The translations under genes were made by a program, and so were the position numbers. 64,000 nt of DNA from positions 682,001 through 746,000 of the forward strand of contig NW_027271529.1 of assembly GCF_040938485.1 (NCBI RefSeq). The letters run 5' to 3'. This document shows positions 1 to 64,000 of the stretch, one piece after another. The notes beneath the pieces were generated by a model that saw only the letters and a list, made by a program, of their open reading frames with translations, was not told the origin of the DNA and ran no database searches. Source of the stretch: Diadema antillarum (taxonomy: Eukaryota). How positions within the stretch are numbered: the stretch's first letter is position 1; the number at the start of each line of letters is the position of its first letter.

Positions 1-12666: not shown

Positions 12667-15600
12667 ATGGCTGCTGTTGCCTCAACAAGTGCATCAACTG
12701 GTGTGCAAGGGAGAACACCACCCAATTCAAATGGTAGTGAAATTCCCACCATTGCCAGCAACACAGGGAAGTTCATCGACAGAAATCGTGACATGACTGC
12801 GGTAAATACAAAAAAGTGCATTTTAGAGATGGTTTAAATTATAATTATTATAATTATCTTAAATTATAATATAACTAGATCTATTCCACGTTACAAGACT
12901 TGAGATGTGTAACAACAGTTTATTAGTTAGAATCTAATTATTATTTTGTATTTGTATAAATATGTAACAAGTCGTTAGACATATTGTAACATACCACAAA
13001 TGTCATACTCATAAATGTCATGGTTGTCACGAGAAATGTCACAAGAAGAATTGTATTGTTTGTAGAACCTACACTACTAGGTAGAATTTCTAACACGTTA
13101 TAGGTTCTAGAGTCGTAAACTTGTCCATTTGTACTCTAGCCGTTAGAATCCAGATCTGATGTTAGAACTCGTCAAAACTCTTGAAAGTAAAGAATCACAA
13201 GTCAAGTGACCACGCTGACACTGAGACTTTGACCCGAACAAAGTCAACCCCCACCCTCCCCCCAGAAAAAGAAAAAGAAAAAGGGAAAAAGAACTTAGCA
13301 TGTCTAATTGTAACGTTAGACCTTAAGAAGGCATAAGGGTTGTACGTAGTCTATGTAGTGGATGTGTTTTGTTCATTGTCTCTTTTCTCTGTTTAATAAT
13401 AAAAGAAATTGTTAGTGTTATTCTATTATAAGCTGCTCAAATGTAATAAAATGTGTGTTTTTGTGCTATTTTGCCTTTTTATCACTGTGCATCACTGCAT
13501 GGTCTTAAACTTCCAGGCCAGGGGGGGGTTACATGGGTGGGCCACTGTGGCCCGAGTCATTCATTGACCATGCCATGCCCATGCCATGGGGGATGTTATC
13601 TCCATTTTTCTTCCTTCCCTCCCTCTTTTTTTTTCTCATCTCAGCCCTTCCTTCTGCAATATATTGTTTTCATTTATTTGCAGAGATGATATTTAAAGTA
13701 GTATTCTGTATTTTTTTTTTTGACCTTGTTTTTAACAAGCTCTGTTTTTTAGGTCCCACACAACATTCTGTGTACCGGTATATACAGTAATACAAAACCT
13801 GCTTCTGTTTCGGTAATTGATAGTCATTGTAATTAATAATAGTATGCACCTGTTCTGTGGATGTGTGGGAAATAAAGTCAATTGCACTGAATTGAGTTTT
13901 TCAAGTGTTTTCTGCTTGAAGTAAGCGATAGCACAGAGACTAAGGTTTTTTTTTTCAACAATTTCACCTTCTGTAATCTGTTCTGTGCATTATACAGGCA
14001 GGGAAGCTCATCACTATGCCAGGAGAAACTGCGAGAGATTGCATGAATATAGAAAGGGTAAGTCACACTTTCTTGGATTGCCTCGTATTGAATACAGATA
14101 TCATAGCCTAGTATGCAGTCTTTATGTAGAGTACCGTGCAATGGCTGACATAGTGAACCACTGAACCAACATGTTCACGGAGATCACTTTTGGCTTAAAT
14201 AGGCAGCATCAGACTACAGTAAAGACTACTCAACTGTACCTTAGTTATGGGTAAACTCGGCATAGCGGGTAAACTCGGCTTCCAGTGCGCAGGTTACAAC
14301 TATCTATAATGCGCGCGCTGAGGGCTGAGTTTACCCATAACTACGGTACATGTAAGAATTTGATATCGCTTGAGATATACTGGGATTTCTCATGTTTATA
14401 ATAATGTGCTATCCATTGCATACACATCCTAATGATGAAATCAGTATTGAATTCTAAAGGTTGCATTTCATCTTTTTTTGTCTTCTTTATTCTTATGAAT
14501 CTCAGTTTGAAGAAGTACACTGTATCAAATTCATGGCTTCTCTCATACTCCTTCAGGTTCAAACTCCTCCGATTGTCAAAAAGTTCCGTAATATGACACA
14601 ACCCGAACCTCAGGTAAAGAGGGTGTTCTGGGGCAAAGCCGGTGATCCAGACACTGCTTCTACAATTTCCCATGGCGTGGAAACCAGTGGTTCACTGAAG
14701 GTAAGTTATTGGTGTGCAGCTCTGCAGTATTTGAAGTTGTGAAATACATTGCACAAATTTTTGTAAAGGTCTAGAAACTTTTCAGTTGATGGTAATCCAG
14801 TATCATGATTTACAAATACAATGCAGGATGATCAAATGTCATATACTCAGCATCCATTGTACTGCATTTTGCTCAGATTTAGAGTGAGAGTGTACATGTA
14901 TACAGCTGTACATGTATGTGAACTTACAAATGTACCTGATAGTTAACAACCTTGCTTGAGCAATGTACATGTCAACAACTTCTACATCTGTGAGAGTAAT
15001 TTCATTTCACATTTTTGGAAAAAAGAGGGGAGGGGTATGTATGTGGAATCATTGAAGAGAGCGTGTATTTATAATTCACTTTTACTTATTTAGAAGAAAC
15101 AGTGTTCCAGAACCTCAGGACTGGTACCAGTTCAAAAATGCGGAGTGATATTTATCACGAATAGATCACTCACATTGCACCCATATTATGACCTTTATTG
15201 ATTTTGTAGGGGAGAATAACTACTGTATATATCGAATGTTTTGCGAGGTTTTTATTTTCACGAATTTCGCGAGTCAGGTGCTATTCGCGAAATTAAATAC
15301 ATGCAAAAATATTGCCAAAATAGCAACTCTGATCCCGATGTGGATGTGACGTAGTACAGGACTCCACGGTTGCGAATTTAACCACTCGTGAAATCCACAG
15401 GAATTCCTGATTCACAAAAATTTAGACTGGCACAATATATGGTGTATACAGTAGTTTGCCAAATATATATTTATATAAGTTTTGTGTAATATCTGAAATG
15501 CTGACCATATTCAACGTGCATTCATTTAGATTTAAGGTTCCCCCTAAAAGATGGAAAATTAATGTAATGGTTTCATTTTGAGAAGATGAAGATTAAGACC

Positions 15601-18600
15601 ATGTGAATACTACCAGAATGAACAAAGAAATGCCAAATTCTTTATTTCCAGTGATGGAAAGGCAGGGACATACCAATAAAAAAGAAAAGAAAGAAAATTA
15701 TTGCGTATCTTTCAGCTGTAAAGTGTCTTGTATTCTTGTTTCATATGTGTAGGCTGGTGATGTTGTAAACCCACAACCGAAGACTCTCTTTGAGCAGCGC
15801 CTGGCGGAGAAGAAGGAATCACTCTACGCCAGCAAGCAGAAAGCTCCCCTCGGACAGTCCCATGACCAGAGCCCTGGACTGCCAGCAGACATTGACCCCT
15901 TAAAAACAGCATTTGGCACCAAAAATGTCTTTGGTGAGACAATTGTATATAAATTCAGAAAAAGTGCATGATCATTTTCCACCGTCTACCCTCTAGGGAT
16001 GGCATTAGTGACTTCCACGGAGCAAAGGAAATTTTTAGATGTGGGCAGTAGAATGAGAAAATTACCAGAACTCAGGATTGAGACGTAGACTTTGATCTGC
16101 TCCAAAGTAGATTAAACAACCAGCCGTCAATTCACACAAATTGCAGAGCTCTCCAACAACATGTGCATTGCATTGGTGTCTTTGACAATACAATGCAGCT
16201 CTTTCCATTGTCCATACAATTGCCTCACTGATCATCAAGATTTCATTTAATACTAATCAAGTTTTGAGATTATTAGATTCTATAATGTGTACATTGTACC
16301 TCACAAGAAGTGCATTTCACAGGATACATCCTGTGCCAGATGATTTATGATTTAATATTTCTTTCACTACCGGTTGATTTTGTAAAATTAGATTTCAATA
16401 CTAGTAGTATCCTTTTGGAGCAGAAAAGTTAGTGATTTTGCACCTTTGAAATAAGCAATTAATGCTTTTGTATTACAAGAGACAACATTTCTGCCAAAAT
16501 TTTTGCTAAGTTTGTGAATAGCAATGGACTCACCAAATTCGCAATAAATAAACAACAGCAACAAATGACAAACAAAAACAAGAACCTCCCAAAGACAAAC
16601 TCATGCAATAAACCATGTGTACAGTGTCTATTTTTAGTAAAAAACAAAATAAAACATTGTATATCACAACTTTGAAGAGAACTCACTCATAAGAGTAATC
16701 TCAACTAACAATGCCCTTGTGTTTCTTTCTTTGTGTGTGTGAAGATTGCACCGCAGGGGAATTAGTCAGTCCTGCCAAAACCTACCAACAGGTGTTTGCC
16801 GAGAGCGAGCAGGGCAGGGACCTCTACAAGTTCACGCACCATGACTTCGATGTGGGTGAATCTGTCGACCGCGACTACGACTGGTCTAGCTACCCGAAAG
16901 AGGGCTTCTTCGGAATCGCCACTCCCCACGACAACGATGGCAAGAACGTGGCAAAGACCCTGGAGTGGTTGCGCAATGATCAGCTGTGAGTACAGATCTT
17001 CAAGGACAATCAATGCATACAAAGTGTTATGTATGCATACTGTATGCTCCGAAAACATGAAGCATGATTCTGTTGGAAGTGTGTACTTTGTCGCCTCGAA
17101 GGCAAACAGCTATAACCTGTTTAGTGCTTCGTATGTCCAGCTTTTGAGTGTGACAGGATATTAATTTTCATTTTCTTGTAATCGCCCTTTCTGTGCCACA
17201 AGTTCACCCATATCGGTGTGTAGTTTTAGTGAATGCAGCAATACCAGTAGATCAGTGAAAGTTTGAGGAAAATTGGACAGTCTGTTCAAAAGTTATGAAT
17301 TTTTTAAGTTTTAGTGCTGACAGTGCTGAATGAGAAGACTACAACAGTTTGTGATGTCATATGCATAGACTGATATAAAGACAAAAAAATAAACAGAACG
17401 GCAAGGAGAGATATGAACAAATATAATGAGTATTTCAAGCAATTGTACCATGTGTTTGGCATTCAGGACCAGTTTAAACAATAATAATTGCTGTGGCTGT
17501 GAACTATTTATAATTTGTTGTTTTGTTTTGTTTTGATAAAATTGTTCTGCATTGTCATGCCTGGAGTATAGTAGTCATCCACAAATTAAAACCTGCAGAT
17601 GTATGCAGATTGGAATTAATTTTCATATAATTGGTAATACAATTTGCAAACCAGTGACAAAGGCACGAAGGTGGTGTCCAAGCGAGTGGATGACTTCCGG
17701 GAGCGCACCCAGCCCCAGCTGGGTCAGGTCCACGACCCCATCAAGGAGACCCTGACAGTACCCCCGGACCACTCCTATGGGATCCTTCTCAAGCCGGACG
17801 AGTACGGCGCTGGGGACTTGATCCACGGCCGCTACCCCGGCAGCTATCTGCGGGGGAAGGACAGGGAGAGGGGGCTGGTGGCTGCCATCCGCCAGCAGCT
17901 CAAGAAGGCCAACTACCACAACTTCAATAATCTTCAAGCGGCTTTCAACCACTACGACAAGGTAAAGCTACAAATTGTTTTAATCCCCTTTACTACATAT
18001 ATGATTTTCCATCAAATGTCAAATAAAGTGGAGTCAAAAGGTGCCTGAGCTTTCTTGATCTCAACAGAATCTTTGTCAGAGGCAAAATGACAGTCATAAA
18101 GGGTAAGCAAACACATTGATGGACTGCAGACATATAACGACATCTAACATACAATATTAATATAGCATCGAAAGAATATTCTGCTAGGATTGAAAGCTTG
18201 TAGGCCCCAGTCTACTAAATGCGCTTGCTACCATGGGATAAGCAGTTTGTAGCAGCTTTTTTCTACTAATATAGAATAACATAAACCAAATCAGCGCATG
18301 TTGATTTTGCATTTGTGACTTTGAACCCGTTTTTTCTTTATTTCTTTGGTTGGGTTTAGATACGAATTGCTAGGTATTGATGAATGTACTTATTAGATAT
18401 GGTTGGACTTGAAAAAAAAAAGACCTGAGAGATTTATCTTTTACTGTTTCTGATCTAAATGAAATTTATTGTTGTAATGTTTAAAGAAATTCAGTTTTCA
18501 TAATTGATCACAGCACGTGCATTGATGAGATCAAAGTAGTAGTCCAGTGAAGTGTCTCCTTGACAACTTCCTGATTACGTGAATTCCATGACCGAGATCA

Positions 18601-21268
18601 CCGAATCTCCTAACTGAATGAGATACAACAAAGTTATTGCTTGTAGTCACTGTGAGGCCAAACTATATCTGGGAATGGATGACCGGATTGAAATTAGATG
18701 TTTAACATTTACCTAAATATGAAAACCAGATTTCGGAGAATTAGCTGAACACTCTGAGCATTCTTGGTAAAATTGGAAGGTGTATATACAATTTTGTATT
18801 TTCTAGAACCAAATCTGTGACATTTGTTTGCAATCTCTGCAGAACGGTGACGGAAAGATCGACATCAACGAGCTGCGGCTGTGCTGCGAACAGTTCAGCC
18901 TCCCCGTGGAACCGGAGCTCCTGGCCCAGCTCATCCTCTACGTGGATGCAAACTCCGACGGCTACATCAACTACAGCGAGTTTGCCAACTTCCTGAACTG
19001 GAAGGACAAGATGGAGGAAGGTCAGAGGTTGACCAATCCACAGTCCACTGTGCCCAAGCAGGAGGAGGAGAAAGAGAAGGAGGGGACTCCGGAGCGGATC
19101 AAGAAGCAAATCGACGAGGCCATTGGCGGTCATCGCACATCAGCGCAAATGATTAATTCGGTGGTCGGCGGTGTGTCAACAAAAGGTAAGATTTGTTTTT
19201 CTTTCCTGGCATGGTGCCAAAGTTCTACAACGTAGGTTACGCAATTTGCAAAGGTCAAAAGTTGTAGGGATGTTAGGTATGCATCTGTTGACTCGTATTT
19301 GAGTAAATGTCCATGAATATAACAAATTAGGCCTATTAGATGCCTGTGAGTGTCCGTAAGATAGCGTACTTTCTCCTCATCACTGAAATATTTTGCAACA
19401 TCAACTTCAACTTTGATTTAAATCAAGATCTATAATTCTAGCCCAGATGTTTGATTTAGTTACCTCAAGATCGTTATATTAAGACTTTCTCTATTCACAA
19501 TGATATCAAGCTTGCGGTCAGACAATAAAATGGATTTTGCTATGTTCATGTGGGAAAGATCATTATGGGTTTTTTTTTTTTTAATTTGTATCTATTTTTT
19601 TTTTGGGGGGGGGGGGAGGAAGAGAGATGAGCAGGGGACTTAAGTGGGGAATTCATGACGATTAAACTAATCTTATTTTTATGAATGTGTAATGTGACCC
19701 TTTAAACCAATATGTTGTTCCTCCTGCATATCTGCAAATTCAGATTACAGAACATATGGTGTGCCAACGATACGCAGTGACATCGCGGCTCCCAGGGTGA
19801 AGCGCATCAGTGATTCAAAGAATTATGGCGACGAGTCGGATGCCTACGGCCTCATCAACCCGTCCATCTACAGCAATAGGGGCGTTTACGAGAAAGATTT
19901 CTTCCAGCCAAGGCATCCAGAGCAGGTAAATTTGTGACGATTAATGCAGCTGTATAAAATTGTTATAATTTAGCACTAGAAAGTAAGTCAAAAGTTCCAA
20001 AGAGTGAGCGCCTGTGACTTTGCTGGGTGGTACAGTCATGAAGAGAAGGCACAAAATTACTTTGTTTAAATCCATATACTAGTGAGACGCTGCGTCTGTA
20101 TTCAATCGCATGCTCAGCATGTGGGTTCACAGAACATAGTTTGTACAGAAGGTGACATACAGATTATCCAAGTATCTTACTGAGACTGTGACTGAAGAGT
20201 ATGAATACAACTTTTGTAAGAGGCAGTGACCTGTTGAAATGGTAAGATAGAAGGAGCTCTAATTCTCTTCAATCTTGGACCCCGTTTACAGTGCGGGGCT
20301 GGGCCGAGCTGCGGCCGAGCCGCGGCCGAGCCCAGCCTCAATTGCGGGGCCGAGCCTCACAATTTTGTCTGTTTATACTCTGCCTGGCTCGGCCGCGCTT
20401 TTGATTCAAACCTTTCAATATTTTGTCGTAGTGGCGCTCTGCTTGTAAACAAATGCAATTTGGCATTGTCTGGTTTTCAGACCCTTTGCTAACTGAATTC
20501 CGTGGCGACGAAGTCGCCGTTCGGGCAAAGGCCTTTGCCAAAGGAAAAATCCTTTGCAGGACAAAACCACCTTAAACTATACTAGTTTTCGACGTTGAGG
20601 GGGTTAATATCCTGAATAGCGAAATAGTACAGGCAGAGGGTTTGGAAGCCAGACTAAAATTGGCCGCGCATTTGGCCCAGTTTGCGTTTACACTGAGAAA
20701 AGGCCGGGCTTGGCCGCTGCTCGGCCGCGGCCAAGACCACCTCCAGAGCGTGGCCAAATGCGAGGCCAATTTTGGCCTCGCATTTGGCCTTTTGCATGTT
20801 TACACTGAAATGAAGGTGTGCTCGGCCGCGGCCTCGCCTCGCACTGTAAACGGGGTCTTGGAATGTGTCATTTTCCTTCGCAAAGTTTTATAGAAAATTC
20901 CATTGTGTCTTTGTTTATTCAAATGAATGAATTCTTCAAATTCATGAAATTCTTCCGTCGAGATGAATTTCATTCATCATTAATTATTTACGTCAATGTA
21001 GGGCAACTTGTCAATCAGTTATAATGAATTCTTGCATGGAGTTGTTTTTATTGCAATTATTCCATTGTGCTCACAGATCAAGGGCATCTTTTCAAACATC
21101 GGGGTTGAAATGGACCAGGACACCTTCCAGAAGCTGTGGTCTCTGGCGGCGTCACGGAGTGACCGCGGCCAGGTCAGTGTGGAGAGCTTCAGAAACGTGC
21201 TGGACGAGGTGCAAGCCATGCAGCTGGCAGACGAGGCCCAGGAGAAAGGCAGCCCCGAGCTTGTGTAG
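12667..21268 (+). CDS. EFHB: EF-hand domain-containing family member B (CFAP21), ciliary microtubule inner protein; 9 coding exons, 594 aa
   Basis: Exons 12667-12801, 13998-14057, 14557-14700, 15753-15933, 16745-16985, 17655-17961, 18843-19185, 19744-19925, 21077-21268. All GT-AG, phases compatible, total 1785 nt with no internal stop. Motifs recognised as EFHB-like: TPPIVKKFRN, KKESLYASKQKAPLGQSHDQSPGLP, TPHDNDGKNVAKTLEWL, EF-hands DKNGDGKIDINE and DANSDGYINYSE, YRTYGVPTIRSDIAAPRVKRISDSKNYGDE. The start exon has an upstream acceptor at 12617-12618, so a non-coding first exon is implied. Confidence 0.93.
14239..14346. mobile_element. 108-bp MITE
   Basis: TIR CC(T/G)TAGTTATGGGTAAACTC, TA flanks, internal direct repeat GGGTAAACTCGGC. 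Confidence 0.8.
15223..15451. mobile_element. TA-flanked MITE (CTGTATA family) in an EFHB intron
   Basis: ta-CTGTATA...TATACAG-ta; reverse-complement homolog at 41356-41591. Confidence 0.85.
20278..20857. mobile_element. PIF/Harbinger-type MITE in the last EFHB intron
   Basis: TIR GACCCCGTTTACAGTGCG / CGCACTGTAAACGGGGTC, 3-bp duplication TTG, GC-rich subterminal GGCCGAG repeats. Confidence 0.85.
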
Positions 21269-23242
21269 GCTGATGCTGAAGTTGTTTGGAACACCCCCCA
21301 CTCGCCAGTCGAGTCTACCAAGTTAACAACATGCATCGTATGCAGCGCTTGTTTTGCTGGCTTAATTCTTGTTTATTCATGAGGACGAACCCTGAACTTT
21401 TGATGGATTCTCAAAGAAGAGAAATGGGCAAAGAGGACTCAGTTGCATGGAGTATTAAAAGTGTCTCAAGGCTATCCTGTCCTACAGAAGGTCATCTTTT
21501 CATCTATACTCCTTTGTAAAGCAACAAGTATCAAAACGTCATTGAAGATTTCAAAGAGGATGAAACTTACACTGTTGCTGCTCTCTGCCATAAAAAAAAA
21601 CAACAAGAAAAATGAAAGACTGATGAATATGTGGCTATTATCTCTGGTTTCAGTGGTTACATGTTAGTTTGTGTCTCTCGACACTAGTGCCTTTCATTTG
21701 CTTGCATCATTGTCTTCGCAAACTCTGTCCAAACCACATTCTATGCAATTGAATTGAGCTGAATCCACCGTGCATGCAAATTTGATATATTGACACATAG
21801 TGCTTACTATCTGTCCTTCCACTTAGTTTGTAAATGTCTGATTGAAGCTTTTCTTGAAGATTGACAATGCACATCAATGCCTTGATCACTTGTTGCACAA
21901 GACGTGGCATTTCTTTCAAGCAATTTGTGTATTAATTCAAACAGATGATTGTATTATATTACCGCGAGATATGTTTCAAAGGGAATTACTAACATCTGCC
22001 TGTTTGTGTATTCATGCAGACTCTGCAGATCAGACAGAATACTTGGGGCAAATATATTTATGACCAGTTCCCACCGTGTGAACTATATTGACAATTCTGC
22101 ATATTAATGCAAGTAATGTCTGTATGTCATACATTTCTTCCACTGCTGTTATTCCGGCCATCTGTGCAATGCACAAATGAACTCTATGCAAGCACATTCC
22201 AAGAACTTTTGTAATTCTTTTTATTTTCTGTGTTTGTGTTTGTTTGATAAATTGTTTTTGCATTTGATCAAGTGTGAAACATTCTAAACAGATATCGGGC
22301 AGAAATACTGAGGAAAAAGGAAATAAAACTACTTTCGTAAATACAAGTAACAAAAAGCTCACTGTAAACTCTGCATTTCCACAAGGTTTTTGAACACCTT
22401 TAAGTTCACGTGAAAACTTTTCACAAGGAAAAGGAAAGGTATGCTCATTTCTGCCACCGCATGATGATGTACCCGAGTTATCCATGGCGTCCATTTTTTT
22501 TCTCCTGGTCTTTGCATTCCACCGATTGCCATATGAGCGATAGTTTTGACTGGACTGGTGCATATCCATATCTTTTTGAGCTTTTTTTTTTTTTTTTTTT
22601 TTTTATGAACGAATGAACTTGGTGAAATTTGTTGCTGCAAAATATGCAGCGGTGACCGTGCACAATTACAGTGCACTCTTGCTATAACGAACACAGTTAT
22701 AACGAAATTCCGGTTACACTGAAGTAAAAATTAGGGCCGCAACATTATCCACTCTACGTATTTTGATTGTTTATTTGTTCGGTTATAACAATATTTTGAT
22801 ATAACGAAAGAAAACTGCCGGTCCCGAGGCGAGGACTTCAATATAACGGGAGTCCACTCGATGTATGCACAAATCATAGAACTCTGTCATCCTTGCTTGT
22901 CTGAAGAACTGAAAGCTGCCATACTAAACACTTGTTCATATCTGGTGAGAGTCAGGAATATTTGCATTTCATGCTTACCTCCAGATATCTTTATGTTCTC
23001 TTGCAGGACTTTAAAGCACCCACATGTTGTTTGGTATTCAGTCAAGTATGCATTTTTCCACACGATTTACTTATTCTAACATATTCTACTCTTTGCCAAA
23101 AAGAATGAATACTTGCACAACACAACATGTCTTGTGTATCTTTTTATTATTTTTTAACAGTTATTTGATATCTAAAGCTTCTTCCAACTTCTCATACTAT
23201 GCCAATAATCTACACGCCATGTTCTTCAGCGGGGTTTCTATT

Positions 23243-24312
23243 TTTATACCTCCGCCAACGAAGTGGCCGGAGGCATTACGTTTTCGGGTCGTCCGTCCGT
23301 CCGTCCGTACGTCCGTCCGTACGTCCGTCCGTACGTCCGTCCCGTTTTGTTTTTGTCGATATCTCAAGAACCATGTGGTGGTTTTACATCAAACTTGGTA
23401 TGAGGGTATACCCTGGGGGGATAATACTTTGTGTGGATTTTAGGGTCACAGGGTCAAAGGTCAAAGGTCACAGGTTATTTTGGAAAAAAAAAGATTGAAA
23501 TTTCATGTTTTTCTCCATATCTCGCAAATGGTTCAAGGTATCTTCATGGAACTTAGTATATATGCTTGTACCGATGAGCAGTGATTATCTAGGGAAGTTG
23601 GGGGTCATGGTTCAAAGGTCAGGGGGTCAAAGGTCAAGGTCAACTCCTCAAAATATCACTACTTTACTCCTCAAAATATCACTACTTTACTCCTCAAAAT
23701 ATCACTACTTTCCTTAAAATGCAATGCCTGAAGGTTTTTTTTTTTTTTTTTTTTTTTTAACTTGATGTATGCATGTATTACCCAATATATATTCTGTGGG
23801 AAGTTTCTTGCCAAAAGGTCAAAAGGTCAAAGGTCAAGTGAAAGTGCTAAATTGCACTTTTTCCTCCATATCTCGAAAGTAACTCAAGGTATCATCATGA
23901 AACTTACATATTTATGCATGTTCTACCTAACAGTGATTCTCTTTGGAACTGTGAGGTCAAAGGTCAAAGGCCAGGTTTAGATAATGCTATTTTACCATTT
24001 GATACTGAAATGATACTTTTTCTCAATACCTTGAAAATTACTCAATGCATAAGCTTATAAAAGGGCCAAAAGTCAAGTAAAAATCATCAGTTCCCCAAAT
24101 ACCTGCACTCTGACATTTTAATCATTCATCAAATTGAACCTAGTTCTAGGAAAGTGAACATTCAGCACATATGTGGCAAACCGGTCATTTTAATATTTTG
24201 CCAATTGTGTGAATCTGTCATCACACATTGTCAAGACATTGTACTATAGACCTATTAGGAGAACCATGCATTATGGCGGAGGCATACCAGTCGCCGTAGC
24301 GATATTTCTAGT
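23243..24312 (+). mobile_element. Non-autonomous Helentron-type (HINE/DINE-1-like) element
   Basis: 5' subTIR ATACCTCCGCCA with adjacent inverted partner TGGCCGGAGGCAT, (GTCC)n microsatellite, 3' subTIR TGGCGGAGGCAT, hairpin TCGC-CGTA-GCGA, end CTAGTTT, T-rich insertion site. This is the known DINE-1/HINE layout. Confidence 0.8.
23643..23711. repeat. 23-bp tandem repeat x3 inside the HINE
   Basis: ACTCCTCAAAATATCACTACTTT at 23643, 23666 and 23689. Confidence 0.95.
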
Positions 24313-25994
24313 TTATACAATTACTTGATATCTTGCTTCTTCCAACTTCTCATACTATGCCAATAATATCTACACACAATGTTCTTCAGCAGGGCTGAAC
24401 TATTAATAGTCATCAGAAAGCCACCAAGAACAACATGCAACTGCCCGACACTTGTGCAAATGAAGACGAGTTTAGTGAAGGATGACGTGAAATTTACTGT
24501 CCTTAATTTGCTGCCTTATAAAAGATTGTTATGGCGTCACAATCCGTCCATGTATTCATATTTGATGTATTAATTGTCTGTGATGAAATTTTGAATTTGT
24601 GATGATCTCTTCAAATACAGCCCTAGACTGAAGGGGTGATCCACCCTTCAATAGAGAATTGAATTTATCATGTACTGCTCATCAGGCTATAGACGTATTA
24701 TGCCAGTGTATTTTACTGTATTTTACTGATTTCTCTTTGGTAGAGAGGATAAACTGATAAAGATTGTATTTACTTTTTTTAAAAATACATATGTATAAAA
24801 ACTATGCTGTATTGCTAAGAGATACTTCAGAAGATATACACATCGAATTCCATGTGAAGTGCACATCAGCTCCTCTTACTAAAGTGCTCTTTAAAGTAAA
24901 TACATTATATGCATTTCTCTCTGTGCCTTTTTTTGCTATAACTTTGTTTTCCATCAAGCACCCACTATGTACAATATTCTAAGTCTGTGGACTGGGAGAT
25001 ATATTTGATTTTTTGTTTTCTCTGATTTTGAGGACAGAAGAATATTTAATGTGCATATTAATATTTGATGTAAATATGATGTATAGTACAGAATTATCTC
25101 CTCTTACCTTGTAATGTTGTAACTTTGTATGTTGGAATTATATGCCACTTTGGAAATTCATTGGAATGTGTGTCTCGTGTCATTGTACAGCAAGAATGTG
25201 CTGCATGAGGATATTGTGGTTGTATGCAGACTCTTGCAATCCTCACAAAAACGTTCTTTACCTTCCTTTCCCTCGCCTCCTTTCTGCTATCCTCCTTCTC
25301 TTCTTTCTTTCGTACAAATTACTGACTTGATATGGTATGGATTATTGCACTGTAAGTTGTTAGCAAGACAAGTTGAATTGAATGGGACAGAGTGAACCAC
25401 GCAACATCCTGGAACGTACCTGTGGCGGTATTAAATTACAGTGAACATGTTTATAACAAGACCACAGTAATTTACTTTCGCTGGTTGGGCATTCCACGTG
25501 CATGTACATATAATATTATATGGGCCAACAAAGCTGAAGGTGTGTGTTGCTTGAAGGTTTGCATGGTGAAGTAACTGATGGAGAGAGGTTTGCGGTGACA
25601 CCATGTGTATGTATTCCTTAACCGGATCATTGCTTGGCAGAAGAAGAGCCTAGAAAGAGGAGAATTGAAGAGGGAAGCAACATATGGGGGTTGTAAGGAG
25701 GGCAAAAAGTGAAGAGTGGAGGACAGTAATGGGCTGGAAGTTGAAGTTGCACTCGTGAAGACGGTAGAGAAGGGAAGAGAGAGAGTGGTAAGGAAGAGTA
25801 GAGTGAGAATTAAGTAAGATGTTTGAACATCGTTAGGAGGAGAAAGATGAAATAGAAGGGAAGAGGAAGAGGGAGGAGTTGAAGGTAGGAAAATCGAGAT
25901 AGGAGAGAGAAGTGAAGATTCATGAAACCAAAGAGAAGAACGAAGTGAAGAAAGAGAAGGCTCATGTCGAAATATATTATATGTATGGTGCATG

Positions 25995-26152
25995 TAAAGA
26001 CCACTGCACCCTATACGACTTTCGGTCACACGACCGACAGACACGGATTCAAAATAATTCACAATAGCCTCAGAGTAAACACGCTTGTATATTTCAGATC
26101 CAGAGTCTGTCAGTCTCGCGACCGAAAGTCATAAAGTGTGCGGCGGCCTTAA
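25995..26152. mobile_element. Small decayed MITE
   Basis: Imperfect inverted ends (gactttcggtc / gaccgaaagtc) with TAA/TTA-like flanks. Confidence 0.5.
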
Positions 26153-26278
26153 TGTGAGCCGTGTTTCCCTTGAAGGAACAGTTACAGAGCATCTGAATAG
26201 TGGATAAAAGTATTTCATCAGTTCTGAAACAGAGGGGCTATGAAGCTATTCAATAAATCTCAAGAAGAGAGTTAATAA

Positions 26279-26435
26279 CCAGGGCCCAAAGTTATGAACA
26301 ACTTACAAGCGACTGGTGATCAGTTCTTGTGCTGAATTATGGAAATTCTGATAAGTATAGCACATCAGAACTGATCACCAGTCGCTCGTAAGTTGTTCGT
26401 AACTTTACAAACAGCTTTATGAAACACCCCCCTGG
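26279..26435. mobile_element. Palindromic (Harbinger-like) MITE remnant
   Basis: 40-bp inverted arms at 26288-26327 and 26367-26406; CCAGGG/CCCTGG ends. Confidence 0.65.
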
Positions 26436-27876
26436 GCTGTCAACATTCACACATCAAAATCAGACAAGATTCCAAATCAGCAGTCTGGGATATACCTGTG
26501 TGTTACATGCATCTTAATTGGAAAAAATTGAAAATCGGGGAGACTCTCGTATTCTCTTATCCAGACATGAACAGATATTGAAGTTTTCAGGAAGCCTTTT
26601 GCAGAATCACCCCCCAGATTACAAATACCCTTGTGGCTCTAGCCATCACAAAATAACTGTCTGTCAGTAAGGAGTCGAACACATCTTTGCAAGTTTTTGT
26701 TTTGTGTCAGAATGACATTTAATGTTGTGAACAAAATGGCACAGGGACACATACACAAACAAACAAAGGGATATGCTTTTTGGTTTTAAGAGGACAAAAT
26801 ACAGGAAAAATGACATAAAAAGTAGCTTTGCTACGAAGACACAAATTTAAAAAAAAAAAAACTGTCTACCTAACCACAAATGTTGTACAAGGTCATTTTT
26901 GGGAACTTACATATGTAGTTTTAAAAATACTGATAGTTTATAATTTAATTTGTTTTTAAATAATTTTAAAATCACAGTAAGTGATTTGAAGAGCAAAAGA
27001 GCAACTCACACTCAATGAACTCACTCACAGTTGGACCTCAGTGCTCCCATGTACAAAATTCTTCCTACAGTACCTACCTACCCTTGTGTAAATGAATAGC
27101 ACAAGTATTTTTAACGCATTTAATGCTAAACGTATCTACCCCTCATAACAAAACATATCTGTTTATAGCACATAAAATGTAATTCTTTGATCGTTAGTAC
27201 CTATTTGTTGGATGAAATGTGAAGTAACAACAGTGTTTACAATGATTTCTTCTCAGCAAGATATCATGACAGTCAATCTCTAGTGGTTTGTTTCAGGTAT
27301 AAGAAATGGGGCATAATGATATGCACGCTTGGGCTACAAACAAGCCAAACACACTGTAAAAGTCCCGTCCCTTCAGCTATGAATTCACAAGGTGCAAATG
27401 GTAGCAGAGTGAAGACATGTATGGATAATGGCTGGAAAATACTTAATCCCATCTATTTCTCCAGGCATGAAATATCAAATGATTATTCTGAAGTTCGTAC
27501 AGGGATTGGGGGTGGGGACATCCCCACAAAGCTCACATGAATAAATTACCACAGGTTAACTGTACCAACAGCTGGATACAGTTGACTGATAGTAACCATC
27601 GATGGCATTCACTAAATATACTGTATCATTGGTGCAAGATTACATGAAGTAAACTTTCAATGTGCTGGAATTCATTGACTCAACCACAGTTGATGCAAAC
27701 ATTTATAACAACAGTATGTATTTCTTCTTTTTTTCTCACAGAGCCTAAAAATGCCAACCTTGAGGATTACATATGAGATGTGCCAATTATGACGATAAAT
27801 GGTAGTTGAAAGTCAAATTGAAAAGAACATACAGAATTATGCGGTTCATAGCCAGGAGAAAACAGACAATTACCTA

Positions 27877-28085
27877 CTGTAAAAGTAGAAATTTTCGCGG
27901 TGTTGAAATTTTCGCGCATTTCGTGCAACCAGAAACTAGCGCGAAAATAAAAGCACATGAATATTTTTGCCTGCCATATATTCCAGTAGTTGAGGTCTTA
28001 ATTCCGCGGAATTAAAAAGATGCGAAACTCTTCTTACCCCGCTGAGCGCGAAAAATTTGTCGTGCGAAAATATCCACTTTTACAG
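27877..28085. mobile_element. Same MITE family, copy 3
   Basis: 209 bp, TIRs, TA flanks, colinear with 6484-6692. Confidence 0.92.
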
Positions 28086-28741
28086 TAATCATGTAATGGA
28101 TATTGATAATATCTTACGGTTTCAGTATTCCTGTGCTGTTAATCTTACAGGGTTTATTGACATGAGACACCTTGTTCAGATAACCATCTGAGGACAAAAG
28201 TCAGTGGCATGGAGCAGCATATGATGATGATCTGATCAACATCTTTAACAAGGGATAAACCTCTTTGTCTACATTACTGGAAGAATTCAATGCAGGCAAT
28301 ATCATCACAACTGCAAACGGAAAGGACTATTCACGCAAACCTTATTAAAGGCAATTGTTTTGTTTGCAAAATGCGTGCCTCACAAATATCTGTTACACAA
28401 CACACAGAACAGGATTACACAGAATGCGCAAGTTGAGTAACGGCACAATTTTCTCCCCCTGTGTTTCGCACAGAACAGTACAGGACCAAGAGTATAGTAT
28501 GCTTGGGAAATTTCGTGCCAAGAACGGATGAAACATCAGCCTATGATGAAGATTGTATCCCTAATTTGACAAAGCGAAAAGAGGGCGTACCGGTACCCAT
28601 GGGCTAACCCGTTGAAGATGGGCTGATTTTGCTACAACGTGCACGGGACTAGTCTTCAAGGGGTTGATATGAATGAGAATGGGAGCACGCATATTGATGC
28701 CATCAGAAGACCTGGTGGGAAGAAAATTTCTCTTGGTCCCT

Positions 28742-28755
28742 GTTGCCATGGATAC
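28742..28755. promoter_or_regulatory. RFX X-box-like site
   Basis: GTTGCCATGGATAC. Confidence 0.45.
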
Positions 28756-29395
28756 AGCAATAAGCAGCATAATATGTTCATGGTTGACACTAGTAATAAT
28801 GGTGATGATGATGATTACTATGCTCTCAGTGATGATGACAAAACAATAATAACAAGGATGATAACAATAATAATAATGGCAATACTGTTAATACACAAAA
28901 TAGCAATCATAACAATGATGGCAATACTAAGTTTAGATTTTTGACACAAATATGATGACTGCTGATTACATTACTATCAAGCCATCATTTTTCTAATATA
29001 CCGCAATTAATCATTTAGAAAAGGTTCATTGAGAAACGATCTGTGTGTGACAGGGAACATTTGGCAATTCATAGTTATAGAAAAGTAACAGAATACTATG
29101 AGACTCATAATACTGTCAGCAGGAAAAAAAAATAATAATTGGGAAATTAATAACCTGCAGAACTCTGATCGATGACATAGCCTGAATGTAGACTAGCAAG
29201 TCACATAAGGGAAACAGTAGGCCTGTACATGTACACATGGCAAAAGTGAAAACGCTGTCCCTACATAGATGCCCACAACAAAGCATCTAGCTAAAGACCA
29301 TTCTTGTTCCACAAAAAAACTTTACATAATTGCTAAAATAAGACATCAATCACTTCCATGTGAGCAACTACCACCCAGCAGTGCATATTGCAGTT

Positions 29396-29409
29396 GTTAC
29401 CATGGTAAC
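29396..29409. promoter_or_regulatory. Palindromic RFX X-box
   Basis: GTTACCATGGTAAC, a perfect palindrome fitting the X-box consensus. Confidence 0.55.
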
Positions 29410-29790
29410 GATTATTACTGTTAATTTGTAGTTTATGCACATTTCTGAAAATGAAACCCATCTCAGGCAGTGGCTACAAAGAGGCTGGCAGCCAAGACTA
29501 ATTTGCAGTTTATGCAGACTGATGGAAGGGTATTAACAAATCTTGATTACTGAAAAAAAAAACCCACAACAAAACCAGTAACAAGGACGCCACATTCCAA
29601 TTTCATTGATGTCATACACTCTCTATTGAAAAAAAAAAGTTGATTGTCAGCATATAACTTTCCTGTCAGCCCCATCCAACCCACCCACCCTTCCCCCCAA
29701 ATACACAAACACACACTCTTGTAAGAAGCTTCAACCAGGGATAGGCCTACATTATAGCTTGCTCAAGGTAACTGTGCATTATATATCATT

Positions 29791-29983
29791 CAGACTTCCT
29801 AAGCTTTCTGACTGAAAAAAGAAGAAGGATGATTTGGCTCAAAAGTAAGAAAGAGAGAGCAGTTCCCACCGGAGTGTGTAGTAAAATCATCAAGAAAAAT
29901 AGGAAATTCCTACTGACACAAGAGCTGGCAAGGGTCAAAATTCAGATTCCCTCCTCAGAAATTTAGAATAGGTGGGAGGTCCG
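29791..29983. mobile_element. Diverged copy of the 63691-63878 MITE
   Basis: Shares aggatgatttggctcaaaagta...acaagagctgg...gggaggtc. Confidence 0.75.
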
Positions 29984-32900
29984 CATGACTTGTTTCTGAA
30001 AAATATATTTTTCTTTATTTTGGTAAATTGACCATTAAAGTGAATTGGAAAACCAGCGAATTCATACTCAAATTATGTTTCATGTAGAGCAGGGGTGCAT
30101 ACTCAATAATCAAAGATGTACCAAACAAAAAATCTGAGTTTCCCCATTTGCCTAGTGTGAAGTAGGCCTACTATTCACGCACATATACAGGCACTGTTGT
30201 GCAGCATGGGAAGGTGTAGTACAGGTGTATATACCTCTATTAAAGGTAGGACCCACTCCTAGGGTGCTTTCTCATTAACTACTCTGTTTTGACTACCCTC
30301 GTGTAAAATGTATCCCAGGTTGCCCAGTGTGAAACTAACCAATGTCCCCAATTGAAGCCATTTACAAGAACACACACAGACACAGACACACACTATAACA
30401 CATTGAAAGGGAAGAAAATTAGTAGCACAAGTAAAAAATGTCAAAAAACACAAACCACAATTTGTTTTTGCATTTGGTGAGTGAAATAAGCATTTGATAT
30501 ATGTGTAATGAATAGGCCTTAGGATTTTAACTTTTGCTAGAAACAATACCAAAAGACCAAGCATCTTCAATAGCTATTTCTTTATATCTAGTTTCATGCA
30601 CAAAAAAAAAAAAAAACACATTAATTGTAGATTTTTGCTACACTACTAAAATTTGGCTATTTACAAACACCATAGAATACTCACCAAGTAGTCTTATCTT
30701 TTGAAGAATTTCAGACCTACTGGTTTGCTTTCTGGTCTATTTTTTTTTTTTGGTATACTTATTACAGCTACAAAGATGGAAACACACTCTGAAGCTTTCA
30801 AGGTAGCAGTCCTCCTTTGCAAATTTTCACCAAGTGATTAAAAAAGTTGCGAAGCTTATAAAGATCAAACAGACAAGTTGGATTTAAGTCTAAGACAATG
30901 TGAGATCCAAGGCTAGCATGCGAGATCGACTGGTCAAATCAAACTCTGTCATCTCGAAGACCCAGTTAGCATGGGGGGTACCATGGTGTCGGAAGGCTGA
31001 CCCAGCTCGGATATTTTCAAGAGTCCCCCGCTGTAACAAAGTGTGTACAACTTTATCACTGATCTTTATAACACACACAGCCGAAGAATCTCGACTGAGG
31101 TCGACTGGTGCCGGTAAGCGTAAGCTTCAATGCACATATTCGCCGACCGGTGCTATTTGTGGTTTTGGAATGTACCCCGGTGGGCAGTGAATGAATTGAA
31201 CAACCCATGAATCTTCATGTTACTGGGTCTTTTGAGCGCAAGCGGAAGATACTCTCCCCATGCTCGGAAAATGAAAGGATGATGACTGGATCACAACTGC
31301 CTGTAACGAGCAACTCACTGCCCAATTCTTAACGCAATATTTACGAGCAGGATGGACAAGAAATACTTTCGACACAAATTTACAATCTCTGGATGAAACT
31401 GTGTCGGTAGCTGAGAGAGGGCTGGCAAAGGAGCACCACTACCTGTAAATCTCCAGTTGTGGTCGCTCTCAGCTTTGAGACACTACATCTACAGATAGAG
31501 TCAAAAACACTGCCACTATAACGAGAGACAGAGAGCACACTTTTGATTTTGCGACAGAATTCGTGTGATACCGGCAGAATTATGAATACACCATCTCCGG
31601 TACACAAACTTAGCACTTTAGTGTATGCTACGACATGCATTGAAAATATATAGTAAACTATGTCATGTTGCTTGGAATATCAAGCAGACCACCACTGACA
31701 TACTGTCTTCGAACAAGTTCACACAACATCATATCATTCGAGTCCAGCTAAATTGTGAAACGTTGGGGAACCTTGCCAGTATCCCAAATGGATTTTGTGG
31801 AAGAGATTTGTTTCTTTTCTTTAATAGGGCATTAGAGTCCTACCAACGAAGAAAAATTATTCCACACGAACATTTCTCATGCAGATATCTCTCTCTCAAG
31901 AATTTCAGATGTCACAGTCAAGAGTACACACATACAAAATTACTCCTACACTACAAATTAGTCCAGTTATACTGGGGCAACAACATCTAGAGAATATATA
32001 ATATCGCACAAACTTCACAAGCAAAAAGTGTAAAAAGATGGCTAGCCACGCACTTTAGACCCTTTTGGGGGTGTGTTAAGGTTCACATTGAATTCTACTC
32101 TGACAAACAAGCTGAATATCTACAGCAAAGTCTCCTTAAGATGCAAGCTCCTTTGGATAAACAGACAAAATGTAATTTGTAAAGCTTTTGTTAAATGCAT
32201 AAATACTCATAGTTTTTAAATGAAGATTTCAATTGCAATACTATTGATATTTAACCCAAACCAAGGTGTTAATAGCTTCTTCTTTTTTTAGCACATTTTC
32301 TTTGCTTTTTCATTACTTTTCATTTTTACATTTCATTCCTTTTGTTAAAGCAACACCTTAATTTGGGTTCATGCAAATTTTGTTCATATTTTCCATTCAT
32401 GAATAGCTGAACATATCAGATTCAAAAAACAGAAAATACAGCATATATGGCGAATGTATACATTTCTTCAAAGGATATATCATAATAGCTTTATCATGCA
32501 TAACTTGAGTGATATGACACACACATACTACAATGTACAGTACATTAGGTAATGTATTTGTATTGGTGACTACACAACGACATTCCGTTACCAGCTGTCT
32601 GGGGCTCTTCGGTTTTCAAACCAGCCACCAGATGCAATTTCTCAACATATACAGTAACTATGGATGACAATGCTGAACGATTATTTTCATGATTTCTACT
32701 TTCATAGCACCTCCGAGAAAACAAGTGAGAGAAAAAAAAAAACCACAAAAATAATGAAAACTACCCCCATCCCCTACCCATTGAGGCATAAAAATCATGA
32801 TACGAAATATTAATATTGGCATCCCACCGCAAAGGTCAGGCATGTTTCATGTCTGGTGCTGAACAGATACCACTTAGCCTTTCCAACGCCATATTTTCTC

Positions 32901-33559
32901 TGCTCTCGTTCAACATTAACAGCACAGCCATACTAGAGGCTTATTTGCTGGTTGCTAGCACCGATGCCACTTGACAAACTTTAATTTTTGTTGAGTGTAT
33001 GCACCTCTTTTGAGAAAAGAAGCAGCATTTGATGTTGATCATGTGTCTCAGAGAAGCTACCGTGCCAAGCGGTGCGCTGCAATTAGTTTGATATGATTTC
33101 TGAAGTCCATCTGATGAAAAAGGCAAACATACAACCATTCTTAATATAACTGACAAGTAAATGGCATTTACGAGGACATAGATTGATTGTTCCACTTTTC
33201 AGCTGCATTGCTTACTCACTAACTAATCTTGTATTTTTCTTCCTTGTTCATCATTTTTTTTTTGTTTTTTTTTGGGGGGGGAGGGGGCAACTGTGATGCA
33301 TTCAGTACTACATATACTGGATTGATTAACTAAAATGAAAAAAAAAAATGCCTGTTGTTGACCTGAAAGCAGCTGCAAAGGGAAGCCCCCTGAAAGAGAC
33401 ATAAAAACTGAATTGTTACATGGCAACCATGGTCTTGAAAAGGTGGCACAAAGCTTATCAGAATAATCATCATTATAATGACAATCGAGACGATAAATAT
33501 CACATTTACAAGGGGTAGCCTCTTGCAGTGTTGGCACTATTCTACCAGTGGACTCCTCC

Positions 33560-33725
33560 AGCATCATTTATTACCCCTCTGAAGGGTGCCATTCTTACTT
33601 GTAACTGACAGGGGCACAGCAGATAAACATGCAGTCCATAGATGCACGCGCCTGGTGGGGCTTGAACCCCGGGCTCTCCTGTTGACGGTCCCAGAACCTT
33701 GGGTCGTTGAACCACAGCACTCTCA
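33560..33725 (-). mobile_element. Degenerate tRNA-derived SINE
   Basis: Minus-strand B-box GGTTCAAGCCCC about 45 nt after an A-box-like TGTGGTTCAACGACC; no intact cloverleaf. Confidence 0.55.
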
Positions 33726-36301
33726 AGTGAGTGAGGAACGATTTGCTGAATGAGATGCAAAGGAATATATTAATAGAGAGGAGACGGTAGTGCCCTGAGA
33801 GCTGTGTGTGCTCCAAGCAAGCCTGGTTTGCTCCTTTCCAATGTGACTGGACACTGCTCCAGTGCCGCAAAGCTTTGTAATGCTGCATGGTCAGTGGCAG
33901 CTGAAGTTAGTGGAGAGCGCAGTTAAATACCTAGCTCTTTGCCAATAATACCACATGCAGGCATCCTTTCTAATTCCTCACGCACTGTGACAAGCACGGA
34001 GATATCACTAAGCGGTTGTGATGTGTACTGCTCTGCCACTGGTACACTCTCTTGACCTTTATAGTACAGGGAAACCTAATTATAGAGAGCTACTTGGGAC
34101 CCCTGAAATTTAACGGCTAGAGTAATTTTCTATGTTTGCGACAGGGTGCCTATTTGCATCAGGGTCAGTTTCATTCATCAATGAAACAGCGAAAGAGCAT
34201 CGAGTGTGCTTGTCATACTAAAAAACAAAAGCGGGAGTTACTCACAAATATTACAGGAATTGAGAGTAATCTCTCACCAGATTGAGTACGGTAGTTCCAT
34301 CAACAAATGAAACTGTCCCCGTACATATAATATGGATAATTACTCTATATTAGGTATCTCGTTTTATCAGGGATAAAAAAGGAAGAATATAAACAGAATG
34401 GAACCTGCAAAATCACTTCATTATATCAGGTATCTCATTATCAGGACATTCAACAGTACATCTAATCAGCATGGGGAGCATTTCATTTGTTTCTGTCACA
34501 GGTTTGGCACAACACGTATGCCATGCCGGTTACGAGACTAGCACCATTACGGTTCCTTACAAATTCATTACAGAAGTGTACTGTCATTCATTTTGAGTTG
34601 TTAATATTTCTGGCACACACAAGTCAATGGCTTCAGATGAAACATTCTTCAAGCCACAGGCATTTTTTTTTTCTTCTACTGTTTGTTTGTAAGATATTTA
34701 TTCACTTCATGACGCATTTTCTACGAAGTGCCTCGCAAACAAGCTCATGCACGCTAAGATAACAAGGATTGTCTACTGCAACAGCACTTAAATAGACTAC
34801 TTTACTAGAAGCCCGTAAGTATGGATGGCACATAACTGATATTGGATGACGAGTATCATAATCTAAAACTGGCACACTATCTGGAAACGACGCCATTTAT
34901 CAAGGCTGTTGGCATTTGGATGTGGTGAGATGCAGCAAACCGTACTCTTGGAATCTAGAAGTCACTCCGGCTGGCAATTAACTTTAGAGGGCCAATCGGA
35001 GACTCCCACAGCACACGCCTCACGGCAGTGTTGATGATTGCCGATCACTTAGCAGTCTGAAATCATCACTGAGTTGAAAGAACCACCTGGCACGTGACCT
35101 TTTTTGTGTAATTTGACGTACACATTCCACTTGTGTTTTCTGCAACTTAGCAGCAGTCAGGCGAAGTGGAGGCCGATGACCCAAATCAGACTTGTAAATT
35201 GAATTTAAAAAGTAGATGACATGATCTGGTCTGATACTGCAGCATTAAGTTGCAACAAACGTTGGTACTTTTGTTAATTCCATTTTTTTTTTCTAAGGGA
35301 GAGAAAAAGCTGCTTGGAGGAGCTCAGGATTGGAGAAACCACGGAAGAGTTGAAAGTGAAGTGTACAATTAATATTCATTCAAAGTCATCCAAGCTAAGC
35401 TTGTTGACTTCTAATTTTTTGGATAAACAAAATAGCTAGACATGCACTGTTTTGTTTGAAGGCCCCAGCATTATGCATCTTCACATTTTCTTGTTTATAT
35501 GTACACATGCAATAACATACTACTCACAGCTCAAGGCAAACTACTGCTGAATTGATTGTTTTACTCAATCCATGTGTACATCATTGTGAAAAGTCTCCAC
35601 CTGATCATGCAACAGGTTTACTTTCGCCAACACTTCTCAGAATGTATACATACTTTGTTCTAATCATTTGTGTATGCATACTTCCAATCTGATATCTAAT
35701 CACAACACTTGCTGTAATGCTTGTAACCACACATGAAAATTGCATTAAAAATCTTTATACTGAGCCCTTATGATACTGATCATGCAACAAGAATAAATCT
35801 TTTAAAAAAAAGAAAAAAAATCAGAATATCTTACTGAATACACATAATGATATTAGATATCTTTAAAAAAAAAAGAACTAAGTGGTGGGCACAAGTGCAT
35901 TTCATGCTATACAATGCTTACTTTTATCTTATTTATTTCAAGATTGCATAATTTTATATCTGGATACCAACTGAGTATCTTAATTCTGATATTCAAATGT
36001 CAAAATATGCACAAATTTGACATCTGAATATCAAATCACATAATTTGCCGATATCAACATGTCAACATATCCACATCATCACTGCATGTAGTGAACATGG
36101 TATCTGAACCATAGAACATGTTGAACCATGTCAAGTTATGAAGTGGAACCACTGCAATATTCAGGCATAACAAATATTCATCAATAAATGATTCCAAGGA
36201 CTCTATGGATACTGCATTCTATGCATTATTTCACATTGGAACATGTAAGAAAATGGGATTCATGGAAAGGGCTCGGTTGGAAGGCAAAATGTGATTATTG
36301 C

Positions 36302-39300
36302 CTACTGTGGAAACACAGGAAACCGCATTCCCATTCCATCTCCAACATTTCCCCACGCGCCCCACGGGTACGGAGGGTGGGGCGGGTTGCTCTGGTGTGG
36401 GGGCTGATCCAGCTCCTTCCCTTTCTTCTGTCTGATGAGGTGCTGGTTCAAGTCTGGACGGGCGATCAGCGGAATGCCCGCCTGGTGATGATGCCCCATG
36501 TGGTGGCCGTGGGCGTTGCTGGTTCTTGAATCGATAGGTGGGGAAAGTCCCTGTCTGTCGGTCAGGTGGCTTGACAACGATCTCTCCAGCAGGGGCATCC
36601 CCATGGACCTTTCGAAGTGGGCGTGGCTGTGGCCACCCCCGCTGCCGCAACTGGTGTTTCCACTGGAACCATGCCGGTCCATGCTAATCACAGACCTCTC
36701 TATATGCGGGTTTCCTAGGTGCTCCATGCTGGGTGAGTGCCCGTCGCCATGGCTCCCACGAGGATGGCTGTCAAGGTTGTGGATCGTTGCATTGGATCTC
36801 TCGATGGAATCCTGTCTGTCCCGGTGGCTCCTGTCTGGAAGTCTCGTCGGCATCATGGCTTGCCTGCTGTTGTCAACAGGTGGAGGGCTCTCGGGGGATT
36901 CCATACTCAGATCCATACCTTGGCGGTCTGGGTTGATGACGAGACCCATTGGCAAGTGGCTGACAGGAGGGGCGACCATTCTGCACTCTGAATACTGTGA
37001 CACCGGTGGGTTGTTGATCACAGACTGGTTTCTCGTCTGGGATACCTTCTTGGCCGATGCAGACTTTGAGCTTTTGCTTTTCGGTGCTGCCTCTCCACTC
37101 CGCTTAGGTCGTCCCAGGTGAGGGTTGGCGCAGCGGCCGACGTCGATGCCGTGGTCCCGCTTCTTGTGGGTCTTGAGGCTGACGTTGTGCGTGAAGGCTC
37201 TTTCGCACATGTCGCACTTGTAGGGCTTCTCTCCAGTGTGTTGCCTCATGTGTGCGTTGAGCTGTGAGCGCTGCACAAAGCCCCTCCCGCACTCCTGGCA
37301 CAGGATGGGCTTCACGTCGCGGTGGATAATGTCGTGCCTCTTCAGCTGCCTCTGAAAAAGAAATCGCCGGCCACAAATCTTGCACACAAATGGCAGATTA
37401 CCCTGGTGCCGCAGCTGGTGATTCTTCAGATACTTTGCCTTGCGGAATACATCCCCACATAGTTCACACATGAACGTTTTCTCCTCTTCATTTCCTTTGG
37501 GTGGTTTATCTAGGTGCTTCTTCTGGTGGTTACGCAGAAGGTTTGGACGGCGATACACCTTCTTGCACTTATCACACGGGTAATCCTGCCTTGGCTTGCT
37601 GTGATGGAATTGATGTTTGGGCAAGCTGTATATACTGACGAACTCACTACAGTCCGGACATGCTACCATTATGACTATCCAACCCTGGAGTTCGTAGAGG
37701 ACATCAACATCTTCCTCGGGGGACAAACTTTCAGAAGCATTGTGACGATCCTTGAAGAGATCATCAGTTTGTCCGTCACCAAGGACTACCACTACCCTAC
37801 GTCCTTCAGGCTCTCTTCTCTCTCCTCCTTCTTCATCATCACCTCCTTTCTTCTCGTTGCCATCGCCTTTTCCATCCCTCTTCAGAGATGCTGCTCCACT
37901 GCGCTCGTCTCCTACTAACAACGACATGTAACCTCCTTTTAGAATGCCTCCTCCCATTGCGAAGCCATCCCCATTCCCTCTCTCTCCAGGATTGTCCTCT
38001 CCATCATTTCTCTCATTCCTGGCCTCATCCAGCTTGGACAGAGAGCTGACAGCGTTGCTGTTCCCGTCTCCCTGGGGCCCCGCCTCCTCCTCCTCCTTTT
38101 CCTCTGTCTTGCAGGCCACATCTTGTGACGTCCCCCTCGCCTGGCCAACCTCGGAGTCCGGGAGCTGCCAGACGACGGTCAGGCCGCACCTCTCCAGGTG
38201 AGGTCCGAGCGTGGCGCGGAACTCCCGGATCTGGTCCGGATGCTCGTTCTGGATGTGGTCGATGACCTCGGTGATGACTGCCATCTGCTCCAGACAGATC
38301 TTACACTGAAACTTCTTCCTGTATGCCATCATCTTCTTGATGCGACACCTGTACCACGTTTCTCCCCTACAGACAAATACACAGATACAAAGATAGATAT
38401 TTCATTCAAGGGTATAAAGTACGTACTCCCATCCCCCTGCAAGTTGAATCACATTTTCCTCTATCAATGGAAAGTATTGTAAACAGCATTTCCCAGGCAT
38501 ACAGGCATTCATTCTTTATACATTAATATTCATTGTCTGTGGTTCAGTGGAAGTTTAATATTCATTTGCAGAACTACATCTGTAACAAGAGAGAAGGGAC
38601 CTGGGGGTCCTCATACTCACCTGAGTGTCACAAGTTTGCCTTCCATGCATACTTCCAGACTACAAAGTGAGAACATAGCAAATTTGGGGCATCCAGGGGG
38701 ACATGGTGTCCATCTGTACACTACTGTAAAAGTGGATATTTTCGCGCGAGCAATTTTTCGCGCTTGGCCAGGTAAGAAGAGTTTCGCGTGTTTTTAATTC
38801 CGCGGACTCAAGATATCAAGCACAGGAACATATGGCAAGCAAAATTATTCGCGTGCTTTTATTTCTGCGCTAGTTTCTGGTTGCGCGAAATGCGCGAAAA
38901 TTTCAACACCGCGAAAATTTCCACTTTTACAGTACATCACTCTGGTAAAGATACCTGCAAAGTATTTTGAAAATTCAACTCTGCACTTGAAAAAAAAGAG
39001 AAACGTAAATGTACGAAATAGCCCCAAATTGGGATCCTGCCCAATCCCTGAATGTATAATAAATGACCTTGAAAACACATATATACTAATGTACAATTGT
39101 ATAGAACAACAGGCACATTACACATCATAGTTGCCAAGTGTTTGGTACAAAGGAAGAAGAAGAAGAAGAAATAAGCATGGGTCGTACTTTAACCTAGTCT
39201 TGTCCAGGTATTTCCTCTTCTTTGGTGGCAGCTTCTCCCCCCGCCGAACCTTGCGCTTCCCCCTGGCCGCGCCGACTCCTTGTCTGGAGCGACGGTCCTT

Positions 39301-42300
39301 CTCATTCCCGTCCTCATCTGACCACTTTTCATCTCTTACCAGTTTGGGTCGACCCTATCATACAGGAAAACAATCAAAGACACCCGATGGCACTTTTTAA
39401 TGCATAATATGCATTAGATCTATAAACACCATTTAAACAGAAAGAAAAGAGGGTAAGATGAAAAAAAGATGAAAAACTGCAACTGAGACAAACAAAGAAA
39501 CAAACAAACATATTACAATGAACAACAAAAGATTCAAATACAGAAAATGTCAACTTTTCCTTTTTCAACACTAACAATCTGATACTACAGATCAGATAAG
39601 AATAGATAAGATTAAAGTACATAACAAGGCCATGGTAATGTGGTGTCTAGAAACTGGTGGGTTAAGAAGTTTGGCATGTTTTTTTTGGCGATAACAGGAA
39701 GGAGTCTTTTAGGGAGACATTCACACAATGCCTTTTGCTTCCTGCACATTGTGTATCACTGCGGTGAGGACTCACCAGTTTGGAGAAAACATTACCTTTT
39801 ATAGAGAAGTGAATGGGGACGAAGGATTAACAACTTCCAATCCCAGTGAGGCTATGACAAAGCACCTCTTGCGCAATTTGTTATTTTCACAGAAAGGCCA
39901 CATCCCCAGAGACACTACGGTTGTACAGTCAACCTTGTCTAAGTCAAATCTATTTGGACTTGAAGAAATAGCTTTGACCTAGAGAAAATTTGACTTATGT
40001 GGGATTAAAATCAATAGACAATAAAGAGAAGAGGACTTGAAAAGACCTTTGACTTAGGCAATTACTTGACTTATTTGAGGTCGACTTAAGCAAGGTTGAC
40101 AGTACTTCTGAAAAGTAAATAATGAACTCCACTTTACAATATTTTGCAGCAATGAACACTGCCCAAACTGACTGTTTGTGAGCCTTCAGTGCAGAGAAAA
40201 AAAAAGTTGGTTTATAAAACTAGGATGTCATTTAATACCCGCAAATACAAGCTACATGTGAGAAGAATGTAAATTTGACCAAAAAAACCCCCAACAAACC
40301 CAACAGCTTTTATAGTACACTGTGTCATTTGGCAATTTATAGTAAGTTTGGGTGGGTTTTGTGCAGTTGAGCAAAATATGCGAACTTGGCAAAGCATTGA
40401 CTGAGTTGGGCGTGCAAATGTGACACGTAAAGAGATAAAACCACCACACCAGGAGGACCTCAAAAAATTTGAAAAATAAGAACCTCTAAGATCTGTTAAC
40501 CTGTACCTCCCACAATTCTATGAGAGCCTTTAATACCCCCAAACAAGATTCTTTTTGCAGGTCGACAAAGAAAAGACAGACCTGTAATCCACCTTTGTGA
40601 AAGCAGTAAAGTGGTACGTATCCCCTTTCCATGTGCCACGAACAATGAAAATATCAACCAGGCTCGAGGTATGAATACAGCGAGTGCTGATGGGCTCACA
40701 AGCTCTTTTGTTGTACACAAAAGAGGCACCTGCATCGGGTCAGAGGAAGATGCTATCTACTGAGCTTAGCCTTGATCGCTATATGTACATCTTCATATGA
40801 GTTTCATCTCGAAACAAGTACACACTACATTCGGAAAAGGCAAATAATACTACGAGATACAGGTACACTGTACACACAATTTTCATATAGAAAAGCAACA
40901 GATATCGATAGAAAAAACTCTTTTAGGCCATTTTCTGGGAAGCATAAAACAAATAAACATGAATTTAGGCCACAAATGCAGGCAGTCTTGTCTACATTTT
41001 GGGAACCTGGTATACTAGGTTCCCATATATCAGTTGACCATACGGGAACCTGGTACATGTATACCAGGTTCCCGTAAGGAACGGGCTCACACAAGTCTTA
41101 CCCTTCCTCGCTTTGCTTGGGGTCTGTAGTCTCTGTCGTCGTTATTGTCTTCCATGGACACGGCCCCATCATCTTCATCGTCCGATGGCCAGGCAGCAGT
41201 GTGGGACTGTCATAGGACAAAGGACAAGCAGAAGGCGATAATTGCTTTATCATAGCCTGAAATCGGGATAAGATTAAATGACATCATGGATTCACTTTCT
41301 AGACTGAAGTCCTACAGAAATCCCAGTTTATGTGCTCCTGGACAACAGAAGAATACTGTATACGCCATATATTTCGCAAGTCTAAATTTTCGCGAATCGG
41401 GACTTCACAACAATTTCGCGAGTGGTTAAATTCGTGATCGTGGAGTCCTGTACTGAACGGAGTTATATGCGTACGTCACATTCATATCGGCATTAGAGTC
41501 AATATTTTCACGTGTTTTTAATTTCGCAAATAGCGGCTGACTCGCGAAATTCGCAAAAATAAAAATCTCGCACAATATTCGGCGTATACAGTAGTTCATG
41601 GGTCACTGCGTCAGCTTTTGCAACCACTACAGATACTCAATGGAACATACACTGTATTAGACACACTAGCCACAGTCATACTACCCAGTATTTTGTTTTG
41701 CTCAGTATGGGCAGTTTGACTGCAAACTTTCTGAACCAGCCAAATTTTCTATAAATTTCCTGCATGTGTTTGGGAAGTTTCTCACTTCTCGAAAAAGATG
41801 AGCGTAGTTTTGTTTACATTGGTGTGTCACCAGCTTCTCAGTCACCTTTCCCATATCACATCACTAACAGGCCTTCTGCTACTGTAGAATGAGACATGAC
41901 ATCTTTCCGCTGCTTTGATCTACTGCCACGATTCTACAAGAGTCCACCAAGAACAGCAGAGGGTATATAATAGCAATACTAATAATAGCGGCTATTTGTA
42001 TAGCACATGAGTCCACCTTTTGGTGCACATGGCCCTTCTAAATGTACAAAACATGACAACAGGGAGGAAAATAACAAACACAAACCAGATAAGGAAGACA
42101 ATTTCACTGAACATTCTGGATGGCAGTTATGTAATCCTCAATGTGAGAGGAACACATACGTTTCCAGTTTGAATTTGAATGTTTCTGTAGATGACAGTTG
42201 GGGTAACTGAATAGGTAATTGATTCCATAACTGAGAAAGCATGATCCCCTCCCCCATCTATTTTTTATTCTGGGTATTTGAAGTGACTGTGCATCTATCT

Positions 42301-45300
42301 GATGACGAAACGAGAGTTCGTGTCAGGTTGGTATATTTACCTTTGATGCAGGAGATTTTTTCTTTGGAGATTTGACACTCGTTTTCACCTTCAGCGTCAC
42401 CTTCTTCTTCCTCCCTACACCCTTCTTCTGGTTGGCTTTCTTTATGGCATCCTGCTTCTTCTGCAAGGCAACCTGTCGCTTCGACTTCTTCTTCCGGTAA
42501 TCGCTGGTCAGCTTAACTTGAAGGATGTTTGGCTTGTAGACGGGACGCCCTCTACTGGTCATGCGAACTGGTATCTTGATTTTAGGGGCTGGTGTAGATG
42601 ATTCATACCTGATGATAATGCAGGATAAATATCGAACGAAAAAAAAAAAAAAAAACATTCTGATCTCTTTGCATCTTTAACACATTTTACCCTTTTCATA
42701 TGGGCGTATGACTTCAATATTCATCATTTTTCCCATTTTTAAATTGGTTTCTGACTGTCAGTTGAGGACATCCTCTACAGTTCTGGTTATCATAACTGCA
42801 CAGATAAACTGCAAAGTCCATCAAGAATAGTACAATACACTGTACACCGTATATACAATATGCAGAACAATTTCACACTAACAATAACTATGAAGGTATT
42901 TTCCCTCATAATATTCTTTCTTAAAAGTACATGTAGCCAAGACTGACAATCCAAAGGATTTTGGAGTATCTACATCTGTACTCATCAGAGCTTAATAAAA
43001 AATGTATGGCTTTGATTTGACTTGCTCTACTTTAATGTTCTTGATCATGGGTAGAAGAGATGACATATTATGTGCCTTGAGATTTGAAATGACATCGCAA
43101 GGTTGGGGGCGAAAAAAGGAATGCTGTCCAAGCTCACCTTTGCTTGTGCTTCCTGCCTTTCTTCGTCTCTTTCTTTTCAGGCTCTGTGCAGTCTCTGTGT
43201 CCATACCTATGATTAAAAAAAGAATAGCGACTTCCGAGTAAATCAAGAAAACTGTTGACATATGAGAGTACTGCTCAAAGCAGGGCTGCTGTCCTATGCA
43301 GAAAAACAAACAAACAAACAAACAAAAAAGATTGCTGTAAAAGTGGTTTCTTTCGCGTACAGATACTTTCACGGTTTCCATCGGTGCCGACTTTTTTGCG
43401 TGTGTTTAAATTCACGGTCGGCAAAATCTGTGAATTCACAGTCGGCAAAATCTGTTTTATTTTGCAGATGAAAACCCAAACTATAATCCGATTATTCTTT
43501 TATTTATTAGATAGAAATTGAAATCAAATGCAGGCTTACCTAAAATCCCGTCTCTCGAGTACTTTATGATATGCTTGTACCTACATTGCGCGGTATCGTT
43601 GTGTGTGTGTTGACCATCAATACACTCAATGCACGGAATCTTCGTGTGTGCATGTGCGCAACAGCATTGTAACAAGCGGCGAGTTGAAAACATTTTTTAA
43701 CATGATGTTAAATTCGCGGTTCAACCTCAAAGCGCGAAAAGCGCAAAAATAAAACCACCGCGAAAGAAACCACTTTTACAGTGTATCTAAATAGGCATAC
43801 TGATGATAAGTAAAAACTTTTTTTTAAAACAGCAAAAACATATTCTAAATTGCACATATCAAGTATGCCTAATCAAACTGACAAAACAAGCAAACAACAA
43901 CAACAACAAAACACAGCAGAAACTGGTAACATAGTTTCAGTGACATTTACTTTGTATTATACAGTACATAATTTGTACATTTAAATAATGCACAGCTTTG
44001 TAAGAATCTGCAAAATTTTTGCCTAGCCCAAGGTCTCTAGATCTAGGGTTTCAGGCCCAGTTTCTAGATGAGTCAGTAAAAGTCTTCATGAGCGCAGGAA
44101 AAATATGAAAAATATGAAAAACTAGGAAAGCACTCGGAGAGCGTAGACCTCCGCCAAGCAGCTTATTTCCGCTCATATAGGCATGCTGAAAATCGCCCTT
44201 ATTTCCCAATATCAGTCATAAAGAAGCATTTCTGTTGTGTGTCCTCAGAGTATACCTCATCAGCAGCTATATAGGTGCAAGCTGTGCCTCAAGTACACAC
44301 TCCAGGGGTGTATCCAGGATTTTTTCTGGGGGGGTCGTAATCAAATTTTTTGGACCTTTACCTTTGCGAGGGAGTGGAGCGACCAGGCGGGGGGAGGGTG
44401 TGTCCCCCCTCCCACGGTAGGGAGTTTTTGAATTTTATATCTTAAAATGGGGCCATTTGGAGCATACAAAAGTGACTTTTTCGGCATGGCAGTGCGGCTT
44501 AGAAATAAGGTATGGCATATAAAAACTAAGTTACAAAATTTACGAGGTTTTTGACAATTTGCTGGAACACCACCTGGTTACTTTTTTTTTTCCTATCGTT
44601 TATTATAAGGTAAAAAGCCCTCGAAAAACAAAAATGTCTTACAAAAAGTGGACCTTTTGAAAATTTGGGGGGATCGTACGACCCTCCCGACCCCCCCTTG
44701 CATACACCCATGCACTCAGTGCAAGTATGCACACCTCAAATATGCACAGCTTGAGCTCCCTTGTTTGGTGGCCCTATTTGCCAATGGTAATCTTTCAAAA
44801 GAGGAGAAAAAAAAAGTATCCGGGATCCAGACAATTAGCCAGATCACTACCAAAATTTAATCATCTGTTCCTTACATCATTATCATTTTTCCTGTAAGTT
44901 TCATCCAAATCCTTTGGCAGCTTTCGGAGTTGTTTTGCAAACAGACAAACAAACAAACAAACAAACAGCAACAAAAACATAACTTCCTATAGGCCGAGGT
45001 GACAAAGATACTTTCAAAGCAGCAGTTCTCCATAGCATTCAAAAAAAGCCATTAAAGGGACATTCAAGACGATTTGATAATTTCAAATTACATGTATGTA
45101 TCTTGCTGAAGCACGCCATGTAGACCAGTGAGACCAGGTAGCGCTTATGTAGTACATAAACTGATAGTGCCATGCATATTTGTGGAATTTATTGTGGTCC
45201 TTGAGTAGATAAGCCAAACTCTGAAAAAAATATTACCCTGAACACGGATGATGCCATGGGAGGCTCATTTCCAGTGATTACATATACAGTGTAATTACAC

Positions 45301-48300
45301 CATACCAATTCAATTTCATTACAACACCACTTGCTTTACCAAAATAAGTTCACTTGTATAGAATTTATACAGGTTTTCTTCTTACATTTTGCCTCCATGA
45401 GCACCCAATCACACATTGTTATGTGAAGCTGAAAGTCATCACCCTTGCTAACTATGATTTGTAATGAATTTGGAACATTCTTATTCTTTATCCCAATCAC
45501 TATAAATTCTGTAACTCTGTACCCAGTATAATCAATTACATAGATGTTCAAATGCAGAAGTCTAAAAATCATCCAGAGGTCTCCTCTCACTTCTATTTCT
45601 TCTCTTTTGTGCCATCAACATCGGCGTACTCAGTCCAGTTGGTCACTGCATCGGCAGTATCCGCCAAGAATGGGAAGTTGATGGACCAATAACAGGACAT
45701 ATTGTGCATACAGGAATCCACAGAAGTTGCAAGTTCCATTTGTACTCCAATTCTTGTGTTCCTAAGCCATGTTCTGTTCTACCCAGATGGTATGGCTGTG
45801 GAAGTCTTATTCTTAAATTTCACCTGCCATCATCAGACATCTGCTGCATCTTCTTGGAGCTCTTCAACTCAAGCAGAAAGTGCAAACCATGTCAAGCTCC
45901 TTCTACCTGGTATTTAGCTGCAAACAGAATTTACAAAATGGTAATTCTAGGCTTTATATTCTAAAATTATTTTTATATTTTTTTTTTTACTTTTGAAGGA
46001 GTTTTTAAAATCATTTTGTTGACTTTTACGGCTCTCCTCCATAGATGAGTATACTATAGGAGAGGATTCCATGAAGCCAGATGTGCGTAGTCTCCACAGA
46101 ACATATCCCCAACGACAAGATACAGACTGATCTTTCAGTCAAACTCAGCAAAAGTTTTGGACAATAGGGGTCAAAGTGATCTAATAATCATGGATTTTCA
46201 AAAAGGCTTTGATGTGGATAGCCATCATCCACTACTCCATAAGCTTGATTATCTTGGAATTTGTAACATCCATACTCGGCTGCAGAATTTCTTACACAAC
46301 CGCCATCAGAGAGTCCTTGTAGGAAGGATTATCAGTGACCCCTTACCTGTGAAGTCAGGCATTCCGCAGTTCACAGTGATGGGTCCACTGTTGTTCCTCA
46401 CCTACAGTCTCTGCATCGGTATATCAATGACCTACCCAGTAATCTTTCATCCAAAATATGCCTGTTCGTGGATGATTGCATCTTGTATTGTGGGATTGAA
46501 ACCCCTTCAGACCAAACCTCACTCCAAGCTGATATCGACACACTTCGTGCCTGGGAGCGAAAGTGGCAGATGGCTTCAACACTTCCAAGTGCTTCGTCAT
46601 GAATGTCACTCACAAGACAAGACCCCTTCAGTTTAGTTATTCCATGCGAAACAACACACTAAGACGAGTTCATTCATCATCCATACCTTGGAGGTGAGTT
46701 GACATTGGATTTGTCCTGGACCATGCATATCAATCAAGTAACCAATAAAGCCAATCGTCAGCTTGGTCTACTGAGAAGGAATCTGTACGGCTGCGACATT
46801 CAAACCACAACCATAGCTTACATCACCTTAGAACGCCCACTCTTGGAATACTGCCATGCAGTCTGGGGTCCATGCCAGGAAAACAACAAGCAAGCCATTG
46901 AAAAGATCCCAAAACGAGCTACAAGCTTTGCATGCAACAATTATGACAGAACACCTAGTGTGACAAATATGATGAAGCATCTGGAATGGGAAAGTCTCGA
47001 AAGACGGAGATTCAAATCTCGCCTTCGCATCATTTACAAAGAGACTCAAGGACTAATCCCTAGCAACATCAAACATCTACAAAGCACTAATTCGGCTCGG
47101 AGAAAACCAAGCACAAGGCACTCTTCTAAGAAATTTGTGTATGACCATATACAATTGTAAGGGCAAATAAGAGCTGCTACCGGCAGTCTCTCTACTTAAA
47201 GGACAAGTTCACCTTCATAAACGTAAGGTTTGAGAGAATGCAACAATATTAGTAGAACACATCAGTGAAAGTTTGAGGAAAATTGGACAATCGATGCAAA
47301 AGTTATGAATTTTTAAAATTTTTGTGTTGGAACCGCTGGATGTGGAGACTACTACAGCTTGTGAGTCATATGCGTACAACAGTATAAAGAAAATGTAAAA
47401 GAAAATTCAACATATTTTCACTTTTTTCGCATAATATAAGAGCACTTGACTTGCCTCTTTCTAAAGGCAGGGGGAATAATATTACCCATAACATTTGTCG
47501 GTAACGAGTCAGGGGAATGTGTACTTTTTTCAAAAGATGGAATTTTGTGAAATTCTCTTTATATTTTCCTTATATTGTTGTACGCATGTGACATCTAAGT
47601 TATTCAGCCACTGCAGTAGTCTTCTCATCCAGCGGTTACTGCACAAAAACTTCAAAAATTCATAACTTTTGAACGGATTGTCTGATTTTCCTCAAACTTT
47701 CAATGTGTTCTACTAATATTGCTACATTCTCTCAATCCTTATGTTTATGAAGGTGAACTTGTCCTTTAAGGACAATTCCCCAGTGGAATGACCTCCCAGA
47801 TAATGTAAGGGAAGCCCCTACGATTAAAAAATTTAAAGACCTTCCTGAAAATATAAAGTTTGAATAAGATATGCCTCCGACTCATGTATTGCTGCCTAAA
47901 TATATGGAATAGCTACATCAGGCGTTTGTACATCAATGACATCAAGATCAAATGATAAGCACAACTTTCAAAGTTTAAATACGATAACATGCCAGCAGCA
48001 CAGCGGACTGTACCAGACCAAAATGATAAAGAATAAAGAGTCTAACTAAAGCACGGCCTGCCTGCTCTAGCTCTGCACAACGAGACACTCACTACAGTTT
48101 ACACTAGTTAGAACCTAGATCAGATGATCTAGATCTGGACACTTTTGTAGTCTCCTTAATTTAGGCCATACTTGACATTATTTACATTCAGTGGTGTAGG
48201 CCTGGCTAGAGTGATTTTGCTGTGAAGTATTTATGTTGTAGACTCTAGACACCAATGCAGAAGTAAAAGTAGGGCCCAGATCGGATTGTCCAGTTAAGTA

Positions 48301-49645
48301 AAGCCTAGAGGATCTAGACCTGTCTACTGGACTACATTCTTACTTCAGACCCTGACCTCCTACTCCCCCGATACACACATACAAATGTATACTTGGGTGA
48401 CCCGCACCTCGTCATAGTTAATGTTTGCCCATATTTGAATCACATTTCGCCACTGAAATTCTTTGAAATCCAACTCACATACAGGAAAAATGCTGAAAAT
48501 TCCAATGGAATCACAAGTTCACTGATCGATATTGAAAATTTGCAGCTATCGTCGTCGAACGCGAACAATGCGAAAAAGTTGCGCGCTAAGGAAGGGGCCC
48601 GCAACTCGTCACCCATAGACTTAGCATGTAAAAGACGTGTGCGGGTGACAGTGATGTTCCCATAGACATACACATAAAAGATGCGTGCGGGTGACTTTAA
48701 CACGTATTCCTATGGCCCTATGAAAATTTCAGATTTTCGCGAAAAACTGTTCGGTTTTCACCACAATTTGCTTGATTGTGGTAGCCCTGCCAAGTTTCAA
48801 GCGTACAGAACACAGTCCCGGGCATACATTTTTGCTTAGTGCGCTCAAAACAATTTTAAGTGGGGTGACGATATTCGGGCCCCTGACGAGGTGCGGGCAC
48901 CTCACTATACTCTAAATTACGACTAGATCTAGTCTAGTCAGTAGTGCATCTGAATGCGACAGTTAAAATTCATAAAATTTTACTGCATCTGTAAATGCCT
49001 GCAATTTTATATTATCTGTCACAGCTAGGTTGTCTAGATCTACATCATGATTCAAATGTCATCATGCTTCTGAACTGAAGTTCTGTCTCGCCCCGCGCTG
49101 TGATTATGTCAGTAGTGATAGAGTCTAGTCTCTAGATAAAGATAGTGCCTTAATTCACTGGGCTTCAGAATAGACACCACACAGGCGTAAGTTTCAACAC
49201 TATTTGCATGGCATCGTATTTCTGAATATATTCCTCTATACTTTTTTTTGGTTAAAGTAAATTCTTTGATATCGTTGTCCATAGTATTTGTTTATGTTGT
49301 ACCGATCCGATGAGGCATCAGGAATTTCACATTGTCAATAGTTAAAACCCAGCACAGAGCACACATTTATCAATACATGGGACCATGCAGCAAGTTCTAT
49401 TACCAGAAGTCGATGAGGAAGGCCGCTAATCGAGCGTCACTTTTGATCCCCGACAGACCTACGAGATCCTTTAACTTTATCCATTTATCAAATTCTTCTT
49501 CTAAGTCTACACGTGTGTCTTCTTCCACTTCTTGCTCCTCAAGTATCTCATCAGATTGCCTGATATCCTCTCTCTTGTCATCTGGTTCCGAGCCTTCCTC
49601 ACAAGGTTTGCTTTCGTCGCCCATTATTTCTGCAGTCGCCTCCAT
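36302..49645 (-). CDS. AT-hook and C2H2 zinc-finger transcription factor, about 982 aa, 7 coding exons; start codon uncertain (49645, or in-frame 49708/49723)
   Basis: Exons (minus) 49645-49404, 43206-43138, 42608-42341, 41206-41102, 39354-39194, 38659-38621, 38366-36302. GT-AG junctions with phases 2,2,0,0,2,2 give one open frame of 2949 nt. The last exon has about 7 C2H2 fingers (e.g. YPCDKCKKVYRRPNLLRNHQKKH, YKCDMCERAFTHNVSLKTHKKRDH, TGEKPY linker). AT-hook-like SRGRP, KRGRGRPK, LGRPKR; NLS-like PPKKRK. The last exon is near-certain; the upstream exon chain is my inference. Confidence 0.82.
38724..38932. mobile_element. Same MITE family, copy 4 (zinc-finger gene intron)
   Basis: 209 bp, TIRs, TA flanks, reverse orientation to copy 1. 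Confidence 0.92.
39926..40102. mobile_element. Tigger/pogo-like MITE
   Basis: ta-CAGTCAACCTTGTCTAAGTC ... GACTTAAGCAAGGTTGACAG-ta. Confidence 0.8.
41356..41591. mobile_element. TA-flanked MITE (CTGTATA family), second copy
   Basis: TIR CTGTATACGCC / GGCGTATACAG with TA duplication. Confidence 0.88.
43335..43781. mobile_element. Longer MITE with related termini
   Basis: TIR CTGTAAAAGTGGTTTCTTTCGCG at both ends; 2-bp flanks read TG/TG. Confidence 0.8.
44118..45006 (-). mobile_element. Second HINE-type element, interrupted by a MITE
   Basis: Minus-strand 5' end TCACCTCGGCC...GTTATG plus (GTTT)n; 3' end CTTGGCGGAGGTCTACGCTCTCCGAGTGCTTTCCTAGTTT. Confidence 0.72.
44303..44712. mobile_element. 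Unclassified MITE with 5-bp target duplication CACTC
   Basis: CACTC at 44298-44302 and 44713-44717; termini CAGGGGTGTATCCA / TGCATACACCCATG. Confidence 0.8.
46125..47850 (+). mobile_element. 5'-truncated, frameshifted non-LTR retrotransposon (CR1/L2-like ORF2, reverse transcriptase to C-terminus)
   Basis: DFQKGFD, LLHKLDYLGI, SGIPQFTVMGPLLFL, a shifted F(V)DDC motif, LSWTMHI...KANRQLGLLRRNL, RPLLEYCHAVW. The C-terminal RTIPQWNDLPDNV motif resumes after the insertion at 47200-47765. Confidence 0.9.
47200..47765. mobile_element. Kolobok-type non-autonomous element inserted in the LINE
   Basis: TTAA duplication (47196-47199, 47766-47769), termini AGGACAAGTTCACCTTCATAA, long imperfect inverted arms. 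A decayed partial copy lies at about 17195-17380. Confidence 0.82.
48392..48905. mobile_element. Unclassified TIR element
   Basis: GGTG(A)CCCGCACCTCGTCA inverted at both ends, TATA flanks, internal TGCGGGTGAC repeats. Confidence 0.7.
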
Positions 49646-49873
49646 ATTGTCCACTTGTGTCACACTACTAGTCTTCGTACCGGACCGTTGGGCATTATTA
49701 CTACCCATGCAGGAATATGGCATAAGGACTCAGGAGTTCAAAGGAAATGTCAGTATCAAAATATGCAAAAGAGGAAAATTACTAGACGTTTAATGACAAT
49801 AACAATACATAAATTGATAACATCGAGTAAATGATGTGATATGGCCCACACTTGATATAACATTTCGGCTTAC

Positions 49874-50245
49874 TCAGAGTCTGAACGAAAAAGTTGTCTC
49901 AATTTTTTTTTCCATAGGATTGGAAACCCATTAGGCCTATGGTTTTTTTTTTTTTTTAATCTGTTCTCTTTTTTTGTGTTTTTGTGTGTGCGTGTGTGTG
50001 AGCGCGCGTTGGGAGTTCTTTGAGAGGAGTAAGAAAAGGTCTGCCATGGGTGAGAAAGGACCCTGCAGCGTCGGGACGTCACCAGCTTTTTTTCAAGGGG
50101 CTTGGGGGGGGGGGGGAGGGGGATGCGTTCATTTCTGGTTCCACTTCCGGGTTTATCAGCGCAAATGTCTGATTCCACTTCCGGGTTTCTTCAGCTGACA
50201 AGCAAAAAAAAAAAAAAGCCTCTTACCCGCGCGCATGCGTGCGTG
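49874..50245 (-). promoter_or_regulatory. Probable promoter and non-coding first exon of the zinc-finger gene
   Basis: Duplicated TTCCACTTCCGGGTTT (50139-50154, 50173-50188; ETS CCGGAAGT on minus), NRF1-like GCGCATGCGT near 50230, minus-strand donor GTAAGC at 49873, G-tracts. Confidence 0.55.
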
Positions 50246-51010
50246 CATACTTAATAAGTAAAACTTTTTTTTTTGGAGGGGGGGGGGGGGGGGCGGGGCG
50301 GGGGTTAGGTCTGAAGGGGATGCGGGGGGTGCGTTCGCACCAACACACCCAAGTGCGTCTCGCCCCTAATACATGAAACATGGTAAGTCTGCACACGATT
50401 TGACTCTGAGACATCAGACATCTGTCCTCGCGAGCATCCAATTTTGGCGCCACGTCATTTTTTTTTCTTTTAAATTCGTTATTTTTCAAATTACCAAGGA
50501 GATCATACAAAAATATTTACATGTGAATATTCTATGGTGTTTAACTTCCCCGTTCGCATCATTTTTTAAGTTGCCACATCGACTTTGTGATATGTATTAC
50601 CAGTATAACACTTTCGTCTAACCTGAAGTTCACTCCAGATTCAAGTCAGGTATAGATTTCGGTATAGGTCTTCATTATTAATGATTGGCCATGTTCTTGT
50701 ACTCCGCATTGATGTCGTATACCTCTGGATCTACACGGATAGAGCGTTTACAATTTTGACAGAAGGGCGGATCTACAGATGCTCCTTCCTACCTAAGCAA
50801 TACTAGTAACTCATACATATCAAAAAGAATGGCAGAAGGGCGTATCGTGTAAAAATACGTCTTTGTAATCGATGGCAAAGTGCGAGAATTTTTCACGGTG
50901 AATCTACATAGATAGGCCCATCTGTTAAATTGAATGAGTTGTGCTAATTCTTTAATATGATGTCGGATTGTTCATGACTTGAAATTTGGCCCATGTTAAT
51001 TATCCTGCAT

Positions 51011-51297
51011 GGGTGTTCGTCACTAGTCCGACGGCCACGAGCTGGGCCACGAGTCACGCAGCTCACGAGTCATGCAGCTCACGAGTCATACAGCCCACGA
51101 GCTCGACACTGGACCAATCTAATCCATGCACGAGTCCGACACAGTCAAGCATCACGGGGCTTATGCATTGTTGGTCTTGCGGGCTTCGACTCATGGGATT
51201 TGATATGACTAGTGGGTTTTATGGCTCATAGATCTTTTTTCATTGTCAAGATCGTGGGCCGTACGGATTGTGGGAGTTAGGCTCGTGGGATGACGGC
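51011..51297. mobile_element. Non-autonomous element with CAGCCCACGAGTCAT subterminal repeats, copy 1
   Basis: Tandem 15-16-bp CCACGAG repeats on the left and inverted CTCGTGG repeats on the right; homolog at 58540-59155. Confidence 0.7.
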
Positions 51298-51650
51298 TAA
51301 CAATAGATACAGCAATCTTTGCCAGGTGCGAGAAATTTGAGCAAGGGAGTTTACGGATATAGAATACAAAGTTTGTATTTTGACAACATGCAGTTGGAGA
51401 AAACATTTTGAAAGTTCATCGAGTAATGCAGTATGATTTGTTTTCTTTGAGGTAGAGATTATAGCCTTTATAAGGAGAAAAATATTTACATCTGAGCGAC
51501 CTCCCACAGAGGATGTAGCAGGCTGGTACCCTTGATCCAGCTAACTTCCGCCCATTCTTTGCGAGAGCCTGCTTTTATAAGAGTTCACACAAACACTGCA
51601 TGCGAGTCGTCATTTCAGCCTATCTCGAGTTCGACAGTAGGTCTGAAAAC

Positions 51651-52485
51651 ATGTCGCGTTTCTCGTCGCCTGCGGTTCTTGTCCTCTTTCTGGGGCTTGC
51701 AGCCGTTGCCTGCGCCAGAATTGATGTAGGAAAAGCTCTGGGAAGGGTGAGGTTGGCAACCAGCTATCGAGGAATACTCCCGCATGAGAGAAGCAGACCA
51801 GTTCCTGTGGAAATCTCGTCGGGACTGTTCCCTAAAGAACCTGCCGTCCGTGGAAACGGGGTGGAAGACCAGGTCGGCGCCGGTGGTGTGGAAGCGGCGT
51901 CGACGACCACGGCTTCGGGACCCACAGCACAATGTCAGACCGTAGCCCAGTGGGAGGGGCGAGCGAGTGAGTGGGATCACCTTCAGGGGAACAACGACCG
52001 CTTCAACATCAGCTTCGACGGCATCAACCGCCGCAAACACATCAGAGAAGACAAACGCGCTCAGTTGCCTGGAAAGAGGTAGGCCTTTAAATACAGCTTC
52101 CATCTCTTGACTTCGAGTACGCTTTGATAAACAATTGAATCGGGGTTGCTGAATCGGTAGGCCTGATACAGAGAAGCTCATACATCTCTGTCGATTGGGT
52201 GCAAATTCCCAGTGTCACATATCAAACAAACAATGATTGATATAATATCCTACAACTGTAACTGTAGTTGACAAACGGGACGATTTATGTTGCAATCAAT
52301 CAGGTGTTTATTCACAACAGTCGTACCCGTGAAACTGTAAAGAAAATTATATAAGGCACCAAGGGAAACAGTCTATATTGGCAGGAAATGTGAGTTATGA
52401 CATGATGTTCTGATGTTCATAATTAGGTTCTTCGCTCATGTATACGTGAATATGATTATATGAGTATATAATCATGTAGGCCTAA

Positions 52486-52526
<41 letters not shown>

Positions 52527-54428
52527 ATTTATGTTAAACTGCATACGAGGGGAATACACAGGATGTTCTTACAGGGTAATTGGAATCTCATTTTGAGTGA
52601 TTATAACTCTGCTGAAGTTATAATCTCCCTGAAGACACCACAAGAAGCATTTCAGACTCTCTGCATCCCCACCAGTTCTTATCAAGATGCAGAAAGTGGA
52701 TTCCTCTACAGTTTCCATGCTTTCAAAAGACACAACGTGCTGGTATGTGAGAGCTATAAAATTCTACCTTATCCATCCCAACATTGAACAATTCAAAATG
52801 ACTGAAGTTATGTAAACGAATCGTATGCTATTTTGTTTCAGATTTGGACAGACATCAGTATTTGTGTCGGTTTCCCTACTTTTATGTCTAAAAATTTACT
52901 CAGAAGATTAAATCTTCTGACTTTAAGACAACTCTGAAAACAGTTTCGCTTTCCTTGTCACGTGTATAATTTACATAGAAATTCATCCATTCCGTAATAT
53001 CTCTTGAAGTATACGCGCGTCGTTTATTATACGCGTTAAATGGTGGTATGGATCGTAATCAATAATGGTTGGCAGAGAGCAGTCACTTGACAAGTCTTCC
53101 GATTTGCCCGACATGCCCAGCGGGCATAAGTTTTTTACTACTGACCGGTACTAACGACCGCTCGGAGATAGGCTCAAAATAGTCCTTGCTCATTCAATGA
53201 TTTGCCGTAATCTACAAAAGCCATGTCTACCCTACAGGATTGGCTCACGAAGTGTCAAATATGGACGATATGTGGGTTTTTTCGGCCGAAACTATCTCTA
53301 GGATCCACGAGTTGTCTCATTACCCGTTAATTTTCAGGGTAACGATCGTCTCCGCTGGGCTAGCTGCGTGGCCTATTTCACATATTGTATAGTACATTGT
53401 GTGCGGTTCCGCGGTCGAATTATTTCTTACACTAAATTGTCTTATAGCTTCGAATAGAACTGGTGCTGCTGGCCTGGGAATTTCTGTACAGCACAAAGCA
53501 TGGGCATAATATGAAGTTTCAATCTAGTAACAAGGATCCATGTTATTTCTTTGTAAACAAGGATACACATTTCTAGGTCGGAAAATTATCCACCCTATGT
53601 AACATTGGAACAGTTCAAAACATAATTATATTCCGGCCTTGCCTCGTAGTTTCACGCTCGGTTCCAAAGTTACTATCGGGTGGATAATTCTTACTACCGC
53701 CCACTGCAATGTGCATTATTTCTTTATTATCTTCATAGTAACACTTTAGCATATTCTCCATAATTTGCTGGCATGAACAACTGTAGTTATCTAAAAGTGA
53801 TGTCCTTAAGATTACAGAAAGCGAACTTGCTGCAGGATCGATTAAGGTCAGACCGATTTCCCGTGGCATTCAGCGTCCACGAAAGACAAACACGCAAGCT
53901 ATAAAATGTTTTGGTAGAGAGATTACAGATCACCGTGATTTCCTTTTGCTTGAGATGAAGAGGAAAGAAACAGGAAGTCATGTTGCCCTCGACATAGTTA
54001 TCTATTGCTTTGCATTTGTTTTGTTTTTTCGTGTGTTCATTCAAAGGCATAATTTACCATTTGCAAATGAAACAAAAACCCAGCAGCAGTGCTTGAAAAT
54101 TATTGCGAAAATTTTATATGGTAGGATGTTTTGTGATACAACAGACCTACACATATGCATCAAATGTGATATCTTGAACATTTTTAAATCACTGCTCCCA
54201 GGAAGGTAAACCGGACCTTTAACTTTCACCAGTAAGTAGTAGGAGGTGGAAGGTTAAAGAAGGCCATTATCATCTGGATCATCAATTATGACGCTGTTGG
54301 TGTTAGCAATTTTGGAATGAAAACAGCATAGGAAAACATCAACCCTGGGATACTCATAGATTCGCATGTGAATGACGATGGGAAAGATTGCTTGAATCCC
54401 AACCAGGTGTGAAAATATTTTGGCATAT

Positions 54429-54463
<35 letters not shown>

Positions 54464-56415
54464 CACAGGGCGCACGTCTTCTCTGTTTTGCCTGCCAAGG
54501 TTCCTGTGCAGTGGTTGTTGTGTTAAAGCTATACCACCAAGATTAGATAGACGGATGTAGCTTAAGAAATATCGTAAATGTATATTCACAGAAGCAATTT
54601 TTGTCAATATAGAATTGCCAGCCAACAGATACGCTATACTGGCAATGCAGATTGAGTATTCCTGTTCTCAAACATTGACTAATTCCGTTGGTCACCTGTG
54701 TGTCTGTGATATTGTTTTGGAATTCTATATCCTTCCTTACTGAAGTAATGATAAGATATGCTTAAATCTTTAGGCAATTTATTCCCTCTTATGTAATTAT
54801 TGATAAACACTTTCGAATTCCTTTAGCAGTGATTGTTGCTGTGTTCATTACCAATTTCTCTCAAAGATTCTTGAGCTATAAACCTGGCACTTTGCAAACA
54901 TTCTTGAAAGAAACGTGAACTGATGGAGAATATTTTCCACAGTTAACTTTATTTGCCAAAAAAAAAAAAAAACCGTGCCTGATTCGCGGTAGCATGAGAT
55001 TCAGTAGTCACGAACACGAGTCGACATCTGAAACAATTACAAATCTGATATACTCCGTTAAACTGATGTTACTAGAACCGAAAATCTTCAATATCGAATA
55101 ACTATTGTATAGTAAGTCGTATCTGATCTTTTCTCCATCTCCATTACAGGATCTACGAGTACATTCAGCTCTTCGATGACGGTATTCAGTATGTGATCAA
55201 CCGCAATTACAACACTTGTCACGTTGAGCCTCTGGGCACATGGCGCAATCACACGATTCCTCCCAACGCAACGCTGGAAGACCGCTACGAGGTCGGAGCT
55301 CCTGGTAGTGGCTTCATGGTGCAGGAGTGGTCCGACAGGATCCCGGGACGACGCAGTAAGTTTGATTGATTGATTGGTTGACTGGATGAATGATTGATTG
55401 ATAATTGACTGGTTGTTTGATTGATAAATTGATTGGTTGATTGATAGATTGATTTCGTGATTGATTGGTTGATTGGTTGGTTGATTGACAGATTTCCCAA
55501 CATAACCACAGATGTATTTTGGTTTGACCGATTGACTATGTAACGATCAATAAATTGGCAGATTGATACATAGCAGCTAAAATTTGCAGTTGACTGCGAG
55601 ATAGAGAGACTTGCGGGTAATCGACCGATTGTCTGATTGGATAATTACTTGGTTAGTTTGAGGGACTACTTCTATTTCCAATAAATTAGAAGAGTGAAAA
55701 GTTTATACTTGTTGAAAACAAATTCCAATAGAAAAAGAAAGATAAAAACAAGGTGAGGAAAAGAGTTTTAAAACGTTTAGCGTTCAACGCAAGTTTTCTT
55801 TTAATGATATGTCATAAAATTGATATAAAGTCTAAACAAGAAATAATAATGTGCACCATATACAACCCTTATCCCTCTTCAGAGGAGACATGGATTGGTA
55901 CGTTTACTGACGTTGGTTGCTGGCCAGTCACGGAGACTTTCATGGAGCGAGACGATCAGACCCTCGAGATGGTACAGTCAGTCAGCACTCGATTTTTCGA
56001 CCTCTCCCAGGGCATCAAGGACATGTCCATCTTCACACCGCCGAAATTCTGCAACAAGTCGGCATCGTCGTCAGCAACAACGGCAGAACCATCAACGGCG
56101 AGCTCACGACGCGTCCCCGTCAGACAGAGCACCCAGTGGCGCCGTGTGGATGTTCCGCTCGTCGCCCCGCAGCGGTCTGCCGGACCTCTCTACGACGTCC
56201 TGTCGAATCCTTCTCGCGAGCGTGGCCCGATAGATCAAGATCACGGCTCGTTCTTTAACATGCTGCGAGTGACGTGTGAGAGAATTCTAGGCCGTCCAAT
56301 TCACGTCCGAAGAGTCCACCCTTATCTCATCTCACTGATGAGTCAACAGCGCTTTTTCAGCATGTCACCGGATCAGAAGTTTAATTTCTGCTCCGGAAAA
56401 TTCCTGCGAATGTAG
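51651..56415 (+). CDS. EPDR1: Secreted ependymin-related protein (EPDR1/MERP1-like) with N- and C-terminal extensions; 3 exons, 388 aa
   Basis: Exons 51651-52078, 55150-55355, 55883-56415 (phases 2,1; 1167 nt open). Signal peptide MSRFSSPAVLVLFLGLAAVACA. Ependymin motifs C-x5-WEGR, YEYIQLF, TCHV, IPPNATLEDRYEVG, VQEWSDR, ETWIGTFT-x3-CWPV, STRFFD, IFTPPKFC, with four canonical Cys. One-to-one orthology to EPDR1 is not established. Confidence 0.92.
55359..55490. repeat. Degenerate (GATT)n microsatellite directly after the ependymin exon 2 donor
   Basis: Run of gattgattg/gattggtt units. Confidence 0.9.
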
Positions 56416-58539
56416 AAGGCCACGCAGCAATAAATGGCAGATTTTGTTTTTCTTTTTCGCTGATGCCAAGGTGTCTAATACAGGTGTGCAAATGAGCACC
56501 AAAAGTTAATACAATTCGATGTATTTTGCCAATACATTACAAATTGCATGAAAATCAACATGAATTTACATAAAGATGTCTGTGTGCTTGATAACTTGCT
56601 CTGAGATATGTAGTTCTAATTCTACATTTGCTCAATTATTCAAAAAAAAAAAAACAACTCTTACTGTCTTATCAGTCGATGTGCCGTAATGATAAGTAGG
56701 CCTTTATAGAAGATGTAGTGAAGAGACGAACTTTCTTCTTCTCCTCCTTCCGCTTGTTTTACTTACAAACGAATTCTTCATTCAAACATAAACAGTAAAG
56801 GATGGCACAAATTGTATATCAATATTCCCCCAGACTGTCTCAAATAAGAAATAAAACTTCTGTGTTGTCATAATTTCAATAGCATCAGCTCGAAAGAATA
56901 ATGTTGGATCAGAATGTGAACATGTGAAACTCAAAAAATGTGAATCTAAAATGGATAAGACATTAAATTCTAAGCAATATTTGTATATTTAGTTCGAAAA
57001 CTAAACTTAGGTTNNNNNNNNNNNNNNNNNNNNNNNNNNNNNNNNNNNNNNNNNNNNNNNNNNNNNNNNNNNNNNNNNNNNNNNNNNNNNNNNNNNNNNN
57101 NNNNNNNNNNNNNNNNNNNNNNNNNNNNNNNNNNNNNNNNNNTGCTCGGAGTCCTAAGAAAGTATAGATTCACAACAGTAGGTTTACGTCTCTAACGGAG
57201 TTTTTANNNNNNNNNNNNNNNNNNNNNNNNNNNNNNNNNNNNNNNNNNNNNNNNNNNNNNNNNNNNNNNNNNNNNNNNNNNNNNNNNNNNNNNNNNNNNN
57301 NNNNNNNNNNNNNNNNNNNNNNNNNNNNNNNNNNNNNNNNNNNNNNNNNNNNNNNNNNNNNNNNNNNNNNNACAATGGCACTGCCTAATCCCCAAAGTCG
57401 TGGACGTTTGTCCTACTACATACTGTATCAAACTTGAACGGCATACTTTTCCATATGTCAGCTTGTGGAATGTACGATTCAAATAAAGAATCAGTAATGC
57501 TGGCCTCAAAGAAATGTGTGTGTTTGGTGTTGTGATTTCTGTCACTTTCAGATATACCGATCCCAGAACTAGTGAAAGCAGGGGTATCGCTGTGGTTATA
57601 GCTCCAATGATCACGAATGATCGTTTTTTTTTACTCCAATGGCCTATACTATTGGTTTTGTTTGAATGCACCTAATATTTTATTTTTTATTTTTTTTTTG
57701 TTACTGATAGCAATATAATGTTATATTCGTGTTCCAGTGACTATAGAGTAAACTTATACGCGAACAGAATTGAATCCTTAAGTCGGACATATAACAAGAA
57801 TGTTACGGAATATGACAGTTTCATATGCTTCCTATGATATACTTAAAAATAGGTGAGATAGATTGCACAAGGTAGAGGTTGTCATGTGGCTTCATCATCT
57901 TATCTTATTCTCTTCCCTTGCATACAATATTCATCACATTTTTCTTTTCATCCAAAAGAAATTAGATGGAGTATTGAGTTGTAACATTCTTGACTTTTAG
58001 CGGAGCAACGGATTGTTCAGGGGAAATTAGATATGATGAGAAGGTCGGCACCTTTTTGCTCATTATGGCAAATACAGACTCCCGTTATAACGGATCAAAG
58101 TCTTCGGGACAGGCAGCTTTCTTTCGATCTTTTTATCAAAATTTCCTTATAACTGAACAAATAAACAACAACAACATAGGGGGATAATATTGGTGCTTGA
58201 ATTTTTACTTCCTTGTAACCGGAATTTCGTTCTAATCGTGTTCGTTATGACGGAAGTTCATTGGATCTTTTTATATTGTAAGCACAAAACGCACAGCACA
58301 TATTTAAATGTATGCGTGGGATTACATTTATGTCATTAAAGAGCATTATGACAGTAACAGTACATAAATTTACAATGTGAATTTCTTTTATTCACTTTCC
58401 GTTTATCTATGATGTCATGGAGCTTTATACAATCACATGTTGTCATGGAAATCTAAATACACGGCGGATCAGAGCTGTGGAGAATTGAAATGACGTCAGT
58501 GCAAAGTCACTTATCTACATAAGATATGAACATTCTTCA

Positions 58540-59155
58540 GGTGCACGTCACGAGTTCGACACCCACGAAACATACAGCCCACGAGTCACACAGCCGATGA
58601 GTTATACAGCCCAAGAGTTATGTAGCCCACCCATGAGTTTGAAACTAAGCAAACAAGGCCCACGAGACCGATATTAAGCCCCGTGTTTGAGTGTCGAACT
58701 CTGGGCTGTCTTTACCTAGTGTCGAACCCATGGGCTGAATGATTCGTGCATGGCCGGCACCACGTTTTCAAAAGTGTGTGTTTGGGGGGGGGGGGGGGGG
58801 GGGTGGGCATTTCAAACTTCTGCTGCCACTTCTGGAGCTAACAAGCAAAAAAGAAAAAGAAAAAGAAAAGGTCATCAGCGCAAAAACAAGGCCTTACCGC
58901 GATCACACCTCAAGGTTTGTATCTACCTGTATTTCTTTTTAGTGCCACTTACGCACTTCCGGGGTACAAAAAAAGAAGAAGAAAGGTGTGTGTGTGTGTG
59001 GGGGGGGGGGGCGTCCCAAAGTGGTGACACCTTATGTATTCCTTTGTATGGTGCAAAAAAAGTGGCCGCCCAAGCCCCCCTTCCCCCCCCCCCCCTTCCG
59101 ACGGCCCTGTCGTGGGCTGCATGACTCGTGGGTATCGGTCTCGTAGGATGACCCC
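58540..59155. mobile_element. Same family, copy 2, inverted and interrupted by a MITE
   Basis: The reverse complement of its right part aligns with 51050-51200 (cacgagtcatgcagc..cacga.tcat.cagccca..g.tcgacact). Confidence 0.7.
58749..59109. mobile_element. Unclassified MITE with 5-bp target duplication TCGTG
   Basis: TCGTG at 58744-58748 and 59110-59114; termini CATGGCCGGC / GACGGCCCTG; G- and C-tracts inside the ends. Confidence 0.78.
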
Positions 59156-60479
59156 CATTCTTTTAATTCGGGGATCATGAATCAGGAGAGAATGTGCATG
59201 CCTTTGTCGCATCGGCTGTCAATAAAGAGATTTATTGGACAGGTTTCTCCTGCCAACCATAAAGTTTTTCAATCTTCAGTGTAGAAGGGTGTTGATCATT
59301 ATGTGCAAAGCAAACTTTCGAGAAATTGCCCGGATTCTCTGGTAGTCTTATGTTAAATGGATGTTAAAACATGAATATAAAAAACACTGAAGAAAAAAAA
59401 AAACAACAATGGTGTTATCAAATCTTACATAGGGTCTTGTATAACCCATTGACACATCGATCGATCACATAGATAATTGCTTTCTCGAGAAAAGTTTCCA
59501 TGCAGTAAAGGTTCTTTAAAGTATGAGCAATACGGCGGTGGTACAGAGAAGACAGAGACAGAAAAAAATATATCGTAAGAAAGTCTTAATTGGGTGAAAT
59601 AACAAAATCTGCATTTCACATTCTTGGTATAATGACACAAACGATGACAAAGAAGTGAGAAAAACAAACGAATCAGCAAATAAATTCTTAATTGAGCAAC
59701 ATGAGGATCTCAGTGTTAATTGTAAGGAGAAATAAATTACACATTTCTTTTTCTCAGTGCTCACTTTGAGGTTTGCTCAGTGCCTGACACTACTTGATAA
59801 CATTCTTAGGCGGCATTTTGTCTTTTGTTTCTTACATTCTTTTAAATGCTATCATCTATAATGTGCTATATTTTACGCTAATTCATGATTATGACATGCT
59901 TAATGGTGATATCACTGCGTTCTTTAGACAGCGTAATAATTATGTCAAAAAGTGTGATATCAATGGAATGTACTCAAAACATTTATTACATGCCCTGTGG
60001 TATCTGGACTTTGGATTGTGCTCAATTTGCCGATTAGATTTAGAAACACGTCATCTTAAAAGCAAAACAAAACAAAGCAACTTAAATTGTCAGCAGCGTT
60101 TGACAGTGGGGGACACACAGCCACAGCGTCATATCCATTAGGAGAGTTCTCTTAATCCGAGTATTTTCTTTATATAGTTTTCGACAATCTCTGGAAAATG
60201 TCATGTGCTTCTGTGAATTTACAATAGATGAAGAGCCGTACGTTTTCCCTAAATGAGTGAACGCAAATTTATCCTATCAGCAACTTTCACATTATGTTTA
60301 CAGTAAGTAATAAAGTCATTACCAATTTATTGTATCGATGAACAGATGAACTGGGAATTAAAAACAGCAGTTTCACAACGCATCAGATAATTACAATTAT
60401 AAGCTAGAATCTCTACCGCAGACCATCTCACTGGGCTGTTGAATTATAGCTATTAATAGGTCTCTATTAACGAGTGATA

Positions 60480-60844
60480 GGGGAGACCGGGTCTAGTTGT
60501 TACAATTTTCACATTTTTAGGACTGTACAAAAAACGAATAGAGGAATCGGCTTCATTTTTACTTTGAGGATACCTTATTTCCTCCTTTAATTAAAAACAG
60601 TACAAACTGAAGTCCAGATAATATAAACAAGATATTACGCAATCAATAAACACAAAATTTTGTAACAACTTTCCCCGATGTTGGGGTAAGTTGTTACAGC
60701 ACATGGGGTACTTTGTTACACCGTATAGAAAGTCAACTCAAATCGGGTAATGCAGATCTGACGTGTTAGGTAATTCTTAATATTAACCTGTCTGGGTGTG
60801 CATGTTAGCCTATGCTGGGGTGTATGAGTGTGTTGGGTGTGTGT

Positions 60845-60893
<49 letters not shown>

Positions 60894-61366
60894 TGTGTGT
60901 GTGTATAACCATAAATCCAATTGAAAGTGCATTGGGGTAAGTTGTTACACCACTCGATTCTCCAGACGGGTCAAGTTGTTGTAACAACTTGACCCATTGC
61001 AGTGCGTTTTCAAAAACTTTTCACACGTGTGGCCAATAAACAATCAAACATCGTGTGTTGCTACTTTCACCAAAAGACAGCCAAAACACGCTTCTTTCAA
61101 CCACATACTCATCACTTACTGGAGAAGAATGGATTTGGTGTAATAAAGAAAAATCGAATTTTTCAAAATTTTACTCGGAGAGGTAAAAAAGTGTTTTTTG
61201 GACCTACCTTCTACATGTGACGTCCAGGCAACGCCAGATTTCGCATACAGAGATCGTTGGCTATACGTTTTGATTTGATATTACTTGTAACGCCCTCTTT
61301 TGATCATTTATAGAGAAAATGACAGTGTAACAACTTGCCCGTGTAACAACTAGACCCGGTCTCCCC
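60480..61366. mobile_element. 887-bp non-autonomous Tc1/mariner-superfamily element
   Basis: Perfect 25-bp TIR GGGGAGACCGGGTCTAGTTGTTACA, TA duplication, internal GGGTAAGTTGTTACA repeats and a (GT)n tract. Confidence 0.88.
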
Positions 61367-61655
61367 TACACAGCATGTGTGTTTTCTCATAGTTTTTATG
61401 TCAAACTAATATGTGGAACCAACGAGTAGCACCTTCTTCAGTTTGCTGTCTATAATATCTAAAAAGTGATTCCCTATCAAATCAGATAGTGATGTAACAT
61501 AAGAAAACGTTATGATAGGCCTATTTCACGGCTTCATGTGTACAGCACATGGCCCGATCGTCCAGAGCTCACAGTTACACAGCGGACTTGACAACAGACG
61601 TCTTAGCGCTATATGGCACTATACGGATCCGCGTTGTGGGTTGGGGAACACAACT

Positions 61656-61977
61656 TTACTGATCATGCTTGGAGCGCGATGCAGCGCAGACGTTTTGGTA
61701 AATAACCTGCGCATCTTCATTAGGGGGGAAATTGGGTATTTCGTAGAGGCTCCAAGTACTGTCCATATCTCGACTCGATATCATTTTCAGATCAGGAGGA
61801 CCATTGGATATTTCGTAGAGGCCACCAGCACTGTCCACATCTCGACTCGATGTCACTTTCAGATCAGGAGAAAAATTGGATATTTCGTAGAGGCCACCAG
61901 CAGTGTCCACATCTCGACTCGATATCACTTTCAGATTAATCGCACCGTTGTCCGATTCCCTGACTTTCCTCTTATAA
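61656..61977 (-). CDS. Possible terminal exon for a tyrosine-motif cytoplasmic tail with three 24-aa repeats
   Basis: Open frame YKRKVRES...(DLKVxSSRDVDSAGGLYEISN)x3...EDAQVIYQNV...*. The acceptor at 61979-61978 lacks a polypyrimidine tract and no upstream exon was identified. Confidence 0.35.
61731..61938. repeat. 72-bp tandem repeat, about 3 copies
   Basis: ATTGG starts at 61731, 61803 and 61875; no indels. Confidence 0.95.
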
Positions 61978-62317
61978 CTACGGCGACATTTTCGTTTCGT
62001 TTTGTTGTGTTTCCAGAACGAACGATGGCCACGTGAAGTATGTATGTCCCGCCAGATTGTAGCGAGGAAGGAAAAATAACACAAAGAACGAAGGAATAGA
62101 ATACAAGACGATAAGACCATCCTAATCATTATTACTTAAGGGTGCATGTTCACTTAATATACAAACACATATATTGTTATTGAGACCAACAGACTCTCCC
62201 ATGTTAAGACCGTAAGCTCTATCTTTATTTGGACTGAATAAGTCTCTTAATACATACATAATAACTGAAAGAAATTATGGACTTGAGGCGGGCGTAGCTC
62301 TCTTGTTCTCCCTTTTA

Positions 62318-62355
62318 ATCGAGCTTTCGGCCTGTCATCGGGCCTTCATCTGGAT
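62318..62355 (-). ncRNA. Second hammerhead motif, with one core substitution (CAGAUGA)
   Basis: Minus strand reads AUC-CAGAUGA-A-GGCC-cgaugaca-GGCC-GAAA-GC-UC-GAU followed by AUUAAA. Helix I differs from the other copy by a compensatory pair. Confidence 0.62.
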
Positions 62356-62565
62356 AATTTCTTTCACTATGTGCTACCCATAATTAGGCACTGCGTATTA
62401 TGTTTGGGAAGGAACAATCTCTCGCACTATATATATATATATATAATATGAGAGATAGTTCCCTGGGTCCCGAACGTGCGCGGTGCCGCATTGTTGGTTG
62501 CATATAATTGAAAGAAATTGGACTGAGGCGGGACGTTGCTCTCGATCTTAGTCTCCCTTTTATTT

Positions 62566-62603
62566 GTCAAGCTTTCGGCCAGTCATTGGGCCTTCGTCAG
62601 GAC
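62566..62603 (-). ncRNA. Minimal type I hammerhead ribozyme motif with intact core (Penelope/retrozyme-type)
   Basis: Minus strand reads GUC-CUGACGA-A-GGCC-caaugacu-GGCC-GAAA-GC-UU-GAC: helix I GUC/GAC, helix II GGCC/GGCC, palindromic AGCU in place of helix III, then AAUAAA. Confidence 0.75.
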
Positions 62604-63690
62604 CTACCAACAGAACGATTATTATATGAATAACCTGATGTGTCATATAATATATAATGCAATTTCACATATTACTAATCTTCTAAACCATTTCCTTTAT
62701 ATACACAAATCAATCATTCAATTCAATACAAATATCCAATCTNNNNNNNNNNNNNNNNNNNNNNNNNNNNNNNNNNNNNNNNNNNNNNNNNNNNNNNNNN
62801 NNNNNNNNNNNNNNNNNNNNNNNNNNNNNNNNNNNNNNNNNNNNNNNNNNNNNNNNNNNNNNNNNNNNNNNNNNNNNNNNNNNNNNNNNNNNNNNNNNNN
62901 NNNNNNNNNNNNNNNNNNNNNNNNNNNNNNNNNNNNNNNNNNTTAACTTACCATGCACAAGTCATAGCCACAAGATTTCCAATGACAGAAATGGCCAAAC
63001 TGATGCCATAGCAGAGGTGCAACCACATAATATCTCCTGTAAGCCAGAGTAAGACGAGCGCACAATATAAACACTTTAGCATTTAACTGTAAACATTATC
63101 ATAGTATACAAACATTCAATGTTTGTGAGTAAGATGGTTCCGAACATTACATTCGGTGCAAGTTAACCGTTCTATTCAACTCCGCTTCGCGTCAATAGAA
63201 CAGTTAAACTTGCACCGGATGTAAAATTCGAAACGTCGCACGAATGATAAAACATTGAATATTTCTTTTATGCAGCACACAATAATGGTATGTAGGGCAG
63301 GTCTAGACCAAAATAGAGTTAATGGCCATTCTTTAAGAATTACGAAAGCAATTTTCATTAATAATCAGCCAGCAGTAAGACTTCTTGCTCCTCAGTTGAT
63401 TATGACTTTTTTTTTCATCGGATAGGAAATTTCTGGCATGAAATATCAAGCAACCTGCGTGATTTTATTCGGCTGGTTCGTTAACACTGACACAGCTGCA
63501 TCGTTCCCCCTTCACAAAGTGATACTGCCACAGATTCGCACACCTGTACTTTCACTTCCTTGCACAATAACATTTTCTCATGCCTATATATACCATTTAC
63601 ATGCACCATCATGAGCACAGTGCCAACGTTTAGTGTGAATGATACCAGTTCTCACAATCGCATTTCATCATTCACACAATTCCAAGACAG

Positions 63691-63878
63691 CAGACCTCCC
63701 AACCTTTATGACTGAAAAATAAGGATGATTTGGCTCAAAAGTAGGAAAGAAAGAGAAGTTACCATAGGAGCGTGTAGTAAAATTATCCAGAAAAATAGAA
63801 AACTCCTGTTGAAACAAGAGCTGGAAATGGCCAAAATTCAAATTCTTTCCTCCAAATTCAGTATGGTTGGGAGGTCTG
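63691..63878. mobile_element. MITE with TIR CAGACCTCCCAACC
   Basis: Perfect 14-bp TIR; a diverged colinear copy lies at 29791-29983. Confidence 0.8.
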
Positions 63879-64000
63879 AGACAATGTCACTGCTCTCAAG
63901 CTACATAGCCTATGTGTCCCACTTTCACTAGTTGCATTGAGCATACTTCACACAGTGAATTTATTCACCATTCACAAAGTATCACTTCACCATTCACACT

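What the first reader, a model, noticed from the sequence alone, without database searches (positions are those of the whole stretch)
62261..62603. Pair of minimal hammerhead ribozymes that may complement each other as a dimer
Seen: two diverged copies of a roughly 100-bp unit (62261-62355, 62504-62603), each with a minus-strand hammerhead fold. Helix I co-varies (GUC/GAC versus AUC/GAU), helix II is GGCC/GGCC, and helix III is reduced to the palindrome AGCU. A poly(A)-type signal (AAUAAA or AUUAAA) follows each predicted cut (62569/62568 and 62321/62320). Known: Penelope-like elements and retrozymes carry such minimal type I hammerheads, which need two copies to form helix III. Inference: the upstream copy has an intact core but a CUU site; the downstream copy has a mutated core (U4A) but a better CUC site. 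In a double hammerhead the intact core could pair (GUC with GAU, one wobble) and cut the partner's site. The spacers are not homologous, so these look like short mobile ribozyme cassettes rather than a plain tandem repeat. They also lie on the same strand as, and just upstream of, the putative receptor-tail exon.
Basis: partly seen in the sequence, partly recalled or inferred. Interest (0 to 1): 0.8.

Follow-up and report, generated by a model that had tools for sequence, protein, structure and literature searches.

The report
Two Penelope retroelement hammerhead relics
The two small hammerhead-ribozyme motifs are real, but they are leftover tail ends of two different Penelope-like jumping genes that landed separately in one TA repeat; this is an ordinary feature of this genome, not a purpose-built ribozyme pair.

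Summary
Observation confirmed. Two roughly 100-nt units about 80% alike lie on the minus strand (62603-62504 and 62355-62261).

Interpretation partly supported.
- Copy A is the 3' end of a young, high-copy Penelope-like element (PLE), about 1000 first-look candidates at 96-98% identity. Full-length copies encode a 1007-aa reverse transcriptase plus GIY-YIG endonuclease, have pseudo-LTRs and carry the hammerhead 65 nt upstream of the ORF start.
- Copy B belongs to an older related family (82-89% identity). It is the inverted half of a head-to-head pair of truncated copies.
- Its core change at position 4 is private. Other family members checked have the normal core.
- A sister copy of the locus keeps copy B but lacks copy A. 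A third-family element occupies its TA tract instead.
- Among the 150 best genomic hammerhead hits, all 21 close pairs lie on opposite strands.

So the 248-nt same-strand spacing comes from independent insertions into one (TA)n tract. A cross-acting double hammerhead can be drawn but is not favoured, and cleavage and transcription remain untested. No retrozyme features were found. Earlier follow-ups in this scan reached the same reading on other DNA of this genome. The kind is known and interest is low.

The parts
62428..62742 (-). 3' end fragment of a young Penelope-like element, family 1. It holds copy A. Its 5' border is hidden by the N gap at 62743-62942.
   Evidence: 96.5% identical over 315 nt to L017:8696-9010, the 3' end of a full-length element with an RT + GIY-YIG ORF. 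About 994 first-look candidates in the genome at 96-98% identity.
62566..62603 (-). Hammerhead A: minimal type I motif with an intact core (CUGACGA ... GAAA), palindromic AGCU in place of helix III, and U17. The cut is predicted between 62569 and 62568. A private change at 62581 removes the fifth helix II pair that the family has.
   Evidence: Sequence; family alignment; parsed helices; 76.4 bits against model R1, which was built with this copy included.
62442..62503 (-). Tail of the family-1 copy: the first 62 nt of the element's ORF (ATG at 62503-62501). It ends in UAUA, where it meets the TA tract.
   Evidence: In L017 the ORF starts at 4451, right after the hammerhead unit. The pseudo-LTR repeat runs to 4512 (= 8996), and the downstream copy then continues into (TA)n.
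62428..62441 (.). (TA)n tract: the shared target where the family-1 copy and the family-2 direct fragment meet tail to tail.
   Evidence: Sequence. All 16 family-1 copies fetched end in (TA)n. Both outer ends of the composite insertion in L017 lie in (TA)n.
62356..62427 (+). 5'-truncated direct copy of family 2: the last 11 nt of the hammerhead unit plus a decayed ORF-start tail. Together with the family-1 tail it forms the long hairpin in the spacer.
   Evidence: 80-86% identical to the segment that follows the hammerhead unit in family-2 copies, against 72% to the family-1 tail. Inverted repeat I1. Hairpin in the centroid fold.
62261..62355 (-). Copy B: inverted, 5'-truncated family-2 copy without a tail. 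It is truncated just 5' of helix I, and its 3' end abuts TA-rich sequence.
   Evidence: 82-89% identical to at least 452 first-look candidates. Head-to-head layout as in family-1 loci. 91% identical counterpart in sister locus L019.
62318..62355 (-). Hammerhead B: core CAGAUGA, with A at core position 4 (62351) where the other family-2 copies aligned have U. Site GCUC, cut predicted between 62321 and 62320.
   Evidence: The same change occurs only in sister locus L019.
62743..62942 (.). Run of 200 N. It hides the 5' border of the family-1 insertion. It was not filled.
   Evidence: Unique flank resumes at 62943 and matches L019:1-787.

Best explanation
The two hammerhead motifs are relics of two independent retrotransposition events by two related families of Penelope-like elements (PLEs, endonuclease-bearing). 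Both events hit the same (TA)n microsatellite.

Order of events (inferred):
1. An older family-2 element inserted as the typical PLE head-to-head pair. Copy B (62261-62355, minus strand) is the inverted truncated copy. 62356-62427 (plus strand) is the very short direct copy with its tail.
2. A young family-1 element later inserted in the adjoining TA tract in the opposite orientation. This left its 3' end with hammerhead A on the same strand as B, 248 nt upstream.

In the parent elements the hammerhead sits in the pseudo-LTR, 65 nt upstream of the ORF start codon. It has no helix III of its own. The 4-nt palindrome (AGCU or AAUU) can form helix III only with a second copy. So it most likely cleaves as a dimer and trims tandem or read-through element transcripts just upstream of the ORF (inferred, following Cervera and de la Pena 2014).

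At this locus both copies are most likely inert. Copy A has lost one helix II pair. Copy B has a core substitution and a 5' truncation right at helix I.

Shown: the motifs, family membership, the full-length element, the layout and the sister locus. Inferred: the order of events, the ribozyme's role and its inactivity here.
For: Motifs:
- They are real and far above chance.

Copy A:
- It matches a repeat with about 994 first-look candidates at 96-98% identity that always ends in (TA)n.
- Full-length members L017 and L018 carry an intact 1007-aa ORF. RVT_1 scores 36 bits (cut-off 29.6). A C-terminal GIY-YIG scores 23.2 bits (cut-off 22.6).
- L017 has 1578-bp direct repeats 100% identical and 4484 bp apart, plus an upstream inverted 5'-truncated copy.
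- Window 62428-62742 is 96.5% identical to the 3' end of that element.

Layout:
- Inverted partner copies lack the 62-nt tail, and direct copies have it.
- This matches the published PLE layout: an inverted 5'-truncated copy, a tail at one end, and microsatellite bias (PMC8557442).

Copy B:
- Its family has an intact core and a homologous ORF start.
- One family-2 locus has RT-like coding sequence, 67% amino-acid identity to family 1, next to its hammerhead.

Sister locus L019:
- Its flanks are about 95% identical to the window.
- It has copy B with the same core change but no copy A. Instead it has (TA)28 plus a third-family hammerhead element.

Genome-wide pattern:
- All 21 close pairs among the top 150 hits are head-to-head on opposite strands.
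- Same-strand pairs occur only 4.47-4.49 kb apart, in tandem full-length elements.

Conservation across families:
- The core is kept in every copy compared except copy B.
- Helices I and II covary.
- The helix III tetranucleotide stays palindromic.
Against: - The 5' border of the family-1 insertion is hidden by the N gap, so its full extent here is unknown.
- Family 2 is tied to a PLE ORF only indirectly, through ORF-start homology and one adjacent RT fragment. No full-length family-2 element was fetched.
- The sister locus is not a clean empty site. Another element occupies its TA tract, so loss of copy A there cannot be strictly excluded.
- No RNA data were found. Neither transcription nor cleavage, nor their absence, was shown.
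- Rfam hammerhead models do not score these motifs.
Confidence: 0.9

Rival explanations
1. Functional double hammerhead. On a minus-strand transcript the intact core of copy A pairs with the site of copy B. Helix III would be AGCU with AGCU, and helix I would be GUC with GAU. Cleavage would follow, possibly at both sites, releasing a 248-nt RNA.
For: The required pairs nest without a pseudoknot. The long spacer hairpin brings the two motifs together. Forcing copy A's core onto copy B's site costs only about 3.7 kcal/mol over the MFE. Dimer action is the published model for such minimal hammerheads (PMC4209133).
Against: - The juxtaposition comes from two separate insertions, and the sister locus lacks copy A.
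- No other same-strand close pair occurs among the top 150 hits.
- Helix I would be 3 bp with a wobble, helix III 4 bp, with no loop-loop contacts.
- The full double form costs 9.2 kcal/mol.
- PLE minimal hammerheads cleave poorly in vitro even as dimers or trimers (PMC4209133).
- No RNA evidence was found.
Confidence: 0.05
2. A metazoan non-LTR retrozyme: a short non-coding tandem repeat whose hammerheads excise a unit RNA of about 250 nt that is circularised.
For: The two same-strand hammerheads are 248 nt apart, which is within the size range of retrozyme monomers (PMC7229834). The intervening RNA is highly self-paired.
Against: - There is no homologous repeat unit. Only about 100 nt is shared, and the spacer and downstream flank are unrelated.
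- TRF finds no array there.
- The hammerheads are the minimal PLE type, not canonical type I motifs with a 6-bp helix I and loop contacts.
- Copy A belongs to an autonomous coding element.
- The A-spacer-B arrangement was seen nowhere else among scored hits.
Confidence: 0.02
3. Terminal inverted repeats of a foldback or MITE-type DNA transposon that happen to contain hammerhead-like sequence.
For: Many loci show the 100-nt unit as an inverted pair 20-2400 bp apart.
Against: - The inner junctions vary from locus to locus, as 5' truncation would produce.
- The pair is asymmetric: the tail is present on one side only.
- The unit is collinear with the 3' end and pseudo-LTR of an RT + GIY-YIG element.
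Confidence: 0.02

Closest known systems
Minimal hammerhead ribozymes (min-HHR) in the pseudo-LTRs of Penelope-like elements (Cervera and de la Pena 2014, PMC4209133)
   Same: - Type I topology and a conserved core.
[quoted passage not shown]
- No helix III hairpin, but a palindrome that allows a dimer.
- Location in the flanking repeats of an RT + GIY-YIG element.
- Most genomic copies are single motifs or opposite-strand pairs 100-700 bp apart, derived from truncated elements.
   Different: - Helix II is 4-5 bp here, against 7-8 bp in the Schistosoma families.
- Helix I is 3-4 bp.
- At this locus two motifs from different families lie on the same strand 248 nt apart, and one has a substituted core.
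- Sea urchin is not named in the main text of that paper, and no paper in the library combines PLE, hammerhead and sea urchin.
Canonical endonuclease-bearing Penelope-like elements (Penelope/Poseidon, Neptune, Nematis and Hydra clades; Craig et al. 2021, PMC8557442)
   Same: [quoted passage not shown]
- A partial tandem forming pseudo-LTRs.
- An adjacent inverted 5'-truncated copy.
- An extension (tail) at one end only.
- Insertion into microsatellites.
- A hammerhead in the pseudo-LTR.
   Different: - The clade was not assigned here.
- The tail is 62 nt, the first 62 nt of the ORF, rather than the quoted 30-40 bp.
- (TA)n preference is reported in that paper for Naiads, which lack canonical hammerheads.
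Metazoan non-LTR retrozymes (Cervera and de la Pena 2020, PMC7229834)
   Same: Type I hammerheads that work poorly alone. The spacing between sites is of similar size, and the intervening RNA is strongly self-paired.
   Different: There is no tandem array of homologous monomers, no canonical helix I or loop contacts, and no circular RNA shown. One unit belongs to a coding autonomous element.
HDV-like ribozymes at the 5' end of non-LTR retrotransposons (R2, L1Tc; cited in PMC13725137)
   Same: A self-cleaving motif placed just upstream of the element's ORF, here 65 nt before the AUG. It would define the 5' end of the element RNA.
   Different: A different ribozyme class, and this one depends on a dimer. 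Neither processing nor any effect on translation has been shown for PLE hammerheads.

Membership tests
Hammerhead ribozyme, minimal type I variant of PLEs | Conserved core: C3 U4 G5 A6 N7 G8 A9, G12 A13 A14, A15.1-U16.1, and H17 at the site | tested here: met
   Copy A meets all positions (CUGACGA, GAAA, U16.1, U17). Copy B fails at position 4, which is A at 62351; the other positions are met. The other family-2 copies aligned have U at position 4.
Hammerhead ribozyme, minimal type I variant of PLEs | Helix II of at least 4 bp with an unpaired nucleotide at its 5' end, and a short open helix I that pairs across the site | tested here: met
   Both window copies have GGCC/GGCC after an unpaired A, and a 3-bp helix I. 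On 34 distinct copies 89.5% of cells are paired. Compensatory changes occur at 2.3-1.3 (AU 18, GC 12) and at the inner helix II pair (UA 16, CG 11). Four to five families have different helices but the same core.
Hammerhead ribozyme, minimal type I variant of PLEs | No helix III hairpin; a self-complementary tetranucleotide that can form helix III only in a dimer | tested here: met
   AGCU in families 1 and 2, AAUU in families 3 and 4. It is always palindromic.
Hammerhead ribozyme, minimal type I variant of PLEs | Site-specific self-cleavage | not testable with these tools
   No RNA run was found. The four runs laid are contigs of unknown kind whose depth looks like DNA.
Rfam hammerhead families | Score against the curated covariance models | tested here: not met
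   No hammerhead family is listed at E<=10 on 4 kb or on 401 nt. The motif has no helix III hairpin of its own.
Penelope-like element (endonuclease-bearing) | ORF with a reverse transcriptase followed by a GIY-YIG endonuclease | tested here: met
   Met in full-length relatives of copy A (L017, L018): 1007 aa, with RVT_1 and GIY-YIG above Pfam cut-offs. The window fragment holds only the first 62 nt of the ORF.
Penelope-like element (endonuclease-bearing) | Pseudo-LTRs from a partial tandem, an adjacent inverted 5'-truncated copy, and a tail at one end | tested here: met
   L017: 2935-4512 equals 7419-8996 at 100%. The inverted copy 327-2922 lacks the tail. The same asymmetry is seen in 11 of the 16 family-1 loci fetched.
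Penelope-like element (endonuclease-bearing) | Family 2 (copy B) linked to a PLE ORF | tested here: inconclusive
   The ORF start after the hammerhead unit is homologous to family 1. One locus has an RT fragment at 67% amino-acid identity beside its hammerhead. No full-length family-2 element was fetched.
Metazoan non-LTR retrozyme | Tandem array (dimer to multimer) of homologous 150-450-bp monomers, each with a canonical type I hammerhead | tested here: not met
   Only about 100 nt is shared, and the spacer and following flank are unrelated. TRF finds no array at the site. The hammerheads are of the minimal type.
Metazoan non-LTR retrozyme | Expression as small circular RNA | not testable with these tools
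   No RNA run holds the stretch.

The most novel reading that the evidence does not exclude
The accidental same-strand pair works after all. On a host or read-through minus-strand transcript, the spacer hairpin brings the two motifs together. The intact family-1 core then cleaves at the family-2 site, and perhaps at its own. This would cut the host transcript or release a 248-nt self-paired RNA that could be circularised. It would be a natural case of two decayed ribozymes from different retroelement families complementing each other.
Probability: 0.04. Interest if true: 0.45.

Novelty: new member of a known kind. Interest (0 to 1): 0.12.

Why it matters
It matters little beyond annotation. 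The result explains one of many hammerhead-like hits in this genome as Penelope-like element debris. It also gives a rule for triaging the others:
- a 100-nt unit ending in (TA)n;
- an inverted partner copy without the tail;
- close pairs on opposite strands.

Two comparative points are modestly useful for PLE biology. First, across four to five families the helix III tetranucleotide changes but stays palindromic, which supports dimer-dependent cleavage. Second, in the full-length family-1 elements the hammerhead sits 65 nt upstream of the ORF start. Every inserted family-1 copy examined runs through the cleavage site: direct copies extend 62 nt into the ORF, and inverted partner copies stop at about the start codon. 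So the reverse-transcription template was uncleaved or longer than one unit.

Tried and rejected
- Rfam scans on 4 kb and on 401 nt at E<=10 gave only weak miRNA-like hits on the (TA)n hairpin and no hammerhead.
- The first genome search could not cut loci. They were fetched by coordinates instead.
- One genome search used the wrong strand coordinates of L012. It hit an unrelated 245-bp repeat in the flank and was repeated correctly.
- The covariance-model search of the whole genome was saturated by families 1 and 2: about 490,000 rough first-look candidates, of which 150 were scored. It could not enumerate further families. Other families were found only by chance in the fetched loci.
- The RNA evidence search found no RNA run. 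The four runs are contigs, so they cannot show ends or strand.
- MAFFT misplaced gaps in helix II of families 3 and 4, so pairs were parsed by script instead.
- Pfam and the ESM Atlas gave nothing for the neighbouring 157-aa ORF.
- Rejected readings: chance motif, retrozyme, and MITE.
- The organism was not verified here. Earlier notes of this scan call it a sea urchin.

Full report
**1. Observation**

- Copy A (62603-62504) reads: GUC, CUGACGA, an unpaired A, GGCC-loop-GGCC, GAAA, GCUU, then GAC.
- Copy B (62355-62261) reads: AUC, CAGAUGA, A, GGCC-loop-GGCC, GAAA, GCUC, then GAU.

The predicted cuts are 62569/62568 and 62321/62320. AAUAAA follows the first site and AUUAAA the second. The units align over about 100 nt at roughly 80% identity, while the spacer and the flanks do not align. 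A strict pattern for the motif finds only these two places in 64 kb, against 0.00 expected from shuffles. Rfam's hammerhead models do not score them at E<=10. The motif has no helix III hairpin of its own.

**2. What copy A is**

- The first 176 nt of the region (62603-62428) match about 994 first-look candidates in the 1.75-Gb genome, at 96-98% identity for the 40 scored.
- In 16 fetched copies the homology always ends 3' in a (TA)n tract and extends 5' for variable lengths.
- Walking 5' led to loci with same-strand copies about 4.48 kb apart.
- L017 (G000:C71:3236300-3246200) and L018 each hold an intact 1007-aa ORF. RVT_1 scores 36 bits (cut-off 29.6). A C-terminal GIY-YIG scores 23.2 bits (cut-off 22.6).
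- In L017 a 1578-bp direct repeat (2935-4512 and 7419-8996) is 100% identical. An inverted 5'-truncated copy (327-2922) abuts it.
- Window 62428-62742 is 96.5% identical to L017:8696-9010.

This is the published anatomy of an endonuclease-bearing Penelope-like element: pseudo-LTRs from a partial tandem, an adjacent inverted truncated copy, a tail at one end, microsatellite bias, and a hammerhead in the pseudo-LTR (PMC8557442; PMC4209133).

**3. Fine structure of the element end**

- In the full-length element the ORF's ATG lies 65 nt after the hammerhead cut site.
- Direct copies run through the hammerhead and 62 nt into the ORF. They then join (TA)n at a UAUA stretch.
- Inverted partner copies stop at about the ATG, again at UAUA.
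- Both outer ends of the composite insertion in L017 lie in (TA)n.
- In the window, the ATG is 62503-62501, the tail is 62503-62442 and the TA tract is 62441-62428.
- The 5' border of this copy lies inside the 200-N run at 62743-62942, which I did not try to fill.

**4. What copy B is**

- Copy B matches at least 452 first-look candidates at 82-89% identity. This is an older family.
- The prevailing sequence among those copies has an intact core (CUGAUGA), a GCUC site, a 4-bp helix I and a homologous ORF start after the unit.
- The segment 62356-62427, read on the plus strand, is 80-86% identical to the ORF-start tail of that family. It is only 72% identical to the family-1 tail.
- So 62261-62427 is a head-to-head pair of two truncated family-2 copies. 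Copy B is the inverted copy without a tail. The direct copy is 72 nt long and ends in the TA tract.
- One family-2 locus has an RT fragment (67% amino-acid identity to family 1) beside its hammerhead. I did not fetch a full-length family-2 element, so its PLE membership is supported but not complete.

**5. The pair is accidental**

- L019 (G000:C1151:22246-24418) is a second copy of this locus. Its flanks are about 95% identical to the window (63733-62943 and 62249-61651). The family-2 pair is 91% identical and carries the same A at core position 4.
- L019 has no family-1 copy. Beside the family-2 pair it has (TA)28 and a hammerhead element of a third family, on the other strand.
- So the family-2 insertion and its core change predate the split of the two loci. 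The TA tract was then hit independently in each.
- Among the 150 best genome-wide matches to a model of the motif, 21 close pairs were found. All are on opposite strands, head to head. Same-strand pairs occur only 4.47-4.49 kb apart, in tandem full-length elements.
- Among the hits scored, the A-spacer-B arrangement was seen nowhere else.

**6. Is the hammerhead real at family level?**

- On 34 distinct copies of families 1 and 2, 89.5% of cells pair.
- Position 2.3-1.3 is A-U in 18 copies and G-C in 12. The inner helix II pair is U-A in 16 and C-G in 11. Slid controls drop to 13-47% paired.
- Each of these is essentially one event between the two families, so on its own the evidence is thin.
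- Fetched loci also held motifs of two or three more families. Their helix II stems are entirely different (GAGGA/UCCUC, GGGGG/CCCCC, GACGA/UCGUC), as are their helix I stems (AUCC/GGAU, GACC/GGUC). They share the same core.
- Their helix III tetranucleotide is AAUU instead of AGCU, still self-complementary.
- This supports a conserved, dimer-dependent minimal hammerhead. I did not link families 3 and 4 to an ORF.

**7. The proposed cross-acting dimer**

- The pairs needed nest without a pseudoknot: copy A's helix I strand with copy B's site strand, AGCU with AGCU, and both helix II stems. The spacer's long hairpin sits inside them.
- The predicted minimum free energy (MFE) is -109.2 kcal/mol. 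Forcing copy A's core onto copy B's site gives -105.5. Forcing the full double form gives -100.0.
- So the fold is possible but not favoured. It rests on a 3-bp helix I with a G-U wobble and a 4-bp helix III, with no loop-loop contacts.
- Copy A has also lost the fifth helix II pair of its family, through a private change at 62581.
- PLE minimal hammerheads cleave poorly in vitro even as dimers or trimers (PMC4209133).
- That position 4 of the core is needed for catalysis rests on my own knowledge of hammerhead mutagenesis. It was not tested here.
- No RNA run holds the stretch. The four runs found are contigs whose depth profile looks like genomic DNA: about 20-65 on unique flank and thousands on the repeat.
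- Transcription and cleavage therefore remain untested.

**8. Rivals**

- A retrozyme is not supported. There is no array of homologous monomers, the hammerheads are minimal rather than canonical, and one unit comes from a coding element (PMC7229834).
- A foldback DNA transposon is not supported. The inner junctions vary, the pair is asymmetric, and the unit is collinear with the PLE end.
- Chance is excluded.

**9. Surroundings**

- Downstream on the same strand lies a 157-aa ORF (61656-62129). It has a hydrophobic start and three 24-aa repeats encoded by a 72-bp tandem repeat.
- It has no Pfam or Atlas match. Whether it is an exon, and whether the hammerheads lie in its transcript, is unknown.

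**10. Verdict**

The finding is a real motif pair, explained as debris from two insertions of a known kind of retroelement. Earlier follow-ups in this scan reached the same reading on other pieces of this genome. I reached it independently from the full-length element, the sister locus and the strand statistics. Novelty is low and the proposed cross-acting dimer is unlikely.

All sequences used are natural copies cited by reference.

Noticed in passing
L017:4344-4512 and 8828-9010 (G000:C71); window 62442-62568: In the full-length element the hammerhead cut site lies 65 nt upstream of the ORF start codon. Direct copies end 62 nt into the ORF at a UAUA stretch, and inverted partner copies end at a UAUA just at the start codon. 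This looks like priming by microhomology with the (TA)n target on a template that was uncleaved or longer than one unit.
   Followed up: partly
window 62559-62564 and 62314-62319; L003:2340-2360: A poly(A)-signal-like hexamer follows the cut site within a few nucleotides in families 1, 2 and 4: AAUAAA in families 1 and 4, AUUAAA in family 2. Inserted copies nevertheless extend about 125 nt beyond it. Its role is unknown.
   Followed up: no
L019:790-1000 (G000:C1151): In the sister copy of the locus, the TA tract next to the family-2 pair holds (TA)28 and a third-family minimal hammerhead (helix II GGGGG/CCCCC, palindrome AAUU) on the other strand. So the same microsatellite was hit independently in the two copies.
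   Followed up: partly
window 61656-62129 (minus strand); tandem repeat 61729-61936: A 157-aa ORF with a hydrophobic N-terminal stretch and three 24-aa repeats, each holding a GGLYEISN-like motif. The repeats are encoded by a 72-bp repeat present in 2.9 copies. No Pfam or Atlas match. It is conserved at 95% in the sister locus.
   Followed up: partly
L017:3870-4165 and 8354-8649; 614-909: The element's 3' untranslated region holds an internal tandem repeat of about 150 nt (two units about 90% alike). A weaker repeat of about 200 nt lies further upstream.
   Followed up: no
L012:1902-2320 (raw coordinates; G000:C1428): The flank of one family-1 copy is another repeat of about 245 bp, with about 488 first-look candidates at 76-87% identity. 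It was not identified.
   Followed up: no
L020:558-598 and L021:558-598 (G000:C2009, C890): Two identical loci carry a family-2 head-to-head pair whose direct fragment starts at the same point as in the window (AAUUUCUUUCA). The inverted copy is truncated deeper, inside the hammerhead. The shared start point may be a preferred switch site or common descent.
   Followed up: no
window 62743-62942, 57014-57371, 2109-2319: Runs of N (200, 129 + 165, and 211 bases). The first hides the 5' border of the family-1 insertion. None was filled.
   Followed up: no
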